Source of the DNA: an archaeon UBA583
GTDB taxonomy: Archaea > Nanobdellota > Nanobdellia > Woesearchaeales > UBA583
Reading direction: 5' to 3'
Assembly: GCA_002506365.1 (NCBI GenBank)
Contig: DAXK01000025.1
Location: 34,692-98,691 of the forward strand
DNA length: 64,000 bases
Position numbers and translations under genes: made by a program. How positions within the stretch are numbered: the stretch's first letter is position 1; the number at the start of each line of letters is the position of its first letter. Positions 1-64,000 of this stretch are shown here, piece by piece. The notes below the pieces were generated by a model. The model searched no databases. It had not been told where the DNA came from and worked only from the letters and a program-made list of their open reading frames with translations.

Positions 1-2679
1 ATTTAAACTCCAGATAATATTTTCATTGACATCATCACGATTTTTCATAGACATATGATTTGTATATCCGTTTTCATAACCAAATATAGCTCTATTTTCA
101 ATATGGGATAATGAATCATATAAATCTAAACCATCTTGATAGTTTAAAATTCTATCATTTGGGAAACCATTATATAATCTAATTTTATTAACTTCCACAT
201 TTGAAAAATCTATCATAGTATTTGGATTTGTTGCTAAATTATTATAAAAATTCATTAAGTTTAATGAAATTTTATCATGTCCAAAACCCAAAAATATTTT
301 TACCCAACCTGAGCCACCTAAACCTAGAATATTCGCATAATCACTAATCTCCAAATGAGTTAAATTACGTGTATTATTAATAAAATTTATAGCGTAATCT
401 CCAGCATTTAAATTTTCAACATTATTAATATAATATGGATGTACTGGACTACTTCTTGAACCTCTAGTGAAATCAGTATCATTGTTCAAAGTACTAGGAC
501 ATGCAATCCCGAAGAACTTGTCAACAGGCAACTCCGACATATCTACACTTTCCCAAGCACCATCAATTAAAACTTTTCCAGCATTATTTTTCCCATCTTT
601 TGAATACTCATTCAAACTAGATAAAGCAGCACGGCACCCATTACTGTGTCCAACATAATTAATTTGTGGTTTTTCTGAATAATATTGAACTGCGGCAATA
701 CTCGCAGGCCAGTGTGAATTAACTAAATCTCCATAAGTATAATCAGGTGAAGTTTCACTCTCAATATCAGGTCCACCAGTCATCTCCATAAGCCAAACAT
801 TTTGTCCATCTTGAACTAATTCTCTCCCAAAATCTTCAAAAGTATCAATATTACTAAATAAACCTCCACTCATAACAACTGGAGATTTATTTAATTCAAA
901 AGCATCAACAAACCCTTTAGAGTAGTCAATATTTAAATTCTTTAATCTTAATTGAACTTCTTGTTCATAAGATGTGTCTGCTGAATTAGTTTTAACAGTC
1001 TTAACACTTACATCAATATTATTACCATATAAAATGTTCTTAACTTGTGAAGCTAATAATTCATCATTGTTTAAAAAATTTTGACCCAGTCTATCATTAT
1101 TTAAAAAATCTACAACTGACAATCCCAATTTATCATAATTATCAATAATATCTAACTTTGGATTATTCGCAAACATCCAATCCATTTTTTTATTAACTAA
1201 CCTTTTAACTCCAGCAACACTACCAGGAATTCCATTTGAAGCAATTAAAATTAATGAGTTTTTAAATAAAACAGAAGAGGTGTATGGTTCCGTATAATCT
1301 TCATTAATAATTTTTAAGTTTTCTGATTCCTTCATTAAATTTTTCTTAGTTATAGCATTATCACCAACAACTAAATTATAATTAGCATCAAGTCTATTTG
1401 AAACAAGATTAAAATTACTATCTAAATAATCATAAACTACTTTATTAAGTTCGGGATAATTATCTCCAAAATCCACATCAACATATAAATTTAGATTATC
1501 ATAAGTAACCGGCAGTAATAAATAATTATTATTATAATCTTTTTCAAAAACATCTCCTGTAGGATTTATTTGTACATGAAAAAATTCCCCAACTTCAAGA
1601 TTTTTAAATTCGGTAATATTGATTTCATTAATTCCAAATTTAATATTTCTACCAATATGTTTTTCATCAATAATAATTCCTTTAACATTTTGTCTTTTAA
1701 TATTAAAAAATATATTTTCACCAATATTTTCTGAATTAACTTCAAACTTAAAAATATTATTTTCAGTATACACATTATTTGAGTCTATTGATAAATCCGC
1801 ATAACTTGAGATTTTAACTTTTTTCCAATTTTCTGGTGGTTCATAACCAGACTCACAAATTAATTCATTATCATTATTTACTACACAAAGAGTATTTGGC
1901 ATTCCTAAATTAACTGATTTAATATTTTCGGCAGGAAGTGTGTGAGGAAAATTACAATCCAAATTCCCATTTGTCATAATCCCACACACATTCTGACTTC
2001 TACCAACTGAAATTGAATTTAGTTTTTTATTTGTTACATTATATTTTTGTCTAGCATTATTGGACCTATGCCAACAAAAAGCATCATCATAAACATTTAC
2101 TGTACAAAAATAACTATTTTTAGTATCAACTGATTTAACTTTTTCCCAGTTTTTTGGAATATTAAAAAAGTCACCGTTGGAATCCCAACATGTAAGTTTA
2201 TTATTTAAATCAATTACGCAAGTATCAATAACTCCAGCCACAACACTTTGAATATTTGTCTCAAATCCTTGCGGAATTATTGTACTTACTCCACCTGAAA
2301 AACACCCTAACTCATCATTGAGATTAACAATACAAAACAAATAATGACCTACACTCACAGATTTAACATTCTTTTTCCAATAATCAGGAATATCAAAAGA
2401 TAATCTCCCATTCCCACCCCTAGGTCCAATATCATCACAATATAAAGAATTATCGTTTTTAACTACACAAGCAAAACCGTCCCAAACTGAAACTTCTTTA
2501 ACATTAGAATTAAATCCAGGTGGAAATTGTTCTAAAGAAGAACTTCCAGCCCAACACCCAAGTTCATCATTTTGGTTAATTGAACAAACAATTTGAATCC
2601 CTGACGAAGATTCACCAGATGAACCAGAAGCATTACCAACACCAAAAAACATTACAAAAAATACAAAAATGAAACTCAT
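1..2679 (-). CDS. Secreted multidomain protein, C-terminus cut by the window edge: signal peptide, seven Cys-paired RCC1-like propeller blades, a middle region, and a lipase-type alpha/beta hydrolase
   Basis: Absent from the ORF track because no stop lies inside the window. My reverse translation from the ATG at 2679-2677 stays open to base 1 (893 codons). It begins MSFIFVFFVMFFGVGNASG. It has seven ~50-aa units such as VKSVSVGHYLFCIVNLNDELGC. It then shows VGHSNGC (GxSxG elbow, about 636-650), followed by NDRIL and NHMSM as candidate Asp and His. Confidence 0.7.
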   Translation of the reverse strand, partial: MSFIFVFFVMFFGVGNASGSSGESSSGIQIVCSINQNDELGCWAGSSSLEQFPPGFNSNVKEVSVWDGFACVVKNDNSLYCDDIGPRGGNGRLSFDIPDYWKKNVKSVSVGHYLFCIVNLNDELGCFSGGVSTIIPQGFETNIQSVVAGVIDTCVIDLNNKLTCWDSNGDFFNIPKNWEKVKSVDTKNSYFCTVNVYDDAFCWHRSNNARQKYNVTNKKLNSISVGRSQNVCGIMTNGNLDCNFPHTLPAENIKSVNLGMPNTLCVVNNDNELICESGYEPPENWKKVKISSYADLSIDSNNVYTENNIFKFEVNSENIGENIFFNIKRQNVKGIIIDEKHIGRNIKFGINEINITEFKNLEVGEFFHVQINPTGDVFEKDYNNNYLLLPVTYDNLNLYVDVDFGDNYPELNKVVYDYLDSNFNLVSNRLDANYNLVVGDNAITKKNLMKESENLKIINEDYTEPYTSSVLFKNSLILIASNGIPGSVAGVKRLVNKKMDWMFANNPKLDIIDNYDKLGLSVVDFLNNDRLGQNFLNNDELLASQVKNILYGNNIDVSVKTVKTNSADTSYEQEVQLRLKNLNIDYSKGFVDAFELNKSPVVMSGGLFSNIDTFEDFGRELVQDGQNVWLMEMTGGPDIESETSPDYTYGDLVNSHWPASIAAVQYYSEKPQINYVGHSNGCRAALSSLNEYSKDGKNNAGKVLIDGAWESVDMSELPVDKFFGIACPSTLNNDTDFTRGSRSSPVHPYYINNVENLNAGDYAINFINNTRNLTHLEISDYANILGLGGSGWVKIFLGFGHDKISLNLMNFYNNLATNPNTMIDFSNVEVNKIRLYNGFPNDRILNYQDGLDLYDSLSHIENRAIFGYENGYTNHMSMKNRDDVNENIIWSLN

Positions 2680-2905
2680 TCTTTTAATTAAATTTAAATT
2701 TAATCCTTTTAACATAACACCAACACTCCAAAAAACTTTTATAAATAATTGTATAAATTAACAAATTAAATCAAAATAGGAGTTTATAAAACAATTTAAT
2801 AAACAAAACATTTGAAAATCAAAGTAAATTAAATTAAACAACTCCAATCATAATTTAACAATTACAATTCAAATTTATAAATAAAATAATTATTAAATAT
2901 ATTAA

Positions 2906-5900
2906 ATGGATTTAAAAAAATCTCTCAAAATAATATTTATGCTAACTTTATTTTTTCAAGTAAGTTACGCATTTGATTTAGATTCATTAATTAACTCTTA
3001 CGATTATACTTTTGAAAACGGAGTGGTTAATGTAGTACAAACGCAAGATAGTTTAATTGATACAAATCAAAATAACCTAACAGATAAATTAGAATTTAAT
3101 ATTGAAACAAATATATTTAATTCTAATTTAACAAATTACACAATAAGTGTGATATTAGATAATAAAAATTATATCTCCGAATATGTGAATTTAGAATCGA
3201 CTTTTTCAAAGATTCAAATTCCAACATATTTATTAAATGAAAATCAATATAATTATACAATTGAAATTAAAAATCAATTTAATTCAGTTGTATTTAGAAT
3301 GGATAATTATCAAACACAAATTTTAGATAATTACGAAACAGGATTTAATTTATATTCAACAATAGACAAATTAAATTTAGAAAATGAAATTCAATTCGAC
3401 TTAGAGTTTTCACAAATTCCAGAATTTGAAAATAAACAAGTTACTTTATTTTTAGAATACAATAACCAAACTTTAATTTATTCAAAAGAAGTTTTATTTG
3501 AAAATCCAAATCAATTAATTTCATTTAATATTCCAAAAGAAAATATTTTCCAAACAAAACACACAGGGAAATTTAAGTTAAAATCAATACTAGTAGATAA
3601 TAAAAGAATTTATTTAGATAATTATACAACAGATAGTTATTCATACATTGAATTTACAAATAAAAGTTTTATCACATCACAAGATTACTCTTTAGAAGAT
3701 TTAGATAATAATTCTTTATATGAAAAACTAAATATTAATTTTAACTTAAACATTGTTGAACAATCAAATTATGAAATAACATTTTCATTATTTGACTCAA
3801 ACAATAATTTTGTAAATACTTATTCAATTCAAAATGAATTAACAAATACAAATAATATTTTAACTCACTCATTTGACGGTGAAGAATTTTACAGAACTAA
3901 AATTAATGGACCATACACAATTAAAAATATTTATTTAAAACAAATAAATCAAAATTTAAATACTTCAGAAGTTATTGATGTTTCAAAAAATGAAATTACA
4001 ACTGAGCAAATTTCATACTTACAATTTGAAAAACCAACATTACCTGAATTAAATACTAAATTAATTACAACATTTGATGAATTAACAAATCAAACACAAT
4101 TAATTGTAATTGTAAATAACAATGGAACTTTCCCAGCATTTAATTTTAATTTAGAATTATTTAACTCAAAAGAATTTAGTTTCTCAGATAATATAATGTT
4201 TTTAAATACTGGTGAATCCATTAATTATTCATTTATATTTAACAATACAAATGGGTCTGAATTATATACATCATTAATTGATTCAAATAACTTTGTTGAT
4301 GAACTAAATGAAGAAAACAATCAAAACCAAATTAAAGGAATTGAACAAATTATTGACCAATCAGTTTGTGGACTAGAAAAATTACCAAACAAATTGATTT
4401 TTATAGATAGTAATTGTAATCCAATTATAAACGCTAGAGTAAATCTTCTAAAAGAAACTGGAACATATATTAAATATCTAAGAACAGACTCAAACGGAAT
4501 TGTTGACTTTTCAAATGATATATCACTAAATGGAAATAAATTCCAAATTGACCACAATGGAGCTAAATTTACAACAGAAATAAATAGTTTATTCAATGGT
4601 TCAATAATCCAATCTAAAGCATATTCATTAAAAGTTCTAGATAACAATAATGAACCAATTAAAAATGCGAGAATTAATCTCCTAAAAGAAACTGGGACAT
4701 ACATTAAATATCTAAGAACAAATGAAAATGGAACAGTTACTTTCCAAGTTGTACCAAACGCAAATATGAAGTTCCAAATTGATTACAACGGAGCCAAATA
4801 TTCAATGCCAGTAAACAACGATAATCAAATTAAAATTAATACAAAAGGATATTCACTAAAAGTTCTAGATAACAATAATGGACCAATTTCAAATGCAAGA
4901 GTAAATCTCCTAAAGGAATCAGGAACATATATTAAATATCTAAGAACAGATTCAAACGGAATTGTAACTTTCCAAAATGTACCAAATGCAAAACAACAAT
5001 TTCAAGTTGATTATAACGGAGCTAAATATTCAATGTATGTAAACAATGACACTCAAATTACAATTAATACTAAAGCATACTCTCTAAAAGTTTTAGATAA
5101 TAATAATGAACCAATTAATAATGTAAGAGTAAATCTCCTAAAAGAATCAGGAACATACATTAAATATCTAAGAACAGATTCAAACGGAATTGTAACTTTC
5201 CAAAATGTACCAAATGCAAAACAACAATTTCAAATTGATTACAACGGAGCTAAATATTCGATGTATGTAAACAATGACACTCAAATTACAATTAATACTA
5301 AAGCATACTCCCTAAAAGTTTTAGATAACAATAACAAACCAATTTCAAATGCGAGAGTAAATCTCCTAAAAGAAGCTGGAACATATATTAAATATTTAAG
5401 AACAGACACAAATGGAATTGTCACGTTTCAAAATGTGCCTAATGCAAAACAAAAATTCCAAATTGACCACAACGGAGCTAAATATTCAATACCAGTAAAT
5501 AATGACACTCAAATTACATTAAACACATTAGGATATTCATTAAAAGTTTTAGATAACAATAATGAACCAATTAACAATGTAAGAGTAAACTTACTAAAAG
5601 AATCTGGAACTTACATCAAATATTTAAGAACAGATTCAAATGGAGTTGTAACTTTCCAAAATGTACCAAATGCAAAACAACAATTTCAAATTGACCATAA
5701 TGGAGCAAAATATTCAATACCTGTAAATAACAATTCACAAATCATTATGAATACAAAGGGTTATTCATTAAAAGTTTTAGATAACAATAATGAACCAATT
5801 AATAATGTAAGAGTGAATTTACTAAAAGAGTCTGGGACTTACATCAAATATTTAAGAACAGATTCAAATGGAGTTGTAATTTTCCAAAATGTACCAAATG

Positions 5901-6484
5901 CAAAACAACAATTTCAAATTGACCACAATGGAGCAAAATATTCAATGCCAGTAAATAATGATACACAAATCACAATAAATACAAAAGCATATAGTTTGAA
6001 CCTAATTAATAGTCAAAACCTACCAATTAATAATGCTAGAGTAAATTTATTAAAATCATCAGGAACATACATCAAATACAAAAAAACAAATACAAATGGA
6101 ACAGTAATATTCCAAGTGGTACCAAATGCTAATCACAAATTCCAATTAGATTATAATGGAGATAAATATACTAGCCAATCAGTCTCAAACACAGAACCAA
6201 TTAGTGTTCAAACTTTTTCATTCGGAGGATTATTTGTTGATAGTTCATGTACTCCAACTGAAAATGTAAGATTTAATTTATTAAAAGAATCTGGAACATA
6301 TGTAAAAAATTTAAAAACTAATGGTTTAGGGGAAGGATCTTTTGAAGTTGTTCCAAATGCAAATATGAAAATTCAAGTTGACCATAATAGTCTTAAAGAA
6401 ACAACACAAGTATATTCAATTAATCAAAATACAAATTTAAATATTCAAACTTCACACAATTTAGGATGTTATAATAATTCTTAA
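2906..6484 (+). CDS. Secreted 1192-aa adhesin-like protein: signal peptide, CARDB-like segment, nine tandem carboxypeptidase-regulatory-like (prealbumin-fold) repeats
   Basis: ORF track. N-terminal hydrophobic signal IIFMLTLFFQVSYA. CARDB-like segment VNNNGTFPAFNFNLELFNS...DELNEENN. Repeat consensus YSLKVLDNNNEPINNVRVNLLKESGTYIKYLRTDSNGIVTFQNVPNAKQQFQIDYNGAKY. Confidence 0.85.
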   Translation: MDLKKSLKIIFMLTLFFQVSYAFDLDSLINSYDYTFENGVVNVVQTQDSLIDTNQNNLTDKLEFNIETNIFNSNLTNYTISVILDNKNYISEYVNLESTFSKIQIPTYLLNENQYNYTIEIKNQFNSVVFRMDNYQTQILDNYETGFNLYSTIDKLNLENEIQFDLEFSQIPEFENKQVTLFLEYNNQTLIYSKEVLFENPNQLISFNIPKENIFQTKHTGKFKLKSILVDNKRIYLDNYTTDSYSYIEFTNKSFITSQDYSLEDLDNNSLYEKLNINFNLNIVEQSNYEITFSLFDSNNNFVNTYSIQNELTNTNNILTHSFDGEEFYRTKINGPYTIKNIYLKQINQNLNTSEVIDVSKNEITTEQISYLQFEKPTLPELNTKLITTFDELTNQTQLIVIVNNNGTFPAFNFNLELFNSKEFSFSDNIMFLNTGESINYSFIFNNTNGSELYTSLIDSNNFVDELNEENNQNQIKGIEQIIDQSVCGLEKLPNKLIFIDSNCNPIINARVNLLKETGTYIKYLRTDSNGIVDFSNDISLNGNKFQIDHNGAKFTTEINSLFNGSIIQSKAYSLKVLDNNNEPIKNARINLLKETGTYIKYLRTNENGTVTFQVVPNANMKFQIDYNGAKYSMPVNNDNQIKINTKGYSLKVLDNNNGPISNARVNLLKESGTYIKYLRTDSNGIVTFQNVPNAKQQFQVDYNGAKYSMYVNNDTQITINTKAYSLKVLDNNNEPINNVRVNLLKESGTYIKYLRTDSNGIVTFQNVPNAKQQFQIDYNGAKYSMYVNNDTQITINTKAYSLKVLDNNNKPISNARVNLLKEAGTYIKYLRTDTNGIVTFQNVPNAKQKFQIDHNGAKYSIPVNNDTQITLNTLGYSLKVLDNNNEPINNVRVNLLKESGTYIKYLRTDSNGVVTFQNVPNAKQQFQIDHNGAKYSIPVNNNSQIIMNTKGYSLKVLDNNNEPINNVRVNLLKESGTYIKYLRTDSNGVVIFQNVPNAKQQFQIDHNGAKYSMPVNNDTQITINTKAYSLNLINSQNLPINNARVNLLKSSGTYIKYKKTNTNGTVIFQVVPNANHKFQLDYNGDKYTSQSVSNTEPISVQTFSFGGLFVDSSCTPTENVRFNLLKESGTYVKNLKTNGLGEGSFEVVPNANMKIQVDHNSLKETTQVYSINQNTNLNIQTSHNLGCYNNS
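4394..6481 (+). repeat. Nine in-frame tandem repeats of about 228 bp (76 aa) inside the 1192-aa gene
   Basis: I verified unit starts at 4622, 4850, 5078, 5306 and 5990, an exact 228-bp period. Units 3/4 and 6/7 are almost identical at nucleotide level over more than 100 nt. The first and last two units are diverged. Confidence 0.95.
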
Positions 6485-6578
6485 ATTTTTTATTTTTTAA
6501 ATTAAATAAACAACAACTACCAAATTAAAATAATTCTTTTTAAACCCAATTCATTGAAATACAATTAGGTAAAACAAA

Positions 6579-7901
6579 ATGTACGATATTATTCTAGGTC
6601 GGTCAAAAGGAGACCAAAAAAAATACGGAAAAAAAGGAACAGTATATATTGGAAAACAATATATTCAAATGGGAAACGAATCCTCATTATCCAATCCAAT
6701 TTATATGGATGTTGCCCGTGCCCACGCAATGCTAATAGTAGGAAAAAGAGGAGGGGGGAAATCCTATACTATGGGATCACTAGCCGAAGGACTAGCAGAT
6801 ATGGAACCAGAAGTTGCTGAAAACTTAGCCTTTGTTTTAATGGATACCATGGGAGTTTATTGGTCAATGAAATACGCCAACGAAAAAGAAGATGAACTTC
6901 TAAAAAGATGGGGACTTGAAGGAAAAGGACTTGATGTTCAAATCTATGTGCCAGGTGGATTTTATAATAAATACAAAGAAGATGGAATCCCAGTAGACTT
7001 CCCACTATACATTCAACCAAGAGAACTTTCGGTTGAAGACTGGATGCAAGTATTTAAATTACAATCAGATAATTTTATTTCAGTAATTATTTCAAAAATT
7101 GTTGGAGACCTTCTAACCACAAATAATAATTTCTCAATTGACGATATTATTAATAAAATTAATTCCTACGACAGAATTGATGATAAAGAAAAACTAACAG
7201 CATCAATGCGTTTTGAAAACACAAAAAACTGGGGAATTTTCTCAACAACAGCTACAAAAATTAAAGACTTACTACACGGAGGAAAAGTAACTGTAATTGA
7301 TTATTCTCCATTTGTAGCTTTACCTGGTGGTTGGGAAGTTAAAGCATTAGTATTAGGACTAATTTCAAAAAAGATTTTTGTAGAAAGAATGCTTGTAAGA
7401 AAAAATGAAGAAAAACAACAAATCTCTGCAAAAACTCAAGTAGTTCAAGAACTAGAAGAAATTGATGATATTCCAATGCCTTGGTTAATTGTAGACGAAG
7501 CACACGAATTCTTACCAAGAGGAGCAGACGATGAAGTTCCATCAAGTAAAGCTCTAATTACAATTCTAAGAGAAGGACGTCAACCAGGAGTAAGTTTAAT
7601 TTTAGCAACACAACAACCAGCTAAAATCCACACTGATGCAATCACACAATCTGACATCGTTTTAGCCCATAGAATTACTGCAAGTTTTGACCTTGAAGCA
7701 CTAGATAAAATCTTTTTATCCTATGATAGTAAAGGAAGTAAAGCACTATTTAACTCAATGCCAAGAACAAAAGGATGTGCAATTATCATGGACGATAAAA
7801 ACGAAAGACTACACACAATGCAAGTTAAACCAAGAATTAGTTGGCACGGTGGAGAAGACCCAAACGCAATCAGAGAAATAGAAGACGAATTTGATTTCTA
7901 A
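6579..7901 (+). CDS. HerA/DUF87-family P-loop ATPase (FtsK-HerA superfamily)
   Basis: Walker A VGKRGGGKSYT. Walker B WLIVDEAHEF. Distal LILATQQP and AHRI motifs typical of archaeal HerA-like (COG0433-type) ATPases. Confidence 0.75.
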   Translation: MYDIILGRSKGDQKKYGKKGTVYIGKQYIQMGNESSLSNPIYMDVARAHAMLIVGKRGGGKSYTMGSLAEGLADMEPEVAENLAFVLMDTMGVYWSMKYANEKEDELLKRWGLEGKGLDVQIYVPGGFYNKYKEDGIPVDFPLYIQPRELSVEDWMQVFKLQSDNFISVIISKIVGDLLTTNNNFSIDDIINKINSYDRIDDKEKLTASMRFENTKNWGIFSTTATKIKDLLHGGKVTVIDYSPFVALPGGWEVKALVLGLISKKIFVERMLVRKNEEKQQISAKTQVVQELEEIDDIPMPWLIVDEAHEFLPRGADDEVPSSKALITILREGRQPGVSLILATQQPAKIHTDAITQSDIVLAHRITASFDLEALDKIFLSYDSKGSKALFNSMPRTKGCAIIMDDKNERLHTMQVKPRISWHGGEDPNAIREIEDEFDF

Positions 7902-7950
7902 AAAAAGACTATTTTAAATTTAATAAAATAAAAATAAATATTTTTTAAAC

Positions 7951-8232
7951 TTACTTAAAACCAATATAATTATCCAAATTAATTTCTTTTCCAATAATAT
8001 GAGTATTTGTAGGAAAATATTTAATATTCCTATCACTCTGACTTCGAACATACCCAATTAACTCACTCGAACGAGCACCAGTTAAAGTAATAGTTTCATT
8101 AAAATCAGATAAATCTAAATCCTTAAAAGAATCAGCAATTAATTTTCCAAGTCCCTTCAAATCAGTATTAAAATTAGCAGGCACAAGCAATATCTCAGAA
8201 TTATTATTATTTAGGTTGTATTTTCTATCCAT
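7951..8232 (-). CDS. Hypothetical 93-aa protein
   Basis: ORF track only. It fills an otherwise empty gap. No motif recognised. Confidence 0.4.
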   Translation of the reverse strand: MDRKYNLNNNNSEILLVPANFNTDLKGLGKLIADSFKDLDLSDFNETITLTGARSSELIGYVRSQSDRNIKYFPTNTHIIGKEINLDNYIGFK

Positions 8233-8289
8233 CCTAAAAAAAACAACACAACTTTAAACTTTATAAATGTATTCGTGTTACTTATTAGT

Positions 8290-9513
8290 ATGAAAAAAAA
8301 CTCTTTGAAAGCAAAATTAACTGGAATTTTACCAGATGATGTAATTAACAAAGTAAATAGAAGTTTTGAAGTTGTTGGAGACATTGCAATTATTGAAATC
8401 TCTGAAGAACTAGAACAATATGAAAAACAAATTGGAGAAGCTTTACTACAAGTAAATGTTTCACTAAAAACAATTCTAAAAAAATCAGGAATTCACCACG
8501 GAGAATTTAGAACTCAAGATTTAGTATATGTAGCCGGTGTTGAAAAATACGAAACTGAATACTTAGAAAACGGAGTAAGATTTAAACTAAATCCTGGAAG
8601 AGTTTACTTCTCAGCAAGATTATCTACTGAAAGATCAGATCTTATGAGTATGCTTGATGAAAATCAAAGAGTATTAGTAATGTTTAGTGGTGCTGGACCA
8701 TATTCACTAACAGCACTAAAAATGAAACCAAACTTACCACTATTAACAGCTATCGAAATTAATCCTAACGGACACAAATACGCTACAGAAAGTTTAGCCC
8801 TAAATAAAAATATTTTAAAAAAAACAAAACAATACCAAAGTTTTCTAAAATTTGTAAAATCTCATAAACTTCCAGTTTTAGAAAAAAACACACTACCAAT
8901 GTTTAACAAAACAAAAGTAAACTTCATTAATGGAAATGTAAGAATTGAAACAAGAGAATTTCATTCAAAATTTGCTGATAAAAAGATTGAATTTTACGAC
9001 AACAATATTTTTGATTACGAATTTAAAAATATCTATCACATCCTAGACCAACTAAAAGATACTAAGATTAATATCGATGTATCAAAAATTCACAAAATTG
9101 ATGAATTTATTAATTTTTTTATTTTATTTTTCGACAAATTTCAATGGACTGCAAAAATCGAAAATAAAGATTATGTTTTTGAAAACTCAATTGAAAAAGC
9201 AGTATTTTTAGAATATTTAAGAAATCAAGAAAATAGAAAAATCGAAGAATTACACAAATATGATGAAATATATATGCCATTACCAAAAGATGCTGAATTA
9301 TTCCTAGATTGCGCATTTAGAAGTGCTGCTCCAGGTGCAATTGTCCATATGTATGACTTTGTCCATGAAAATGATTTCCCAAGTAAATCAGAAAATGCCG
9401 TAATTAAATCAGCTGAAAAAAATAATGTTAAAGTTGAAATTATTGAAACAAGAAAAGTAGGACAATACTCCCCAAGAAAATATAGAGTGTGCTGCGATTT
9501 CAAAGTTTTATAA
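8290..9513 (+). CDS. trm5: tRNA (guanine37-N1)-methyltransferase Trm5/Taw2-like (Met-10+ family) with large internal insertions
   Basis: FEVVGDIAIIEI, GVRFKLNPGRVYFSARLSTER, VLVMFSGAGPYSL, AIEINP and IYMPLPKDAELFLDCA match the Trm5/Taw2 order of motifs. The ORF track starts at GTG 8275. The ATG at 8290 (MKKNS) is the more likely start. Confidence 0.75.
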   Translation: MKKNSLKAKLTGILPDDVINKVNRSFEVVGDIAIIEISEELEQYEKQIGEALLQVNVSLKTILKKSGIHHGEFRTQDLVYVAGVEKYETEYLENGVRFKLNPGRVYFSARLSTERSDLMSMLDENQRVLVMFSGAGPYSLTALKMKPNLPLLTAIEINPNGHKYATESLALNKNILKKTKQYQSFLKFVKSHKLPVLEKNTLPMFNKTKVNFINGNVRIETREFHSKFADKKIEFYDNNIFDYEFKNIYHILDQLKDTKINIDVSKIHKIDEFINFFILFFDKFQWTAKIENKDYVFENSIEKAVFLEYLRNQENRKIEELHKYDEIYMPLPKDAELFLDCAFRSAAPGAIVHMYDFVHENDFPSKSENAVIKSAEKNNVKVEIIETRKVGQYSPRKYRVCCDFKVL

Positions 9514-9578
9514 TAAAACTTTTAATCAAAATTTTAATTCTTTAAAAAATAAAAAACAAATATCTCCACAAGAAATAT

Positions 9579-10622
9579 TTAAGCTAATCCTTCATAATAC
9601 CCTTGTAAATCCAAATCATAATTATTTTGTGCATACTTTGGACCATTATACTTTTTAGCAATTTGTTGATAATTTTTATTTTTCATATCATTAATAATTC
9701 CATTTTCTTCCAAAAACTTAAAAAAATAATTAATCATAGCATTTGAATCTTTAACTTTAGATAACAATAAATCAGCATCATCACTATTTTCATATCTAAC
9801 AATATTAGACCCTAACATTTGTGAAAAACCAAAACTTGAACTCTTAAAAGCAACAATATCATTAGCATCAAAAGCTTCTACAAAAGCATCATAATTTGTT
9901 TCCTTAGAAACTCTACTAAATGATTCTCCATTTTTTAAAGTGCAATCCACATCATCAAAACCTCTATTTTCTTCATTAAATTTATGACATTCAAATCTAA
10001 CTGATTTTTCAAAAGTTCTCCTATATCCATCCTCTTTAATAATTATGGCATAAATTAAATTCACATCAACATTATTTTTACTAGCATAAGTTTCAAATTG
10101 ATTTTTATTCAAATCATAAAAAATACTAGATTTAAACTTTTCAATTTTAGTAAGCATACTCCCCGTTAACTCAACAACATTAGTTTCAGAATTTAAAACA
10201 GCTCCATCTGAAATTGAATCAAAATCCCAAATATTATCATTATCAACCCCACTTAAAGCTTTTTCAATTTGAGTAAATAAAACACCACAATTTAATTTTT
10301 CATAATCCTTATGATTTTTATCATTACATTTAGTATAATACGAATTTAAAGAATTCCAAGTTGCAGTTTCCTGTTCATTACAACTCTCCAAAGTATCATC
10401 ATTACAAACTTTAACATTACAATTTGACTTTGAAATTTCACATTTTTCAATAATACTCTTTAACTTAAAATCAGAAATACCACCCTCCGCAGTATCAGAA
10501 ACTTCTGAAAACTGAGAAATAACTAACAAAACAACAATTAAAAGTAAAAAAAAACCAACTAACTTTGAAATAGATAACTCTACTCCTTTTTTATTAAAAG
10601 AAAAAATATTTTGAATAGACAT
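9579..10622 (-). CDS. Membrane-anchored protein with a C-terminal DUF3380-type N-acetylmuramidase-like domain
   Basis: N-terminal anchor NKKGVELSISKLVGFFLLLIVVLLVISQF. The C-terminus SSFGFSQMLG...YQQIAKKYNGPKYAQNNYDLDLQGYY resembles the SWGxFQIMG...YNGPxYxxNxYDxKL signature of phage/bacterial DUF3380 muramidases. Confidence 0.6.
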   Translation of the reverse strand: MSIQNIFSFNKKGVELSISKLVGFFLLLIVVLLVISQFSEVSDTAEGGISDFKLKSIIEKCEISKSNCNVKVCNDDTLESCNEQETATWNSLNSYYTKCNDKNHKDYEKLNCGVLFTQIEKALSGVDNDNIWDFDSISDGAVLNSETNVVELTGSMLTKIEKFKSSIFYDLNKNQFETYASKNNVDVNLIYAIIIKEDGYRRTFEKSVRFECHKFNEENRGFDDVDCTLKNGESFSRVSKETNYDAFVEAFDANDIVAFKSSSFGFSQMLGSNIVRYENSDDADLLLSKVKDSNAMINYFFKFLEENGIINDMKNKNYQQIAKKYNGPKYAQNNYDLDLQGYYEGLA

Positions 10623-10627
10623 TTTAT

Positions 10628-12106
10628 CTATCCCTTAATAACTGGAAAACTTTGGTAATACTTTCTAGTTTTACCATTATTTTTCACTTCAATCTCTAAA
10701 TCTGGTAATCTTACATCACCTAAAATACCTCTTTTATTAACTAAATTAAAACCTAATAATCTTGTATCTCCTCTTTCAAATCTAGTAAAATCCCAAACTA
10801 ATTTATACTGAGTATCACCCTTTAAAACATGTTTAGGTTCAGTTAAAGAAAAAGATTCATCCTTTACTTGTAAATAAGCAGGCATTCTGAAAATAATTTT
10901 TAATTTATCAATTTCATGTTCCTTAATATTCTCAAAACCAATTCTAACCTTAAACCCTTTAATTCCCTCATGAGATACTCTCTCAACTTCAAATAACTGA
11001 TTTTTAACAGCTAAAGGATTTGAATTCTTTCTAACATAAATATAACTTAAAATAATTCCAATTACAACAACTACAATAAATAAAGCTAAATAATTAAAAG
11101 AATAAGTAAAAGTTTTAGTTTGCCCTTTTTCTAAATTAACTTCAAAACCTACTCCATTTTCAGTTGAGAAATATTTTTCAGCATCAGTCCCAAATAATAA
11201 ACTTCTAAAAAATCCAAACTCTAATTCATCTTTATACGTATCAACCTCATTTCCTAAATTAGTAACTGAAATTTCAACTCTATCAGAAAATAAACCAGTC
11301 CCCCTATTTGATTTAACATCAATATTTTTATAAGAAGCAACTTTTAAATCAGAAACTGAATACCACTCTTGAGCAGATTCCCCTCCATCTTTTAAAACTC
11401 TAACAGTAACTTTAGCAAGATAATCACCTGGATTTAAAGAAGATGGAACATCTAACTGATAAATTTTATAACTAACATCTGATGTGAAAACATCTTCAAA
11501 AGTATCAAATTTATAATCTCCTAAACTAACAGAAACTTCTACATTTTGATCCTTAACAACAGCCTCAGAATTTACTGTAAACTTTAAAGCATTAACTGGA
11601 GACACATCAGTTTTTTGAATTTTAGTTGAAAACTTTAAATTATCCTTAGTTGGTTTAATATTAATACTATAAGTTAAAGAAACATCATCAGCTCCAATAA
11701 TTGTTACAGGAAACTCAAAAAAACCTGAATAATCTTCATTATTTTGAGAAATTTTAATTAAATTTGGACTAACTACATTTGGCGTATAATCAAAAGCTGA
11801 ATTTGCTTTTAATTCTAACTTTAAACTAACTTTTTCCCCTGCATTTAACTTAACATTTTTTTCACTTAAAGAAATATCCCATCCACTAATAGATGCAACA
11901 TTAAAATCAATATTTTGAACTTCATTTAAATTATTTTTAACTGTAAAAAAAAACTCACTCTCAATATGATTATTATAAACCTCGGAACTTAAAGTATTTA
12001 CCTCAACCTCAAATGCTCCATTTTCATTATAAACGTTATTTCCAAAAATAGAAACAAAAGAAAATAGAAATAAAAAAATAAAATTTAAACTTTTAAAATG
12101 TGTCAT
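10628..12106 (-). CDS. Type-I membrane protein: signal peptide, beta-rich CARDB-like ectodomain, one TM helix, about 125-aa cytoplasmic domain
   Basis: The ORF track extends to 12166, but that extension overlaps the TFB 3' end. The internal start MTHFKSLNFIFLFLFSFVSIFG gives a clean signal peptide. TM helix LALFIVVVVIGIILSYIYV. Function unknown. Confidence 0.6.
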   Translation of the reverse strand: MTHFKSLNFIFLFLFSFVSIFGNNVYNENGAFEVEVNTLSSEVYNNHIESEFFFTVKNNLNEVQNIDFNVASISGWDISLSEKNVKLNAGEKVSLKLELKANSAFDYTPNVVSPNLIKISQNNEDYSGFFEFPVTIIGADDVSLTYSINIKPTKDNLKFSTKIQKTDVSPVNALKFTVNSEAVVKDQNVEVSVSLGDYKFDTFEDVFTSDVSYKIYQLDVPSSLNPGDYLAKVTVRVLKDGGESAQEWYSVSDLKVASYKNIDVKSNRGTGLFSDRVEISVTNLGNEVDTYKDELEFGFFRSLLFGTDAEKYFSTENGVGFEVNLEKGQTKTFTYSFNYLALFIVVVVIGIILSYIYVRKNSNPLAVKNQLFEVERVSHEGIKGFKVRIGFENIKEHEIDKLKIIFRMPAYLQVKDESFSLTEPKHVLKGDTQYKLVWDFTRFERGDTRLLGFNLVNKRGILGDVRLPDLEIEVKNNGKTRKYYQSFPVIKG

Positions 12107-13061
12107 CTTTTCCATCATCCTCTTTAGATTTAGATTTAGCCTTGATTTTTTTAATTTCATCCTCAAGATCTAACTTTTGAATAATTTCCTTATATCTATT
12201 TCTAATTGTAACCTCAGTCACACCAGAAACATCTGAAATATCTCTTTGAGTTCTTCTCTCACCCTCTAATAAACCTGCAATATATAATGCTGCTGCAGCA
12301 ATTCCAATTGGACCTCTACCAGAAGTTAACTCTAAAGATAATGCTTGTGATAAAATTTCAACTGCTCTTGACTGTGTTTCAGGTCCATATTTTAAAACAC
12401 TTGCAAATCTTGAAATATAATCAACTGGATTTGATGGTAAAATTTTAATTCTTAATTCTCTTGTAATATATCTATAAGATCTTCCAATTTCCTTTTTATC
12501 AATTCCTGAAGCTTCAGCAATCTCATCTAAAGTTCTAGGAATATTTTGTCTTCTACAAGCAGCATACACAACTCCTGCAACAACACTCTCAATTGATCTT
12601 CCACGAACTAAATTCTTTTGAACAGCTTCAGTATAAATCTTTCCAGCCTCTTCTTCAATTGATGTTGGTAAATTCAAAAATGAAGATAAACGACGAAGTT
12701 CTCCTAAAGCAATCTTTAGGTTCTTCTCCATAACTGTAGACAATCTTTTTTGCCATCTCTTTAATCTTTGAAGTTTATATCTTTGTTTCTTATCTAAAGA
12801 AAAAGCATCACTCTCAGACCCAATAGAAGTTCCCATACCCATATCATACTTTGTATATGATGTTGGAGCACCAGATCTTCTCATCTCAGAATCATCTCCC
12901 TCTTCAAAGTCTCTCCATTCCTTTCCTAAAGAAATATTTTTTGCATCAATTAATAAACCACAACTTCTACAAATCATTTCCCCTCTATCTTTATCATTAT
13001 AAAGATTAGTTCCACCACACTCTGGGCATTTTTTTAAATTATCTGATCCTACCATTATCAA
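12093..13061 (-). CDS. tfb: Transcription initiation factor B (TFB/TFIIB)
   Basis: N-terminal zinc ribbon CPECGG...CRSCG followed by two cyclin-fold repeats (AACRRQNIPRTLDEIA, AAALYIAG). The ORF-track start is TTG. An ATG lies two codons downstream. Confidence 0.95.
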   Translation of the reverse strand: MIMVGSDNLKKCPECGGTNLYNDKDRGEMICRSCGLLIDAKNISLGKEWRDFEEGDDSEMRRSGAPTSYTKYDMGMGTSIGSESDAFSLDKKQRYKLQRLKRWQKRLSTVMEKNLKIALGELRRLSSFLNLPTSIEEEAGKIYTEAVQKNLVRGRSIESVVAGVVYAACRRQNIPRTLDEIAEASGIDKKEIGRSYRYITRELRIKILPSNPVDYISRFASVLKYGPETQSRAVEILSQALSLELTSGRGPIGIAAAALYIAGLLEGERRTQRDISDVSGVTEVTIRNRYKEIIQKLDLEDEIKKIKAKSKSKEDDGKDDTF

Positions 13062-13235
13062 TAAATTAACTTTAATTCACACAATATGAATAAAAAAGTT
13101 TTTAAATATACTTATTTTTCAAATTCATACAATAAAAAGATTTATTACCCTTCAATAGTGCTAAATAAAATAAAAATAAGTATTAAATTTCTCAAACTCG
13201 AATTTTTAGAATAAAATTTTAAAAATAAAAGAGAA

Positions 13236-13436
13236 TTATTCTCTCCCAATTAATAAATCTCCACCATTAATAGTTTTTCGACCACTATGTGTAGATATTT
13301 TTGAAGCCTTTAAAGATAATTCATATAAATAATGTTCTAAAATTTTCTTTAATTCTTCCTTAGCATCCTCAGAAACTCTTTCAGCACCCTTGTCCTTCAT
13401 TAATCTTTCAAGAGCTAATAATGGTAATTTTGCCAT
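13236..13436 (-). CDS. Archaeal histone (HMf-type histone fold)
   Basis: 66 aa. LPLLALERLMKDKGAERVSEDAKEEL...HSGRKTINGGDL matches the archaeal histone pattern. Confidence 0.9.
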   Translation of the reverse strand: MAKLPLLALERLMKDKGAERVSEDAKEELKKILEHYLYELSLKASKISTHSGRKTINGGDLLIGRE

Positions 13437-13688
13437 TTATAAATCCCCCTTTACTTGATTAAATGCAAGTGTTACATCTTTAGACTTTACTGTCTTTCTT
13501 CCTGAATGCTCTGCTAATAAAACCGCTTTTTTAATAATTTTTTCAGTTACATCTTCTAAAATTGTTGCAGCAGTTTGCTTAGCATCTTTAGAAACTCTCT
13601 TACCCGTTGCTTCTTGAATTAAAGCTCCTAACGGTGCAAATGGTAAAATATTTTCTCTCTTGACCATAATAATATATTCATAAGACAT
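13437..13688 (-). CDS. Archaeal histone (HMf-type); the probable start is the internal Met (MVKRENILPFAP)
   Basis: LPFAPLGALIQEATGKRVSKDAKQTAATILED...AEHSGRKTVKSKDV. Its stop TAA directly abuts the ATG of the next histone gene. Confidence 0.9.
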   Translation of the reverse strand: MSYEYIIMVKRENILPFAPLGALIQEATGKRVSKDAKQTAATILEDVTEKIIKKAVLLAEHSGRKTVKSKDVTLAFNQVKGDL

Positions 13689-13877
13689 TCTTTAAAAACA
13701 TTTGTTACTTTTGTTTAAAATTATAATTAAGAACAATAATTAAACTGAAATCCAAAAATTAATATGATTAAAATCATATAATACTAAAATAAATCTAAAA
13801 ATAATAATTAAAAAAATATATAAAGACAAGATAAATATTTATATTATTGAAAAGCAATTTTCAAAAATTACTATATT

Positions 13878-13951
13878 GGGAACGTAGTATAACCTGGCTA
13901 GAATAAGCGGCTCCAACCCGCTGGATGGGGGTTCAAATCCTTCCGTTCTCA
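13878..13951 (+). tRNA. tRNA-Trp (anticodon CCA)
   Basis: Acceptor GGGAACG/CGTTCTC. Perfect anticodon stem AGCGG/CCGCT with loop CTCCAAC. T-arm GGGGG-TTCAAAT-CCTTC. The D-stem is weak. No CCA is encoded. It forms a GC-rich island in AT-rich DNA. Confidence 0.75.
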
Positions 13952-14080
13952 CTTTTCTAAAAAAATACATTAAGATTTTCGAGTTTGAAATTTATCTAGA
14001 TTGTAAAAATCAAGTTTTCTCAATTAAAAATAATTCTAAATAAAACAAAAAAATATAAATAATTTTATTATAATAATTAT

Positions 14081-14599
14081 ATGAAATACTCAAACAAAGA
14101 ATTCCACTGTGAAAAATTTGAAAATATAAATCTTGAACTAGAAAATTTTGACAATACAACTTTAGAAAACTGCGAATTTAAAAACTGTGTAATCAATTCC
14201 ATATCAATAAAAAATACTAAATTTCTAAATGTTAAATTTTATAATTGTAAAATAATCGGATTAAAAATTGAAGATTCAAATAACTTATTTCTAGATTTTA
14301 AATTTGAAAATTCAAAAATTGAAGGTTGTGATTTTTCAAACTTAAACATTCAAAATACAAAATTTATTAATTGTAATATAATTAGTTCAAATTTTCAAAA
14401 AACAAATCTTACAAATTCAAGTTTTGAATACTCAAACCTACAAGATTCAATATTTGCAAACACAAATCTTACAAATGTAAATTTTAAAGAATCATTTAAT
14501 TATAATATAAATCCAACTGAAAATAAAATAAAAAATGCTAAATTTTCTCAACCAGAAGTAATAAACTTACTAAAATATTTTAAAATAAAAATAGAATAA
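14081..14599 (+). CDS. Pentapeptide-repeat protein
   Basis: There is a continuous 5-residue periodicity (e.g. NLTNSSFEYSNLQDSIFANTNLTNVNF) across about 150 aa. Confidence 0.8.
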   Translation: MKYSNKEFHCEKFENINLELENFDNTTLENCEFKNCVINSISIKNTKFLNVKFYNCKIIGLKIEDSNNLFLDFKFENSKIEGCDFSNLNIQNTKFINCNIISSNFQKTNLTNSSFEYSNLQDSIFANTNLTNVNFKESFNYNINPTENKIKNAKFSQPEVINLLKYFKIKIE

Positions 14600-14606
14600 T
14601 ATTAAT

Positions 14607-15365
14607 TTAATTCCTCATATTTTTACAAAAATTTAATAATTCTTCATACTCTATAACATAATCAAAATAAACAATATCATTTTTATACCTACTATAAACT
14701 AATTTCACAAGTTCTGATGTATAAAATGACCTATAATCAGGTTTATCAGTTTTATTTAAATGTGGTAAATAATTTAACTCATATTTTTTTCTAATACACT
14801 CGAAATTTTTTTCTAAATCCTCAAATTTTAAAACATCATCAACTATAAGTTTTCCATTCTCAAAAAGTAAATAATCCTGTGAAACAAAATGAAAATCTGA
14901 CATAAAATTTGGAACTTTACAAACAATTTTCACAAATTTTTCAAAAGATAAATTTCTATTTATAATACCAAAATATTTTTTATTCATATTATGATTTTCA
15001 TTTAGAACCTTACTAACATAACATGATACTAATCTCTCAAAAGGATTTCTAACAAAAGTAAATTTATAACAATCCAAATTTACTAATTTTTTATGATTTA
15101 TTTTAAATCTATTTTTACTCAAATGAACAGATTGATAATTTTTTTTATCATAAATTACACCCAACTTATCCAAAAATACACTATTTAATGAAGAATTACC
15201 TGTTTTAGGAATTGAAACAAAAGCAACATTAAGAGAATTATAATATAAAATATCATTTAATTTATTATTAAAAATTAGTCTTAATATAGACTCTAATAAA
15301 AAATAATTTGAATAAATAAATAGATTATTTTTACAAATAAAATAAAATTTTTTAAATATTATCAT
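14607..15365 (-). CDS. Sulfotransferase (Sulfotransfer_2-like, carbohydrate sulfotransferase type)
   Basis: FVSIPKTGNSSL resembles the PAPS 5'-phosphosulfate-binding loop. FTFVRNPFERLVSCY resembles the RxPxxRxxS 3'-phosphate motif. Confidence 0.65.
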   Translation of the reverse strand: MIIFKKFYFICKNNLFIYSNYFLLESILRLIFNNKLNDILYYNSLNVAFVSIPKTGNSSLNSVFLDKLGVIYDKKNYQSVHLSKNRFKINHKKLVNLDCYKFTFVRNPFERLVSCYVSKVLNENHNMNKKYFGIINRNLSFEKFVKIVCKVPNFMSDFHFVSQDYLLFENGKLIVDDVLKFEDLEKNFECIRKKYELNYLPHLNKTDKPDYRSFYTSELVKLVYSRYKNDIVYFDYVIEYEELLNFCKNMRN

Positions 15366-15408
15366 AAAATAAATAAATAAATAAATTTAACAAAATAATT
15401 AATTAAAA

Positions 15409-16029
15409 TTAATCATCTGAAATTGTATCACCATCAAAAACTGCATCCTCTTCATCCTCAGTTTTCTCCATAACTTTTTTCCTAAAATTTGGATTTTTCA
15501 TATTTCTCTCATAATCCACCTTCTTTTTAGCAGCTAGAATTTCACGAATATAAATTCTCCCAACATCTTCTTCCTTAATCTCTAACTTATCAATATACTC
15601 TTGAACTTTTTCATAAGAATCAGACTCAATTTCAAGCATAGGTTCTAAACCTACATACTCATCTAAATCAAAAACAATATCATCCAATCTATACTCAGTT
15701 CTATACTTTCTTAAATCAAAAATTTTAATATAACCTAAATCATTCAAAATTCTATGCATTGTTTTAAAATTTGAAATTTTAACACCAATTTCATCTCTCC
15801 CCACAATACTTTGAACTGACTTTTTCTTCCCCTTTAGATTTAAATAAATATATTTACCCTTTTGACGAATCCTTAAGGCTTTTCCTTGTCTTGATAAATC
15901 TCTATCAGGTGTATCAAATCTATAATCTATAACCTTCCCAGTAAAAATCTTCTTAGCCCCTAACGCTTCAATTTTCGCAATAATTTCTTCCTTATTAATA
16001 TGTCTAATTTTAACTTCGATTTCTTTCAT
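15409..16029 (-). CDS. CYTH-domain protein (CyaB-like class IV adenylyl cyclase / triphosphate tunnel metalloenzyme) with an acidic C-terminal tail
   Basis: N-terminal EIEVK (ExExK signature), then LRIRQKG, RDEIGV, RTEY and the EPMLEIE strand pattern typical of CYTH. Confidence 0.8.
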   Translation of the reverse strand: MKEIEVKIRHINKEEIIAKIEALGAKKIFTGKVIDYRFDTPDRDLSRQGKALRIRQKGKYIYLNLKGKKKSVQSIVGRDEIGVKISNFKTMHRILNDLGYIKIFDLRKYRTEYRLDDIVFDLDEYVGLEPMLEIESDSYEKVQEYIDKLEIKEEDVGRIYIREILAAKKKVDYERNMKNPNFRKKVMEKTEDEEDAVFDGDTISDD

Positions 16030-16053
16030 TTTTAATCCCCTATTAAAAATGAC

Positions 16054-16143
16054 ACCATTTCACATTGTGAAATCTGTGTCTAAAATTTCTTCACACCTTT
16101 TCAAATCTTTGATTTGATAATGGCTTAGGAATCTATGATTCCT
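16054..16143. repeat. Hairpin-repeat locus 1: a 17-bp palindrome, one family unit, and an extra 7-bp hairpin
   Basis: ATTTCACATTGTGAAAT (16057-16073). Family unit ACCTTTTCAAAT-CTTTG-ATTTGATAATGGCTTAGGA (16095-16129). AGGAATC-TAT-GATTCCT (16127-16143). Confidence 0.7.
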
Positions 16144-16246
16144 TGATTGTGAAGACATTCATTTTTTAATTTTATAATTTTAAAACTCCTCAAACAAATG
16201 TTGGGAATTTTCCTCAATAATTTTTTAATTTAAACTAATACTAACT

Positions 16247-17197
16247 CTAATCTCGTAATCTTGTAAGAATCGTTTTACTATCATCCTTAAACAAAACACA
16301 ATCCTCAAACTGAGCAACAATTTCTCCATCAATTGTTCCAAGTTCATCATACTCATATAATACATTATACTTTTTCAAAACAGAAACCGCATAATCAACT
16401 CTTCTCTTTGAAAAACCCTTAAACCAAGGATGTCCATTTAAATTATCCTTTAAAGCTTCATCCCATAACCACCGTTTAGAAAATGGTTGTTTAGGAAAAT
16501 GTTCTCTAATATGTCTTAATACTTTCATAGCAATAGGATCTCTAACTGGTTTATCTCCCTTTAAATGTAAAATATTAGATAATCTACATGCCTTAATTAA
16601 AGGTTGACCATAAGTAATAAAAGGTTCAATTGCTAATTGCATTTCACCCTCAACCTTTGAAGTATCCCCATTATTTAAATTTGGAACAGATAATCCACAA
16701 TGTAAATTATATCTCCCAATTTGATGACCTGACAAATTATGAATTGTATTAAATCCATTTTTCTCCGCAACTTTTTCAACAACATCCCCTACTTGAGCCA
16801 TAGACACACCATAATCAACAACTTCAACTGCAGCCTCTAAACAAGCTCTCGCAGTCTCAATTAATTCAGTATGATTATTTGTTGTAATCTCAACTGTAAA
16901 TGCATTATCAGTCATATATCCATCTTTTGATGCACCAAAATCTACTTTAATAACATCTCCAGACTTTAATTTATATCCTTCATCATAAACAGTATAATGG
17001 GCTGCCATATCATTAACTGATACCATTGCTGGAAAAGACGGTAAATACCCATTTTCAAAAATTCTACTTTCAATAAAATCAATAATCTCAAAAATATCAA
17101 CACCTTCTTTGATAATTAATGAAACATCTTTTCTTAATTGTCTAGTAAAACTTCCAAGTTCTTTCAAAATTTCTAAATTTAACTCACTCATTAACAA
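16247..17197 (-). CDS. map: Methionine aminopeptidase, type 2 (archaeal)
   Basis: DFGASKDGYMTDNAFTV, HNLSGHQIG and AIEPF are metal-ligand motifs, and a C-terminal winged insert is present. The ATG at 17191 is the likely leaderless start, about 26 nt from the TATA box. Confidence 0.9.
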   Translation of the reverse strand: MLMSELNLEILKELGSFTRQLRKDVSLIIKEGVDIFEIIDFIESRIFENGYLPSFPAMVSVNDMAAHYTVYDEGYKLKSGDVIKVDFGASKDGYMTDNAFTVEITTNNHTELIETARACLEAAVEVVDYGVSMAQVGDVVEKVAEKNGFNTIHNLSGHQIGRYNLHCGLSVPNLNNGDTSKVEGEMQLAIEPFITYGQPLIKACRLSNILHLKGDKPVRDPIAMKVLRHIREHFPKQPFSKRWLWDEALKDNLNGHPWFKGFSKRRVDYAVSVLKKYNVLYEYDELGTIDGEIVAQFEDCVLFKDDSKTILTRLRD

Positions 17198-17221
17198 AAT
17201 AAATATTTCATTTTATATAAA

Positions 17222-17307
17222 ACTTTGTCAAATCTCTGATTTGACGAAGGGTTAGAAAATGTAATTTTATTCACTTTGTCAAATTTTTTATTTAACAACC
17301 GCTTAAA
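17222..17307. repeat. Hairpin-repeat locus 2: two family units 51 bp apart
   Basis: ACTTTGTCAAAT-CTCTG-ATTTGACGAAGGGTTAGA (17222-17256) and ACTTTGTCAAAT-TTTTT-ATTTAACAACCGCTTAAA (17273-17307). Confidence 0.75.
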
Positions 17308-17312
17308 AATTT

Positions 17313-18440
17313 TCAATTCTTTATATCTTCCTTTTTAATTTCAAATCTTGACCCTAAATAAATCTTATTTACTTTACCTACTCTAATTCTCTTTAGAATC
17401 TTCTTATTATCCAATTTAGATATAATCTTACTCAAATTTGATTTTGTAAGTTTTGGTAAAAAATTTAAAATATCATACTGTGAAATCCCATCATTTTCCT
17501 TAACACAAGATACAACTAACTTCTCATTATCAGTTAAAAATCTCGCCATAACTTCTCGATACTCCTCTTCATTAAACCCAGGTTTTTCAGGCTCAATAGA
17601 CAAATCATCTTTTGTTAAAATTTCAATATCTTCCTCAGACACTTTATCTTGAACATCATCATAAGACACATCATCTGAACTACTTTTATCTTCTTTAACT
17701 CCTTCAGCAATAATTTTCTTTTTAACATCAGCTTTCACCCCTTTTTTAGCCTTAAAAGTTCGATTCAAACTTATGTTAACATTAAATAATCTAAACTTAC
17801 TTGAAAAAATAAACATTAAAACTAAAATTACTAAAGTAGATAACAAAACAACTCCAGATACAATAATTATTAAATTATCAGTCCAAAATTTATTATTTTT
17901 AATATCATCAATTGAATTTAAATTTGAAAACTCTAAACGAAATAATTCCTCTCTATCAATATTAGATAATTCCCAATTAAAACTACCATCATCTAAAACT
18001 CTATAATCTCTTGGAAAAAAAGTTTCAATATTCCCAATATTCTCAACTAATTCAACATTCATAATTAATTTATCAACTACAAAATTAAAATTTGAATATA
18101 ACTCAAAAGCATTTTTTTCATAAATATTTTGAGTAATTGTCTCTGAAACAAATCTTATCTTAAAAGAACTATTTCTCACAGTATGTGGATTTACAATAAT
18201 GTAATCTCCAGCAATTGAATATTTAATTTTATCTCCATAATTTGAAATTAATGACTCAACTTTCGCATCACTAGGTTTTTCAAAAGAAAAACTTCTATAA
18301 GACTCAGTTTCATCAAAAATAAATTCATAATCAAACACAGAATAAGTAGAATAAATATCTACATTCACATTAACATTGGCAGCATTTAACCCTGCAAATG
18401 TTAAAAAAAAAATTAAAAAACTAAATAATTGCTTAAGCAT
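17313..18440 (-). CDS. Membrane-spanning protein: signal peptide, ectodomain, TM helix, acidic linker, C-terminal winged-helix (MarR/TrmB-like) DNA-binding domain
   Basis: Signal peptide FSFLIFFLTFAGLNA. TM helix IIIVSGVVLLSTLVILVLMFIF. C-terminus LTDNEKLVVSCVKENDGISQYDILNFLPKLTKSNLSKIISKLDNKKILKRIRVGKVNKIYL has a wHTH pattern. Confidence 0.6.
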   Translation of the reverse strand: MLKQLFSFLIFFLTFAGLNAANVNVNVDIYSTYSVFDYEFIFDETESYRSFSFEKPSDAKVESLISNYGDKIKYSIAGDYIIVNPHTVRNSSFKIRFVSETITQNIYEKNAFELYSNFNFVVDKLIMNVELVENIGNIETFFPRDYRVLDDGSFNWELSNIDREELFRLEFSNLNSIDDIKNNKFWTDNLIIIVSGVVLLSTLVILVLMFIFSSKFRLFNVNISLNRTFKAKKGVKADVKKKIIAEGVKEDKSSSDDVSYDDVQDKVSEEDIEILTKDDLSIEPEKPGFNEEEYREVMARFLTDNEKLVVSCVKENDGISQYDILNFLPKLTKSNLSKIISKLDNKKILKRIRVGKVNKIYLGSRFEIKKEDIKN

Positions 18441-18493
18441 CTAACTATAATGGGTTAAACAATATTTATAAACTTTATTAAACAAGTTAACCT

Positions 18494-19210
18494 ATGATTA
18501 ATCACATAGGATTTATAATGGACGGTAACAGAAGATTTGCTGCAAAAAACAATATGGACAAAAAACAAGGATATACTCTAGGTTTAGAGCAGTTTATAAA
18601 TTTTGTAAAATATCAAATTAAATATCAAATCAAAGAAACCAGTTATTTCGCACTATCTAGTGACAATTTAGAAAAAAGAGAAAAAACTGAATTAAATATT
18701 TTAAAGAAACTATTGGAAACTCTAACACAAAATCCAGACACAAAAAAATTATTTATTGAAAATAAAATCAAACTTCAAATTAAAGGTTACAATGATAAAA
18801 ATGACAATAAATTAAAAGAATTTGGCATAAATAAATTTCAAAATGAAATTGATGAATGGAACAATAAAAATCAAAATTATGATTTTATCGTAAATATCGC
18901 ATTAAACTATGATGGTCAATTAGAGATTTCTGAAGCTTTTAAAAAAATTCATAATAAAATTCAAAATAATGAACTTACTGTTGAACAAATCACTCCGAAA
19001 ATAATTAAAGAAAATATTTGGTTTAATGGAAATACTCCTGAGATTATCGTAAGGCCTGGAGATGCTCCAAGATTATCAGGATTTATGCTTTGGGATAGTG
19101 AATACTCAGAAATATACTTAACTAAAAAATTATGGCCTGAATTAGACGAAAACGATTTTAAAAACATAATTGAATGGTTCTCAAAACAAAATAGAAATTT
19201 TGGTAAATAA
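18494..19210 (+). CDS. uppS: Undecaprenyl/di-trans,poly-cis-prenyl diphosphate synthase (cis-prenyltransferase)
   Basis: IGFIMDGNRRFA at the N-terminus and RPGDAPRLSGFMLWDSEYSEIY near the C-terminus. Confidence 0.9.
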   Translation: MINHIGFIMDGNRRFAAKNNMDKKQGYTLGLEQFINFVKYQIKYQIKETSYFALSSDNLEKREKTELNILKKLLETLTQNPDTKKLFIENKIKLQIKGYNDKNDNKLKEFGINKFQNEIDEWNNKNQNYDFIVNIALNYDGQLEISEAFKKIHNKIQNNELTVEQITPKIIKENIWFNGNTPEIIVRPGDAPRLSGFMLWDSEYSEIYLTKKLWPELDENDFKNIIEWFSKQNRNFGK

Positions 19211-19268
19211 TTTACATTATAAATTTTAAATAATAAGAATAAAAATAATTTTTATGTGAATAAATTAT

Positions 19269-19583
19269 TTACATATACTTATCTAACCAAGAATCAACAT
19301 CAGGTTCAGAATTTCCTGAATTAACTAATGAAACTTTTAAAGATTCTCTTGGATAGGAATCCTTATACTGATTAATATAATTTTTAGCTTTTTCTTCAGC
19401 ATCAGATAAAGTTGGAGAAAAATTCGCATTTTTATTAACTCCTCCTGAATAGCTCGACATACTCTCAAACTGACTTTCTTTTTTCTTTTTAATTCTAATA
19501 AACCCAATAACAATTGCTAAAAAACCAGGTATAACAATTATCAATAATTTTGTAAGTTCAGATAACTCATTCCAACCAGCCAT
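19269..19583 (-). CDS. Small single-pass membrane protein, hypothetical
   Basis: TM helix LLIIVIPGFLAIVIGFIRI. Its start lies 1 nt after the gap stop, so co-transcription is likely. Confidence 0.5.
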   Translation of the reverse strand: MAGWNELSELTKLLIIVIPGFLAIVIGFIRIKKKKESQFESMSSYSGGVNKNANFSPTLSDAEEKAKNYINQYKDSYPRESLKVSLVNSGNSEPDVDSWLDKYM

Positions 19584-19584
19584 A

Positions 19585-20643
19585 TTACTTTTTAGAAATT
19601 ACTTTCATAACCTCCACCATTCTATTAGAGAATCCCCACTCATTATCATACCAAACAACTAATTTTAACATATTACCTCCAACAACTTCAGTGCATAAAC
19701 CATCAACAATTCCTGAATGTGGATTTCCAATAATATCAGATGAAACTAATTCATCCTCAGAATATTCAACAACTCCATTTAATTTATTTAAAGATAATTT
19801 CTTTAAAAATTCATTAATTTCATCTTTAGTAACATCTTTATTTAATTCTAAATTTAAATCAGTAACACTACCATCAATTGTTGGAACTCTATAAGCAATT
19901 CCATGTAATTTCCCTTCCAGTTCAGGAATTAAACGAATTACAGCTTTTGCAGCCCCAGTTGTAGTAGGAACAATATTAAATGGTGCAGCTCTCCCCCTTC
20001 TTAAATTAGAATGAGTTGCATCTAAAATTCTTTGATCACCAGTAACTGAATGAATTGTTGCAAACATTCCTTTTTTAATTCCAAATTTTTTATTAATCTC
20101 ATTAACAATTGCTGACATTGAATTAGTTGTACAACTTCCATTTGAAACAATATCTTGATTATCATACTCATAATCATTAACTCCACGAACAAAATAAAAA
20201 CAATCTCCTTTAGCTGGCGCAGATAATAACATTTTCTTAGCTCCTTGTTTTAAATGAACTCTAGCATCAGCAACTTTTGTAAACATTCCCGTACACTCAC
20301 AAACAACATCCACATCTAATTCCCCCCAAGGTAAATTATTAACAAATCTTTCTTGTAAAACTTTAATTTTTTTAGTTCCTACAACTAAATACTCGCCATC
20401 AACAGAAACTGGAACATCAAAAGTTCCCTGCGCTGTATCATGTTTTAAATAATAAGCACACGCATTAACATCTGATAAATCATTAATAGCCACAAATTCA
20501 ACATTTGGATCATGATATCCAGCTCTTAAAATCATTCTACCAATTCTTCCAAATCCATTAATTGCAATTCTTACTTTTTTATTAGAAGAAATTTCTTTTT
20601 TAACTTTTTTTAAATCTACATCACTCATACAATTTTTATACAA
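19585..20643 (-). CDS. gap: Glyceraldehyde-3-phosphate dehydrogenase, class I (bacterial/eukaryal type)
   Basis: INGFGRIGR dinucleotide loop. The SNGSCTTNS active-site Cys motif and WYDNEWGFSNR C-terminal motif are class I hallmarks. Confidence 0.9.
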   Translation of the reverse strand: MYKNCMSDVDLKKVKKEISSNKKVRIAINGFGRIGRMILRAGYHDPNVEFVAINDLSDVNACAYYLKHDTAQGTFDVPVSVDGEYLVVGTKKIKVLQERFVNNLPWGELDVDVVCECTGMFTKVADARVHLKQGAKKMLLSAPAKGDCFYFVRGVNDYEYDNQDIVSNGSCTTNSMSAIVNEINKKFGIKKGMFATIHSVTGDQRILDATHSNLRRGRAAPFNIVPTTTGAAKAVIRLIPELEGKLHGIAYRVPTIDGSVTDLNLELNKDVTKDEINEFLKKLSLNKLNGVVEYSEDELVSSDIIGNPHSGIVDGLCTEVVGGNMLKLVVWYDNEWGFSNRMVEVMKVISKK

Positions 20644-20761
20644 ATAACCTAATTAATAATTTATAATCTTTTAATAGTGAGTATAGAATTTAAATTAAAA
20701 AAATACAACACAATTCAAAACATTTATAAGTGAATAATAACTATTTTTAATATCAGGTAAT

Positions 20762-20836
20762 GACCACATTAGTGTAACCTGGTTAGCACCTATGGTTGTG
20801 GCTCATAGAGTCCGGGTTCAAATCCCGGGTGTGGTC
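20762..20836 (+). tRNA. tRNA-His (anticodon GTG) with a genomically encoded G-1
   Basis: Eight-bp acceptor GACCACAT/GTGTGGTC (G-1:C73). D-stem GTGT/GCAC. Anticodon stem TATGG/TCATA with loop TTGTGGC. T-arm CCGGG-TTCAAAT-CCCGG. Confidence 0.85.
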
Positions 20837-21018
20837 CTTAATCGAAACATTAGTTTCAAAAAAGATAACACGCCACAAATAAGATTAAATCAAAAAGATT
20901 TAAACTTTTTTAAATTCTAAATAAAAATTAAATAACTAAAAAACAAATTATACTATTTTAAATTATTCTAAAAATAAAATTAGATATCTTAATAAACAAA
21001 AATAAGTTATTTATTTCT

Positions 21019-21579
21019 ATGAGACATCACAGTCACAAAGATAAAACTGAAAGATTTTTAATTGATTTTGAAGAAACATCTCCAACAGTAATGCTTGGAC
21101 TTATGGTTATATCACTTGGACTTTATTCTATTATTTGGATTTATATCACAAATAAACAACTTGAAGACCACGACAAACACGCACCTGAAAGTTCCAGAGG
21201 AATCTCAGTTATGGCAATTTTACCACTTATTTGGTTTTTTTTAACCTCATTAATTGAGAATAAATTATTAACTACATCAATCCCATTATTATATACAATT
21301 TTAAAAATAGGTGTATGGGGATTTATCTTTTTTTTAATTATTAAATTTTTAATGGATTTTGTTCAATCATTCACAAATATTACTAAAAGTCAACCATTCA
21401 TTTGGAATTCATTAAATATAATCGGAATTATCGGATTACTCGGATTAATCCTACATAAACCATATATGTATCCATTTTTAATTGGAATTATATTTTCAGT
21501 AATTGGAATGCAAACAGAATTAAACTCATTATTAAAAAGTCACAACATTAAAAAAGTTGGTAGTAATTATTACAAATAA
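21019..21579 (+). CDS. Polytopic membrane protein, hypothetical
   Basis: ORF track. There are 4-5 hydrophobic segments (e.g. VMLGLMVISLGLYSIIWIYI, GVWGFIFFLIIKFLM). Confidence 0.55.
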   Translation: MRHHSHKDKTERFLIDFEETSPTVMLGLMVISLGLYSIIWIYITNKQLEDHDKHAPESSRGISVMAILPLIWFFLTSLIENKLLTTSIPLLYTILKIGVWGFIFFLIIKFLMDFVQSFTNITKSQPFIWNSLNIIGIIGLLGLILHKPYMYPFLIGIIFSVIGMQTELNSLLKSHNIKKVGSNYYK

Positions 21580-21585
21580 ATTAAA

Positions 21586-21765
21586 ATGTCATATAAACTA
21601 ATATTACCTCACGAGTTTATTGACTCAGATGATTTCAATTATGTATATATAATATTAATAATTACAATAATTCTTACAACATACATTCTTCAATTTTTCA
21701 TAGAATTAAAAGATATAATTATTTTATCAATTATACTTTTTTTAATAACAAAATACACTAAATAA
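21586..21765 (+). CDS. Possible 59-aa membrane mini-protein (below the ORF-track cutoff)
   Basis: My translation is MSYKLILPHEFIDSDDFNYVYIILIITIILTTYILQFFIELKDIIILSIILFLITKYTK. It starts 6 nt after the upstream gene's stop. Confidence 0.3.
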   Translation: MSYKLILPHEFIDSDDFNYVYIILIITIILTTYILQFFIELKDIIILSIILFLITKYTK

Positions 21766-21772
21766 AATATAA

Positions 21773-22609
21773 TTAATCATAATTTTTTGTAGGAATAATC
21801 ACCTTTGAACATCCAATACTACTCCCGCCATTTGTAAAATTAATATTTCTTTGAGCATTAAATTCCCCATACTCTTCAAATTTTTCAATATACACACCAG
21901 AAAATCCATCAATTGAAGAATCTGCAATTAAATAATTAATTAATGAACTCCCATAAATTCCAAAAAAACGTGAAACCGTAGAAGTGAAACTCTCGGTGGC
22001 TTCTGCATAGATTGAACCTTCTGAATCAAATTTAGGTTTATACGCATAACCCAAAACCCTTAAATATTCTCCTTGCTCAACATTTGACATTAAACCTTTT
22101 GAACTTAAAAAAATTTTATTAGTATTAACCATCTCAGACTCATTATTAAATAAACTTCTATACCTATCCTCAATTAACATTTTAGAAAATTTAATATTAA
22201 AATTATCTATGTCCTCAACTACTTTAACAAATCCACAATGAATACACACAGATTTATCCTCAATCCCAGCACCAAAAAAATCTTTACCAGCACCAATTTC
22301 ACTATAACAATTAGTAAGTAATTTTGCAGTATCAGACATTTTAGTTTGAGATAACTCAACATCCTTAGACGGACAAATATCACTAACAGAAGTTAATAAT
22401 AATGAAGTAATTGTATCTAATCCACCTCCAAAATATTTTGGTTTCCCATCCAAATTTGAAACAAAAAAATTACACACATTAACCTCAGAATCATAAGAAT
22501 CATTCAAAAAATCATAAACAAAAAAAATCATCAAAATTAAAATTATAACTCCCAATAAAACTTCTATTAGTTGAGTAAATTTCAAATCTCCTTTTTTATA
22601 ATATTTCAT
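21773..22609 (-). CDS. N-terminally anchored or secreted hypothetical protein with a pilin-like leader
   Basis: MKYYKKGDLKFTQLIEVLLGVIILILMIFFV has a basic KKG followed by FTQLIE plus a hydrophobic helix. This resembles a class III (prepilin-type) signal. The rest is Cys-containing and presumably extracytoplasmic. Confidence 0.5.
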   Translation of the reverse strand: MKYYKKGDLKFTQLIEVLLGVIILILMIFFVYDFLNDSYDSEVNVCNFFVSNLDGKPKYFGGGLDTITSLLLTSVSDICPSKDVELSQTKMSDTAKLLTNCYSEIGAGKDFFGAGIEDKSVCIHCGFVKVVEDIDNFNIKFSKMLIEDRYRSLFNNESEMVNTNKIFLSSKGLMSNVEQGEYLRVLGYAYKPKFDSEGSIYAEATESFTSTVSRFFGIYGSSLINYLIADSSIDGFSGVYIEKFEEYGEFNAQRNINFTNGGSSIGCSKVIIPTKNYD

Positions 22610-22624
22610 TTTTAATAACTAAAT

Positions 22625-24142
22625 TTAATCCTCAACATCAAATAATTTTTTAGCAATTTGTTTTGAATCAAAAACAATTAAATCATCATAAGTTTGACCA
22701 ACACCTAAAAAATAAATTGGTTTATCAATTGAATAAGCAGTCGTTACAACACTCCCCGGTTTCTCATCAGTATCAACCTTAGTTAAAATTGTCCCATCAA
22801 CTTTAACTCCTTGATTAAATAAATTAATTTGATCAATCAAATCATTTCCAGAAACTGAATCTCCAACAAAAATTGCCATATCTGATTTTGAAACTCTCTT
22901 AACTTTTTCAAGTTCCATCATTAAATTAGAATTATTTGGCATACGCCCAGCAGTATCAATTAAAACTACATCAATCTTTTTAGCTTTAGCATGTTCAATT
23001 GCATCATACGCAACTGCAGCTGGATCTCCCCCACCCTTATGCATAATTAATTTAAAATCAAGAGCCTTTGAATGTTCTTCTAATTGTTCAACAGCAGCAG
23101 CCCTAAATGTATCTGCAGCAGCAACTACAACAGACTTATTATTATTTTGTAAATACTTTACAATCTTTGCAATAGTTGTAGTCTTACCAGTCCCATTAAC
23201 TCCTAAAACTAAAATTTTAACAGGTTCATCAGAACTAAAAGAATTTAATTTATCTAAAAAACTAGACTCATGTTTTTTTAAAACTTCTTCAACTTCACTC
23301 TCCAAAACTTCACGAATTTTTTCCGACAATTTAAACCTATTAAAAGATTTTCCAACCAATTCAGTTTTCAACTTTCTTTCAACTTTTTCAACAATTTCAA
23401 AAGCAATATTAATCTCTAATAAAAACATTTGTAGTTCAACCCAAATATTATCAAAATCATCAGATGAAATAGTTTTTGCTTTTAACTTTGAAAAAAAACC
23501 ACTACTAGATTCATTCTCAGCATCAAAAACTTTTTTTTTTGTTTCCTCAAAAACTTCTTCAACTGATTCATTTGGAATTTCATGAACTTTATCTAAATTT
23601 TCACCTTCAACTTCAGATTCTAATTCCTCTGAAATTTCATCCATTTTTGAAGAATCAGAAATATCAGACATTACATCCTCCTCTAATTTTTCTTCAACTT
23701 TTTCTTTTTCTTCTAATTCAGATATATTTTCAGAAACTTCTTTTTTAGATAAATCATGATGTTCCTTAATTGCTGATTTTTCAGATTCAGATACATCTTC
23801 AAGCATCTCATCCTCAACCTTTTCCAATTCTTCTACATCTTTTTTATCCTCATCTTCCTTATCAGATGATCCAAAAATTCGCCCCAAAAATCCTTTCTTT
23901 TTAGGTTCCTCAATATCCTCTTCTTTTAAAATATGATCTTCAGAAACTTCAAATTCATCTACAGATTCATCTCCACTAGAACTTTTAACTTCATTTTCAA
24001 TTTCTTTATCAATTTCTTCTAATTTAGGTGTTTTAGGAATTGATTCAACTTCAACCTCCTCAACTGTATCATGATTATCTTCAACATAATCTTCAGAACT
24101 TTTGAAAACATTTTTCAGTTTCCCTTTAATTTTACCAAACAT
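22625..24142 (-). CDS. ftsY: Signal recognition particle receptor FtsY with a long acidic N-terminal domain
   Basis: GVNGTGKTTTIAKI (G1), DTAGR (G3), TKVDT (G4), and an acidic E/D/K-rich N-terminus of about 200 aa. Confidence 0.95.
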   Translation of the reverse strand: MFGKIKGKLKNVFKSSEDYVEDNHDTVEEVEVESIPKTPKLEEIDKEIENEVKSSSGDESVDEFEVSEDHILKEEDIEEPKKKGFLGRIFGSSDKEDEDKKDVEELEKVEDEMLEDVSESEKSAIKEHHDLSKKEVSENISELEEKEKVEEKLEEDVMSDISDSSKMDEISEELESEVEGENLDKVHEIPNESVEEVFEETKKKVFDAENESSSGFFSKLKAKTISSDDFDNIWVELQMFLLEINIAFEIVEKVERKLKTELVGKSFNRFKLSEKIREVLESEVEEVLKKHESSFLDKLNSFSSDEPVKILVLGVNGTGKTTTIAKIVKYLQNNNKSVVVAAADTFRAAAVEQLEEHSKALDFKLIMHKGGGDPAAVAYDAIEHAKAKKIDVVLIDTAGRMPNNSNLMMELEKVKRVSKSDMAIFVGDSVSGNDLIDQINLFNQGVKVDGTILTKVDTDEKPGSVVTTAYSIDKPIYFLGVGQTYDDLIVFDSKQIAKKLFDVED

Positions 24143-24201
24143 ACTAAAAATATAACTTTAAACTTTAAAAACTTTAAGTGTAACTAAATATAATATTAAT
24201 A

Positions 24202-24876
24202 TTATTTATATCTATTTAATTCATCACCAGCTAAAACTAAATGGTGTAACTCAACAGGCCTCCACTCATCAAAAACTAAATCAGCTGAAAGCCACCCACA
24301 AATTTCATCCGCATTTCCAATTGTAGCTGATAACCCAATAATTCTAATATTAGAATATTTTGCTTTAAAAATTGATAATAAAACTTCTAAAGTAGCACCC
24401 CTAGACTCATCATTAATTAAATGAACTTCATCTGCAATAACTAAACCTACATCATCTAAAAAATGACGTGAATGTCTAATCATACTATCTAATTTCTCAG
24501 AAGTTAACATTAAAACATCAAACTCATTTGCAAATCTTTCATCAGTTGCATCTCCAACAGAAATTTTTACACTAAAATCTTCGCCGTAAGTTTCTTTAAA
24601 TTCCCTATACTTTTCACTAGCTAAAGCTTTTAATGGCACAACATACAAAACTCTCTTTTTTTTATTTAAAATAGTATCAAGCATTGCTAATTCTGCAACT
24701 AAAGTTTTCCCCGAACCAGTCGGAGTACAAACAATTTGATTGTTAGAATTAGAAAATAAACCTTTTTCAATTGATTTAATCTGTGATGGTCTAAACTCTA
24801 AAATTCCTTGTTTTTTTAAAATATCTCCAATATTCTCAGGAATCTTAGAAAAAATATTATCATTATTTTTAGTCAT
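24202..24876 (-). CDS. Ski2/Hel308-like superfamily-2 helicase fragment (RecA1 domain only); a split gene or a remnant
   Basis: Motif I TPTGSGKT, Ia VVPLKALASEK, II DEVH, III SAT, then WRPVEL and a stop. Motifs IV-VI (RecA2) are absent. FtsY starts only 59 bp downstream. Confidence 0.65.
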   Translation of the reverse strand: MTKNNDNIFSKIPENIGDILKKQGILEFRPSQIKSIEKGLFSNSNNQIVCTPTGSGKTLVAELAMLDTILNKKKRVLYVVPLKALASEKYREFKETYGEDFSVKISVGDATDERFANEFDVLMLTSEKLDSMIRHSRHFLDDVGLVIADEVHLINDESRGATLEVLLSIFKAKYSNIRIIGLSATIGNADEICGWLSADLVFDEWRPVELHHLVLAGDELNRYK

Positions 24877-24999
24877 ACAACTAACTAAGCACTAAAAGTT
24901 TAAATATTTAACCTAATAAATATAAAGTTAAAAAACCATAAATAAATGCTAAAAATGAAATAAAAATATTTCATTTTTTAAAATATTAATAATTTAAAA

Positions 25000-25107
25000 A
25001 TGGAAACAGAAAATGTTAAAAATTGCGATAACTGTGGTGAAGAAAATTTGTTAACAAATTTAAAAGTAAGTTTAGGAGGAATGAAATTATGCCCTACATG
25101 TGAATAA
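25000..25107 (+). CDS. Zinc-ribbon mini-protein 1 (35 aa)
   Basis: My translation is METENVKNCDNCGEENLLTNLKVSLGGMKLCPTCE. It has the pattern CxxC-x18-CxxC. A TATA-like TTTTTAAAATAT lies about 20-30 nt upstream. Confidence 0.5.
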   Translation: METENVKNCDNCGEENLLTNLKVSLGGMKLCPTCE

Positions 25108-25161
25108 ATTATTATTATTCAAACATTTTTAAAATAAACTAAAAAAATCAAACTAAAAAAA

Positions 25162-25281
25162 ATGGAACACGAAATGAAACAATGTGATAAATGCGAAAGA
25201 CTAGTAAATATTCAAGACCTTAAACAAATTGAGGATAAAAGTGTTTGTAAAGATTGTCAAACAACTAAAAAACTAAATTAA
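25162..25281 (+). CDS. Zinc-ribbon mini-protein 2 (39 aa)
   Basis: My translation is MEHEMKQCDKCERLVNIQDLKQIEDKSVCKDCQTTKKLN. It has the pattern CxxC-x17-CxxC. TTTTTAAAATAA lies upstream. Confidence 0.5.
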   Translation: MEHEMKQCDKCERLVNIQDLKQIEDKSVCKDCQTTKKLN

Positions 25282-25414
25282 TTAATCAATATTATGTGAA
25301 ATAATAATTTTATATATTATTTTATTTAAAATAAAAACTGAAACAAAAATAAATAAATAATTCTAAAAAATCAACCTCAATAATATATAGTTAATTCTAC
25401 TACTTTTAATTACA

Positions 25415-25519
25415 ATGAAACAAATAGACAAAGTATGCGAAGATTGCGGGAAAACTTTTAAAGTGGCTCAGAAAGAATTATTTAAAACTAAAATTTGTAT
25501 GCCCTGTTTAAACAATTAA
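25415..25519 (+). CDS. Zinc-ribbon mini-protein 3 (34 aa)
   Basis: My translation is MKQIDKVCEDCGKTFKVAQKELFKTKICMPCLNN. It has the pattern CxxC-x16-CxxC. AATATATAG lies upstream. Confidence 0.5.
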   Translation: MKQIDKVCEDCGKTFKVAQKELFKTKICMPCLNN

Positions 25520-25614
25520 TTATAATTGCTTAAATTCTAAAACTACTACCTTAAATAATAAAATAATTAAAATAATTATACTAAAATATAATATAAAAAT
25601 AATTAAAATCTCAT

Positions 25615-26169
25615 TTAATTAAATTTAATATTATACTTTTTCTCAAAAATATTAAAAACAAATTCATAAAAACTTTCATTATTTGGAACAAATTTATTCT
25701 CATTCTCAAAATAAAATCTTTTTAAATCAACTAACTTAATTTTTTCAAGTTTTGAAACTTCATCATTTAAAATAAAATTAAACTTATCTCCAAAAACAAA
25801 ATAAGTATGTCTAAATTCATTCTCAAACCAACCACAATTTAACTCTTGTTTAAACCTAAAAATAAATTCCTCACCCAATTCATCTTCGCTAAAATCTAAA
25901 CCAACTTCCTCAATACATTCCCTAACAGCTCCTTGACGACCACTCTCCCCAGTATCAACATGACCTCCAACACACACATCATACTTTCCAGGATGACGAA
26001 CATTATCTCCACGAACTTGAAAATACACATAACCATTTTCAATAACCCAAATATTTGCTGCTCTATGACATAAATTATTTTCATGTAAATCAAAATAATC
26101 TGTAGTTTTTCCAGTAGGTTTATTATTTTCATCAACAATATCAATATCTGCATAAACTTGTTTTTCCAT
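25615..26169 (-). CDS. Nudix hydrolase (IDI-1/ADP-ribose pyrophosphatase-like)
   Basis: Complete Nudix box GGHVDTGESGRQGAVRECIEEVGL. Confidence 0.85.
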   Translation of the reverse strand: MEKQVYADIDIVDENNKPTGKTTDYFDLHENNLCHRAANIWVIENGYVYFQVRGDNVRHPGKYDVCVGGHVDTGESGRQGAVRECIEEVGLDFSEDELGEEFIFRFKQELNCGWFENEFRHTYFVFGDKFNFILNDEVSKLEKIKLVDLKRFYFENENKFVPNNESFYEFVFNIFEKKYNIKFN

Positions 26170-26212
26170 TTTTAAAAATATAACAAAAAAATAAATAATT
26201 ATTCTAAAATAA

Positions 26213-28123
26213 TTACATATTTTTCTTTAATAATGATGAAATTAATTTTCCATCAACTGCTCCAGCAAACTCCTTCATACACATTCCCATAACTGCACCA
26301 AATGGAGCTCCATTTGCTTTTAAAATAATCTCTTTAATTTTCTCTTCAACAGCTACTTCATCAACTGGCTCAGAAATTAAATTATTTTTTTCCAAATAAT
26401 CTTGTAAATTAGAAACCTCATTTAATCTGTCCTTATACAAAGATACAAAAATATCTCTAATTGAATTTTGATTAAAATTATTTTCCTTAATTGACTTTGC
26501 TAAATCTAACATTAAAGAATACTTAAAATCAACTGGTTCAATTTTATCTCTTTTTTTAATATCTTTAGCAAGGTCAAAAATAATTGAATACAATGCAGTC
26601 CCAGTTTTTGAAGATTCACTAATTAAAGAACTAACTTGCTCTTCAGAATACTTATCTAAAAAATCAACAACCTTTGAATTATCAACCCCAAAAGATTTAG
26701 ATAATCTATCAAGTTTTGTTGAATACAATTCAGGAATTGAAATTTCATCAACTAACTCAGAATCAAACTCAATTGTTTGAACATCAGTTTCTGGATACAT
26801 ACGAGCAGAACCAGGCATAGGTCTTGAAAATTTAGTAACTGTTCCCTTAGGATCAACTTGTCTAACTTCTTCTTCAACTGAACTAATTAATTGATTAATA
26901 ATATCTAACACATTATTTAATGATTTCTCAGCAATATTTTTCTCATTACAAATTAAAATAAATCCATCTTTTTCAGTAGTTCCAATTGAAGTTTTTACAC
27001 TCTCAACTTCCTCTGGAGTTATCCCATATTTAGGTAACTCATCTGAATGAAATAACCCCTTAATCATTGGAAAATGTTTTTTATTTCTATCTGAAACTTC
27101 ACTAGCAAATCTATGATTTTCTTGTAATTCATGACCTAAAATTCCTGTAAAATTATCTAACTTAATTGCTAAAACACTTGAATTTTTAATTTCTAAATTT
27201 GTTTTAACAACAGCAGATTCAGTATCTTTAAAAATTGAAGTCACATCAAAAATTTCTGAAGTTACTTTTTGAACTCCTCTAGATTTTAATTCATCAATAA
27301 TAGATAAATGAATTTTTTGTCTTCTCATCTCATCCTTTAAAATTTCAGGAATTAATTTTAAATTTTGAGTTCCCTTAATCTCAACTCTAGCTCCACCAAT
27401 AATTGAAACATTTAAATCTTGTCTAATTGTTCCAAGTCCACGTCTTGTTTGTTTAAAACTTCTTAAAATATCTCCAATAACAGTAGCTGCTTCTAAAGCT
27501 TGTTCCGGTGAATAAATTTGAGGTCCAGTTGTAACCTCAATTAAAGGAATTCCTTGTCTATCTAAACTATAAACATTATGTGAATCAAATCTTTCAATAG
27601 CCCGACAAGAATCCTCTTCTAAATTAATTCCTAAAATTTCAATTTTACCTTGTGAAGTTTCAAAATATCCACCTTGACCAACCATAGCAGTTCTTTGAAA
27701 ACCAGTTGTCACAGACCCATCAATAATTAACTTCCTCATAAATTGAACTTTATCAAAAAACTTTAAATTAAACATCTTACTAACTCCAATCACAGCATCA
27801 AGAGCAGGTTTACTAGGTCCTTTTGGAGGTTCCTCATCTAAATCCACTAAACACGCAATTTCATCATTAAAAATATACTCATTAAATTTTCCTTTCTTAA
27901 ATTCAGCTAAAGCAGCAACATCAATAGTTCCACTCTCCCCAGTTGAAAATCTTAATCTTCTTGAAATTTTTTTATCAAAAGAATCATTAGGCATAACATT
28001 ACAAGGACAGCAGCAAAATAGTTTTCCACTATTTAATTGTTGATGAATTTCTAAACCACAAAGCAGTCCCATTGCCTTATAATCTAACTCTTTTAAATCA
28101 TCTCTAAAAATTAATTTACTCAT
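26213..28123 (-). CDS. gatE: Glutamyl-tRNA(Gln) amidotransferase subunit E
   Basis: GLLCGLEIHQQLNSGKLFCCCPC, DEEPP, IDGSVTTGFQRT, LDRQGIPLIEVTT and RRGLGTIRQDLNVSI. At 636 aa it has the inserted domain and a YqeY-like tail, as in archaeal GatE. Confidence 0.85.
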   Translation of the reverse strand: MSKLIFRDDLKELDYKAMGLLCGLEIHQQLNSGKLFCCCPCNVMPNDSFDKKISRRLRFSTGESGTIDVAALAEFKKGKFNEYIFNDEIACLVDLDEEPPKGPSKPALDAVIGVSKMFNLKFFDKVQFMRKLIIDGSVTTGFQRTAMVGQGGYFETSQGKIEILGINLEEDSCRAIERFDSHNVYSLDRQGIPLIEVTTGPQIYSPEQALEAATVIGDILRSFKQTRRGLGTIRQDLNVSIIGGARVEIKGTQNLKLIPEILKDEMRRQKIHLSIIDELKSRGVQKVTSEIFDVTSIFKDTESAVVKTNLEIKNSSVLAIKLDNFTGILGHELQENHRFASEVSDRNKKHFPMIKGLFHSDELPKYGITPEEVESVKTSIGTTEKDGFILICNEKNIAEKSLNNVLDIINQLISSVEEEVRQVDPKGTVTKFSRPMPGSARMYPETDVQTIEFDSELVDEISIPELYSTKLDRLSKSFGVDNSKVVDFLDKYSEEQVSSLISESSKTGTALYSIIFDLAKDIKKRDKIEPVDFKYSLMLDLAKSIKENNFNQNSIRDIFVSLYKDRLNEVSNLQDYLEKNNLISEPVDEVAVEEKIKEIILKANGAPFGAVMGMCMKEFAGAVDGKLISSLLKKNM

Positions 28124-28157
28124 AAAATATCAAAGCCCATCATATTTATATAGTTTA

Positions 28158-29324
28158 TTACTTTGTAAACTTACTTCGTATATAACTAATCAAATCAGAA
28201 CCAGAAATATTAACACTTGAAGGTCCAACTCGAATATAAAATTCTTCTTTTTTCTCCCACAATAAAAATATCTCTTTTCTAAAACTTTCAACTTCAACTT
28301 TTAAAATATATTTATCCTCAAACCAAATTACATCAATCACAATATTTGAACTAACATTAGCACCAATTTGTTGTTTAATCATATTAACTAATTGTAATTT
28401 ACACTTATCATCAGATTTAAAATTATCTGGACCCAATCCTGAAATTTCCCCTAAATCTGAAACTCCAATAAATAAAACTCCTCCTTTTGAATTTAAAAAA
28501 GCACAAATTGTTTTCAAAACTGAATGTTCCATTCGTTTATCTAATTTATTTGTATGTAAATTTGTCCGTAAACTTTCCTTAAATTCAACTAAATCTGATT
28601 CACCCTTATCAATTAAATCTAAAATTAAATCTCTCGTTAAATTTAATTTTGAACTTTTAATTCCAAAAAATTTTCTAAAATAATAAATCACTTTATGTTT
28701 ATCATCCCCAACTAAATATAAATAAACAAAAATACTAACTAAAAACGATCCAAAAAAATGAACAGAAATAAATCCCAAACTAGCTGACAAATTATAAAAT
28801 AAAAAAGATAAACCAAACATATAATTCATTAAATACCTAAAAACTTCTATAAATGTTACAAAGGAAACTGAAAAAGAAAACAAAAAAAAAACTAAAAATC
28901 CAGGATTAATATTAGATATTTTTTTTTTATCCGATAAAAACCAATAAAATACAAAAAAACCTAAAATTGAAATTATAAAACTAAAAAATAAATTCTTTAA
29001 AACTCTAAAAATAAATTCCTGATGTAAATATCCAAAATCTAAAAAACCAAAAGTTCTAAAAAAAATTAAACCATAAATAAATACAACTAAAAAATACTCA
29101 AAAGCAGATAACTTTTGAAACTTACTAATAAACTTAAAAAAATAAGGAAAATAAAAAATAAAAAAAGTTAAAATAACAAAACTCAATATTATCCAATACT
29201 TTTCATATATTGAAATAATTCCTGCAAAAAATAAAAATAAGTTGAAATAAAGAAAATATAGCTTATCAAAATTAAGTTTACTCATAAATAAACTAATATA
29301 TACATATATAAAAAGATAAATCAC
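28158..29324 (-). CDS. Polytopic membrane domain fused to a C-terminal AlbA_2 (Schlafen-like, putative nucleic-acid-binding) domain
   Basis: About 220 aa of F/L/I-rich TM segments, then GESDLVEFKESL...VLKTICAFLNSKGGVLFIGVSDLGEISGL, which matches the AlbA_2 core (ExxxLEFK...AFxNxxGGxLxIGVxDxGxIxG). Confidence 0.65.
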   Translation of the reverse strand: MIYLFIYVYISLFMSKLNFDKLYFLYFNLFLFFAGIISIYEKYWIILSFVILTFFIFYFPYFFKFISKFQKLSAFEYFLVVFIYGLIFFRTFGFLDFGYLHQEFIFRVLKNLFFSFIISILGFFVFYWFLSDKKKISNINPGFLVFFLFSFSVSFVTFIEVFRYLMNYMFGLSFLFYNLSASLGFISVHFFGSFLVSIFVYLYLVGDDKHKVIYYFRKFFGIKSSKLNLTRDLILDLIDKGESDLVEFKESLRTNLHTNKLDKRMEHSVLKTICAFLNSKGGVLFIGVSDLGEISGLGPDNFKSDDKCKLQLVNMIKQQIGANVSSNIVIDVIWFEDKYILKVEVESFRKEIFLLWEKKEEFYIRVGPSSVNISGSDLISYIRSKFTK

Positions 29325-29438
29325 TTTAAAATAAAATAAAGTGTAGTTTAAATTTGAAACTTAAATAAAAATAAAACACAAAATCAAATTTTAAAGATAA
29401 AGTAAAATTATATTATAAAAAATAAGAAAATAAAAAAA

Positions 29439-30731
29439 TTACCAAGTAATTTTTTCTTTAGAAAAATAAAATGATACTGCTCCAAAAACACAAAACATTC
29501 CAGTTAAAATTAAACCGTATTTATATGAAAAATAATCATTAAATAATGATCCAAATAAAATTCCAATAAATAAAGCTAAACTCCACACAATCTCAGCCAC
29601 AGCAGTAACTCTCCCCATAAACTCCTTTTCAGTATTTAATTGAATTAAATATGAATACCTAATATACTGTAATCCCGCTACAACTCCAGTTAATACAACA
29701 ATAAAGAAAAATAAAACATAAAATTTTTCAATAGGTAAAACAAAACTTAAAATAGCTGCTAAAAACATTAAAAACGCCCCAAATAAAAAAACCCAAACAG
29801 ATAAAACTGATTCCTTAAATTTATGTAATAAACTTTTAATCGCTGGAGTAAACATTGCCCCAATAGCCACAAACAAAAAAATAAAAGTTGAATGACTCCC
29901 AACTAACATTGTATCCGTATTAAACCCTAAATCAAACAAAATCGGTTTAACATTTTCAAAAACTCTAATAGAATAATCGATAATAGTTGATGCAAATAAA
30001 GAAACTACAAAAAAATGGAAAAATATTAAATTTGAAATAATAAATTTAACATTAACATTTGAATTTAAATACATTAATCCTTCCTTAAGTTCAGTTTTAT
30101 GTCTCTTTATCCCATTTTTAAAACTCTCAACATTAGGTAACTTTTTACTCAAAACTTTATTTTCATCATTATATTTAATAAATAATAATAAAATTAAAGA
30201 TACAATATAAGTTAAAGAATCAAGCAAAAGAGCATTTTTAACACCTATCGCAGACAATAAAAAAGCTCCAACACCCAAACCAATAAACATTGCCAAAATT
30301 TCCATAAACGCAAAAAGTTTATTGAAAAAAACTAAATTTTCCTTTTTAACTAAAAACGGAATAATAGATTTTTTGGCAGGTTCAAACATTGAAGTAAAAA
30401 ACCCAATTAAAAAAACACAAAGATATAATATCCATAACGAATTATGAAAAAAATATAATAATAATAAAACTGATGCTCTCCCAATATCAGCAAAAATTAA
30501 AATTTTTCTCTTCTCAACTAAATCAGCCATTAAACCAAATAAATACCCAAAAATTAAAAATGGAAATATTTGAAAAGCAATAATAAATGAAGATTGTGAT
30601 GATGAATTAACATCCATAACAATCATTGCCGCAATTGTTAAAAAAACTGAAGTAGAAATTCTATCCCCTAAAATTGAAATAAATTGTCCAATCATTAATA
30701 AACTAAAATTCCTTTTAGTATTGTAAGCCAT
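29439..30731 (-). CDS. Major facilitator superfamily transporter
   Basis: About 12 hydrophobic segments. LMIGQFISILGDR and ADLVEKRKILIFADIGRA loop motifs typical of the MFS. Confidence 0.75.
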   Translation of the reverse strand: MAYNTKRNFSLLMIGQFISILGDRISTSVFLTIAAMIVMDVNSSSQSSFIIAFQIFPFLIFGYLFGLMADLVEKRKILIFADIGRASVLLLLYFFHNSLWILYLCVFLIGFFTSMFEPAKKSIIPFLVKKENLVFFNKLFAFMEILAMFIGLGVGAFLLSAIGVKNALLLDSLTYIVSLILLLFIKYNDENKVLSKKLPNVESFKNGIKRHKTELKEGLMYLNSNVNVKFIISNLIFFHFFVVSLFASTIIDYSIRVFENVKPILFDLGFNTDTMLVGSHSTFIFLFVAIGAMFTPAIKSLLHKFKESVLSVWVFLFGAFLMFLAAILSFVLPIEKFYVLFFFIVVLTGVVAGLQYIRYSYLIQLNTEKEFMGRVTAVAEIVWSLALFIGILFGSLFNDYFSYKYGLILTGMFCVFGAVSFYFSKEKITW

Positions 30732-30835
30732 AATAAAATAAAATAAACTATTATTTAAAAAATCTACTCATAAAAATTTAATTAATTAATGAAAATCTAG
30801 AAATAATAATATAAAAAAATAATTGTTAAAAACAA

Positions 30836-31027
30836 TTATTTATAACGTCCAACAATGTCAATAGATTCAACATGTGACATCACAGCCCCTCTACAACAGA
30901 ATCTCTCTAACCCAATTGCATCTAAAGCTTCCTTAACACTCTTACCTTCTTCAATTAATTTATTATACTCATCCCAGTGAACAGAAATTGGTGTTCCACA
31001 GGAGATACATCTTACAGGAATAATCAT
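30836..31027 (-). CDS. rpoN: DNA-directed RNA polymerase subunit N (Rpo10/RpoN)
   Basis: MIIPVRCISCGTPI...RFCCR zinc-binding pattern, 63 aa. Confidence 0.95.
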   Translation of the reverse strand: MIIPVRCISCGTPISVHWDEYNKLIEEGKSVKEALDAIGLERFCCRGAVMSHVESIDIVGRYK

Positions 31028-31166
31028 AGTAAAAATAAATCAAAAAAGATTTATAAGGTTATCCCAAAACTCCAAAGAAAACTACTATAAATAATGCCAA
31101 AAATAAATTAAAAAAACATAAATCAACTAATAAAAAAATAAAAAATAAAAAAAATGTGAAAAAGAA

Positions 31167-34100
31167 TTATAATTGACTAATAATCATTCTAACATAAAAA
31201 CTTGGATGTCCTTTTTGTAATAAAGTATTCAAAATATCATCATCTGAAATACCTCTACTCTTTAAAGACTTAATTAAATGAACTAAATTTTGTTCATAAT
31301 CAGCCATATTAGATACTAAACTTGTAGAATCAATCTTTGGAGCAGGTAAAACATCTTGCTTAACTCTTAAATCATTTAAATCATCTCTAACAAAAGTAAT
31401 TTCTTTCTCTAAACTATTTTTCATTAAATCAAAATCACGAACTCTCTTAACAACTTCTGATCCCGCAAAATTAATTCTATTAATATGTGTATCAACTAAA
31501 TTTACCTTATCAGTCATTAATTCTTTAACTTCCTTCATTAAATCCTCAACTTCATCAACAACAATACCTTTAAAATTTGTAAACTCTTCATTAATATCAA
31601 GCATCTTTCTATTCATAGATTGCTCTAAATTAACAATTTTATCATCAGTTAACTCTCTTAACTCAGCTTCAAGTTTTTGGAAATCATCCATCAGCTCATT
31701 TTCACGATTTGATAAAGCATCAACCTTAGATTTATTTTCTTCCTCAATTTGTAAAATTCTTGAATTAAAAGAAGACTCTAAAAACATTAATCTTTCTTCA
31801 ACTTTAGTATTTAACTCATTCTTTAAAGCTAAATTATCTTCAACTAACTCCCTTTCTCTTTGAGAAATTGACTTAATTCTCTCATTTGCTTCATCCTCAA
31901 TTGCAATAATTCTTGAATTAAAAGAAGACTCTAAATTCATAACTCTCTCCTCAATCCTCTCATTTACATTTTGACTTAAATCACTTAAATCCTCAACAAA
32001 TTCTCTTTCCCTTTGAGAAATAAATAATAATCTTTGTTCAGAATCAGTCTCAAACTTAGAAACTTTCCCAGTAAATGTTTTTTCTAAATCATCAAACTTT
32101 TTATCAATAATTCCACCAAATTCTTCATTAATATTTGTAAAACTCTCAACAAATTCCTCCTCTCTTTTTTCAAGAGTTAAAACTCCACTCTCAATTTTTT
32201 TCTCAATTCTCTTTTCAAAAGAAATAACACTTTGAGTTAAATCATCTTCCCTAGACTCAACCATCTCAACTTTCTTCTCAACAGTTTGAACTTTACTATT
32301 AATTGAATCTTCAACAATCTTTAACATATCTAAACTTTGTTCAACTCTATCCTCAACAAACTTTAAATTTTTATCAACAAACTTTTTCTCAATTGCTTCT
32401 AATTTTTCCTTTTGAAAATTAAATAAATTATTTACTTTCTCATTAAAAGTATCTCTAAATCTATCCTCATTAGCTTGAGACTTCTCTTTTTCTAACATAA
32501 TAACTTCAGAAATTGAATCTCGTATAGAATTACCAAAAGTTTCAATATCTAACTTTCTAGCTTTTGTAGTCTCCTCTAACTCCCCAACAAAAACATCTTT
32601 CTCAACTTCTAAATTTCTCTCCTCAGTCTTAATTTTATTTAATTGTTCATCTAAACTCTCAACATACTCTTTTGTATGATTAGCAATTTCAGCCTTAAAC
32701 TTCCCAAGTTCAGAAATCGCAACATTTTTTTCATCCTCTAAAGTTAATAACTTTTTCAAAAACTCTTCTTCCTTTAATTTTAATTCATGTTCAAATTTTT
32801 CTAAACTTAAATTAAATTCTTCCTCACTTTTTTTAATTGAAAAAATTACTTTATCTTCAACATCAGCTTTCAAATCAGACCTAAAATCATTAGTCTCAGC
32901 TTTAATCTTAGTTAATTGATCAGAACAAACAGTAACTTGTTTTGCTAAAACTTCTTCAACTTCAACTCTTAAACTATCAAAAACCTCACCAGATTTTTCC
33001 ATATCTCTAGCAATTTCTCTCTTAGAACTTGAAAGTAACTCAACAATCTCAGAATGAATCTCAGTTCTCTCATTTTGAAGTAATTCTCTCTCATGATTAA
33101 TAGCTTCAACCTTTCCAGATAAAGATTCTTCTTGAATTTTTAACCTTTGTTCAAAATTTTCAATATGAACTTCAAATTGTCTATCAAACTCCTCAACTTG
33201 TTCTTTTAATTTTGCAGATACAACATTTGCTAAAGAAGTTTCAATATCCTTATTCTCAATTTCAAACTTTTGAAAAATTGAATCAATTCTTAATTGAGTT
33301 GTTTGAATAGACTCTGAAAATCTTTCCTCAAAACTTTCCTTTTCCTTCTCTAAACTTTCTCTCTCAAAATTCACTAAATTTAAACTCTTCTCAAACTTTT
33401 CCTCAACTTTAGCTACTTTCTTTTCAAACTTTAAAAAATTAGAATCATACTTTTTATTAAATTTCTCAATTTGAACATTTAATTTTTTAGTAACAGTCTC
33501 AAACAATCCAGCTTTTACATCCTTATTTGATTCCTTAACTGACAAAATAGCTTCCTTAACTTGATTTTTAGACTCAATAAATAATTTTGAAAATTTCTCA
33601 TTAAAATTATTTCTCTCATTTGCTAACCCTTCCCTATCTAAAGATAATTTTTTAATTTCTGAATCTAACATTAAATCTCGCGCATCCAATTCTTTCTCAA
33701 AACTATTTAACTCATCACTTAAAGTTTTCTTAAATTCATCAACTTGTGATAATAATCTTCCTTCAACTTCATGTTTTAAAATATCAAACTTTTGATTATT
33801 ACTATCCTCAATCCTACTTAAAGTATCATTATTAATTTTAACTTGATTATCTAACTCAAACTCTACATTACTTTTCGTATCAGACACTAAAGAACTAAAC
33901 TTATCCTCTAAACTAACTGCGATATTTTCTAAATCTTTTCTATCCTTAGTTAACTGTTTAATTTCAGAACTAAACTTTAAATCTCTTGCATCTAATTCTT
34001 TTGTAAAATTAATTAATTCTGTATCTAAACTTTTTTTAAAATCATTAATTTGAGTAAACAACTTTTCCTCAACACTATCTTTTAAATCTTTTAACTTTTC

Positions 34101-35261
34101 CTTTGAATCTAATTCAACTCTCGCTAAAGTTTCATTATTAACCTTAATTTGATTATCTAAATCAAATTTAATTTGTGCTTCCGCCTTAAAGATTTTATCT
34201 TTAATATCCTTATTAAAAATTTTCTTTTCTTTTTCTAAATCAAGTTTTTTCAAAAGTTCATCCATTTCAGCTTTAAAAGCTGTGATTTTATTTTCTAAAA
34301 CTGAAACATCCATCCCAATTTGAATCTTAACTTTTTGCATAAAATCTTTCTCTTTTAAAGTTAAATCAGATTCCCTATTTGACAAAACTTTCAATTCCTT
34401 ATCTAAAGACTCAATATAATTTTTAACATGATTTGACAAATCAGCCTTAAAAACTTTTAATTCAGATTCTAAATCATTTTCCTTTTTACTAAAATCTTGA
34501 TGATTAGCTTGTAATTCAATTTCAATTCTATGTAATAATTCCTGTCTAATTTTTTTCTCAACTTGCTCAAATTGATTATCAACATTTAACTCAAAATTAC
34601 CAAATACTTTTTTTTGATTCTCAGTAAATTCATCTTCAAATAAATTCACCTTATCAACAACTTCATTAACCTTACCTACAATAAATTGTGCTTGCCTTCT
34701 TTCCTCCTCACGAATTTCAACACTATTTTTTTCCTCAAACTTTTCATTACTCTTAATTAAATCATTAATTGATTTTTTCATATCAGAAATTTCTAAATCT
34801 GTTTTTTTATGTAAAGCAATTGTAGACTCAATAGCTTTTGATAATTTAGAAGAAATTAAACCCTCAATACTAATTTGTAAATCCTCTGAAACATTTTTCT
34901 TAAAAGTTTCAAATTGTTTTTGTAAATTAGAATTAGTCTTTAATCCATCTAATAATTTATCCTCAAAACTCTCCAAAATATTTGTAAACTTTTTATGTGA
35001 TTTTTTATGTTTAAAATCAAACTCACCTTTTAATTTATCAAACTCATCCTCTAAAATTAAATTAAATTCTTTACTAACTTCCTTTTTAATTTTAGGCATA
35101 CTTAATTTTTTTAAAATCGGATTAACTTCATCTAAAATTTCAGATTTCAAATTAGTCAAAATATCTTCATTTTTAATAGTTGTAGATTTTTTAGAAATTG
35201 TTTTTTTAGCTGTTTTAGTTCCAGCTGTTTTCTTAACGATACTCATAACATTTTTTAGCAT
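31167..35261 (-). CDS. Giant 1364-aa cytoplasmic coiled-coil protein with modular internal repeats
   Basis: E/K/L-rich heptad-like sequence throughout, with no signal peptide or TM helix. Repeated modules, e.g. FTKELDARDLKFSSEIKQLTKDRKDL versus FEKELDARDLMLDSEIKKLSLDREGL, and LESSFNSRIIAIEDE versus LESSFNSRILQIEEE. Short globular tail GISDDDILNTLLQKGHP. Confidence 0.8.
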   Translation of the reverse strand: MLKNVMSIVKKTAGTKTAKKTISKKSTTIKNEDILTNLKSEILDEVNPILKKLSMPKIKKEVSKEFNLILEDEFDKLKGEFDFKHKKSHKKFTNILESFEDKLLDGLKTNSNLQKQFETFKKNVSEDLQISIEGLISSKLSKAIESTIALHKKTDLEISDMKKSINDLIKSNEKFEEKNSVEIREEERRQAQFIVGKVNEVVDKVNLFEDEFTENQKKVFGNFELNVDNQFEQVEKKIRQELLHRIEIELQANHQDFSKKENDLESELKVFKADLSNHVKNYIESLDKELKVLSNRESDLTLKEKDFMQKVKIQIGMDVSVLENKITAFKAEMDELLKKLDLEKEKKIFNKDIKDKIFKAEAQIKFDLDNQIKVNNETLARVELDSKEKLKDLKDSVEEKLFTQINDFKKSLDTELINFTKELDARDLKFSSEIKQLTKDRKDLENIAVSLEDKFSSLVSDTKSNVEFELDNQVKINNDTLSRIEDSNNQKFDILKHEVEGRLLSQVDEFKKTLSDELNSFEKELDARDLMLDSEIKKLSLDREGLANERNNFNEKFSKLFIESKNQVKEAILSVKESNKDVKAGLFETVTKKLNVQIEKFNKKYDSNFLKFEKKVAKVEEKFEKSLNLVNFERESLEKEKESFEERFSESIQTTQLRIDSIFQKFEIENKDIETSLANVVSAKLKEQVEEFDRQFEVHIENFEQRLKIQEESLSGKVEAINHERELLQNERTEIHSEIVELLSSSKREIARDMEKSGEVFDSLRVEVEEVLAKQVTVCSDQLTKIKAETNDFRSDLKADVEDKVIFSIKKSEEEFNLSLEKFEHELKLKEEEFLKKLLTLEDEKNVAISELGKFKAEIANHTKEYVESLDEQLNKIKTEERNLEVEKDVFVGELEETTKARKLDIETFGNSIRDSISEVIMLEKEKSQANEDRFRDTFNEKVNNLFNFQKEKLEAIEKKFVDKNLKFVEDRVEQSLDMLKIVEDSINSKVQTVEKKVEMVESREDDLTQSVISFEKRIEKKIESGVLTLEKREEEFVESFTNINEEFGGIIDKKFDDLEKTFTGKVSKFETDSEQRLLFISQREREFVEDLSDLSQNVNERIEERVMNLESSFNSRIIAIEDEANERIKSISQRERELVEDNLALKNELNTKVEERLMFLESSFNSRILQIEEENKSKVDALSNRENELMDDFQKLEAELRELTDDKIVNLEQSMNRKMLDINEEFTNFKGIVVDEVEDLMKEVKELMTDKVNLVDTHINRINFAGSEVVKRVRDFDLMKNSLEKEITFVRDDLNDLRVKQDVLPAPKIDSTSLVSNMADYEQNLVHLIKSLKSRGISDDDILNTLLQKGHPSFYVRMIISQL

Positions 35262-35513
35262 ATAAAGATTATATATCTTATTCTTAATTCAAAAATAGTT
35301 AAATCACATATCAAATAACACATAAATAAAAATTAAAAAAATAACTCCTAAAAAAAGTTAAATTAAACTCAAAAACAAATAAATTAAAACTAAAAAAATA
35401 TATTTCAAAATTTTCAAAATAACTAAAAACTTGGAAACATTTTTAAACAATACAAGTTTATTTTATAATTAGACGGATTGGCAATTAAGTAGAACTTATT
35501 TTGACAACATATT

Positions 35514-35596
35514 GTAGGGGTCGCCCAGTCCGGTCAAAGGCGCTGGATTTAGGCTCCAGTCTGTAAAGTTCGTGGGTTCAAATCCCATCCCTTACA
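35514..35596 (+). tRNA. tRNA-Leu (anticodon TAG), long variable arm
   Basis: Acceptor GTAGGGG/CCCTTAC. Anticodon stem CTGGA/TCCAG with loop TTTAGGC. Long variable arm. T-arm GTGGG-TTCAAAT-CCCAT. Confidence 0.85.
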
Positions 35597-35606
35597 CTCT
35601 TTTTTA
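35597..35606 (+). terminator. Oligo-T tract directly after tRNA-Leu
   Basis: CTCTTTTTTA. A T6 run is the usual archaeal termination signal. Confidence 0.4.
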
Positions 35607-35746
35607 AGTATTAAAAATTTATTGAGAATTTTACTATATAAAATAATTTGAGGAGATATAATATAATCAATAGATCCAGTTTAATAATTAGTTCAAATAT
35701 TATTTTAAAATTAAAGAAAAATTAGTTATAATTTTACTATATAAAA

Positions 35747-36937
35747 TTAACCTAAAAAATTAAGATTTAATTTGGCTCCTTTTGATTTGCCAGAATTATG
35801 TATTTCAGCTTTAGCTCTAAATGAATCCATATGTTTATTTAAAGCAGCATTTGCAATCTTATCTGGAATATATTCAGCAAACCAAAAAGGATTTGAATCT
35901 TCATTTCTATCAAGTTGATAATTTTTATTAGATTTTATTAAAGGTAAATATACATTTTCTCTAAAAAATTTAATTTCTTCACATGCTTGTAATTCCTGGG
36001 CATTTTGCATATTATTTTTATATTTAAAAGGTTCAAATTTAATTAAATCAACTAAGTAAAGATTCATTAAAATATTTATAGTCCAAATAATTAATTTAAA
36101 ATTTTTTGATTTTGGATTAATATCATATATAATTAACTTTAAAGTATTTAATGACTCACGATTGTTATTATTATATTTATCAGTTCCTTTTTTATCAACT
36201 ATTTTAAATTTTTGTTCCCCTATTTTCTCCCCATAAATCGCATAAAATAATGTTTTTAAAAAAGGTTCAGAATATCTATAGTTTGAATTTTCCAAATTAT
36301 CAATATATCTTTCAATAGCTTTTTTAAATTCATACATTGCAGAGTTTTTAGATTTAATATATTTATTAAAATCCACATAAGAATTATACTCAACTAATGG
36401 ATTATTAACACTACTTGAATTACTCCCATCAGTAAATCTTGGTTTTTTTCTAATTAGATTTACTTTATTCCAAATACTTGGATCTACTGGTTTAACACTA
36501 CTTCCAGACTTACCTGGCCTTCGCATAAAAAATGGAAATAATGTCCAAAATGCAGGGTCATAAGTTTTAGTTTCATCAGTAATCATCCACACATTATCGT
36601 TTGAATCATAATATTCTGTATCATGAACACTTTCACCAAAAAGAACATATTCTCCAAATTTTTTTTCATAATCACCAATATTTCCATTAATAATCATTTC
36701 ATAAAATTTTCTTAAACCCAAACTATCTATATCATTAATCCATTTAGGCATTGATTGTTTTTTTCTTTGTTTTGTTTTCAAACCAGCATTAGCAGTTCCA
36801 GGTAAAATTGTAGCTGCAGCAATTCCTGCAACCCCCATAGCCCCTTTTTTTAAAAAATCACGTCGACTAGAATTAATATTTTCATCTGGAATATCATGTC
36901 CCATATTTTGTAAAGCAGATTTTATTTTTTCAAACAT
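35747..36937 (-). CDS. Twin-arginine (Tat) signal-bearing secreted protein, function unknown
   Basis: SRRDFLKKGAMGVAGIAAATILPGTANAG is a textbook Tat signal. I recognised no family in the mature part. A TATA box lies about 26 nt upstream of the ATG, so the transcript looks leaderless. Confidence 0.7.
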   Translation of the reverse strand: MFEKIKSALQNMGHDIPDENINSSRRDFLKKGAMGVAGIAAATILPGTANAGLKTKQRKKQSMPKWINDIDSLGLRKFYEMIINGNIGDYEKKFGEYVLFGESVHDTEYYDSNDNVWMITDETKTYDPAFWTLFPFFMRRPGKSGSSVKPVDPSIWNKVNLIRKKPRFTDGSNSSSVNNPLVEYNSYVDFNKYIKSKNSAMYEFKKAIERYIDNLENSNYRYSEPFLKTLFYAIYGEKIGEQKFKIVDKKGTDKYNNNNRESLNTLKLIIYDINPKSKNFKLIIWTINILMNLYLVDLIKFEPFKYKNNMQNAQELQACEEIKFFRENVYLPLIKSNKNYQLDRNEDSNPFWFAEYIPDKIANAALNKHMDSFRAKAEIHNSGKSKGAKLNLNFLG

Positions 36938-36969
36938 AAATCAAAACTTAAAAAATTAATATATAAATG

Positions 36970-36993
36970 TTTGTGACTTTTAAAAGTCACAAA
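36970..36993. promoter_or_regulatory. Perfect 24-bp palindrome between the surface giant and the Tat-protein gene, abutting the latter's TATA box
   Basis: TTTGTGACTTTT|AAAAGTCACAAA read directly. TTTATATA follows on the minus strand. Confidence 0.7.
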
Positions 36994-37005
36994 AGAATAA
37001 AATAA

Positions 37006-40000
37006 CTAATTATTTTTCCTTAAATAAAAACTAATTGAACCTTTATTTTTACTAACTCCATTATCAAAAATATCATAATCCAAAGTTAATTTTGGTGTTT
37101 GAGAACTTCCAAAAAAATAATCCCAACCAGAACCAGTTGTTGAAACTAAATTATTATCTTCTAAAATATCAAAAATTAAACCTAACTCATCATTATTAAT
37201 AAAATTCTCAAATTTTTTTGAATCCACTGAAATTAAACCTTTATCTCCAAAATCCAATCTATCCACACTCAATCTAAACTCTCCACTCATCTTATCAGAA
37301 CGATAATTCCCTCCAAAAATAAATTCTAATTTTAAATCTAATGAACTTGAATCTAAATCAACAGGATAATTATCATTATTATCTAAACTTGTAATATCAA
37401 AATAATATTTATTAGCAACATTTGATTCCTTACTTAAAGTAAAACTTATTTTTTCTTCACGAGTATTAACTGGAACATTTGAAATAATATTCCCTTCCTC
37501 ATCAGTTCCCGCATTCGGATTATAATTTTTAAAAGTTTCAACTGAAGAAATTAAATCTACATTTGAATACTCAATCATCTTTAAATTCACATTACAAGAA
37601 CCTGGACTCACACTAGCACTCTTAAAACTAATTTGTTTTCCACTTCTAGATTCTAAACCTCCAATATATGATCCATTTTGAGGAATTAATTCAACTTTAA
37701 AATCTATATTACTTAATTCACCACCATAACTAATTTGTAATTTATTAGTCATATTTGCTTTAAATACAATATATTTATCTTCATCCGAACCATGAACCTC
37801 TTTAGGTTCAGATGTCTCATCAACTCCATCAATAACAATACTAGTTGGAGTAAAAGTTACAACTTTATCCTTATCTGTTGAAGTAATTTTAACAAAATAA
37901 GCTCCTTCACCAGTATGAGTTGCAACTAAACCAGAACTATCGCCAACTAAAGGTAACTCTTCAAATAATTGATTAACAACAAATCCTTTACCTAATTTAT
38001 CATTTTCAATTCTAATAAAACCAATTTCATTTTTCTTAGTTTTTTCAGCATGTAAATAATATTCATTATCTTTTCCTTCATTACAAACTCCATAATAAAC
38101 AATTGCAGCATCATCAGTATATAAATTTAAATCAGGTGATGTGAATTTAATTTTCCCTGAAACTGATTCTCCTGAATAAAATGGTTTAGGAGTAATTGAA
38201 GACTCAGAACTTCTTGGAACAATTCTTGACTTACTAGTATCAATTGTAAATAAATTACTTTCACTTGAATCTCCAAAAATTGAATCACACTTAAACCCAG
38301 CACCAGCACCTAATAACCCAGCTGAAAAAGAACACTGAGCAAATAAAGTTTCAGCCTTATGAGCAATTGGAAACTCTTGAACCTTAGTTTGTTTTGTTCC
38401 CTTCATATCATAACTATGTGTAATTCTTAACTTATTATACCAAACTCTAGCAGGAGCTTCAGTAATAATTTGAGACTCTTGTTTACTTCCACCATCTCTA
38501 ACAATTAAAGTTTTAGACTTAAAACTACCAGCATTAACTTCAGAACTTACAATAACTCCCTCATCTGGACAAAATTCAGAATTATCATATCCCTTATCAC
38601 AAATTAATTCAATCTTTGAAGTAATTGCTTGACCACCAGATAACGCTCCATAAGTAAATAAATATCTAATTGATAACTGACCTGTAACTGGGTCATAACC
38701 TTGTAATCTGGATTCAGGAAATGGAGGTCCAAAAGTTGGTTCAACTTCATTAGCTTCAATTGAACTTAAAATATTTTCAGTTAAAGCAGACCAATCCCCA
38801 GTAATTGCTCCTAAACAAGCTTTATTAATAATACTATCAGAACTTAAACCACTTTGAGATAAAATTGAACCATCATAACGACTTTCAAACTTTTCCTTAT
38901 TTTTATTCATTTGACCAAAAAAATCAAAAGTAGGTTTTCTCTCACCAGAACCTTCAGCCCCAGACTGTGAGTTATAAGATTGTTGTAATTCAGGTAAAAT
39001 AACATTTGTTGCAACATCACAAACCGCTTGCCCAAATAATCTTTGACAATAACTACCCTTAACTGTTCCAATCTTTGCTTGTTCCAAACAATCATAAATT
39101 CCTTGTTGAATTTTTAATAAATTTTTAGAATGTGAATAAGTATCAACAATTGCTCCACATCTAATAGATGATAAAATACTAACTGATGAAGACTTACCAG
39201 AAACTCCTGACTCTTGTGACCATTCACCATCTCCCTCTTCAACTGTATCAGCACCAAAAAAATTACATTTAGTATCATCAAAATTTGGAGCTCCAGCACT
39301 ATAACAAACTTGTCCCTTAAAAGCTCCAAAATTAACTGAATCAGTTTCTTTATCATAAGGCAAACACTGTTTATCAAAATCTAATTCTGCTTCAACAGTA
39401 TGTGAAAATCCACTTGAACTTTCATCAGAATATTTTTTTCCACTACCTGAAACCCACTTTCCACCAGTCACTGTATCAGTATTACAATCACCACCAACAT
39501 TTGGTTCAAATTTACCTACAACTTTATCTCCTTGAGTATAACTTACCCCATGAGAATATTCATCTTTACTCATAAATTGATCTTGCGCCCCATCACACTT
39601 ATATGGTGCAGGTAATCCAGCAATTCTATCACAAGCCATATATAACTCTCTATCAGCTTTATTATATTCAGCCTCCTTATCATCTGAATCTGATACTTCA
39701 ATTGATGCTCTATCCCAAGCATTTTGAAACTTAGCATAAGTACAATAAACAACTCCACCTAATGATGCCCATTTCATACCTTCAGTAAATTGTTCAGTAA
39801 CCTTAATTGTTTTATTCAAAAACGCTTGAGCTTTTTCAATTTTTTCAACAGACAACCAATCTTGAGTATTCTCAACAACAACTTTTGTTTGAAAATAAAC
39901 TGGATTAACTGTATCAATTGGAACATCAATTTCTTCTAACCCATAAACAATACTTAAACCAAATCCAATTTCAATTTCATCAAACCAATCTCTCTCATCT

Positions 40001-42018
40001 CTCTCCTCTTGAGTATCAATTTTTTTAACAGATACAGGAACAAAAACAGTTAATAAATTACTATCTTTCTCATAAGCATAATTTACTCTACTTGATTCAA
40101 CATTTACATACTTTGTATCTGGATAAGCTTTTGTATCTTTAATTACTCTAACTGAAGTAATATCTTTAACTTGACTTGAACCTAAATATTGAAATTGTGC
40201 AATAATTCCAACCTCAACATTCCCACTCCCAGTTCTTTGTCCTTCTTCTAATTGTAATAACTCAGCTTCATAAACAGTTGAAGGTGTAACTGTAATTTCA
40301 ACATCATCCCACAAAGTATTTCCAGCATCAAAAGTTACTGAAAAATCCTCAATTTTTTCATTTCCAAACTTATCAACTAAAACCATACAAATAGTATTTT
40401 TAGTTTTAACACTAGATACTTTTGTAGAATTTAAATCACTAAACTCTAAATTTTTTTCTTGTAAAGAAATTAAAGTTTCAAAATTTCCATCTGAATCAGA
40501 TTTTAATTCATTCTTTTGAGAAATTAAACTAAGTAAACTTAATTGACCATCAGGAATATTAGGAATTGGTTCTGAATTTCCATCATCTTCAGCGTTATTT
40601 AAATTTCTAAAAAATACATTTTCATAACTATTACAAGTAACTTTATCTCCATCTTCATTAGTTGTATCCTCAGAAATTGTAAAAATCACCATATTAACAT
40701 TTGGTTTATTTGTTTTTCCTTCAACATTTTGTAAAAAGAAATGAACATTTTTTTCTTCAAAAACGGCATCTGGTTTTAAACTATCTTCAACAATTCCAGG
40801 TTTCTCATTATCATAATTAATTTGATGAGCTTTATGAGCTAAATTTCCTGCTGCATCAACAACTTTTAAATCTAAACTATTTTTTCCATCCTTTAAATTT
40901 AATTCTAACTCAATATTCCCACCAATAATTTCTGAAGTCTCAGTTTTATTATTAAAAGTATAATTTAACTCAATCCCATCAGCTGAAATATTTAAAACAA
41001 TAGAATTTGAATTTGTATCAATATTTTCCCCATCTAAAAATGCTTTCTTTTTTCCATCAGTATTTGACTTAAAATAAATTTTAGAAATATCAATTACTGG
41101 TTTTTCCTTATCAACTAAAACAGAACTAAAAACTTGCCCAGTAAAAATATTTTTATTAACTAAATCTGTTGAAATAATTCTAACTGAATTTAAACCTTCC
41201 GCTAAATTTGTAATTGTAAAATTAAATCTATTAGCATCTAAAGTAACTTCTTTTAAAGCTCCTAAATTTGCTAAATCACCATCAAGATTTAAAACATAAT
41301 ACAATGGATATTGTGAATCTGAAACTGATCCAGAAATAGTTACTCTTTTTTCATTTGTAATATTATCAAAACTATCAACTAAAATATTATTTGGAAATTT
41401 ATTATAATCAACATTAAACTCCTCACTATAAGTTTCAAAAGAATTATCTAAAGAAGTAACTTGAAATCTAAAAACATTTTCTCCATTTTCCAAATAATTT
41501 TGATAAACATTTACAAAAGTTTTCTCAACAACTGAATCTTCAATAATTATTTGCTTTAAAGCGCCAGTTTCCTCATTTCTATAATCAAAATTTGAAACAG
41601 AATCAAAATATTGTTGACTTGAACTTGTTCCAGGATTTAATCTTTTAAACATCACACCAGAAATATTAATTGAAAAAACATTTGTTGGATGAACATTTCT
41701 AAAAACTACATTAGAATTTACAGGAATAAATTCATCCTTAATTTCAGAATCTAATTCAATAACAACTGGTTCTGAAAAAACATCAATTGCATCAATATAA
41801 TTCTCATTAGAATATAAACTAACTCGAACTCCTTGCGATGCTGAAAATGTAACATCAACTTCTCCACTTTCATAGTTGGATTCACTAAACTCAAAATTTG
41901 GAAATGCGAAAATAAAATTCCCAAAACTAAAAAATAAAACAATCAAACTAATTTGCTTTAAATAATTTGTATAATTCATACCAAACATCCTAAAAATCAC
42001 TTTATTATAGTTTCGCAT
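37006..42018 (-). CDS. Giant 1670-aa secreted or N-terminally anchored surface protein with Ig-like modules and a Cys-rich core
   Basis: N-terminal hydrophobic ISLIVLFFSFGNFIFA. Ig-like boundaries VDKEKPVIDIS and YDNEKPGIVED. About 20 Cys are concentrated between residues ~745 and ~1400. No C-terminal TM helix. Confidence 0.8.
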   Translation of the reverse strand: MRNYNKVIFRMFGMNYTNYLKQISLIVLFFSFGNFIFAFPNFEFSESNYESGEVDVTFSASQGVRVSLYSNENYIDAIDVFSEPVVIELDSEIKDEFIPVNSNVVFRNVHPTNVFSINISGVMFKRLNPGTSSSQQYFDSVSNFDYRNEETGALKQIIIEDSVVEKTFVNVYQNYLENGENVFRFQVTSLDNSFETYSEEFNVDYNKFPNNILVDSFDNITNEKRVTISGSVSDSQYPLYYVLNLDGDLANLGALKEVTLDANRFNFTITNLAEGLNSVRIISTDLVNKNIFTGQVFSSVLVDKEKPVIDISKIYFKSNTDGKKKAFLDGENIDTNSNSIVLNISADGIELNYTFNNKTETSEIIGGNIELELNLKDGKNSLDLKVVDAAGNLAHKAHQINYDNEKPGIVEDSLKPDAVFEEKNVHFFLQNVEGKTNKPNVNMVIFTISEDTTNEDGDKVTCNSYENVFFRNLNNAEDDGNSEPIPNIPDGQLSLLSLISQKNELKSDSDGNFETLISLQEKNLEFSDLNSTKVSSVKTKNTICMVLVDKFGNEKIEDFSVTFDAGNTLWDDVEITVTPSTVYEAELLQLEEGQRTGSGNVEVGIIAQFQYLGSSQVKDITSVRVIKDTKAYPDTKYVNVESSRVNYAYEKDSNLLTVFVPVSVKKIDTQEERDERDWFDEIEIGFGLSIVYGLEEIDVPIDTVNPVYFQTKVVVENTQDWLSVEKIEKAQAFLNKTIKVTEQFTEGMKWASLGGVVYCTYAKFQNAWDRASIEVSDSDDKEAEYNKADRELYMACDRIAGLPAPYKCDGAQDQFMSKDEYSHGVSYTQGDKVVGKFEPNVGGDCNTDTVTGGKWVSGSGKKYSDESSSGFSHTVEAELDFDKQCLPYDKETDSVNFGAFKGQVCYSAGAPNFDDTKCNFFGADTVEEGDGEWSQESGVSGKSSSVSILSSIRCGAIVDTYSHSKNLLKIQQGIYDCLEQAKIGTVKGSYCQRLFGQAVCDVATNVILPELQQSYNSQSGAEGSGERKPTFDFFGQMNKNKEKFESRYDGSILSQSGLSSDSIINKACLGAITGDWSALTENILSSIEANEVEPTFGPPFPESRLQGYDPVTGQLSIRYLFTYGALSGGQAITSKIELICDKGYDNSEFCPDEGVIVSSEVNAGSFKSKTLIVRDGGSKQESQIITEAPARVWYNKLRITHSYDMKGTKQTKVQEFPIAHKAETLFAQCSFSAGLLGAGAGFKCDSIFGDSSESNLFTIDTSKSRIVPRSSESSITPKPFYSGESVSGKIKFTSPDLNLYTDDAAIVYYGVCNEGKDNEYYLHAEKTKKNEIGFIRIENDKLGKGFVVNQLFEELPLVGDSSGLVATHTGEGAYFVKITSTDKDKVVTFTPTSIVIDGVDETSEPKEVHGSDEDKYIVFKANMTNKLQISYGGELSNIDFKVELIPQNGSYIGGLESRSGKQISFKSASVSPGSCNVNLKMIEYSNVDLISSVETFKNYNPNAGTDEEGNIISNVPVNTREEKISFTLSKESNVANKYYFDITSLDNNDNYPVDLDSSSLDLKLEFIFGGNYRSDKMSGEFRLSVDRLDFGDKGLISVDSKKFENFINNDELGLIFDILEDNNLVSTTGSGWDYFFGSSQTPKLTLDYDIFDNGVSKNKGSISFYLRKNN

Positions 42019-42228
42019 AACTTTGAAGTAGAAATTTCAAAAAAAATAAAGAAAATAGAAAAATGTAAATTAAAAAACAATTAAAACTAAGAAAATAAAT
42101 AATCAAATTAATTAAAAATAAAGAAAATAAAAATAAAAAATAAAGAAAAAAATATATATTAAATTAAAAATTAAAATTTATATAAAAATAGACATAAGTT
42201 TATATAATTCTAAAAACAATATTTTATT

Positions 42229-42738
42229 ATGAGTGATAATACAACCAAAAACAAACAAACAAATTCAACCAAAAATGTATATTTTTCAAACATTCCAAGA
42301 AGAAAAATATATGAAGAAATGATGAATTTTGAAGAAGGTTTAATGGAATTAGATATTTTACAATATAATCAAATTAATTTTGATAAATTTAAAGATAAAT
42401 ATAATAAAGATACTCTACATTCTATGAAACAATCATATCACAATGTAAAATCTTTAATGATTATGTTTTTAGAAAATAGAAAATACGCTAAAGAACAAGA
42501 ATACTTACAAGATTTAAAATTATTAAATTCTGATCAAAAAACAACAAATAAATGTTTAAGATTAAATAAAAATTTAACTTTAAAAAATAAATATTTTTTA
42601 TTAAAATTAGATTACATATTTAGAAAACACAATCATTTGGAAAATTTAAATCAAGCTCAAAAAGTGTATAAAGATTTCATTAAATTTAATGATTTAATGC
42701 CTACATTTTTAGAATTAAGAAGAGATAATATGAAATAA
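42229..42738 (+). CDS. Hypothetical basic K/N-rich protein
   Basis: ORF track only. No motif recognised. Confidence 0.4.
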   Translation: MSDNTTKNKQTNSTKNVYFSNIPRRKIYEEMMNFEEGLMELDILQYNQINFDKFKDKYNKDTLHSMKQSYHNVKSLMIMFLENRKYAKEQEYLQDLKLLNSDQKTTNKCLRLNKNLTLKNKYFLLKLDYIFRKHNHLENLNQAQKVYKDFIKFNDLMPTFLELRRDNMK

Positions 42739-42821
42739 ATAATCATAAATGAATTTATCCATTTTAATCCATATAAACAATTGGATTTAAAATGAAAAAC
42801 AATACAAAAATAAAATAAAAA

Positions 42822-43025
42822 ATGACAGAAATATACTTAGAAAAAGAAAATAAAACAATTACAAAAGAACTAGAAAAACCAATGGAATTAAAAAAATTAT
42901 TAAAAGAATTAAATATTTCCATTGAATCAATTATTCTTGTAAAAAATGATGAAATTACACTTGAAGATGAAGATGTAAATAATGAAGACAAAATAAAAAT
43001 TTTATCCGTGGTTTCAGGAGGTTAA
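42822..43025 (+). CDS. ThiS/MoaD-type ubiquitin-like small modifier (SAMP-like) ending in Gly-Gly
   Basis: 67 aa. The C-terminus KIKILSVVSGG-stop matches the beta-grasp pattern with a diglycine tail. Confidence 0.7.
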   Translation: MTEIYLEKENKTITKELEKPMELKKLLKELNISIESIILVKNDEITLEDEDVNNEDKIKILSVVSGG

Positions 43026-43292
43026 ATAAAATAAATTTTTTAATAATATAATAAACTATCCTCAAAAATAGTTATCAAAAATTAATTCTTTTAAACACCT
43101 GATTTTAACAAAAAAATTGAAAAAATAAATAAAAATAAGTAAAAAAAAATATTTTTTTCAAAAAAAATAAAAAATTAAATCTAAATTAAAAAATAAAAAA
43201 TAAAATATTTTATAAAAGTTCAAAAAGAAACCATTTTTTATAACTAATAAATTAAAATATTATATTATATACACAATTCATTAAATTGTATT

Positions 43293-44252
43293 ATGGGACT
43301 TTTTTCAAAAAGTAAAGAATCACAAGATTTGAAACAAACACAAGAAATAAAAGATGTAAGCACAGAACCATCTTTAGATTCAAATCAACCTAATTTAGAA
43401 AATACTCAATTACCAGAGTTAAATTTAGAAGGGCAAATGCCAAATCCAAACCAAACACAACAAACTAATTTTAATAATCCATTTGCGACTAGACAAACTA
43501 GTCAAACTCAACCAGAATTAAATTTAAATAATCAAATGCCCAATATGACAACACAAAATAATAATGATAATAATACTCAACCAGAATCAACCCAAACTCA
43601 AAATTTAGAGCAAAATCCAATGCCAACAAATCCACCAATTGGAGATTTAATTAATTCAAATAATAATAATAATAATAATACTCAACAAAATCAATCTCAA
43701 CCAGAATTAAATTTAAATAACCAAATGCCAGATATGACAACACAAACCCAACAACAAAATCAACCATCACAAACAAATTCAATATTTAATACTGACAAAT
43801 CAAAACTTCCATCAGATATTTCAGCAAATTCAACACAACAAAATCCAGCCCAACCAAATTCATTACAAATCGAACAACAAAAACAAGAATATACAAAAGA
43901 TCAAATTCAAGAATTAGTTGATGAAACAGTTGAACAAGTAATTGAAGAAAGATGGCAACAACTAGTTCAAAAAATCGAAAAAGTAGCTCAATGGAAAGAT
44001 AAACAAGAACAACACATCAATTTAATTAAAGATGATATCTTAACAATGAAAGAAAGTTTTGACAAACTAGAAAAAAGAATTGTTGATAAAGTATCTAGTT
44101 ACGATAGAAATATTTTAGATGTTAATTCAGAAATTAAAGCTCTTGAAAAAGTATTTCAAAAAATTACTCCAACACTTGTAAACAATGTAAATGAATTATC
44201 AAATATTGCAAAAACATTCAAACCAGATTCCAAAACTGACAATATTGAATAA
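43293..44252 (+). CDS. Q/N/P-rich low-complexity N-terminal half plus a C-terminal coiled coil, hypothetical
   Basis: Three copies of QPELNL(N/E)(N/G)QMP(N/D)MTTQ-like repeats, and a poly-N run. C-terminal about 130 aa of heptad-like sequence. Confidence 0.6.
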   Translation: MGLFSKSKESQDLKQTQEIKDVSTEPSLDSNQPNLENTQLPELNLEGQMPNPNQTQQTNFNNPFATRQTSQTQPELNLNNQMPNMTTQNNNDNNTQPESTQTQNLEQNPMPTNPPIGDLINSNNNNNNNTQQNQSQPELNLNNQMPDMTTQTQQQNQPSQTNSIFNTDKSKLPSDISANSTQQNPAQPNSLQIEQQKQEYTKDQIQELVDETVEQVIEERWQQLVQKIEKVAQWKDKQEQHINLIKDDILTMKESFDKLEKRIVDKVSSYDRNILDVNSEIKALEKVFQKITPTLVNNVNELSNIAKTFKPDSKTDNIE

Positions 44253-44295
44253 ACCCCAGTTAATATATAAATTCAAAAAATAAATATTTGAAAAA

Positions 44296-44982
44296 TTATT
44301 TTGAAAAAAAATTAAAAGATCTAGAAGGATTTTTAATAACTAATCCTGAATTATCAATAATAAAATTAACCATTTTAGATTCAGGCTTAAACTTATGTTT
44401 CTTTAACCTTGCAAACTTATCTTCATCATCTTTTCCAAGTTCTAAAATAGTTTTACTCCAATACTCCATAACATTACCACCAGTCATTTTCATCTCCTTT
44501 GTATCAAAATCAACATAACAATGATTTGTAACAATTACAGGAATATTAAAAGCCCTCGCAATCTCAGTCAATAATCTTAATTGCTCCCCCAAATCAGAAT
44601 TAATCTTTTTAGGAGAATCTCCAAGTTTCAAACGATAAAGCATAACCAAAGAATCAACAATAACTAATCCAATACTTTTAGCATTTCTAATTTGCCGATT
44701 TAAACTCTCAATTACTTTTTGTTGGTCCTCAAAAGTTTTAGGACTAATTACAATAATATTATTTAAATTAATTTCAGGATTAATTTGTTTTAATCTCTCA
44801 GCAGAAAACCCACCTTCAGTATCAACATAAATTATCTTTTTACCAGTTTTCAAATATGCACTAACATACTCAAAACACAAAGTTGATTTTCCTGTCCCAG
44901 GAGCACCATAAATTGAAGTAATAGTATTTGTTTGTAATGGTCCAACTAATTCATCAATAAATTTTTCAAGTTTAACTTCCAT
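44296..44982 (-). CDS. radB: RadB (archaeal Rad51/RadA paralog)
   Basis: YGAPGTGKST Walker A, YVDTEGGFSAERLKQI, VIVDSL Walker B, and a C-terminus LKKHKFKPESKMVNFIIDNSGL like the RadB tail. Confidence 0.85.
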   Translation of the reverse strand: MEVKLEKFIDELVGPLQTNTITSIYGAPGTGKSTLCFEYVSAYLKTGKKIIYVDTEGGFSAERLKQINPEINLNNIIVISPKTFEDQQKVIESLNRQIRNAKSIGLVIVDSLVMLYRLKLGDSPKKINSDLGEQLRLLTEIARAFNIPVIVTNHCYVDFDTKEMKMTGGNVMEYWSKTILELGKDDEDKFARLKKHKFKPESKMVNFIIDNSGLVIKNPSRSFNFFSK

Positions 44983-44998
44983 ATTTTTAATTTTTAAC

Positions 44999-45352
44999 TT
45001 ATAATAATTCTAAAACACTCTCTGGAGGTCTTCCAATCTTTGCTTTATCTCCAACAATTACAATCGGCCTTTCAATAACTCTTGGATACTTAACCATTAA
45101 CTTAATTGCATCATCATCCTCAAGTTTACCAAATTCACCAATATAATCTTTAACTTCCTGTTCATTTTTACGTAATAATTCAACAGCAGAAATATTTAAT
45201 TTTACTAAAATTTCTTTAATCTCATTTGAAGTTAATTTATCTTCCAAATATAATCTAACAACTGGTTCATGTTTCCACTCTTTTAACAATTCTAAAGTTT
45301 GTCTTGATTTTGAACATCTAGGATTATGTATAATTGTAATTTCTTCACTCAT
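44999..45352 (-). CDS. ArsC/Spx/YffB-family thioredoxin-fold protein
   Basis: IIHNPRCSKSRQTLELL N-terminal Cys motif and VIERPIV near the C-terminus. Confidence 0.75.
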   Translation of the reverse strand: MSEEITIIHNPRCSKSRQTLELLKEWKHEPVVRLYLEDKLTSNEIKEILVKLNISAVELLRKNEQEVKDYIGEFGKLEDDDAIKLMVKYPRVIERPIVIVGDKAKIGRPPESVLELL

Positions 45353-45457
45353 AAATATACTAATATTTTCAGATATATAAACTTAAAGTATAATTTAAAA
45401 AAATAACTTAATGATTAAAATAAAAATATATAACATTTAAAATTATAAAAATATAAT

Positions 45458-46000
45458 ATGAAACAAAAAATAATACTATACATTGCAATGTCTATCGACG
45501 GATTTATAGCAACACCAGACCTCTCAGTTAATTGGTTAGATAAATATAATAACTCTGGAGACGATTTTGGATATAATCAATTTATAAAAAATATTGATAC
45601 TCAAATATTAGGAGAAACAACATATAATCAATTTAAAGAAGTCTATAATAATGAAAACAAATTAAATACAATCGTGTTTTCAAAAAATAAAACATCAACA
45701 GACAATAATAATAACAATAACAATAATAAACTAAAATTTGTAAATCAAACCCCAACCCAACTAATTAACTCACTAGATAAAAACACTCATAAAAATATTT
45801 GGATTGTTGGTGGAGCAAATATAACAAATCAATTTTTAAAAGAAAATTTAATTGATGAAATCATATTATCAATAATGCCTGAAATTTTAGGAAGTGGAAT
45901 TAGACTATTTTCAAATGATAATAATATTTCAAATATTTTCAAATTAAAAAATATAAATAAATTTAAAAAAAATGTAATTCAATTACACTACACCAAATAA
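45458..46000 (+). CDS. RibD C-terminal / dihydrofolate-reductase-like domain protein with a poly-Asn insert
   Basis: ILYIAMSIDGFIATPD, IWIVGGANI and DEIILSIMPEILGSGIRLF. There is an inserted N-run. Confidence 0.7.
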   Translation: MKQKIILYIAMSIDGFIATPDLSVNWLDKYNNSGDDFGYNQFIKNIDTQILGETTYNQFKEVYNNENKLNTIVFSKNKTSTDNNNNNNNNKLKFVNQTPTQLINSLDKNTHKNIWIVGGANITNQFLKENLIDEIILSIMPEILGSGIRLFSNDNNISNIFKLKNINKFKKNVIQLHYTK

Positions 46001-46096
46001 ATTTAAAAAAATCATATACATATACATTTAAAATTAACAAACATAGTTTCAAATTTAAATCATAAAATTATAAACAAATAAAAACAAGTAATTCCA

Positions 46097-47359
46097 GTGG
46101 AAATATTTAGTCTATTAATAATTATAATATTAGCAATTATAACAGGAATAATTACTGGATTAATTCCTGGACTACATATTAATTTTATTTCAATACTAAT
46201 TTTAATTAATTTTCAAACATTTCAAAAAATTCTCCCAATTGAACAATTAATTATATTTATTATAATAATGAGTCTAACTCACACATTTATTGACTTTATT
46301 CCATCAATAATGTTTGGTATTCCAAATAGTGATACAGCCATGTCAATTTTACCAGGTCAACAAATGATTTTAAATGGTCAAGGCTATAAAGCAATATTTT
46401 TATCAAATTTAGGTAGTCTTTTTGGAGTAATTACATCACTTTTTATTGGAATAATATTCTATTTTAATTTAGAAACATTTTATAATCAAATTCAACCGCT
46501 ATTACCCTATATACTAGCAATTATTGTGTGTTTAGGTATTTTTTTAGAACCCAATTTTGACTCTAAATTTAGAGCAATTATGCTAATATTATTTACAGGG
46601 GGGTATGGGATTTTTCTTCTTAATTCAACTCAACTAAATCAACCATTACTAATATTATTTACAGGAGTTTTTGCAAACGCAGCAATAATAAATTCATTAC
46701 TTACAAAATCTCAAAAAATACCTCAACAAGATTATAAATTACCTAAATTAAAACAAACCATAACTAAAAAATATTTAAAATCAATTCTAAATGGAACAAT
46801 TTCATCAAGTATTTGTTCAATAACTCCAGCAATAGGAAATATACAAGCAGCAACAATCTCAACAATTACATCATCAAAAAATAAAAAAACACAAAACCAA
46901 CAAGAAAATTCACAAGAAAATCAACAAAATTTCATAAGTTTAATTTCATTAATTAATACAAATAACTTTATTTTAAGTCTTATAACATTTCTAACAATCT
47001 CTAAAGCAAGAAACGGAAGCATATTTGTAATATCTCAAATTACAAATACAATAACAATTAACCAAATAATTAAATTTTACTTAATAATACTAATTACAAC
47101 TCCAATAATTTTTTATTTAACTTTAAAAATTGGAAAATTTGCCATTAAAAAATTATCAAAACTAACTAAACAACTAAAACAAATTAATTTCACATTACTA
47201 ATACTTTTAACTATACAAATAACATACTTAGAAAGCTATTTTGGACTATTATGTTTAATCGGAGCAACATTATTAGGTTATTTGACAATTATATTAAATA
47301 TTAAAAGAATTCACCTATTATCTGCTTTAATTATACCAACGATAATAAATCTAATTTAA
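46097..47359 (+). CDS. Polytopic membrane protein, possibly TctA/DUF112-like
   Basis: GTG start. More than 10 hydrophobic segments. GLIPGLH and ILPGQQ motifs are reminiscent of DUF112. A Q/N-rich central loop is present. Confidence 0.45.
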   Translation: MEIFSLLIIIILAIITGIITGLIPGLHINFISILILINFQTFQKILPIEQLIIFIIIMSLTHTFIDFIPSIMFGIPNSDTAMSILPGQQMILNGQGYKAIFLSNLGSLFGVITSLFIGIIFYFNLETFYNQIQPLLPYILAIIVCLGIFLEPNFDSKFRAIMLILFTGGYGIFLLNSTQLNQPLLILFTGVFANAAIINSLLTKSQKIPQQDYKLPKLKQTITKKYLKSILNGTISSSICSITPAIGNIQAATISTITSSKNKKTQNQQENSQENQQNFISLISLINTNNFILSLITFLTISKARNGSIFVISQITNTITINQIIKFYLIILITTPIIFYLTLKIGKFAIKKLSKLTKQLKQINFTLLILLTIQITYLESYFGLLCLIGATLLGYLTIILNIKRIHLLSALIIPTIINLI

Positions 47360-47381
47360 ATTAATTCAATCCAATATTAAA

Positions 47382-47870
47382 TTATAAAAAATTAAAATCA
47401 GAATTAGTTAATTCTCTAACCTCAAATAAAACCGAATTTACATCTTCTAAATCCAAATAATATGTAACAGACAATTTTAATTTATTTCTATCATCAAGTT
47501 CACAAACAAAAATATAATTTTTACCTAAGCCTAAATTAACATCATCAACATCAAAAATATTTTTTAAAATAAAATTATTATTTACAAAACTAAAATTATC
47601 TAAAACATTTAACTTTTTAATATTTTCAAAATCAATATCGGATAAATTAATATCTAAAGATTTATTTAAAATAACTCTATCAATATCCAAATACACAATA
47701 AACTCAACATTTGTAATATTTGTTCGAACTCTTAAAACTAACTCATCACTTTTTTCAAAATTATTATGATTATGAATATTTTCCTCAATAATTGAAGTAA
47801 TTAAATATTCAAAATTATCATAAACAAATTTATTATTAACTTTAAATTCCATAAAAAAAATATAACTCAA
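47382..47870 (-). CDS. Hypothetical 162-aa protein
   Basis: ORF track only. Confidence 0.4.
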   Translation of the reverse strand: MSYIFFMEFKVNNKFVYDNFEYLITSIIEENIHNHNNFEKSDELVLRVRTNITNVEFIVYLDIDRVILNKSLDINLSDIDFENIKKLNVLDNFSFVNNNFILKNIFDVDDVNLGLGKNYIFVCELDDRNKLKLSVTYYLDLEDVNSVLFEVRELTNSDFNFL

Positions 47871-47971
47871 AATAATATAAACATTATTTGTAAATAATAA
47901 AAATTAAAATATAGTTTCAAAAATAAATTAAATATAAGAAAAAAAAGAAAAGTATGAAAATAAGGAAAACC

Positions 47972-49402
47972 TTATTTACGCATAAACTTTCTTAAAACAG
48001 AAAAGTCTTCCATAGACTCCTTTGCTAAACTTGTGTAAAATTGATAAATAATCATAACCATTAATAAAATACCAGTCCCTGAAGTTAAAGCTCCTAATAA
48101 ATCAGCAGAAGCTGCTAATAAACCAATACCTATTCCACCCATAATAGTTAAAGGAGTAATATATCTAGCTAAAACTCTCTCAACAATTCTCTCATCTTTT
48201 CTAAACCCAGGAATTTGTAAACCTGAATTTAAAATTTGTTTAGCTTGAGATCTTGAATCCATACCTGCTGTTTGAACCCAGAAATAAGCAAACAAAGTAG
48301 CTCCAATAACCATATATAAAGTATATGATAACATATGAGGCCAAACACCTAAAGTAAATAAATTACCTAAATTATTCCAAATATTTGAAGGATGTGCAAT
48401 CCAATTAATTAAACCTGAAATAGGAGTAGCTGACCCAGCTGCAAATTGACCAATAACATTTTCTGAAATAAATCTTGTAAATGCTGATGAATTAGCTGAC
48501 TCTGCTAAACTTTGTAATAACCTTGCCCACAATTGTAAATTAGCTCCTAAAGCAGAAACTAAAATAACTGGAATTACCCCTGAATAAAAAAAGTTCAAAG
48601 GCCATTTCATTGATTGTCCTCTAACTCTTCCAAAAGATAATGGAATTTCAACATTAATACTTTGAAAAAATACAATTAAAAAGAACAAAGCAACAGTAAT
48701 TGCAATTGGACCTAAAACCGCAGTTAAAAATGTCATTGGATCTCCATGAGATAAATAATATAATCCTGCCCATAACTTTCCAATAGCTGGTTCAGTTCCT
48801 GAGAACCCCCAAGCCATAGCCCCAGTTTGAGTAAAAGGACTAAAAATTTGTAAAAATACAGCTTGACCAATTCCAGCTGCAATAAAAATTGAAACACCTG
48901 AACCAAATCCCCACTTCTTTACAACTTCATCCATAAAGAATACTAAAAATCCTCCTAAAGCTAATTGAGCTACAACAAACCAGAACACATCTGCTGATGC
49001 AGCGGAAACTGCCCCAAATTTAACATATACAAAAGATTCTACAATAATAAAAAAGAATGTTAATAATTTATGAGTTCCATGCCATAAAAATTTACCTTCT
49101 TCATTAGTTAAATCAATTTTAACAATACCTGAACCTTTTAATAATTGAAGAACAATAGATGCTGTAACAATTGGACCAATTCCTAATGTTAGTAATGCTC
49201 CAAATTTTGCACCTAATAATAATTCTAATGTCTTAAAATATTCAGCTTGTGTACCTAAAACTCCATATAATGGAATGGAAGCTAGAAATAAAAATATAAC
49301 TAAAATTCCAAATGTCCATAATAATCTTGTTTTTAAACTTTGTTTTTTCTCCGGGTTTGCAACTTCTGGCAAACTCGCAACAATATTTCTATAAAGTGAC
49401 AT
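47972..49402 (-). CDS. secY: Preprotein translocase subunit SecY
   Basis: Ten-TM pattern. TLGIGPIVTASIVLQLL (TM2 plug region) and a conserved C-terminal loop. It lies downstream of uL15, as in the conserved operon. Confidence 0.95.
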   Translation of the reverse strand: MSLYRNIVASLPEVANPEKKQSLKTRLLWTFGILVIFLFLASIPLYGVLGTQAEYFKTLELLLGAKFGALLTLGIGPIVTASIVLQLLKGSGIVKIDLTNEEGKFLWHGTHKLLTFFFIIVESFVYVKFGAVSAASADVFWFVVAQLALGGFLVFFMDEVVKKWGFGSGVSIFIAAGIGQAVFLQIFSPFTQTGAMAWGFSGTEPAIGKLWAGLYYLSHGDPMTFLTAVLGPIAITVALFFLIVFFQSINVEIPLSFGRVRGQSMKWPLNFFYSGVIPVILVSALGANLQLWARLLQSLAESANSSAFTRFISENVIGQFAAGSATPISGLINWIAHPSNIWNNLGNLFTLGVWPHMLSYTLYMVIGATLFAYFWVQTAGMDSRSQAKQILNSGLQIPGFRKDERIVERVLARYITPLTIMGGIGIGLLAASADLLGALTSGTGILLMVMIIYQFYTSLAKESMEDFSVLRKFMRK

Positions 49403-49619
49403 AAAATATCATCTACTTTAGTGTTTAAAAATATTACCTGTATTATTATAAAAAAACAAGTGAAAATAACTTAAATCACACACAAATATCACAAATTATC
49501 ATAAATAATTAATTTAAATAAATAAAATAAATAATAACAAGAATAATAATAAATTAAAAATTAAATATAGAAAAATTATAAGTAAATAAAAATTAATTAA
49601 TTAAAAAATAGAATGAAGA

Positions 49620-50084
49620 TTATTCTTCATCAAATTCTGGTTCATCAGCTTCTGTAACAGTAACTGATCCACCAGCAGCTTCAACTGCTGCTTTAGCATT
49701 AGCTGAAATTTCTTCACAAACAATGTTTAACTTAGCAGAGAATTTTCCTCTTCCTAAAACTTTGTTAATTTTCATCTTAGTTGTATCTAAATTTCCATCA
49801 ACAATTAATCCAGCTTCAGTTAAATCACCGATGTGGTTTTCAATGTAAGTTAAAGATAAAACATTAATCTTTCTTTTATGAATTGATGAGAATCCTTTCT
49901 TACCATAGTAAGCTTTTCCAACAGTTGTTAAAATTGTAGGTTTCTTAGCATCTCCTCTAGCTCCAGTACCTGCCATACCTTTACCACCTCTATTTCCTGC
50001 ACCTCTGTGCTTTTTCTTGTGTCCCCAACCGTGAGAGGAAGTTCCTCTTTGTGTCTTTACTTTGGACTTTTTATGTTTTAACAT
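49620..50084 (-). CDS. rpl15: Ribosomal protein uL15
   Basis: GTSSHGWGHKKKHRGAGNRGGKGMAGTG. Confidence 0.9.
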   Translation of the reverse strand: MLKHKKSKVKTQRGTSSHGWGHKKKHRGAGNRGGKGMAGTGARGDAKKPTILTTVGKAYYGKKGFSSIHKRKINVLSLTYIENHIGDLTEAGLIVDGNLDTTKMKINKVLGRGKFSAKLNIVCEEISANAKAAVEAAGGSVTVTEADEPEFDEE

Positions 50085-50340
50085 TTTTAATTACCAATTG
50101 TATCACATCAACATATAATTAAATAAAATTAATGTAATTACTTAAGTATAGAAAATTGAAAACGCTTTATAAATATTAAGGTTTGAAATCACCATACAAA
50201 GATAAGAATTTAAGTAATTTGGATACTAAACTCAAAACATTTTAGCAAAATGAAATAAAAAACACTATTTTGAAAATAATAACCTAAACTACTCAAAAAT
50301 AATAAAACAACTATATAACATAATAATAATAAAATTAAAT

Positions 50341-52536
50341 ATGTTTAACCAATTAAAAAAATCTAATATTTCTAAAAAAACAAAAAAAAACCAATTAGAT
50401 TCATTATTTTACCCTAAATCCATCGCAGTAATTGGAGCATCCAATGATATATCTAAAATTGGTGGATTCATATTTAAGCAAATTAAAAATAAAGCAAAAC
50501 ACATAATTCCACTCCCAATTAATCCAACATCACTAAAAGTTCAAAATATTGATGCTTATCAAAATATTCTAGCAATCCCACACAACCAAGAACCTGAATT
50601 AATTATCATTGCAATCCCTAAAAAATTTATTCTACAAACATTAGAACAAATTACTCAAACAAAAACAAAAAATATTGTAATTATTACAGCAGGATTTAAA
50701 GAAACTGGGAAACAAGGTAAAGAAGATGAAGATAAAATAAAACAAATCATCAAACAAAATAATTTAAATTTAATTGGTCCAAATTGTTTAGGATTTTTAA
50801 ATCCAGAAATTAACCTTAACTGTTCTTTTGCTAAAGATATACCACATTCAGGAGATATTGCTTTAATTTCACAATCTGGCGCAGTTATTGATGCAATTAT
50901 TGATTGGAGTTTTGAAAAAAGAATTGGATTCTCAAAAATTGTATCTCTAGGAAATATGGCAGGATTAGATGAATTAGAGATATTAAAATATTTAAAAAAT
51001 GATAAACAAACTAAATCAATTGTATTTTATATGGAAACATTAGAAAAAGGAAAAGAATTTGGAAAACTATTAAAACAAATTTCAAAAACAAAACCAGTAA
51101 TCATTATTAAACCTGGTAACTCACAAAATGCTAAAAAAGCAATTGGTAGTCACACAGGATCATTAGCTCAAAATTCAACACTTTCACAAACATTAATTAA
51201 AGAAAATAATGGTATTTTAGTTGATAATTTAAACGAATTATTTAATATTTTAATTGGAATAAATAATATTGATAAAATTAAACAAACTAATGATATTGAA
51301 CAAATAAATAATACTATAATTTTAACAAATGCGGGAGGACCTGGAGTAATTGCAACAGACGAATTAGAAAATTCAAATTTAAAATTATACTCTCTAACTC
51401 AAAAACAAAAACAAAATATACAAAAAAACCTACCGTCTCAAGCAAGTATAAATAATCCTATTGATATAATTGGAGATGCTAAATCTGACAGATACACAAA
51501 TACACTAAAAGAATTAATAAAAATTAAAGATTTAAATAATATTATCATTTTATTAACTCCTCAAATTATGACTGATTGTGAAAATATTGCTAAATCAATA
51601 ATTGACATATCAAAAAAAACTAACATAAATATTATGGTATCATTTTTAGGAAATAAACAAGTAAAACATTCTAAATTATTATTTAATAATTCAAATTTCC
51701 CTGAATTCGACACACCAAACGACATCATTACAACTCTTAACAAATTAATTAATTATAAATCTTATAATTATTTAGATTCAAACATTGAAAATAAAAAACT
51801 TAAATTTGATGAGAAAAAAATTAAAAATATTCAATCAAAATTAAAAAATAAACAAGGATTACTAGATCAAGAATTAACTAATCAAATTTTAAAAACATTA
51901 AATATAACCCCATTTAATAAACAATTCATTAAATCAGAACAAGACATATTTAAACTTAAAATTGATCCAAAATTAACTTATGTAATAAAAGCTGACGCTA
52001 AAGAATTAATCCATAAAAAAGAATTTAATGCAATTAAATTAAATATTAATTCAACTAACTATAAAGATGAAATAAATTTAATGATTAAAGAAATTTCGAA
52101 AACTTTGACAAATATTTCATCTGACAACAACTTAGATATCTCCAATTCATTAATATCAAAACAATTTACAATCACAATAGAAGAACAAATAAAAGGAATT
52201 GAAACTATTGTAGGACTTAAGCAAGATGAAAGCCTAGGAAATTTTATTATGTTTGGTATGGGTGGAACTTATGTATCCATATTTAATGATGTAAACTTTA
52301 GTCAAACTCCCCTTACAAAAACTAAAACTAAACAACTAATTCAAAAATCAAAAGTTTCAAAATTATTAAATGGTTACCGTGGAGATAAACCTGTAAATAT
52401 TAAAGCTTTAGAAAATACAATTCAAAATATTTCATACATTCAAGAAATTTATCCAATGATTAAAGAAGTAGATTTTAATCCAATTATTTGTAATGAACAT
52501 GATTGTTATTTAGTAGATGTAAAATTAATATTATAA
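50341..52536 (+). CDS. acd: Acetyl-CoA synthetase (ADP-forming), fused alpha-beta form
   Basis: N-terminal CoA-binding FYPKSIAVIGAS, phospho-His loop GSHTGSLA, and a C-terminal ATP-grasp portion. Confidence 0.8.
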   Translation: MFNQLKKSNISKKTKKNQLDSLFYPKSIAVIGASNDISKIGGFIFKQIKNKAKHIIPLPINPTSLKVQNIDAYQNILAIPHNQEPELIIIAIPKKFILQTLEQITQTKTKNIVIITAGFKETGKQGKEDEDKIKQIIKQNNLNLIGPNCLGFLNPEINLNCSFAKDIPHSGDIALISQSGAVIDAIIDWSFEKRIGFSKIVSLGNMAGLDELEILKYLKNDKQTKSIVFYMETLEKGKEFGKLLKQISKTKPVIIIKPGNSQNAKKAIGSHTGSLAQNSTLSQTLIKENNGILVDNLNELFNILIGINNIDKIKQTNDIEQINNTIILTNAGGPGVIATDELENSNLKLYSLTQKQKQNIQKNLPSQASINNPIDIIGDAKSDRYTNTLKELIKIKDLNNIIILLTPQIMTDCENIAKSIIDISKKTNINIMVSFLGNKQVKHSKLLFNNSNFPEFDTPNDIITTLNKLINYKSYNYLDSNIENKKLKFDEKKIKNIQSKLKNKQGLLDQELTNQILKTLNITPFNKQFIKSEQDIFKLKIDPKLTYVIKADAKELIHKKEFNAIKLNINSTNYKDEINLMIKEISKTLTNISSDNNLDISNSLISKQFTITIEEQIKGIETIVGLKQDESLGNFIMFGMGGTYVSIFNDVNFSQTPLTKTKTKQLIQKSKVSKLLNGYRGDKPVNIKALENTIQNISYIQEIYPMIKEVDFNPIICNEHDCYLVDVKLIL

Positions 52537-52561
52537 GATAATATTCCACCAAACAATAACA

Positions 52562-54304
52562 TTACCAAAATAAAATTAAAGGGATTATAAATAATAAAAC
52601 GCCAACAAATACAAAATAAATTGAAGTTTCAATAAAATTTATATTTTTATTTGAGTATACAACATCATTTGAATTTAAAGTTAATAATGATAATTCTTTT
52701 TGTTCTAAATCCGTTTTTTTCTTTTTAACTTTTATTTCTTTTTTAATTACATCATTTGATAAAATATTAAAATTTGAAATGCTATCATTTATTAATTTTG
52801 GAATATATTCTTTACTAAAATTAAAACTAACCGATTCATAATTAAAATTCTTTAATTCTATTTTTTTATATTTACACAACAATTTTAAATTTTCAAAATT
52901 AGAGAATTTATTTACATCAATATCCAAACTATTTACTCCTATCGAAACATTTACAATATTACTAACTTTTGTCCTAACCTTATTCACATAACAATAACTT
53001 TCCAAATTTACTATATTCGAACTAATATTAAAATATATTTTATTTAAATCAATATTAAAATTTGAAATCTTGTAAAATTGATTAACTTTTTTAGTCAAAT
53101 TAATATATTTTACATTTTTTAGACCATTTTCACCAAATACACTAACATTAGTTATAAAATTATATCTCTTATTAACATCCAACCCCACAACTTTTAAATA
53201 ATCATATTTTAAATCTGAATTACCAATATATACTCTTCCTGACAAATTTTCAAATTCATCTAATCTTTGTTTTAAAATTATTTTTGAATTTAAATAAAAA
53301 TTAACTACTGACTTTCGATTATCCCCCCTATAAATTTCATAATCTAAATAATCCTCGGACCCATTAACTAATGAATTTATATTTAATAACTTAACATAAG
53401 ACTCTTTAACTAAATCATCACCATTTGAAATTTGACTATTTTGAGTTTTAACAATTGTATTTGTTTTTACATAATCTGAATAATAATAAACATATTTTTC
53501 AGATTGAATTGAACAATTTAAAAAATTTAATTCCCCTAAAATTTTTAAAATCTGCGTAGAACCTTTAGGAGTGTAATATTTCCAACCAAAACTAGTTGTA
53601 TTTCTCATACCTTTAACATAATTTCCTTTAAAATTTTCAATCCAATAATTTACTAAATAATTTCCACTCGAATAATTTGAACTAAACTTAAACTTTAATT
53701 TATCTTCAAATATATCATCATTCACTACAATATCAAAATTATAATTTCCACAAGAAATATTTTCATTTGATTTTTCATCTGGAAGTATGTCTGAACTTTT
53801 ATTAAATAATATATTTGGCCCACAAATAGATTTAGATGATTTTACCCACGTATTATTTATAAAAATTAAACTTTCAAAATCTTTAAAATTAAAAGTATTA
53901 TCTTCAATATTAGACAAATTAAAACTTAAATTTCCAATTAAAAAACTCTCTCCGCTTGATTTAAGACCTCCATTTGAGACCTGAGACTTATCAGTTTTAT
54001 AGATAGAACAATTCAATAAATCTACGCCCACATAATTTTTAACAAAATTATTTCCAACTACTAAATAATAATTTGAACCATTAACAAATTTTAATAATTC
54101 TAAACTATTATTTTTTAAAGATTCATCAATAATAACCTCCTTTGATAAATTCAAAAAAGAATCTGAATAAATTTCAACATACTCATCCCCAATAAAATTA
54201 ACCTCAGAAATATAACTAACATTAGAAAAACATAATATTACATTAAATAATAAATTAAAAAATAAAACTAGAATAAAATATAACTTTCTTTGAAAATTAA
54301 ACAT
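52562..54304 (-). CDS. Surface protein: signal peptide, N-glycosylation-sequon-rich ectodomain, C-terminal TM anchor
   Basis: Signal peptide LYFILVLFFNLLFNVILCFS. Many N-x-S/T sites. C-terminal IYFVFVGVLLFIIPLILFW. The N-terminal EVNFIGDEYVEIYS is lamin-tail-domain-like. Confidence 0.6.
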   Translation of the reverse strand: MFNFQRKLYFILVLFFNLLFNVILCFSNVSYISEVNFIGDEYVEIYSDSFLNLSKEVIIDESLKNNSLELLKFVNGSNYYLVVGNNFVKNYVGVDLLNCSIYKTDKSQVSNGGLKSSGESFLIGNLSFNLSNIEDNTFNFKDFESLIFINNTWVKSSKSICGPNILFNKSSDILPDEKSNENISCGNYNFDIVVNDDIFEDKLKFKFSSNYSSGNYLVNYWIENFKGNYVKGMRNTTSFGWKYYTPKGSTQILKILGELNFLNCSIQSEKYVYYYSDYVKTNTIVKTQNSQISNGDDLVKESYVKLLNINSLVNGSEDYLDYEIYRGDNRKSVVNFYLNSKIILKQRLDEFENLSGRVYIGNSDLKYDYLKVVGLDVNKRYNFITNVSVFGENGLKNVKYINLTKKVNQFYKISNFNIDLNKIYFNISSNIVNLESYCYVNKVRTKVSNIVNVSIGVNSLDIDVNKFSNFENLKLLCKYKKIELKNFNYESVSFNFSKEYIPKLINDSISNFNILSNDVIKKEIKVKKKKTDLEQKELSLLTLNSNDVVYSNKNINFIETSIYFVFVGVLLFIIPLILFW

Positions 54305-54356
54305 ATAAATTATATTAATTTAAACTTAATAAAATCTATATTTAAAATTGAAACTT

Positions 54357-55754
54357 TTATTTATTTAAAGTCTCAATAATTCTCATCCCTGAAAACATTT
54401 TATCTTCACAAAATTTATCAGAAATTACTTGAATTCCAACAGCAACCTTATCACCGTCATAATCAATAACAGCACCATTAACAACACCACCACAAACTCC
54501 AGCCAAATTTAAAGGTGTTGTAAAAGCATCATACGCATACATTGCTTCAACTGAAACATCTGAACCAATTTTATGAGGTAACATTGGAGTTACAGGAGTT
54601 AAAATACAATCTACATTCTCAAACGCTTTTGAAAATTCTTCAGCAATCATTTCCTTAACCTTTAATGCTTTTTTATAATAAGCCCCATCAAATTCAGATT
54701 GAGTAATAGCTTGACCCCCATAAATACGTCGTAAAACTTCCTCACCAGCCGTATCTTCAATTTTTTCACCATACTTAACACCATCAAATTTACGAGTTCC
54801 AGAATAAAATTCAGCGTAAACAATAGGATAATAAGCTTGAACAGCTAATTCAATATTATTAACTGAAACCTCAACAACCTCATAACCTTCCGTTTTTAAT
54901 TTTTCAATATTTGAATTAAATACTTGACTTATCTCATTATCAGAAATCATATCAACAAATTCTTTAATAATTCCAAATTTAGGTTTAAAAGATTCTTTTT
55001 TTTCCACATATGATAAAATATCTCTATCAAAAGTTGTTGCATCGTTACTAGATAACCCTGAAATCACTTCCATACATAAAGCAGACCCATAAACATCTTT
55101 TGAGAAAGGTCCAATTTGATCTAAACTCATAGATAAATCTACTAAACCATATCTAGACACTCTTCCAAATGATGGTTTAACTCCCACAACATTACAATGA
55201 GACGCTGGATTACGAATACTTCCACCAGTATCACTCCCTAAACTGATATCACAAAAATCTGCTGCCACAGCTGCTGCAGACCCACTAGAAGACCCTCCTG
55301 GAACTCTTCCAACACTAAAAGGATTATCTGTAGCTCCAAAAGCACTTGTTTCACCACTTGCACCATTAGCAAATTCATCATTATTTACATTACCCAATAT
55401 AATTCCACCTTCTGCCACAATATTTTTAATAACATCAGCATCAAATGACCCTTTATAGTTCTCTAAAGTCTTTGAAGCGCAAGATACAATCATATCTGTA
55501 ACAGAGATGTTAGATTTAACTAAAAAACATAAACCAAATAATTTACCTAAATTATCCCCATTTTCCCTTTTTTTATCTAAATCTGCTGCAATTTCAAGAA
55601 CATTATTACTTTTTTCTAAAACAATATTAAATTTACTATTATTTTTCTCAATTTCTGCTAAAAAACTTTTAGCATTATCAACACAAGTCAATTCTCCGCT
55701 TTTTAAAAGCTCAATTTTAGACTTAATATCAGTATTATTAACCATAATTAACAT
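54357..55754 (-). CDS. gatA: Amidase-signature enzyme, Glu/Asp-tRNA amidotransferase subunit A
   Basis: GGSSSGSAAAVAA and GSDTGGSIRNPA amidase signature. The ATG at 55745 is the likely leaderless start. Confidence 0.85.
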   Translation of the reverse strand: MLIMVNNTDIKSKIELLKSGELTCVDNAKSFLAEIEKNNSKFNIVLEKSNNVLEIAADLDKKRENGDNLGKLFGLCFLVKSNISVTDMIVSCASKTLENYKGSFDADVIKNIVAEGGIILGNVNNDEFANGASGETSAFGATDNPFSVGRVPGGSSSGSAAAVAADFCDISLGSDTGGSIRNPASHCNVVGVKPSFGRVSRYGLVDLSMSLDQIGPFSKDVYGSALCMEVISGLSSNDATTFDRDILSYVEKKESFKPKFGIIKEFVDMISDNEISQVFNSNIEKLKTEGYEVVEVSVNNIELAVQAYYPIVYAEFYSGTRKFDGVKYGEKIEDTAGEEVLRRIYGGQAITQSEFDGAYYKKALKVKEMIAEEFSKAFENVDCILTPVTPMLPHKIGSDVSVEAMYAYDAFTTPLNLAGVCGGVVNGAVIDYDGDKVAVGIQVISDKFCEDKMFSGMRIIETLNK

Positions 55755-55774
55755 AATTTAAACCCATATTTAAA

Positions 55775-55858
55775 ACTTTGTCAAATTTTAATTTGACAAT
55801 GGCTTAGATATTGTAAATTTCTTGACTTTGTCAAATTTTAATTTGACAATGGCTCAGA
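55775..55858. repeat. Hairpin-repeat locus 3: two near-identical 34-nt family units with a 50-bp period
   Basis: ACTTTGTCAAAT-TTTA-ATTTGACAATGGCTTAGA (55775-55808) and the same sequence with CTCAGA (55825-55858). Both have perfect 9-bp arms. Confidence 0.85.
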
Positions 55859-56382
55859 AACATTTAATATTATTTAATTTTATGATATTAAAATTTAAAA
55901 TTAAATTAATAGATAAATAAATCATAAACATAATTTAAATTAAATCTCAAAAATATTTCTTAAAAATAATCAAAAACTTCTCCTGGAATAAAAAATTATT
56001 AATAAATAAATATGAATGGATATGTTTTTATTTTAGACAAAAAAAGATTAATCAAAAATTTAAGATATATTTAATCTTAAATTTAAAAATTAGTTAAAAC
56101 TTCGTATGGAAATATCAGATACCATAAAAATAACTCTTAAATTTCCTTTAAATTACAATTATTCTAAATTTATAAGCTAATATTTCGTTTGGAAAAAAAT
56201 AATGAATTAAATTTAAAATTAAATTGGATTTATAATGTTTTTAAATATAAAAAAATATGTTTAAACATTAATATTTATGTTAATGATTCTTTGAAATCTC
56301 CAACTAAAAAAATTTGAACATCCTATAAATTTTAAATTTAATAATAACAAATATTTTTAAAAAAACTAAAACTAAAAATTCT

Positions 56383-58698
56383 ATGACTAATAACCAATTC
56401 TTGTATCAAATTGATAAAAAAGAAACAAAAGATAACATTATTCTAACTAAATACTTTGTAGATGATAAATTCGACACAATTACTCAAAATGTTGAAATTC
56501 CTTATCAAATCTTAGCTAATAAGGATGATTTTAACAAATTAAATATAAATGCTGATAATATTATAGTAACACCTGCAAAATTAACGGACATAGATAACAA
56601 TGATGTAATCAAAATTCACGCTAATAGTAAAGAACTTTATGATTTTATCCTCTCTGAGCTAAAAGACATCAATTCTAAGGTATATGAACACGATTTGCCT
56701 ATTGAACATAAATATCTTATTGAAAATGATTTATCATTAGTTTCAAATAACAACTTTAAACCTACTTTAAAATATTTATCTGTTGATATTGAAACAATTG
56801 GACAAAAAGACGCCCAAGAAATAATAATGATTAGTTCTTTTAGTCAATTAGATAAAAAAATGTCTAAAGTTTATTGTGATATGAGTAAAATTACTAACTC
56901 AAAGCTATCAGAAGTTGAGAACCATAAATTTAAAGAATTTGAACTTGTTAAATGTGAAAATGAAGAAGATTTACTAATTAAATTTCAAAATGATTGTATA
57001 GAATTCTCTCCACAACTCCTAATCGGTTGGAATGTTATTGATTTTGATTTTAATATTATTAAACAACGTTTAAACACATTTGGTTTAGACTTTAAACTCT
57101 CTAAATTTACTGGAAATTGTAAATTAAGGCTCACAAATGATTTTTTTAGCCAGTCGACTATGACTTGTCCAGGAATTTTAGTTTTTGATATAATTCATGT
57201 ATTAAAAAAAAACTTCTACGAATTTGAAGATTTTAAACTAGATACTGTGGCAAAAGCAGTTTTAGGAGATAATAAAATTGACATTGAAGATGATTCTGCT
57301 CCAGACTCAATTGAAAATAAAATTCAAGCTATTGAAAATATGTTCAAAAAAGATCCTATAAAATTAATTGAATATAATTTTAAAGATTCATTACTTGTAT
57401 CAGAAATTGTTGAAAAACTTCACCTATTAGATTTAGTTTACAAAAGATCCATCTTAACCGGAACTCCTCTTGCTAAAGTAAAATCTCCTATAGCTACATT
57501 AGATATTATGTATCTAAAAGAACTTCATAAACAAAATAAAGTTGCAAACACAAACTGGAACTTTCAAAAATCACAACCAATTGAAGGAGCATTTGTAGTT
57601 GAACCAACTCAAGGATTTTATGAAGATGTTATGGTTCTCGACTTTAAATCATTATATCCTTCAGTTATGATGACATTTAATATTGACCCATTTACTCAAA
57701 ACAAAGGAACTCAAATCAAAGCTCCAAACGGTGCCACATTTTCAAATGAACCTGGAATTTTACCTAAACTAATATTAAAACTGTACAAAGAAAGAGATAT
57801 TGCAAAACAAGAAAAAGATGCTAATAAATCTCAAGCTCTTAAAATTACAATGAACTCATTCTACGGTGCTATGGCATCACCTAAATCAAGATATCACAAC
57901 TCCGAATTAGGTGAATCAATTACAGCTTTTGCAAGACACATTACAAAAACTGCAATTACAGTAACTGAAGATTTAGGACATAAAGTTGTATATGGAGATA
58001 CTGATTCCATTTTTGTAAAATTAAAAGACTTATCTCCAAAAGAAAAACTTGAAGTTAAAATTTCCGCTGGAAAAGTTTTAGAAAAAACATTAAACAAATA
58101 TTATGAAAATTGGATTACTAAAGAATTCAGACAAAAAAACTTTTTACAAATTGAATTTGAAAAAATGTATTCTAAATTTTTTATTGCAAGTAAAAAAAGA
58201 TATGTTGGATACGATGAATTTACTAAAAAAACACAATTTGTTGGAATGCAAGCAATTAGAGGTGACTGGACTGATATGGCAAAAGAATTCCAAATTAAAT
58301 TAATTAAATTAATATTTGATAATAAATCACATCAAGAAATTGAAAAATTCCTTTTAGACGAAATTTCAGACATTAAAAAAGGTTTATTTGATGACAAACT
58401 AATCTATACTAAAAAGATTGCTAAACCGCTCTCTGAATATACTAAAATCACTCCTCCTCACGTTAAAGCAGCTAAAGAAGTTCAAGGATTTTCAGGAAGA
58501 GTTGTAAAATACTATTTAACAAAAAATGGACCTAAACATATTTCACTTTTTGATATTAAAAAAGATGAATTGGACTATGACCACTATATTGAAAAACAAC
58601 TAAAAGGAGTCTCAGAAGAAATATTAAATTGTATTGGAATTAAATTTGATGAAGTAGTATTTAAGAAAAAACAAAAATCTCTTTCATCTTTTTTCTAA
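56383..58698 (+). CDS. polB: Family B DNA polymerase
   Basis: Exo I DIET, Exo II GWNVIDFDF, motif A DFKSLYPS, motif B KITMNSFYG, motif C YGDTDS. Confidence 0.95.
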   Translation: MTNNQFLYQIDKKETKDNIILTKYFVDDKFDTITQNVEIPYQILANKDDFNKLNINADNIIVTPAKLTDIDNNDVIKIHANSKELYDFILSELKDINSKVYEHDLPIEHKYLIENDLSLVSNNNFKPTLKYLSVDIETIGQKDAQEIIMISSFSQLDKKMSKVYCDMSKITNSKLSEVENHKFKEFELVKCENEEDLLIKFQNDCIEFSPQLLIGWNVIDFDFNIIKQRLNTFGLDFKLSKFTGNCKLRLTNDFFSQSTMTCPGILVFDIIHVLKKNFYEFEDFKLDTVAKAVLGDNKIDIEDDSAPDSIENKIQAIENMFKKDPIKLIEYNFKDSLLVSEIVEKLHLLDLVYKRSILTGTPLAKVKSPIATLDIMYLKELHKQNKVANTNWNFQKSQPIEGAFVVEPTQGFYEDVMVLDFKSLYPSVMMTFNIDPFTQNKGTQIKAPNGATFSNEPGILPKLILKLYKERDIAKQEKDANKSQALKITMNSFYGAMASPKSRYHNSELGESITAFARHITKTAITVTEDLGHKVVYGDTDSIFVKLKDLSPKEKLEVKISAGKVLEKTLNKYYENWITKEFRQKNFLQIEFEKMYSKFFIASKKRYVGYDEFTKKTQFVGMQAIRGDWTDMAKEFQIKLIKLIFDNKSHQEIEKFLLDEISDIKKGLFDDKLIYTKKIAKPLSEYTKITPPHVKAAKEVQGFSGRVVKYYLTKNGPKHISLFDIKKDELDYDHYIEKQLKGVSEEILNCIGIKFDEVVFKKKQKSLSSFF

Positions 58699-58784
58699 AT
58701 AATATTTATATTTTGGTAATCAAATATAGCTAAAGCATTCTTTCAGAAAAAAAGTAAAAAAATAAACCAAAATGATAAAAACTA

Positions 58785-59432
58785 TTAATCTTTTTTATGT
58801 TCCTTTCTCATAAAATCCATCATACTATCATGAGAACTAGAATCCATCTTTTCACTTTTTAAACTCTCAAGTTCCTCACGCACATCAGTATACTCTTCTG
58901 GAGCAATCTTTGTAAATAAAGAAATAATTACATCATTATCAAAAATCCCACAATCGACACATCTATTCGCAAACCTCTCAATTTCAACCTTTTCATCAAA
59001 GCCAATCCGCACAATAAACCTCTTTAAAAAATCAATCGTAATTAAAGACAAATATCCTCCTGCTACCTCATACGCTTGTTTTTTATTTTCAAAATCATAT
59101 CTCTCAATCTCAAAAATATCAATTAAATAAGAAATAAAATCTTCTAAAATAACTCCAAACTCACTATTTAATCTATAATCTAAATACTCATCTGAGCTAA
59201 GCCTTAAAAATTCTTTAAAAGATGTAAATTTAACCATACTCATTGGAATAATTTTACCACAATAAATATCTTTTTTAACGGAATATTTACCCCTATTACG
59301 AGCTCCAGAACCATCTCCTAATTTCTTTGGTTTACGCTTTAAAGTTCGCCCATCTCTAACATAAATAGTCTCCCTCAAATACAAATATCCTCTAGATTCA
59401 GGCTTTTTAGTATTTTTTTTTTCCCACAACAT
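58785..59432 (-). CDS. Hypothetical 215-aa protein with a basic N-terminus
   Basis: ORF track. AAAGTTTATATAAG promoter-like element about 26 nt upstream. Confidence 0.45.
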   Translation of the reverse strand: MLWEKKNTKKPESRGYLYLRETIYVRDGRTLKRKPKKLGDGSGARNRGKYSVKKDIYCGKIIPMSMVKFTSFKEFLRLSSDEYLDYRLNSEFGVILEDFISYLIDIFEIERYDFENKKQAYEVAGGYLSLITIDFLKRFIVRIGFDEKVEIERFANRCVDCGIFDNDVIISLFTKIAPEEYTDVREELESLKSEKMDSSSHDSMMDFMRKEHKKD

Positions 59433-59597
59433 AAATTAAAAATAAATTTATCTTATATAAACTTTACCCACCTGTAAATAAAACATTCTTTATTCATCTT
59501 AATTAGTGAATAAATAATGTTTCACCAACTCTTGTATTGATGTGAAATTCAATTTACAAATACATTGGATTTAAATGAAAAATAAATTGATATTTTT

Positions 59598-60035
59598 TCA
59601 ATAAAATCTATCAATAAATGGTTTAATTTTATCTTTACACTTCTCAATCGAAAATACAAACTCATATTCATTAATCTCATCAATTCCTATCCACTCATAC
59701 CCTAAATGTTCAGATGATAAAACTGGTTTTCCTTTTTCAAATTCATAATTATCACAAAAAGATAAACCAAAAATAAAAGTAAATTCAGGTTTATTAGATG
59801 GATTAGCATAGTAATTAATTGTATGAATTTCATTTAAATTAATTCCTAATTCTTCAACCCCTTCTCGTTTTAAACCATCAATTGAATCCTCTCCAAAATC
59901 ATAACTCCCTCCAACAAAATCCCATAAATTAGCACTTTCAGATTTATAATCAGATCTTTTTAAAATTAAAATTTTTTTAGTTTCTTTATTATAAACAACA
60001 CACTTTTGAGCAAAATAAACATTCTTTAAAGCCAT
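59598..60035 (-). CDS. Nudix hydrolase
   Basis: Nudix box GGSYDFGEDSIDGLKREGVEELGI. Confidence 0.85.
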   Translation of the reverse strand: MALKNVYFAQKCVVYNKETKKILILKRSDYKSESANLWDFVGGSYDFGEDSIDGLKREGVEELGINLNEIHTINYYANPSNKPEFTFIFGLSFCDNYEFEKGKPVLSSEHLGYEWIGIDEINEYEFVFSIEKCKDKIKPFIDRFY

Positions 60036-60097
60036 ATAAAAATAATATAAATAATATCATATTTAAAATTTTATAACTTAACTAATTTAATTAAAAT

Positions 60098-60117
60098 TAC
60101 TCAAAATAATTTGAGTA
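60098..60117. promoter_or_regulatory. 20-bp palindrome in the divergent Nudix / wHTH-Nudix promoter region
   Basis: TACTCAAA-ATAA-TTTGAGTA. ATTTATAAAT follows 3 nt later and lies about 26 nt before the ATG at 60151. Confidence 0.65.
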
Positions 60118-60150
60118 GATATTTATAAATATTAAAATAATAAAAATAAT

Positions 60151-60867
60151 ATGATAAAAGAAAACTCAATTCAAATTGACATACTAAGAAAATTTAAACA
60201 CCACGAAAAATTAAAATATTCTCAAATCCATAACAAACAATTAGCATCAAGTTCTCAATTTGATTACCATTTAAAACAATTAATAATAAACCAATTAATT
60301 GAAAAATCAAAAGATGATTACTACATTTTAACATACAAAGGACTTCAACTAATCTCAGAAATTGATGGGACAGAAATTAAAATTAAAAAAAAACCATTTG
60401 TATGTGGCTTTTTACTAGCATATAATGAAAATGGAGAAATTCTACTAAATATTCGTAAAAAGCAACCTTTTCTTAATTTTTACAATGTTCCAGGTGGAAA
60501 AGTTGATCTTGGTGAAACCACAAAACAATGCGCTATAAGAGAATTTACTGAAGAAACTGGAATAGAATGTAAATCTGTAAAACTTAAAGCAATCTGTGAA
60601 AAATTAAGTTACAATGAAAATGAAGAATTAATTCACCACATTATAGGATATTTCTACACAACAAATAATTCATATGGAACTTTAGTTAAAGAAAATGATG
60701 AAGGGAAAAACGAATGGATAACTTTAAACAAATTAAAAAATAAATTAAAATTCCCCGAATTAGAATACTTAATACCAAAATTAATTGAAAATAATGATAA
60801 TATTTTAATTGAAAATTATAAAAGAATTGTAAAAAATAACATAATGAACTTTGAAATAATAAACTAA
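60151..60867 (+). CDS. Winged-helix DNA-binding domain fused to a Nudix hydrolase domain
   Basis: N-terminal IDILRKFKHHEKLKYSQIHNK...HLKQLIINQLIEK (wHTH pattern). Nudix box GGKVDLGETTKQCAIREFTEETGI. Confidence 0.75.
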   Translation: MIKENSIQIDILRKFKHHEKLKYSQIHNKQLASSSQFDYHLKQLIINQLIEKSKDDYYILTYKGLQLISEIDGTEIKIKKKPFVCGFLLAYNENGEILLNIRKKQPFLNFYNVPGGKVDLGETTKQCAIREFTEETGIECKSVKLKAICEKLSYNENEELIHHIIGYFYTTNNSYGTLVKENDEGKNEWITLNKLKNKLKFPELEYLIPKLIENNDNILIENYKRIVKNNIMNFEIIN

Positions 60868-60896
60868 AAATAAAAATAAATAATAAAAAAGTGGTT

Positions 60897-61394
60897 TTAA
60901 GCCACATCTAAAATTTTCTTTAAAGCAATAGATGAAATAACTGAACATGTAAAATAAGTCCCTAACCATCCAAATTGTGTAAACCCTAAATCCCAAAATT
61001 CTCCTAAATGACCATAATAAGTCTTAATAAAAAAAAATAAAAATAACATTGGAATCATTGTAATTAACATAATTTTTGGATTCATAGCATGTTTCATATT
61101 CTCTAAATTTTTTTTCATAATCTCAGACTGTAAAGCTTGCGCTTTCTTTGGGTCTTTTTTCATCATTTCTCGAACTTTCTTTTGTAACTTTTTCATATCA
61201 GCTCTTAAAGCTTTAATTTTTACTTGGTCTGATAAAAACTTATTAACTAAAGTTGTAAATAAAGCTCCAACTAATGCAATTAAAGCAATATCTAAAACTG
61301 GGCTAGATAAAAAAGGGGCAGTTTGCCCAATTAATGTAGGAATCACTGTATCATTAACAGCACCCACAATTGTTTCATTTAATGTTTGATTCAT
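60897..61394 (-). CDS. DUF106 / EMC3-TMCO1-like (archaeal Oxa1-superfamily) membrane insertase
   Basis: TM1, then a basic coiled-coil hairpin KIKALRADMKKLQKKVREMMKKDPKKAQALQSEIMKKNLENMK, then two more TM helices. Confidence 0.7.
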   Translation of the reverse strand: MNQTLNETIVGAVNDTVIPTLIGQTAPFLSSPVLDIALIALVGALFTTLVNKFLSDQVKIKALRADMKKLQKKVREMMKKDPKKAQALQSEIMKKNLENMKHAMNPKIMLITMIPMLFLFFFIKTYYGHLGEFWDLGFTQFGWLGTYFTCSVISSIALKKILDVA

Positions 61395-61444
61395 AACTAT
61401 TAATATTTAATTACATTTATAAAATTTAGTAACCTCTTAATTTT

Positions 61445-62116
61445 ATGAGATATTCAAGACAAGACGCCTTAAAACAATTACCAAACAATTTTTCTAAAAC
61501 AATCCACAATAAAAAATTAATTATCGTAGGATGTGGTGGAATTGGTTCACCATTATCTGAATTATTAGTAAGAGGAGGATTTCAACATTTAACATTATTA
61601 GATACAGATTTAGTTGATCAAACAAACCTTCAAAGACAAACATTTATTGAATCAGATGTTGGAACTCCAAAAACAACTGCTTTAAATCAAAGGCTAAACC
61701 AAATTGACTCAAAATCAAATATAAATATAATCAATGATACACTAAACTCTGAAAACATCAATCAAATTTGTAAAAATGCTGATTTAATATTAGATTGCAC
61801 AGATAATTTTGAAACAAGAATATTAATTAATCAATATTGTGAACAAAATAAAAAAGATTGGATTTATTCTGGAGCTGTAAAAACACAAATAATCTCTTGT
61901 TTATTTTTAGGAGAAACTAAATTATTCAAAAAAGTATTTCCAAAACCAATCCAAGATGAATCATGTTGTGAAGTTGGAGTATTAGCATCAACAACATTCG
62001 CCAGTGCAAGCTTAACATATAACCAAGTTTTAAAATATTTTTTAGGTCAAAAAGAACAAAATTTAATTAAACAAGACTTATGGAACAACCAACTTTTTTC
62101 AATTAAATTAAAATAA
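61445..62116 (+). CDS. E1-like ThiF/MoeB/UbaA-family adenylyltransferase (short form)
   Basis: RYSRQ, IVGCGGIGS nucleotide loop, LLDTDLVDQTNLQRQ, and CTDNFETR. Confidence 0.8.
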   Translation: MRYSRQDALKQLPNNFSKTIHNKKLIIVGCGGIGSPLSELLVRGGFQHLTLLDTDLVDQTNLQRQTFIESDVGTPKTTALNQRLNQIDSKSNINIINDTLNSENINQICKNADLILDCTDNFETRILINQYCEQNKKDWIYSGAVKTQIISCLFLGETKLFKKVFPKPIQDESCCEVGVLASTTFASASLTYNQVLKYFLGQKEQNLIKQDLWNNQLFSIKLK

Positions 62117-62195
62117 TTTTATTACTTTTTCAAAATTTCAACTAATTTTCACTACACACATTAAACACACAACAATTATATAACTTATATAAATA

Positions 62196-62214
62196 AAATA
62201 TACATTGTATATTT
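62196..62214. promoter_or_regulatory. 19-bp palindrome with an ATACATTGTAT core
   Basis: AAATATACA-T-TGTATATTT read directly. Confidence 0.6.
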
Positions 62215-62272
62215 AATGATTCTGGATACCTCAAGTCAGTAAATACTAAAAAAGATAAATAAAAACAATATA

Positions 62273-62293
62273 ATTAAATACATTGTATTTAAT
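62273..62293. promoter_or_regulatory. 21-bp perfect palindrome with the same core, overlapping or abutting the TATA region of the Nudix gene at 62318
   Basis: ATTAAATACA-T-TGTATTTAAT read directly. It ends 25 nt before the ATG. Confidence 0.65.
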
Positions 62294-62317
62294 AACATAT
62301 AAATTTTAAAATCAAAA

Positions 62318-62803
62318 ATGAATTCAAAAAATAAAAATAATCCAGAAAAAATAAATCAAAAAAATTCAAAATATGGAGAAAATGGATTTAGAAATATTTC
62401 AGCAGTTGTAATAATAAATAAAAATAATAAAAAATTACTATTCCAACAAAGACCAAAAGAAACCAAATGGAATCCAGATGTATGGGGATTTTTTGGAGGT
62501 AAATTTGAAAATAATGAAACTAAAGAACTTTGCGCGATTCGTGAAATAAAAGAAGAAACAAATCTAAATTTAAACATAAATAAATTAAAATATATTAATA
62601 TGTATATTTATGAAAATACTAATTGTTATTTTTTTTATTACTTTTTAGAAGAATCTGAACTAAAACATTTTAAACTACAGGAAGGACAAGACTTTTGCTG
62701 GAAATCATACCATCAAAGTTTAGAACTTGACTTTGGAACAGTAAAAAACTGGCAACTAAACTTTCTAAACAATGAAATTAAAAACATATTAAAAATTAAT
62801 TAA
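62318..62803 (+). CDS. Nudix hydrolase (variant box)
   Basis: GGKFENNETKELCAIREIKEETNL, with the box Gly replaced by Asn. Confidence 0.8.
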   Translation: MNSKNKNNPEKINQKNSKYGENGFRNISAVVIINKNNKKLLFQQRPKETKWNPDVWGFFGGKFENNETKELCAIREIKEETNLNLNINKLKYINMYIYENTNCYFFYYFLEESELKHFKLQEGQDFCWKSYHQSLELDFGTVKNWQLNFLNNEIKNILKIN

Positions 62804-63192
62804 ATAATTAATTAATTAATTAATTAACACATAACCAAACTACTCACAAATCTCAACTGTTTCATTATTTGAAAAATTAACTTCCCAGCACTTAAATTCA
62901 TAAGGTTACTCATTAAAATTTAAAACTATTAACATTACTCCTAAACTTAAAATAACTAAAATTACAATAATTATTTTTTCCATTCCACAAACAATCTAAT
63001 TTTATTACTTATTTAAACAAATGTTATACTTTAAATTAACCTAAAACTAATAAATTTAAAAATAATTCTTAATATGATTAAATTATTTAATCAAACTCAA
63101 ACAAAAAACACTTTTTTAATAAAATTAATATAATTATTTCAAACATAGAATAAAATACATCAAACATAACTTCATAACTTTGAGAATAAAAT

Positions 63193-63263
63193 AAAGTTTC
63201 ACATTGAAACTTTGTAAAATTCTTTGATTTTACAACAGATTAGGAATTCATCAAAATATTCTT
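63193..63263. repeat. Hairpin-repeat locus 4: small hairpin, one family unit with a compensated arm, and a second hairpin
   Basis: AAAGTTTCA-CAT-TGAAACTTT (63193-63213). ACTTTGTAAAAT-TCTTTG-ATTTTACAACAGATTAGGA (63209-63245). AGGAAT...ATTCTT (63242-63263). Confidence 0.7.
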
Positions 63264-63321
63264 AAATACTAAAATTACAACCTTAAATAAAAATTAATAG
63301 AAATAAAAAGAATAGATAAAT

Positions 63322-64000
63322 CTATTCAGTAATTTTTAAAATCATTTTTTGTTCCTTAGCAATCTTTACTAAAGAATCTCTAAACTTATCAAATAACTTT
63401 TGAGCTGACTTTAAATCATCGTGAGTAATTGTTACTGCAAACTCACCTGCAGCAGTATAAATAATTGAAACTTTATCATAATTTAAAGGTTTTAAAGACT
63501 CACTAATTGCATCTTTAATTAAAATTGATCCATTCCCCGCTGTTGACTTTAAAGAAAAATTTTCCTTAAACACAACTTCCTCAGGTTTAATTCTCTCATT
63601 AATAATTTTTAAAAATGCATCCTTTGTTTTTTGATCAATCTCAGTAAACATATCAAGTTTCTTATTATCAATCATAATATCATATAATGCATCATAAACT
63701 GTTTCATACTCCTCAAAAATTGGTTCATAAGTATTCTCAAATAAAGTATCCTTATCAGAACCTACTTCCTTTGCAACATCCATATAAATTCTCTCAGAAT
63801 ACTCTTCCTTTTTAATAGACTCTTGTTTATCCTTCATAACTTGAATTGGAACTCTTCTCAAAGAAACATCAATTCTATTTAATTTAGGGTCAACTCTTAA
63901 AACCTTACAAACAATAACTTTATTCTCAACAACATGATCTCTTAAATTTCTAATTCTTCCAGGTGCAATCTCTGAAATTGTTAAAACTCCTTCCTTTTCA
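63322..64000 (-). CDS. eif2a: Translation initiation factor aIF2 alpha subunit, N-terminus beyond the window
   Basis: The ORF track starts at an internal TTG. My translation stays open to the edge: ...EKEGVLTISEIAPGRIRNLRDHVVENKVIVCKVLRVDPKLNRIDVSLRRVPIQ (S1 domain), then the helical and alpha-beta domains. Confidence 0.85.
   Translation of the reverse strand, partial: EKEGVLTISEIAPGRIRNLRDHVVENKVIVCKVLRVDPKLNRIDVSLRRVPIQVMKDKQESIKKEEYSERIYMDVAKEVGSDKDTLFENTYEPIFEEYETVYDALYDIMIDNKKLDMFTEIDQKTKDAFLKIINERIKPEEVVFKENFSLKSTAGNGSILIKDAISESLKPLNYDKVSIIYTAAGEFAVTITHDDLKSAQKLFDKFRDSLVKIAKEQKMILKITE

Follow-up and report, generated by a model that had tools for sequence, protein, structure and literature searches.

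The hairpin pair upstream of gatA probably belongs to a lineage-specific, non-autonomous dispersed repeat of the REP, RPE, and BOX kind, which is built of two hairpins and some copies of which appear to have been drawn into promoters as a BRE. What points to such a dispersed palindromic repeat is an in-frame insertion of 51 nt in a coding sequence, together with sites that are filled in one genome and empty in a related one. The family is confined to a narrow clade of Woesearchaeota/Nanoarchaeota-like (DPANN) archaea with tiny genomes. The window, i.e., the whole stretch of 64,000 nucleotides that was analyzed, has a G+C content of 25% and carries archaeal genes such as those for histones, TFB, a family-B DNA polymerase, aIF2-alpha, and RNase P p30, and its closest named protein relatives are annotated as Nanoarchaeota or Woesearchaeota. 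The sample was a bioreactor metagenome (JGI 3300003107, ENA ERZ922519, run SRR1023996, WGS AYRE01). For comparison, a graded series of related contigs (L192–L195, L198, L199, and L215–L219) was gathered through the homologues of gatA and MetAP.

Upstream of gatA, two 34-nt stretches follow each other with a period of 50 bp. Positions 55775–55808 read ACTTTGTCAAATTTTAATTTGACAATGGCTTAGA, and 55825–55858 are identical except for a C instead of a T at 55855. Both stretches have perfect 9-bp arms (TTGTCAAAT/ATTTGACAA) and the loop TTTA, followed by TGGCT(T/C)AGA. This arrangement, to which an earlier note on this DNA had drawn attention, could be read directly from the sequence, and the exact palindrome was found twice in the window versus not once in 100 dinucleotide-preserving shuffles. 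The assumption that the part behind the arms is a conserved single-stranded tail had to be given up. On the minus strand, the plus-strand tail GGCTTAGAAAT is ATTTCT-AAGCC, and ATTTCT pairs with an upstream AGAAAT, so that most of the supposed tail forms the 3′ arm of another hairpin further upstream (HP1), which covaries itself. Read on the minus strand of the window, the repeat unit comprises 50–51 nt with the structure (T)CAAG-[AGAAAT(n)-loop-(n′)ATTTCT]-AAGCCr-[TTGTNAAAT-loop-ATTTN′ACAA]-AGT(T), which corresponds to HP1 (AGAAAT..ATTTCT), the linker AAGCCr, the second hairpin HP2 (TTGTNAAAT..ATTTN′ACAA), and the 3′ end AGT(T). Examples of HP1 are AGAAATC-GAA-GATTTCT in L197, AGGAATC-ATA-GATTCCT at the CYTH locus, and AGAAAAA-TAC-TTTTTCT in L193.

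Some units stand alone, others form head-to-tail arrays of at most three, and no inverted doublets were found. Since tandem units of 50–51 nt abut head to tail, the tandem period is 50 or 51 bp. HP2 has a length of 22–35 bp, and its loop ranges from 3 nt (L199_c and L216) to 16 nt, in agreement with the earlier impression that the loops vary freely; the long loop of L195_b is itself an extension of the stem. As single strands, whether of RNA or of DNA, the units were predicted to fold into exactly HP1 and HP2 (z-scores of −2.3 to −4.8). The folding also suggested a lower stem AAGC/GUUU that would close HP2, but this stem was rejected, as GTTT follows AAAGT in only about half of the copies. Decaying copies are represented by the distal gatA unit of L192 and a truncated unit in L193.

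A covariance model (R1) was built from ten units, followed by a later model (R2), and the models were applied to the window and to the contigs of the relatives. With R1, the copies at the four loci named in the earlier note, including the gatA pair, reached 52–61 bits (E about 1e-8 to 1e-10). The best unrelated match in the window had approximately 18 bits, and the reverse strand of the same units had 26 bits at most. Overall, true copies scored 50–77 bits with the models, compared to no more than 24 bits for unrelated sequence and 26 bits for the reverse strand. The features referred to in the following are:

55775..55824, minus strand: gatA-proximal unit of 50 nt, CAAGAAATTTACAATATCTAAGCCATTGTCAAATTAAAATTTGACAAAGT, consisting of HP1, AAGCCA, HP2, and AGT; 61 bits (R1) and 74.9 bits (R2); fold z-score −2.8 (RNA) and −4.1 (DNA)
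55825..55874, minus strand: gatA-distal unit, head to tail with the proximal unit, with the same HP2 and a degenerate HP1; 56 bits
55767..55774, minus strand: gatA TATA box TTTAAATA, directly after the AAAGT (BRE position) of the proximal unit
54357..55745, minus strand: gatA, amidase family, 462 aa, probably leaderless; 100% match to a 462-aa database protein; Pfam PF01425
17222..17272, minus strand: MetAP-proximal unit of 51 nt, its AAAGT end fused to TTTATATA (17214–17221); 55 bits (R1) and 65 bits (R2)
17273..17322, minus strand: MetAP-distal unit of 50 nt; 57 and 58.9 bits with the covariance models
16095..16145, minus strand: single unit between MetAP and CYTH; 54.6 bits (R1) and 70 bits (R2)
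52099..52149, minus strand: unit in the coding sequence of an ADP-forming acetyl-CoA synthetase (acs; 50341–52536, plus strand), antisense to the coding sequence; 38 bits (R1) and 58 bits (R2)
63209..63263, minus strand: single unit 3′ of aIF2-alpha in a convergent spacer with a Nudix gene, HP2 arms TTGTAAAAT/ATTTTACAA; 52 bits; orthologous copy in L195

As the earlier note had proposed, scanning with a covariance model made from the copies revealed further units in the window, in its flank, and in the relatives, with covarying pairs. Its count of seven units at four loci was only partly right. The copies at 16095, 17222, 17273, and 63209 are real, but the four loci hold six units (1+2+2+1), and the seventh lies at 52099–52149. 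An eighth unit is located 3.5 kb before the start of the window (L197 3586–3647). Thus, 8 units were found in the approximately 80 kb of the source genome that were examined, and more are present in the relatives. At the distal MetAP unit, the 5′ arm of HP1 shares sequence with the final codons of the upstream DUF7343 gene and with its stop codon (17313–17315). Every copy in the window, in the flanks, and in all relatives lies on the gatA strand, including those in convergent and divergent spacers and the antisense copy in acs. About two thirds of the genes in the window are encoded on the minus strand, and the strand bias may reflect either the direction in which most genes are transcribed or that of replication.

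The alignment of the units shows that compensatory change preserves both hairpins. When MAFFT was used to align 18 units of the window and the relatives (A5), 89.8% of the cells in the 14 scored pairs were standard pairs, and only 33–56% remained paired when the 3′ partners were slid by 1–3 columns. Seven pairs in this alignment change on both sides (25 cells), which was matched by none of 500 shuffles, and a model-fitted alignment (A6) reached 93.3% paired cells with eight covarying pairs. The conserved pairing originally noticed in HP2 can accordingly be extended to both helices. Position 5 of HP2 is occupied by C-G, G-C, A-U, or U-A. The compensatory change described for the copy at 63.2 kb, a C-to-A exchange in one arm that is matched by G-to-T in the other, was confirmed in the sequence, and other compensatory versions of the HP2 arms are TTATGAAAT/ATTTCATAA in L195 and ATGTAAAAAC/GTTTTTACAT in L216. 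As symmetric changes in palindromes can also result from template switching, covariation is good evidence for the hairpins, but no proof of selection. On the gene-sense strand, 7 G·U cells were counted versus 5 A·C cells; since G·U is not in excess, pairing as RNA is not favored over pairing as DNA.

Comparison with the relatives revealed a considerable turnover of filled and empty sites. The site upstream of gatA is filled in the window, in L192 (88% gatA identity), and in L194 (84%), while it is empty in L195 (77%). The units in L192 and L194 show the 50-bp period again, with the arms TTGTTAAAT/ATTTAACAA and one copy decaying. Upstream of MetAP, two units are present in the window and one in L216 (82%), while the site is empty in L215 (94%), in L218 and L219 (at least 90%, MetAP cluster), and in L217 (69%); the first three of these are the closest relatives. 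The spacer between MetAP and CYTH carries its unit within an insertion of approximately 125 nt in the window only, and L215, L216, and L217 lack it. Conversely, the 3′ site of CYTH is empty in the window and holds a unit in L218 and L219 only. At the 3′ site of SecY, three units (one of them truncated) were found in L193, whereas both the window and L198 lack units there. Here, a small hairpin with a T-tract follows SecY in the window without any units, and the units of L193 were added behind it. As this hairpin and T-tract exist in both the filled and the empty version, the units are to be regarded as additions. The unit 3′ of aIF2-alpha is common to the window and L195 (77% gatA identity), with compensatory differences in HP2, a conservation that would also be expected of a functional element. 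The family vanishes in relatives below about 70% protein identity, and no units were detected in 13 kb of L198 (66% relative) or in 16 kb of L217 (69% relative).

In the filled and empty pairs, neither a target-site duplication nor a target motif could be recognized, with flanks that are too diverged and only a loose T-rich character on the 3′ side. Terminal inverted repeats are absent from the unit, as its ends CAAGAAAT... and ...ACAAAGT form no inverted pair. We infer mobility from presence and absence between species, and not from an insertion event within a single population.

One filled site lies within a gene. According to the protein alignment, the unit in acs is exactly a 51-nt, in-frame segment of 17 amino acids, which reads KTLTNISSDNNLDISNS in the window and KTLTGLSPDNGLGISDS in L199, and for which L192, L193, and the more distant L198 show a clean gap. 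In L199, the DNA of the insert is a well-formed unit (GAGGAATC-GGA-GATTCCT AAGCCG TTGTCAGGT-GAAAG-ACCTGTCAA AGTTTT). Relative to solved ADP-forming acyl-CoA synthetases, the segment sits in a variable stretch. As a point against the dispersed repeat, the pattern of filled and empty acs genes needs either two gains or one gain and a precise loss. With regard to the family as a whole, acs is the only intragenic site seen, while the independent loci between genes number roughly ten.

Ahead of genes in the window, AAAGT is repeatedly found right before a TATA box (TTTAWATA or TTATATA). The ATG follows at a distance of 21–24 nt, and this spacing implies largely leaderless mRNAs. Five promoters in the window follow the strict form AAAGT + TTTAWATA, and in two of these five (gatA and MetAP) the 3′ end of a unit supplies the AAAGT. 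With CAAAGT, the 3′ end of the unit has the very sequence of the BRE-like motif found before TATA boxes throughout this genome. The ATG of gatA (55745) follows 21 nt after the TATA box, a spacing which is found at four other AAAGT+TATA promoters in the window as well, and the ATG of MetAP (17191) follows 22 nt after its TATA box. The fusion of AAAGT to the TATA box of a leaderless gatA, as suggested before, is thereby supported by the junction itself, by the distance to the ATG, and by the 462-aa form of the protein in the database. The junction of AGT with TTTATATA recurs in L216 (at MetAP) and in L218 (at the gene that follows CYTH). Unit and TATA box thus have one and the same register at three promoters that are independent of each other, namely those of gatA, MetAP, and the L218 gene after CYTH. 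One register at three promoters among about twelve independent loci is far from random. In the empty sites (gatA in L195 and MetAP in L215), the TATA box is found at the same distance from the ATG, with other sequence before it. Hence, the TATA box pre-exists, and the unit came to lie exactly against it. At the promoters of gatA, MetAP, and the gene after CYTH in L218, the unit would then supply the BRE and contribute to promoter function. The shared register could mean that the unit inserts preferentially at the T-rich edge of the TATA box, or it could stem from selection in very short spacers (50–100 nt). At least 10 of the 16 copies have no TATA box after them, and therefore promoter function cannot be the general role of the family.

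The same evidence has to be weighed against readings in which the hairpins serve a function for the host. A functional RNA on the gene-sense strand, i.e., a two-hairpin terminator or insulator in the 3′-UTR or a signal for the stabilization or processing of 3′ ends, located after genes and ahead of the next promoter, seems unlikely to us. Most of the intergenic copies do lie 0–110 nt after a co-oriented stop codon (LeuRS-like, DUF7343, MetAP, aIF2-alpha, SecY, Ham1, and CYTH), three are located in convergent spacers, U-rich tracts often follow HP2, both helices covary, and the copy 3′ of aIF2-alpha is conserved in position between the window and L195 with compensatory changes. However, the gatA pair and L199_a are situated in divergent spacers without a co-oriented gene upstream, and the acs copy is antisense to the sole mRNA known there. 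A hairpin with a U-tract, placed behind a gene and in its sense, is found at most copies, but not at these; T-tracts are common anywhere at 75% A+T. Archaeal termination is generally driven by a U-tract and aCPSF1, and SecY retains its own small hairpin and T-tract whether the site is filled or empty. Moreover, the closest relatives manage without units at the same genes, only about 10% of the genes have a unit, the stems share sequence as well as structure, and the G·U cells do not outnumber the A·C cells. The earlier conclusion of a structured RNA or a structure-specific protein site, and not a simple promoter, can be kept in part. A simple promoter does not account for the copies outside promoters, and a protein site on DNA is compatible with a dispersed repeat, whereas the RNA alternative is not favored by the G·U and A·C counts or by Rfam, which gave no match.

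Even less probable is an interpretation of HP2 as an operator or upstream activating site, at which a dimeric archaeal transcription factor next to the BRE and TATA box would control gatA, MetAP, and other genes, with tandem sites five helical turns apart being bound cooperatively. The strong conservation of the half-site TTGTNAAAT, its location right before BRE/TATA at three promoters, each time in the same register, and the tandem spacing of 50–51 bp would suit such a role. Yet the half-sites are spaced by 3–16 bp, a range that a dimeric DNA-binding protein of fixed geometry would not tolerate, and position 5 can be any base but is always complementary, although two half-sites that are read independently would not require pairing. 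The period of 50 bp is simply the length of the unit, and the apparent spacer is the second covarying hairpin. At least 10 of 16 copies lack a following TATA box, three are placed in convergent spacers and one in a coding sequence, and the closest relatives do not have the site at the same genes. The operator was consequently rejected on account of the varying spacing, the complementary changes, and the copies outside promoters. Chance or low-complexity palindromy in a genome of 25% G+C, or an assembly artefact, can practically be dismissed. AT-rich DNA contains many short palindromes, and large scans with exact patterns indeed gave many unrelated single matches: ACTTTGTCAAAT-N3-6-ATTTRAC was found at 69 loci in genome contigs of GTDB representatives, which do not include the source genome, and at least 119 in metagenome contigs outside the source sample, and among the matches listed all were single, without the tail, and from unrelated bacteria. 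The core TTTCTAAGCCNTTRTNAAAT gave 14 matches in viral contigs, all with 23.5 bits or less with R1 and thus attributable to chance. Against this explanation stand the absence of the palindrome from all 100 shuffles, the score range of 50–77 bits with far lower values for unrelated and reverse-strand sequence, the lack of both tail and HP1 in chance matches, and the recovery of the same loci in three independent assemblies (JGI, ENA, and Logan).

Having considered these alternatives, we return to the dispersed repeat and its relation to known systems. Most REPs lie downstream of genes, some are joined as head-to-tail dimers, and intragenic ones are known as well (PMC3733652). Like REP/REPIN sequences, the unit is a short imperfect palindrome with conserved flanks that is dispersed, extragenic, and mostly located 3′ of genes in unidirectional or convergent spacers, with head-to-tail dimers in some cases, occasional intragenic copies, lineage-specific families, and compensatory hairpins (PMC3733652). 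An imperfect palindrome of 20–40 bp (HP2 with 22–35 bp) and many dispersed extragenic copies, as used to define a REP, were both found. In contrast to REPs, no GTAG/CGTC tag was seen on either strand; HP2 is preceded 5′ by AAGCCr and followed 3′ by AGT(T). The unit further differs from REP/REPIN in its two different hairpins instead of one, its exclusive head-to-tail arrangement, its AT-rich stems, and its archaeal host, and no RAYT was found among the called genes of approximately 250 kb. REPINs were reported as not detected in archaea (bioRxiv 10.1101/2021.07.10.451892).

Among mobile palindromes of other bacteria, RPEs are characterized by in-frame insertion into housekeeping genes, and promoters are a feature of Correia elements (PMC10969869). 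The RPEs of Rickettsia resemble the acs unit as a palindromic in-frame insert in a housekeeping gene that is translated in a reduced, AT-rich genome (PMC10969869), but they are about 100–150 bp long, frequently intragenic, and have no sequence relationship to it. Correia/NEMIS elements of Neisseria, as promoter-bearing MITEs, likewise offer promoter elements at their end and sit immediately upstream of genes (PMC10969869). Their terminal inverted repeats measure 26 bp, they duplicate a TA target, and their boxes are of the bacterial −35/−10 type, whereas our unit has neither such repeats nor a duplication and places AAAGT, which resembles an archaeal BRE, beside a TATA box that was already there. 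The lack of terminal inverted repeats and of a target-site duplication also separates it from MITEs in general, and the archaeal MITEs described so far are larger elements with terminal inverted repeats (PMC10969869).

Another bacterial counterpart can be seen in BOX, whose modules A, B, and C are three types as opposed to the single unit type here, and which shares no sequence with it. Pneumococcal BOX is modular, and its short module boxB (approximately 45 nt) recurs head to tail a variable number of times; like the unit, it is intergenic and predicted to fold. These elements of Streptococcus pneumoniae are mentioned in the aforementioned work as well (PMC10969869). The subterminal hairpins of IS200/IS605 (HUH Y1, ssDNA) share with the unit a hairpin with conserved bases, the absence of terminal inverted repeats and target-site duplications, and a strong strand bias (PMC2817692 and general knowledge). 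By contrast, no tnpA or tnpB was found in the gene tables examined, neither a cleavage motif nor a target motif was recognized, and the unit is far shorter than such insertion sequences or their derivatives.

The strict strand bias in combination with the missing terminal inverted repeats and target duplication resembles hairpin elements that are handled as ssDNA (IS200/IS605 and REP/RAYT), and by this analogy a mechanism can be proposed. The units would spread via insertion and head-to-tail tandem duplication, and the hairpins would be preserved by a putative structure-specific enzyme that acts on ssDNA, as IS200/IS605- or RAYT-type enzymes do on REP hairpins. In the gene tables of approximately 250 kb of the lineage (Pfam and called genes), no transposase or other mobilizing gene was found. 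A further-reaching proposal, which we offer only tentatively and consider rather doubtful in its full extent, would see in the unit the archaeal counterpart of REP/REPIN. Here, a 50-nt two-hairpin element would be copied via ssDNA by a putative HUH-type or new enzyme in Woesearchaeales and would insert preferentially right before TATA boxes; its CAAAGT could serve there as a portable BRE and rewire promoter strength in genomes in which intergenic space is scarce.

Much is known about small selfish palindromic repeats from bacteria and organelles, and, to our knowledge, DPANN archaea are usually regarded as too streamlined for repeats. The family described here combines turnover between very close relatives, an insert of 17 amino acids in a central metabolic enzyme, and a BRE position at several promoters. 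It could therefore provide a tractable example of mobile hairpins that shape both gene expression and protein sequence in reduced archaeal genomes, and the enzyme copying the unit would, once found, be of wider interest. For genome annotation, the copies pose a hazard, as an operator, a terminator, a small RNA, or a mini-CRISPR array may be annotated in their place.

Several of these and other identities were checked and discarded. CRISPR arrays consist of direct repeats with unique spacers of at least 26 nt, usually accompanied by cas genes. For a CRISPR mini-array, the 16-nt "spacer" turned out to be the conserved HP1 of the next unit, arrays comprise at most three units, and the gene tables contain no cas genes. 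A C/D-box, H/ACA, or K-turn small RNA and an integron attC site were rejected since the required boxes or R′/R″ motifs are absent in the alignments. Rfam gave nothing relevant, neither for the whole window at the gathering threshold nor for three loci at permissive E-values. As the tested features of REPs (tag and inverted doublets), MITEs (terminal inverted repeats and target-site duplication), CRISPR, and Rfam fail, the unit is a member of none of them. Origin-recognition boxes were discarded as well, with hairpin units spread over at least 70 kb in a single orientation. Separately from the repeat family itself, a different ORB-like repeat was observed that adjoins hairpin units.

The 640-bp divergent spacer between polB and gatA contains three direct copies of the box TTCCAnnnGAARTWTT:

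55973-55988, minus strand: box copy TTCCAGGAGAAGTTTT
56096-56111, minus strand: box copy TTCCATACGAAGTTTT
56179-56194, minus strand: box copy TTCCAAACGAAATATT

Throughout the window, this pattern was matched 10 times at no more than one mismatch, with 1.7 matches expected. The boxes are retained in the polB/gatA spacer on the contigs of three relatives (L192, L194 and L195), including L195, where the spacer carries the boxes and lacks the hairpin units. Because the core of the boxes resembles archaeal ORB/mini-ORB boxes, this AT-rich spacer may be considered a candidate replication origin. The surroundings of the spacer showed no orc1/cdc6 gene, and neither the GC skew nor the gene orientation flips there. 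A further element of this kind lies in the spacer separating the genes at 45458-46000 and 46268-47359:

46092-46107, plus strand: near-canonical mini-ORB-like palindrome TTCCAGTGGAAATATT (TCCAGTGGAAA)

Three other palindromes were recorded in the window, two of them adjoining single hairpin units:

16057-16073: ATTTCACAATGTGAAAT, in gene sense just downstream of the single unit in the MetAP-CYTH spacer
63193-63213, read on the minus strand: AAAGTTTCA-ATG-TGAAACTTT, in gene sense just downstream of the single unit at 63.2 kb, whose end it overlaps
about 36973-36990, minus strand: perfect 18-bp palindrome GTGACTTTTAAAAGTCAC, upstream of the gene at 35747-36937

The arms of the first two resemble the G-type arms of the second hairpin, HP2 (TTGTGAAAT/ATTTCACAA), in permuted order, and a similar GTGAATGTGAAAC is present after the units of the relative contig L193. 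The first two palindromes and the L193 sequence may be remnants or rearranged units. The 18-bp palindrome has no sequence relation to the hairpin family and a TATA box (TTTATATA) 5 nt downstream of it; it is a candidate operator.

The palindrome at 16057-16073 precedes the leader of CYTH (15409-16029). While the majority of genes in the window seem leaderless, with 21-24 nt from the end of the TATA box to the ATG, CYTH has a longer leader with a Shine-Dalgarno-like AGGGGA 7 nt ahead of its ATG (region 16030-16046), and both initiation modes are therefore present together.

A gene with internal repeats and a group of neighbouring genes were also observed:

2906-6484, plus strand: 1192-aa gene for a large predicted surface protein
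59598-60035, 60151-60867 and 62318-62803: three separate Nudix-hydrolase genes within 3.5 kb

The former shows faint Ig-like/CARDB-type Pfam matches and, at 4400-6400, 8 or 9 tandem 228-nt (76-aa) repeats of 60-85% identity; one of the Nudix-hydrolase genes is fused to a DUF7347 winged-helix-like domain.

Finally, the exact-pattern scan with the HP2 arms incidentally caught an unrelated repeat family, CCTCCCTTTACTTTGTCAAATTGAAAGATTTGACCCCTTTT, whose appearance suggests a bacterial repeat of the hairpin or CRISPR type. Among the matches listed, the family turns up repeatedly, in many contigs from groundwater and sediment:

L028 and L055: genome loci, Deltaproteobacteria MAGs
L075, L080, L103, L105, L110, L121, L162, L165, L166, L172 and L182: further loci

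In L165 and L166 the family is present twice, with a distance of 82 nt or 572 nt between the copies.

Follow-up and report, generated by a model that had tools for sequence, protein, structure and literature searches.

The gene at positions 60151-60867 of the window, by which is meant the whole 64,000-nucleotide stretch of archaeal DNA analyzed here, encodes a winged helix-turn-helix (wHTH) domain followed by a Nudix domain, and its product is best explained, with a probability of roughly 0.68, as a one-component transcription factor with a Nudix sensor that would regulate its own gene from a palindrome at 60100-60115. The palindrome is conserved in promoters of the family to which the protein belongs, and the Nudix box is frequently decayed among its members; on these grounds a ligand-sensing autoregulator is the most likely function of the fusion, and NudA, the Nudix gene divergent from it, may be a second target. 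Both marks of a one-component regulator with a Nudix sensor are thus found in the family, namely a catalytic signature that is not conserved and a palindromic promoter site that is. The features of the locus are as follows.

25615-26169, minus strand: fourth Nudix gene, 184 residues, YfcD/IDI-like subfamily, unlinked to the cluster
59598-60035, minus strand: NudA, stand-alone Nudix hydrolase, 145 residues, PF00293 at 49.7 bits (E = 4.8e-13)
60036-60150: divergent control region of 115 bp, common to NudA and the fusion gene
60100-60115: predicted operator CTCAAAATAATTTGAG, 16 bp, of the form [CG]TCAA-N6-TTGA[CG], here CTCAA-N6-TTGAG
60122-60130, plus strand: TATA-like box TTTATAAAT, centered 25 nt before the ATG of the fusion gene
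60151-60867, plus strand: wHTH-Nudix fusion gene, 238 residues, Pfam NUDIX at 61 bits
60151-60363, plus strand: wHTH domain, residues 1-71 in the AlphaFold model
Residues 72-82 of the fusion protein, plus strand: linker
60397-60786, plus strand: MutT/MTH1-like Nudix domain, residues 83-212, with the Nudix box at 60496-60564
Residues 219-237 of the fusion protein, plus strand: C-terminal beta-hairpin
60897-61394, minus strand: YidC/EMC3-like insertase (PF01956), between the fusion gene and NudC
61445-62116, plus strand: minimal ThiF/E1-like adenylyltransferase (PF00899), between the fusion gene and NudC
62165-62295: conserved non-coding two-palindrome element, abutting the NudC promoter via palindrome 2
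62185-62194: TATA-like box within this element
62196-62214: palindrome 1, core ATACATTGTAT
62216-62242: conserved micro-ORF of 8 codons (MILDTSSQ-stop), which could instead be a weak hairpin
62273-62293: palindrome 2, core ATACATTGTAT
62318-62803, plus strand: NudC, stand-alone Nudix hydrolase, 161 residues, PF00293 at 55.6 bits (E = 7.4e-15)

A preliminary description of this DNA had placed an N-terminal wHTH on one of the Nudix genes, in the reverse of the domain order of NrtR, and both statements are borne out by domain matches and by the structure model. Residues 5-70 match DUF7347 (PF24038) at 33.7 bits, above the cut-off of 27.6, and also HTH_45; DUF7347 is matched by distant family members as well. 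The AlphaFold (AF2) model of the fusion (pLDDT 88.8, pTM 0.81) consists of a wHTH and then a Nudix fold. In Foldseek the top matches were MTH1 and a MutT protein of B. halodurans (3fk9), neither of which extends beyond the Nudix part; for residues 83-237 the fold match to MTH1 has a TM-score of about 0.77, normalized to the target, and the best sequence matches are TIGR00586 (51.7 bits) and PDB entries 3fk9 and 1mut, none of these being an ADP-ribose pyrophosphatase. For the N-terminal domain there is a weak resemblance to the wHTH of SloR and ScaR (DtxR family), and the match of the NrtR-type structure 2fml to the fusion is confined to the Nudix core. The Nudix box is fully canonical in this fusion and in its close clade, every canonical catalytic residue being kept. 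A proline at +15/16 after the box and an SQPWPFP array are markers of ADP-ribose-type Nudix subfamilies; the fusion has neither.

Proteins of this kind, about 230 residues long, form a large, unpublished family of tiny-genome archaea and bacteria, and a search of the literature returned nothing on DUF7347 or on N-terminal wHTH-Nudix regulators. Searching 1.84 billion representatives with HMMER gave 390 matches at E<=1e-10; among the best 150 of these, 135 are 200-260 residues long and align over nearly their full length. Within the order the fusion is present in 47 of 401 genomes and 35 of 257 genera, and it is found in addition on a bacterial contig (L119) from a small genome, with 54% G+C. 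The residues E, RE, and EE of the box are all kept in 53 of 136 sequences (the query and the 135 full-length representatives) and in 3 of the 28 order-wide members, and the decayed members retain both the architecture and the palindrome.

The 115-bp interval between NudA and the fusion gene, described previously as a palindrome-bearing divergent promoter region, is confirmed, and the palindrome at 60098, for which a regulatory role had been suggested, proves to be the local copy of a promoter site conserved across the family. Here the perfect palindrome TACTCAAA-ATAA-TTTGAGTA spans 60098-60117. The operator motif occurs in 31 of 46 upstream regions of family members (11 of 18 in a first set, 20 of 28 in a second) at positions -46 to -61, mostly -52 to -54, with a spacer that is always 6 nt, and shuffles of the first 18 regions give an expectation of 0.017 motif-bearing regions. 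Three more regions carry the motif with one mismatch. The exact motif is absent from 15 of the 46, including the subgroup L011/L013/L014 and L007/L009; the close orthologues L002 and L003 have one mismatch in the right half-site (TTTAAG), and an alignment by eye of the orthologous control regions shows conservation of both the left half-site and the TATA box. At nearly all family loci a TATA-like box lies 3' of the palindrome. In this locus the predicted operator ends 6 nt 5' of that box, over or next to the expected BRE, and since the box is centered only 25 nt before the ATG, the fusion mRNA would be leaderless or nearly so. Where the gene belongs to an operon (L119, L120, and apparently L126 and L143), the site precedes the first gene of the operon, and at L149 the site instead follows the fusion gene and precedes the one after it; the operon partners of distant family members are three proteins without a Pfam domain and one phosphoglycerate kinase. 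The distant locus L017 combines a changed recognition helix with two copies of AAAAGG-N6/7-CCTTTT at the same place.

CTCAAAATAATTTGAG is the sole intergenic (promoter-like) N6 copy in the 1.39-Mb genome and the top position weight matrix (PWM) match, at 21.7 bits; no second promoter site emerged when the entire genome was scanned for exact matches, for sites with one mismatch, and with the PWM, and no wider regulon is visible. A further PWM site within the fusion coding region (60165-60180, 17.4 bits) is probably a chance occurrence because it is not conserved in orthologues. The strict motif is present in 23 of the 47 fusion-bearing genomes versus 86 of 354 others (odds ratio 3.0, p=7.5e-4).

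The open reading frames and Pfam matches also confirm three Nudix genes within 3.2 kb and a fourth at 25.6 kb, as first described. All four proteins score 39-62 bits against PF00293 (Pfam cut-off 21.1 bits) and contain boxes of the signature GX5EX7REUXEEXGU, which read GSYDFGEDSIDGLKREGVEELGI, GKVDLGETTKQCAIREFTEETGI, GKFENNETKELCAIREIKEETNL, and GHVDTGESGRQGAVRECIEEVGL in NudA, the fusion, NudC, and the fourth protein, respectively. Two deviations are found, neither at a catalytic residue: the NudA box (residues 43-65) is intact except for Gly at the first hydrophobic position (U to G), and the NudC box ends EETN rather than EETG (G to N), a variant noted previously that is real and recurs as N or Y in orthologues. 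An assignment to the MutT 8-oxo-dGTP diphosphatase equivalogs (TIGR00586/NF008044) is rejected for the fusion (51.7 versus a cut-off of 97.9 bits), for NudC (43.7 versus 148), and for NudA (28.6 versus 97.9), and subfamily markers downstream of the Nudix boxes gave no clear substrate class. NudA and NudC are ordinary stand-alone hydrolases of Nudix subfamilies other than that of the fusion.

Nor does the density of Nudix genes, previously called striking, stand out: the genome holds 10 above the cut-off, compared with a median of 9 for genomes of the genus and of 6 for those of the order, and about 10 is normal in this Woesearchaeota lineage, for which both the count and the three-gene cluster are ordinary. 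The three are not close paralogs of one another, as had been supposed; each has a closer paralogue elsewhere in the genome (those of NudC lie outside the cluster, on contigs C46 and C43), and a recent tandem duplication is therefore rejected. The expectation that relatives would conserve the cluster holds for the near relatives L001-L003, in which the fusions are 62-73% identical, and fails for G013 and more distant genomes, where the trio is not retained. NudA orthologues occur in L001, L002, and G013 (48-66% identity) and NudC orthologues in L001-L003 (56-59%); G013 has a different Nudix gene (128 residues) at the NudC position, and more distant fusion loci have no gene at the NudA position. 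The insertase and ThiF/E1-like genes, whose synteny with the fusion extends to relatives as distant as 46-48% identity, are a housekeeping pair (60897-62116) outside any Nudix function. The suggested link to defence finds no support: PADLOC returned no system-specific set and matched at the level of single domains only, pairing a Nudix domain generically with candidate family PDC-S07 and the ThiF domain with the E1 portion of E1-E2 proteins. The surrounding genes, PolB, the YidC-like insertase, the E1-like enzyme, and aIF2-alpha, are core genes. The layout of a divergent Nudix gene, operator, and fusion is independently present in L017 and L136.

Palindromic sites of its own had also been ascribed to NudC; the palindromes are present as described, but their reading as sites of the fusion is not supported. 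Their core, ATACAWTGTAT, differs from the operator motif, and since the element is retained in G013, which has no fusion at the syntenic site, these palindromes are probably not bound by the fusion protein. The four-way identity of the element is 0.77-0.93 (about 90% across species), equal to or greater than that of the flanking coding DNA, and L001 carries a compensatory change (GTACATTGTAC). Copies in the genome comprise three pairs, 78-88 bp apart, and about five single copies. Rfam at gathering thresholds found only three tRNAs in the whole window, and at E<=5 nothing apart from tRNAs in 59400-63400, while the predicted fold of 62190-62300 is no more stable than those of shuffles (z=-1.07); an sRNA reading of the element is therefore unsupported. 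REP/BIME sequences are similar in being intergenic, dispersed, paired palindromes that abut promoters and in having arms kept by compensatory change, whereas the present element differs in its few copies, its conserved orthologous copy, and its conserved 8-codon micro-ORF. REP/BIME repeats are also accompanied by a mobilizing enzyme of the RAYT type.

In the proposed mechanism, a dimer of the fusion protein would bind the palindrome at 60100-60115, the half-site centers of which lie one helical turn apart. This operator stands beside the TATA box of the fusion gene and 65-80 bp upstream of NudA, and its occupancy would govern synthesis of the fusion itself and possibly that of NudA. A dimer bound over or beside the BRE could either exclude TFB, resulting in repression, or recruit TFB, resulting in activation, and both fit the position. 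A nucleotide-type ligand in the Nudix pocket would alter the affinity for DNA, and because every canonical catalytic residue is kept, this orthologue probably also hydrolyzes its own ligand. The outcome would be a feedback loop residing in a single protein, in which the substrate sets the amount of its own hydrolase; NudC would be placed behind an unrelated, dispersed promoter-side element with two palindromes.

Alternatively, the fusion may be a plain enzyme in which the wHTH serves for oligomerization or keeps a MutT/MTH1-like hydrolase attached to nucleic acid, perhaps for action at 5' ends or caps or for nucleotide sanitizing near DNA, and the palindrome would then be an ordinary promoter feature. 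The intact box of this orthologue and its close clade is equally compatible with such an enzyme, and best matches to the active NTP pyrophosphohydrolases MutT and MTH1 and a genome with no second target promoter speak for it. However, most family members have lost canonical catalytic residues while keeping architecture and palindrome, and a 16-bp dyad whose spacer and promoter position stay fixed across families of the order, and in a bacterium as well, is the mark of a dimer that binds DNA specifically; a purely enzymatic role is unlikely. A gene-specific promoter motif could also be bound by some other factor, with the wHTH-Nudix gene only its conserved target, and the strict motif does occur in 24% of genomes without a detected fusion. 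That background is read as chance, about 0.13 random strict motifs being expected, by our own estimate, per A+T-rich genome of this size; moreover, the motif accompanies the gene in many genera of the order, in further archaeal lineages, and on a bacterial contig, operons included, and the palindrome differs where the recognition helix differs, in L017. Autoregulation is the simplest reading of these observations, and a separate factor appears quite improbable.

The palindrome at 60098-60117 might instead be one copy of a promoter-side hairpin repeat (REP/MITE-like) and no protein-specific operator, given that one repeat family in the genome has stems (TTGTCAAA/TTTGACAA) resembling the half-sites; yet that repeat has variable loops of 7-9 nt and four copies, whereas the operator, with a spacer of strictly 6 nt, occurs once in this genome and, in many genomes, the bacterial contig of 54% G+C among them, accompanies a single gene family; a repeat origin is hardly credible. 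The broadest alternative would place all three Nudix genes and the palindromes at 62196-62293 under control of the fusion, as one co-regulated system for nucleotide sanitizing or defence. Random-placement simulations bring three of the ten Nudix genes within 3.2 kb in only 0.18% of runs (p about 0.002), the trio is syntenic in L001-L003, and a stand-alone Nudix gene adjoins the fusion in about six independent lineages, all of which agree with a common system. Against it, the palindromes are of two different types, and the ATACAWTGTAT pair, a dispersed element, is retained in G013, a genome with no fusion at the syntenic site and with another Nudix gene in place of NudC. Two housekeeping genes separate the fusion from NudC, most fusion loci have no Nudix neighbor, and the PADLOC matches are generic. 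A system of this breadth is very doubtful, and what survives of the regulated nucleotide-sanitizing or signaling system proposed initially is the fusion as a probable regulator, on comparative evidence, and not a single trio-wide or defence system.

As a probable self-regulating Nudix sensor, the fusion invites comparison with NrtR, which has an N-terminal Nudix domain and a characteristic C-terminal wHTH, the Nudix domain being homologous to ADP-ribose pyrophosphatases and ADPR being the effector (PMC2330246, 2008); loss of the Nudix catalytic signature was used as an argument for a sensor there too, and the same NrtR-family paper covers Bacteroides AraR (BT0354) (PMC2330246). Both are one-component regulators that join a Nudix-fold effector domain to a wHTH, both families have an often degenerate Nudix signature with some members that may retain hydrolase activity, and both have palindromic operators at promoters including the regulator's own, as predicted in the wHTH-Nudix case. 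Membership of the fusion in the NrtR family is nevertheless rejected: its domain order is reversed, its wHTH matches DUF7347/HTH_45 and is DtxR/MarR-like rather than of the NrtR C-terminal type, its MutT/MTH1-like Nudix domain has none of the markers of the ADP-ribose type, its family occurs in DPANN archaea and small-genome bacteria with the site beside an archaeal BRE/TATA, and its locus has no NAD-pathway genes. MutT/MTH1 (NUDT1) is the best match to residues 83-237 in both sequence and fold and shares the canonical box, but the fusion scores below the equivalog cut-off and has an extra N-terminal DNA-binding domain. BirA is a bifunctional enzyme-repressor with an N-terminal HTH. Enterobacterial NadR is another (PMC2330246). 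These two resemble the fusion in combining an N-terminal HTH with a nucleotide-handling enzyme domain and in a ligand state that controls binding to a palindromic operator, as proposed for the fusion; their enzyme folds are unrelated, and they control biosynthetic regulons, whereas the visible targets of the fusion are its own promoter and perhaps that of NudA.

For very few DPANN transcription factors have binding site, ligand class, and target been predicted, and the fusion offers a concrete and cheap test that needs a single protein of 238 residues, the 16-bp site, and a set of nucleotides. If the reading is confirmed, the idea of a Nudix-fold sensor, known from NrtR, would reach a reversed architecture, a MutT/MTH1-type pocket, and archaeal promoters, and a regulator family would be common to both great radiations of ultra-small, host-dependent, nucleotide-scavenging microbes. 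Intact and decayed members provide a natural series for the study of the transition from enzyme to sensor. A tentative extension, itself rather doubtful, is that the wHTH-Nudix proteins of DPANN archaea and small-genome (CPR-like) bacteria would form one cross-domain family whose members each sense, as a single protein, the quality of the nucleotide pool. Intact members would sense and destroy one non-canonical or scavenged nucleotide and set their own level against it from a site beside the archaeal BRE/TATA, and decayed members would be pure sensors driving neighboring nucleotide-handling genes, such as HD 5'-nucleotidase, AAA_28 kinase, or Nudix genes.

A conserved neighboring gene (58785-59432) encodes 215 residues with no match in Pfam, NCBIfam, or PADLOC, and its structure model (pLDDT 79.6) has no fold match in the PDB. 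The fourth Nudix protein scores below threshold in NCBIfam both as IPP isomerase (43.7 bits, cut-off 127) and as YfcD (40.7 bits, cut-off 152). A second type 1 IPP isomerase comparison gave 17.7 versus 105.8 bits, and this identity is rejected; in place of the catalytic Cys/Glu motifs of that enzyme the protein carries a canonical Nudix box.

The window is A+T-rich (~25% G+C) and belongs to an archaeal assembly of 1.39 Mb that is 74% complete. Three clustered Nudix ORFs pass the Pfam cut-off, as does a fourth Nudix gene at 25615-26169, confirming the Nudix cluster noted in the preliminary description, whose account of the box sequences, including the Gly-to-Asn variant, and of the palindromes and the 115-bp divergent region also matches the sequence.

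Gene order from PolB to aIF2-alpha (window coordinates, strand, feature)
56383-58698, +, PolB
58785-59432, -, conserved 215-aa protein, function unassigned
59598-60035, -, NudA (stand-alone Nudix gene)
60151-60867, +, wHTH-Nudix fusion
60897-61394, -, YidC/EMC3-like insertase
61445-62116, +, ThiF/E1-like enzyme, 223 aa
62318-62803, +, NudC (stand-alone Nudix gene)
62804-63321, gap of 518 bp
63322 to window end, -, aIF2-alpha

Pfam assigns residues 5-70 of the fusion protein to DUF7347 (over the cut-off) and HTH_45, and residues 89-208 to NUDIX. The AlphaFold model (pLDDT 88.8, pTM 0.81, built on 18 homologues) consists of a winged helix (1-71), a poorly defined linker (72-82), a Nudix fold (83-212), and a C-terminal beta-hairpin (219-237). 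In a Foldseek search with this model the Nudix half alone was matched, with MTH1/NUDT1 and the B. halodurans MutT protein 3fk9 at the top, and the two-domain arrangement was not found among solved structures; the N-terminal 81 residues bear a weak likeness to the DNA-binding domains of SloR and ScaR (DtxR family). Because the pocket is MutT/MTH1-like, with ADP-ribose and NADH markers absent, the likeliest ligand is a nucleoside polyphosphate, and the intact Nudix box suggests that the fusion probably also hydrolyzes it. None of the three clustered Nudix proteins reaches an NCBIfam equivalog cut-off, which precludes a substrate assignment; MutT-type models score highest.

An HMMER scan of 1.84 billion representatives yielded 390 matches at E<=1e-10, and 135 of the best 150 of these are 200-260 aa in length and align over nearly the full length. 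Copies are present in 35 of 257 genera of the order and in 47 of 401 genomes, indicating a patchy distribution. One full-length relative comes from a Candidatus Woesearchaeota MAG. The residues E, RE, and EE of the Nudix box are all retained in 53 of 136 sequences (the query and the 135 full-length representatives) and in 3 of 28 order-wide members, REXXEK and GWN...RD..EE being frequent variants; the fully canonical box is a minority state, which the window's protein shares with its close clade. The authors describing NrtR took the same pattern, loss of the signature in a fold that is kept, as an argument for a sensor role (PMC2330246). One homologue is labeled 'YjhB (NUDIX family)/predicted transcriptional regulator' in IMG. 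The family extends to a bacterial, small-genome contig (JGI 3300055049, Ga0556624_0000001, 1.1 Mb) that also encodes Mur ligase, Ddl, NusB, and RNase III. In its fusion region (1850-6426) an AAA_28 gene (NadR-type kinase-like domain) is translationally coupled to a wHTH-Nudix gene with an REXXEK box, followed by a tRNA-synt_1_2+NUDIX protein and then another NUDIX gene, and the operon is preceded by GTCAAAAAAATTTGAC. Another member is archaeal and follows an HD/YfbR-like nucleotidase in its operon. Tandem duplicated wHTH-Nudix genes occur in two genomes, at L136 (G241:C1) and L137 (G244:C37), with a separate palindrome before each copy.

For every family gene the preceding 130 nt were inspected, counted from the first gene where the fusion lies in an operon; the analysis spanned the archaeal branch of the family together with one bacterial locus. 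The motif [CG]TCAA-N6-TTGA[CG], whose spacer is 6 nt in every case, is present in 11 of 18 upstream regions of a first set (-51 to -57 relative to the start codon; -65 ahead of the bacterial operon), compared with a shuffle expectation of 0.017 regions. In a second set, made up of 26 loci not in the first and belonging to other genera and families within the order, 20 of the 28 upstream regions carry the exact motif, most often at -52 to -54, and three further regions carry a one-mismatch version. At two loci (L126, L143) the motif precedes a co-directional upstream gene, and at a third (L149) it is 3' of the fusion, ahead of the next gene. A TATA-like box follows the palindrome by a few bases at nearly all family loci, and the constant distance from palindrome to ATG suggests that the fusion mRNAs are leaderless. 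The window copy, CTCAAAATAATTTGAG at 60100-60115, is followed by a TATA box, TTTATAAAT, at 60122-60130 and the ATG at 60151; it is the sole intergenic N6 motif in the genome and has by far the best PWM score, 21.7 bits. The strict form CTCAAA-N4-TTTGAG is found in 23 of 47 fusion-bearing genomes versus 86 of 354 others (odds ratio 3.0, p=7.5e-4). In the distant member L017 the recognition helix differs and two copies of another palindrome, AAAAGG-N6/7-CCTTTT, occupy the same place, within a 120-bp divergent region common to the fusion and a stand-alone Nudix gene, a layout found also at L136.

This footprint across the family is strong, and it argues that the palindrome is an autoregulatory operator, a prediction that stops short of proof that the fusion binds the site. 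The earlier proposal of a regulator with the reverse of the NrtR domain order acting at a local operator is well supported by comparative evidence as a prediction from sequence, with the site now narrowed to 16 bp. A second exact motif, CTCAATTCAAATTGAC (60165-60180), lies within the fusion coding region, 14 nt past the start codon and 65 bp away from the promoter copy, and scores 17.4 bits, joint second in the genome; conservation of this site was sought in orthologues and not found. A hairpin repeat, ACTTTGTCAAA-loop-TTTGACAAYG, is present in four genome copies, including window 55775-55858, C1:51918, and C42:70797; its stems resemble operator half-sites, but its loops are 7-9 nt.

The predicted site ends at roughly -36 relative to the start codon, abutting the expected BRE. 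Archaeal regulators can activate from sites just upstream of the BRE, and repress from sites over the BRE or TATA box. The position therefore fits either activation or repression. The NudA start is 65-80 bp from the predicted site, and co-regulation of NudA from it is possible; in the relative G013, NudA is kept and the palindrome is absent.

The closest published system is NrtR (PMC2330246), which likewise couples a Nudix sensor to a wHTH domain. The fusion differs in its opposite domain order and in the family of its wHTH domain, and the Nudix domain of NrtR is of the ADPR type. Searches turned up no publication on DUF7347 or on regulators of archaea or DPANN in which an N-terminal wHTH precedes a Nudix domain; a study of Sulfolobus describes four Nudix proteins, none with an HTH.

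The palindromes at 62196-62293, ahead of NudC, had also been put forward as candidate sites for the fusion. They belong to an element (62165-62295) composed, 5' to 3', of a TATA-like box, a 19-bp palindrome, an 8-codon micro-ORF, and a 21-bp palindrome at the NudC promoter. Across four genomes, identity within 62165-62265 is 77-93%, at least as high as in the adjacent coding DNA, and the NudC protein in the same relatives is 56-59% identical. The micro-ORF (MILDTSSQ-stop, 62216-62242) follows the conserved pattern M-x-L-D-T-x-x-Q-stop, and could alternatively be a weak 4-bp hairpin. At the compared locus L001 both arms of the second palindrome are changed (GTACATTGTAC) and it is still palindromic. 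The core, ATACAWTGTAT, has 13-14 genome copies, mostly intergenic with extended arms, and pairs 78-88 bp apart occur at three loci of similar layout, the other pairs in the same genome being C27:39410/39498 and C36:56736/56824; single copies are at C6:15190, C36:33434, C42:76455, and C48:8021. Since G013, where the fusion gene is missing and another Nudix gene stands downstream, keeps the element intact, and since the core is dispersed in the genome, the element is probably not the fusion's operator; it would instead be a promoter-side element of the dispersed kind or a site for some other factor. The NudC copy is ~90% conserved across five genomes, and at four sites an ATG stands exactly 5 nt past the palindrome core.

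The occurrence of three of the ten Nudix genes within 3.2 kb has p ~0.002 under random placement. Recent duplication of the three is ruled out, as the nearest paralogues in the same genome lie on other contigs (C46 and C43 for NudC, C28 and C27 for NudA, C43 for the Nudix domain of the fusion). The density that had seemed striking is not exceptional: among 40 relatives, genomes carry 1 to 22 Nudix genes, with a median of 9 within the genus and of 6 elsewhere in the order, so that ten is typical. The full arrangement is present in three metagenomic relatives, in which the fusion is 62-73% identical; these retain complete PolB-to-aIF2-alpha synteny, and conservation of the trio therefore says little about functional linkage. 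In the equally close G013 (PolB 86%, ThiF 84% identical) the fusion gene is absent from a 318-bp NudA-EMC3 gap, in which no remnant of it was found, and a different 128-aa Nudix takes the place of NudC. At more distant loci the fusion mostly lacks a Nudix neighbor. A reading of the cluster as a single system is not supported; PADLOC gave domain-level matches only in the region. The G013 gap (L118, G013:C157, 4276-4593) contains the inverted repeats TTGTGAAAT-N6-ATTTCACAA and GTATGTCGAG-N14-CTCGACATAC, which may be hairpin-repeat insertions at a deletion site.

The 215-aa protein encoded at 58785-59432 is basic, is conserved across Nanoarchaeota/Woesearchaeota (63 clusters), and is the fusion's most persistent neighbor in four distant relatives (L004, L005, L007, L008). 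It has no match in Pfam, NCBIfam, or PADLOC, and its AF2 model (pLDDT 79.6), beta-sheet in the N-terminal part and helical in the C-terminal part, has no fold match in the PDB. NudC and aIF2-alpha converge on 518 bp of non-coding DNA; at the same position there is an ORF of 269 aa in L001 and ORFs of 131 and 74 aa in a second compared locus, L002, which points to a possible gene loss in the window.
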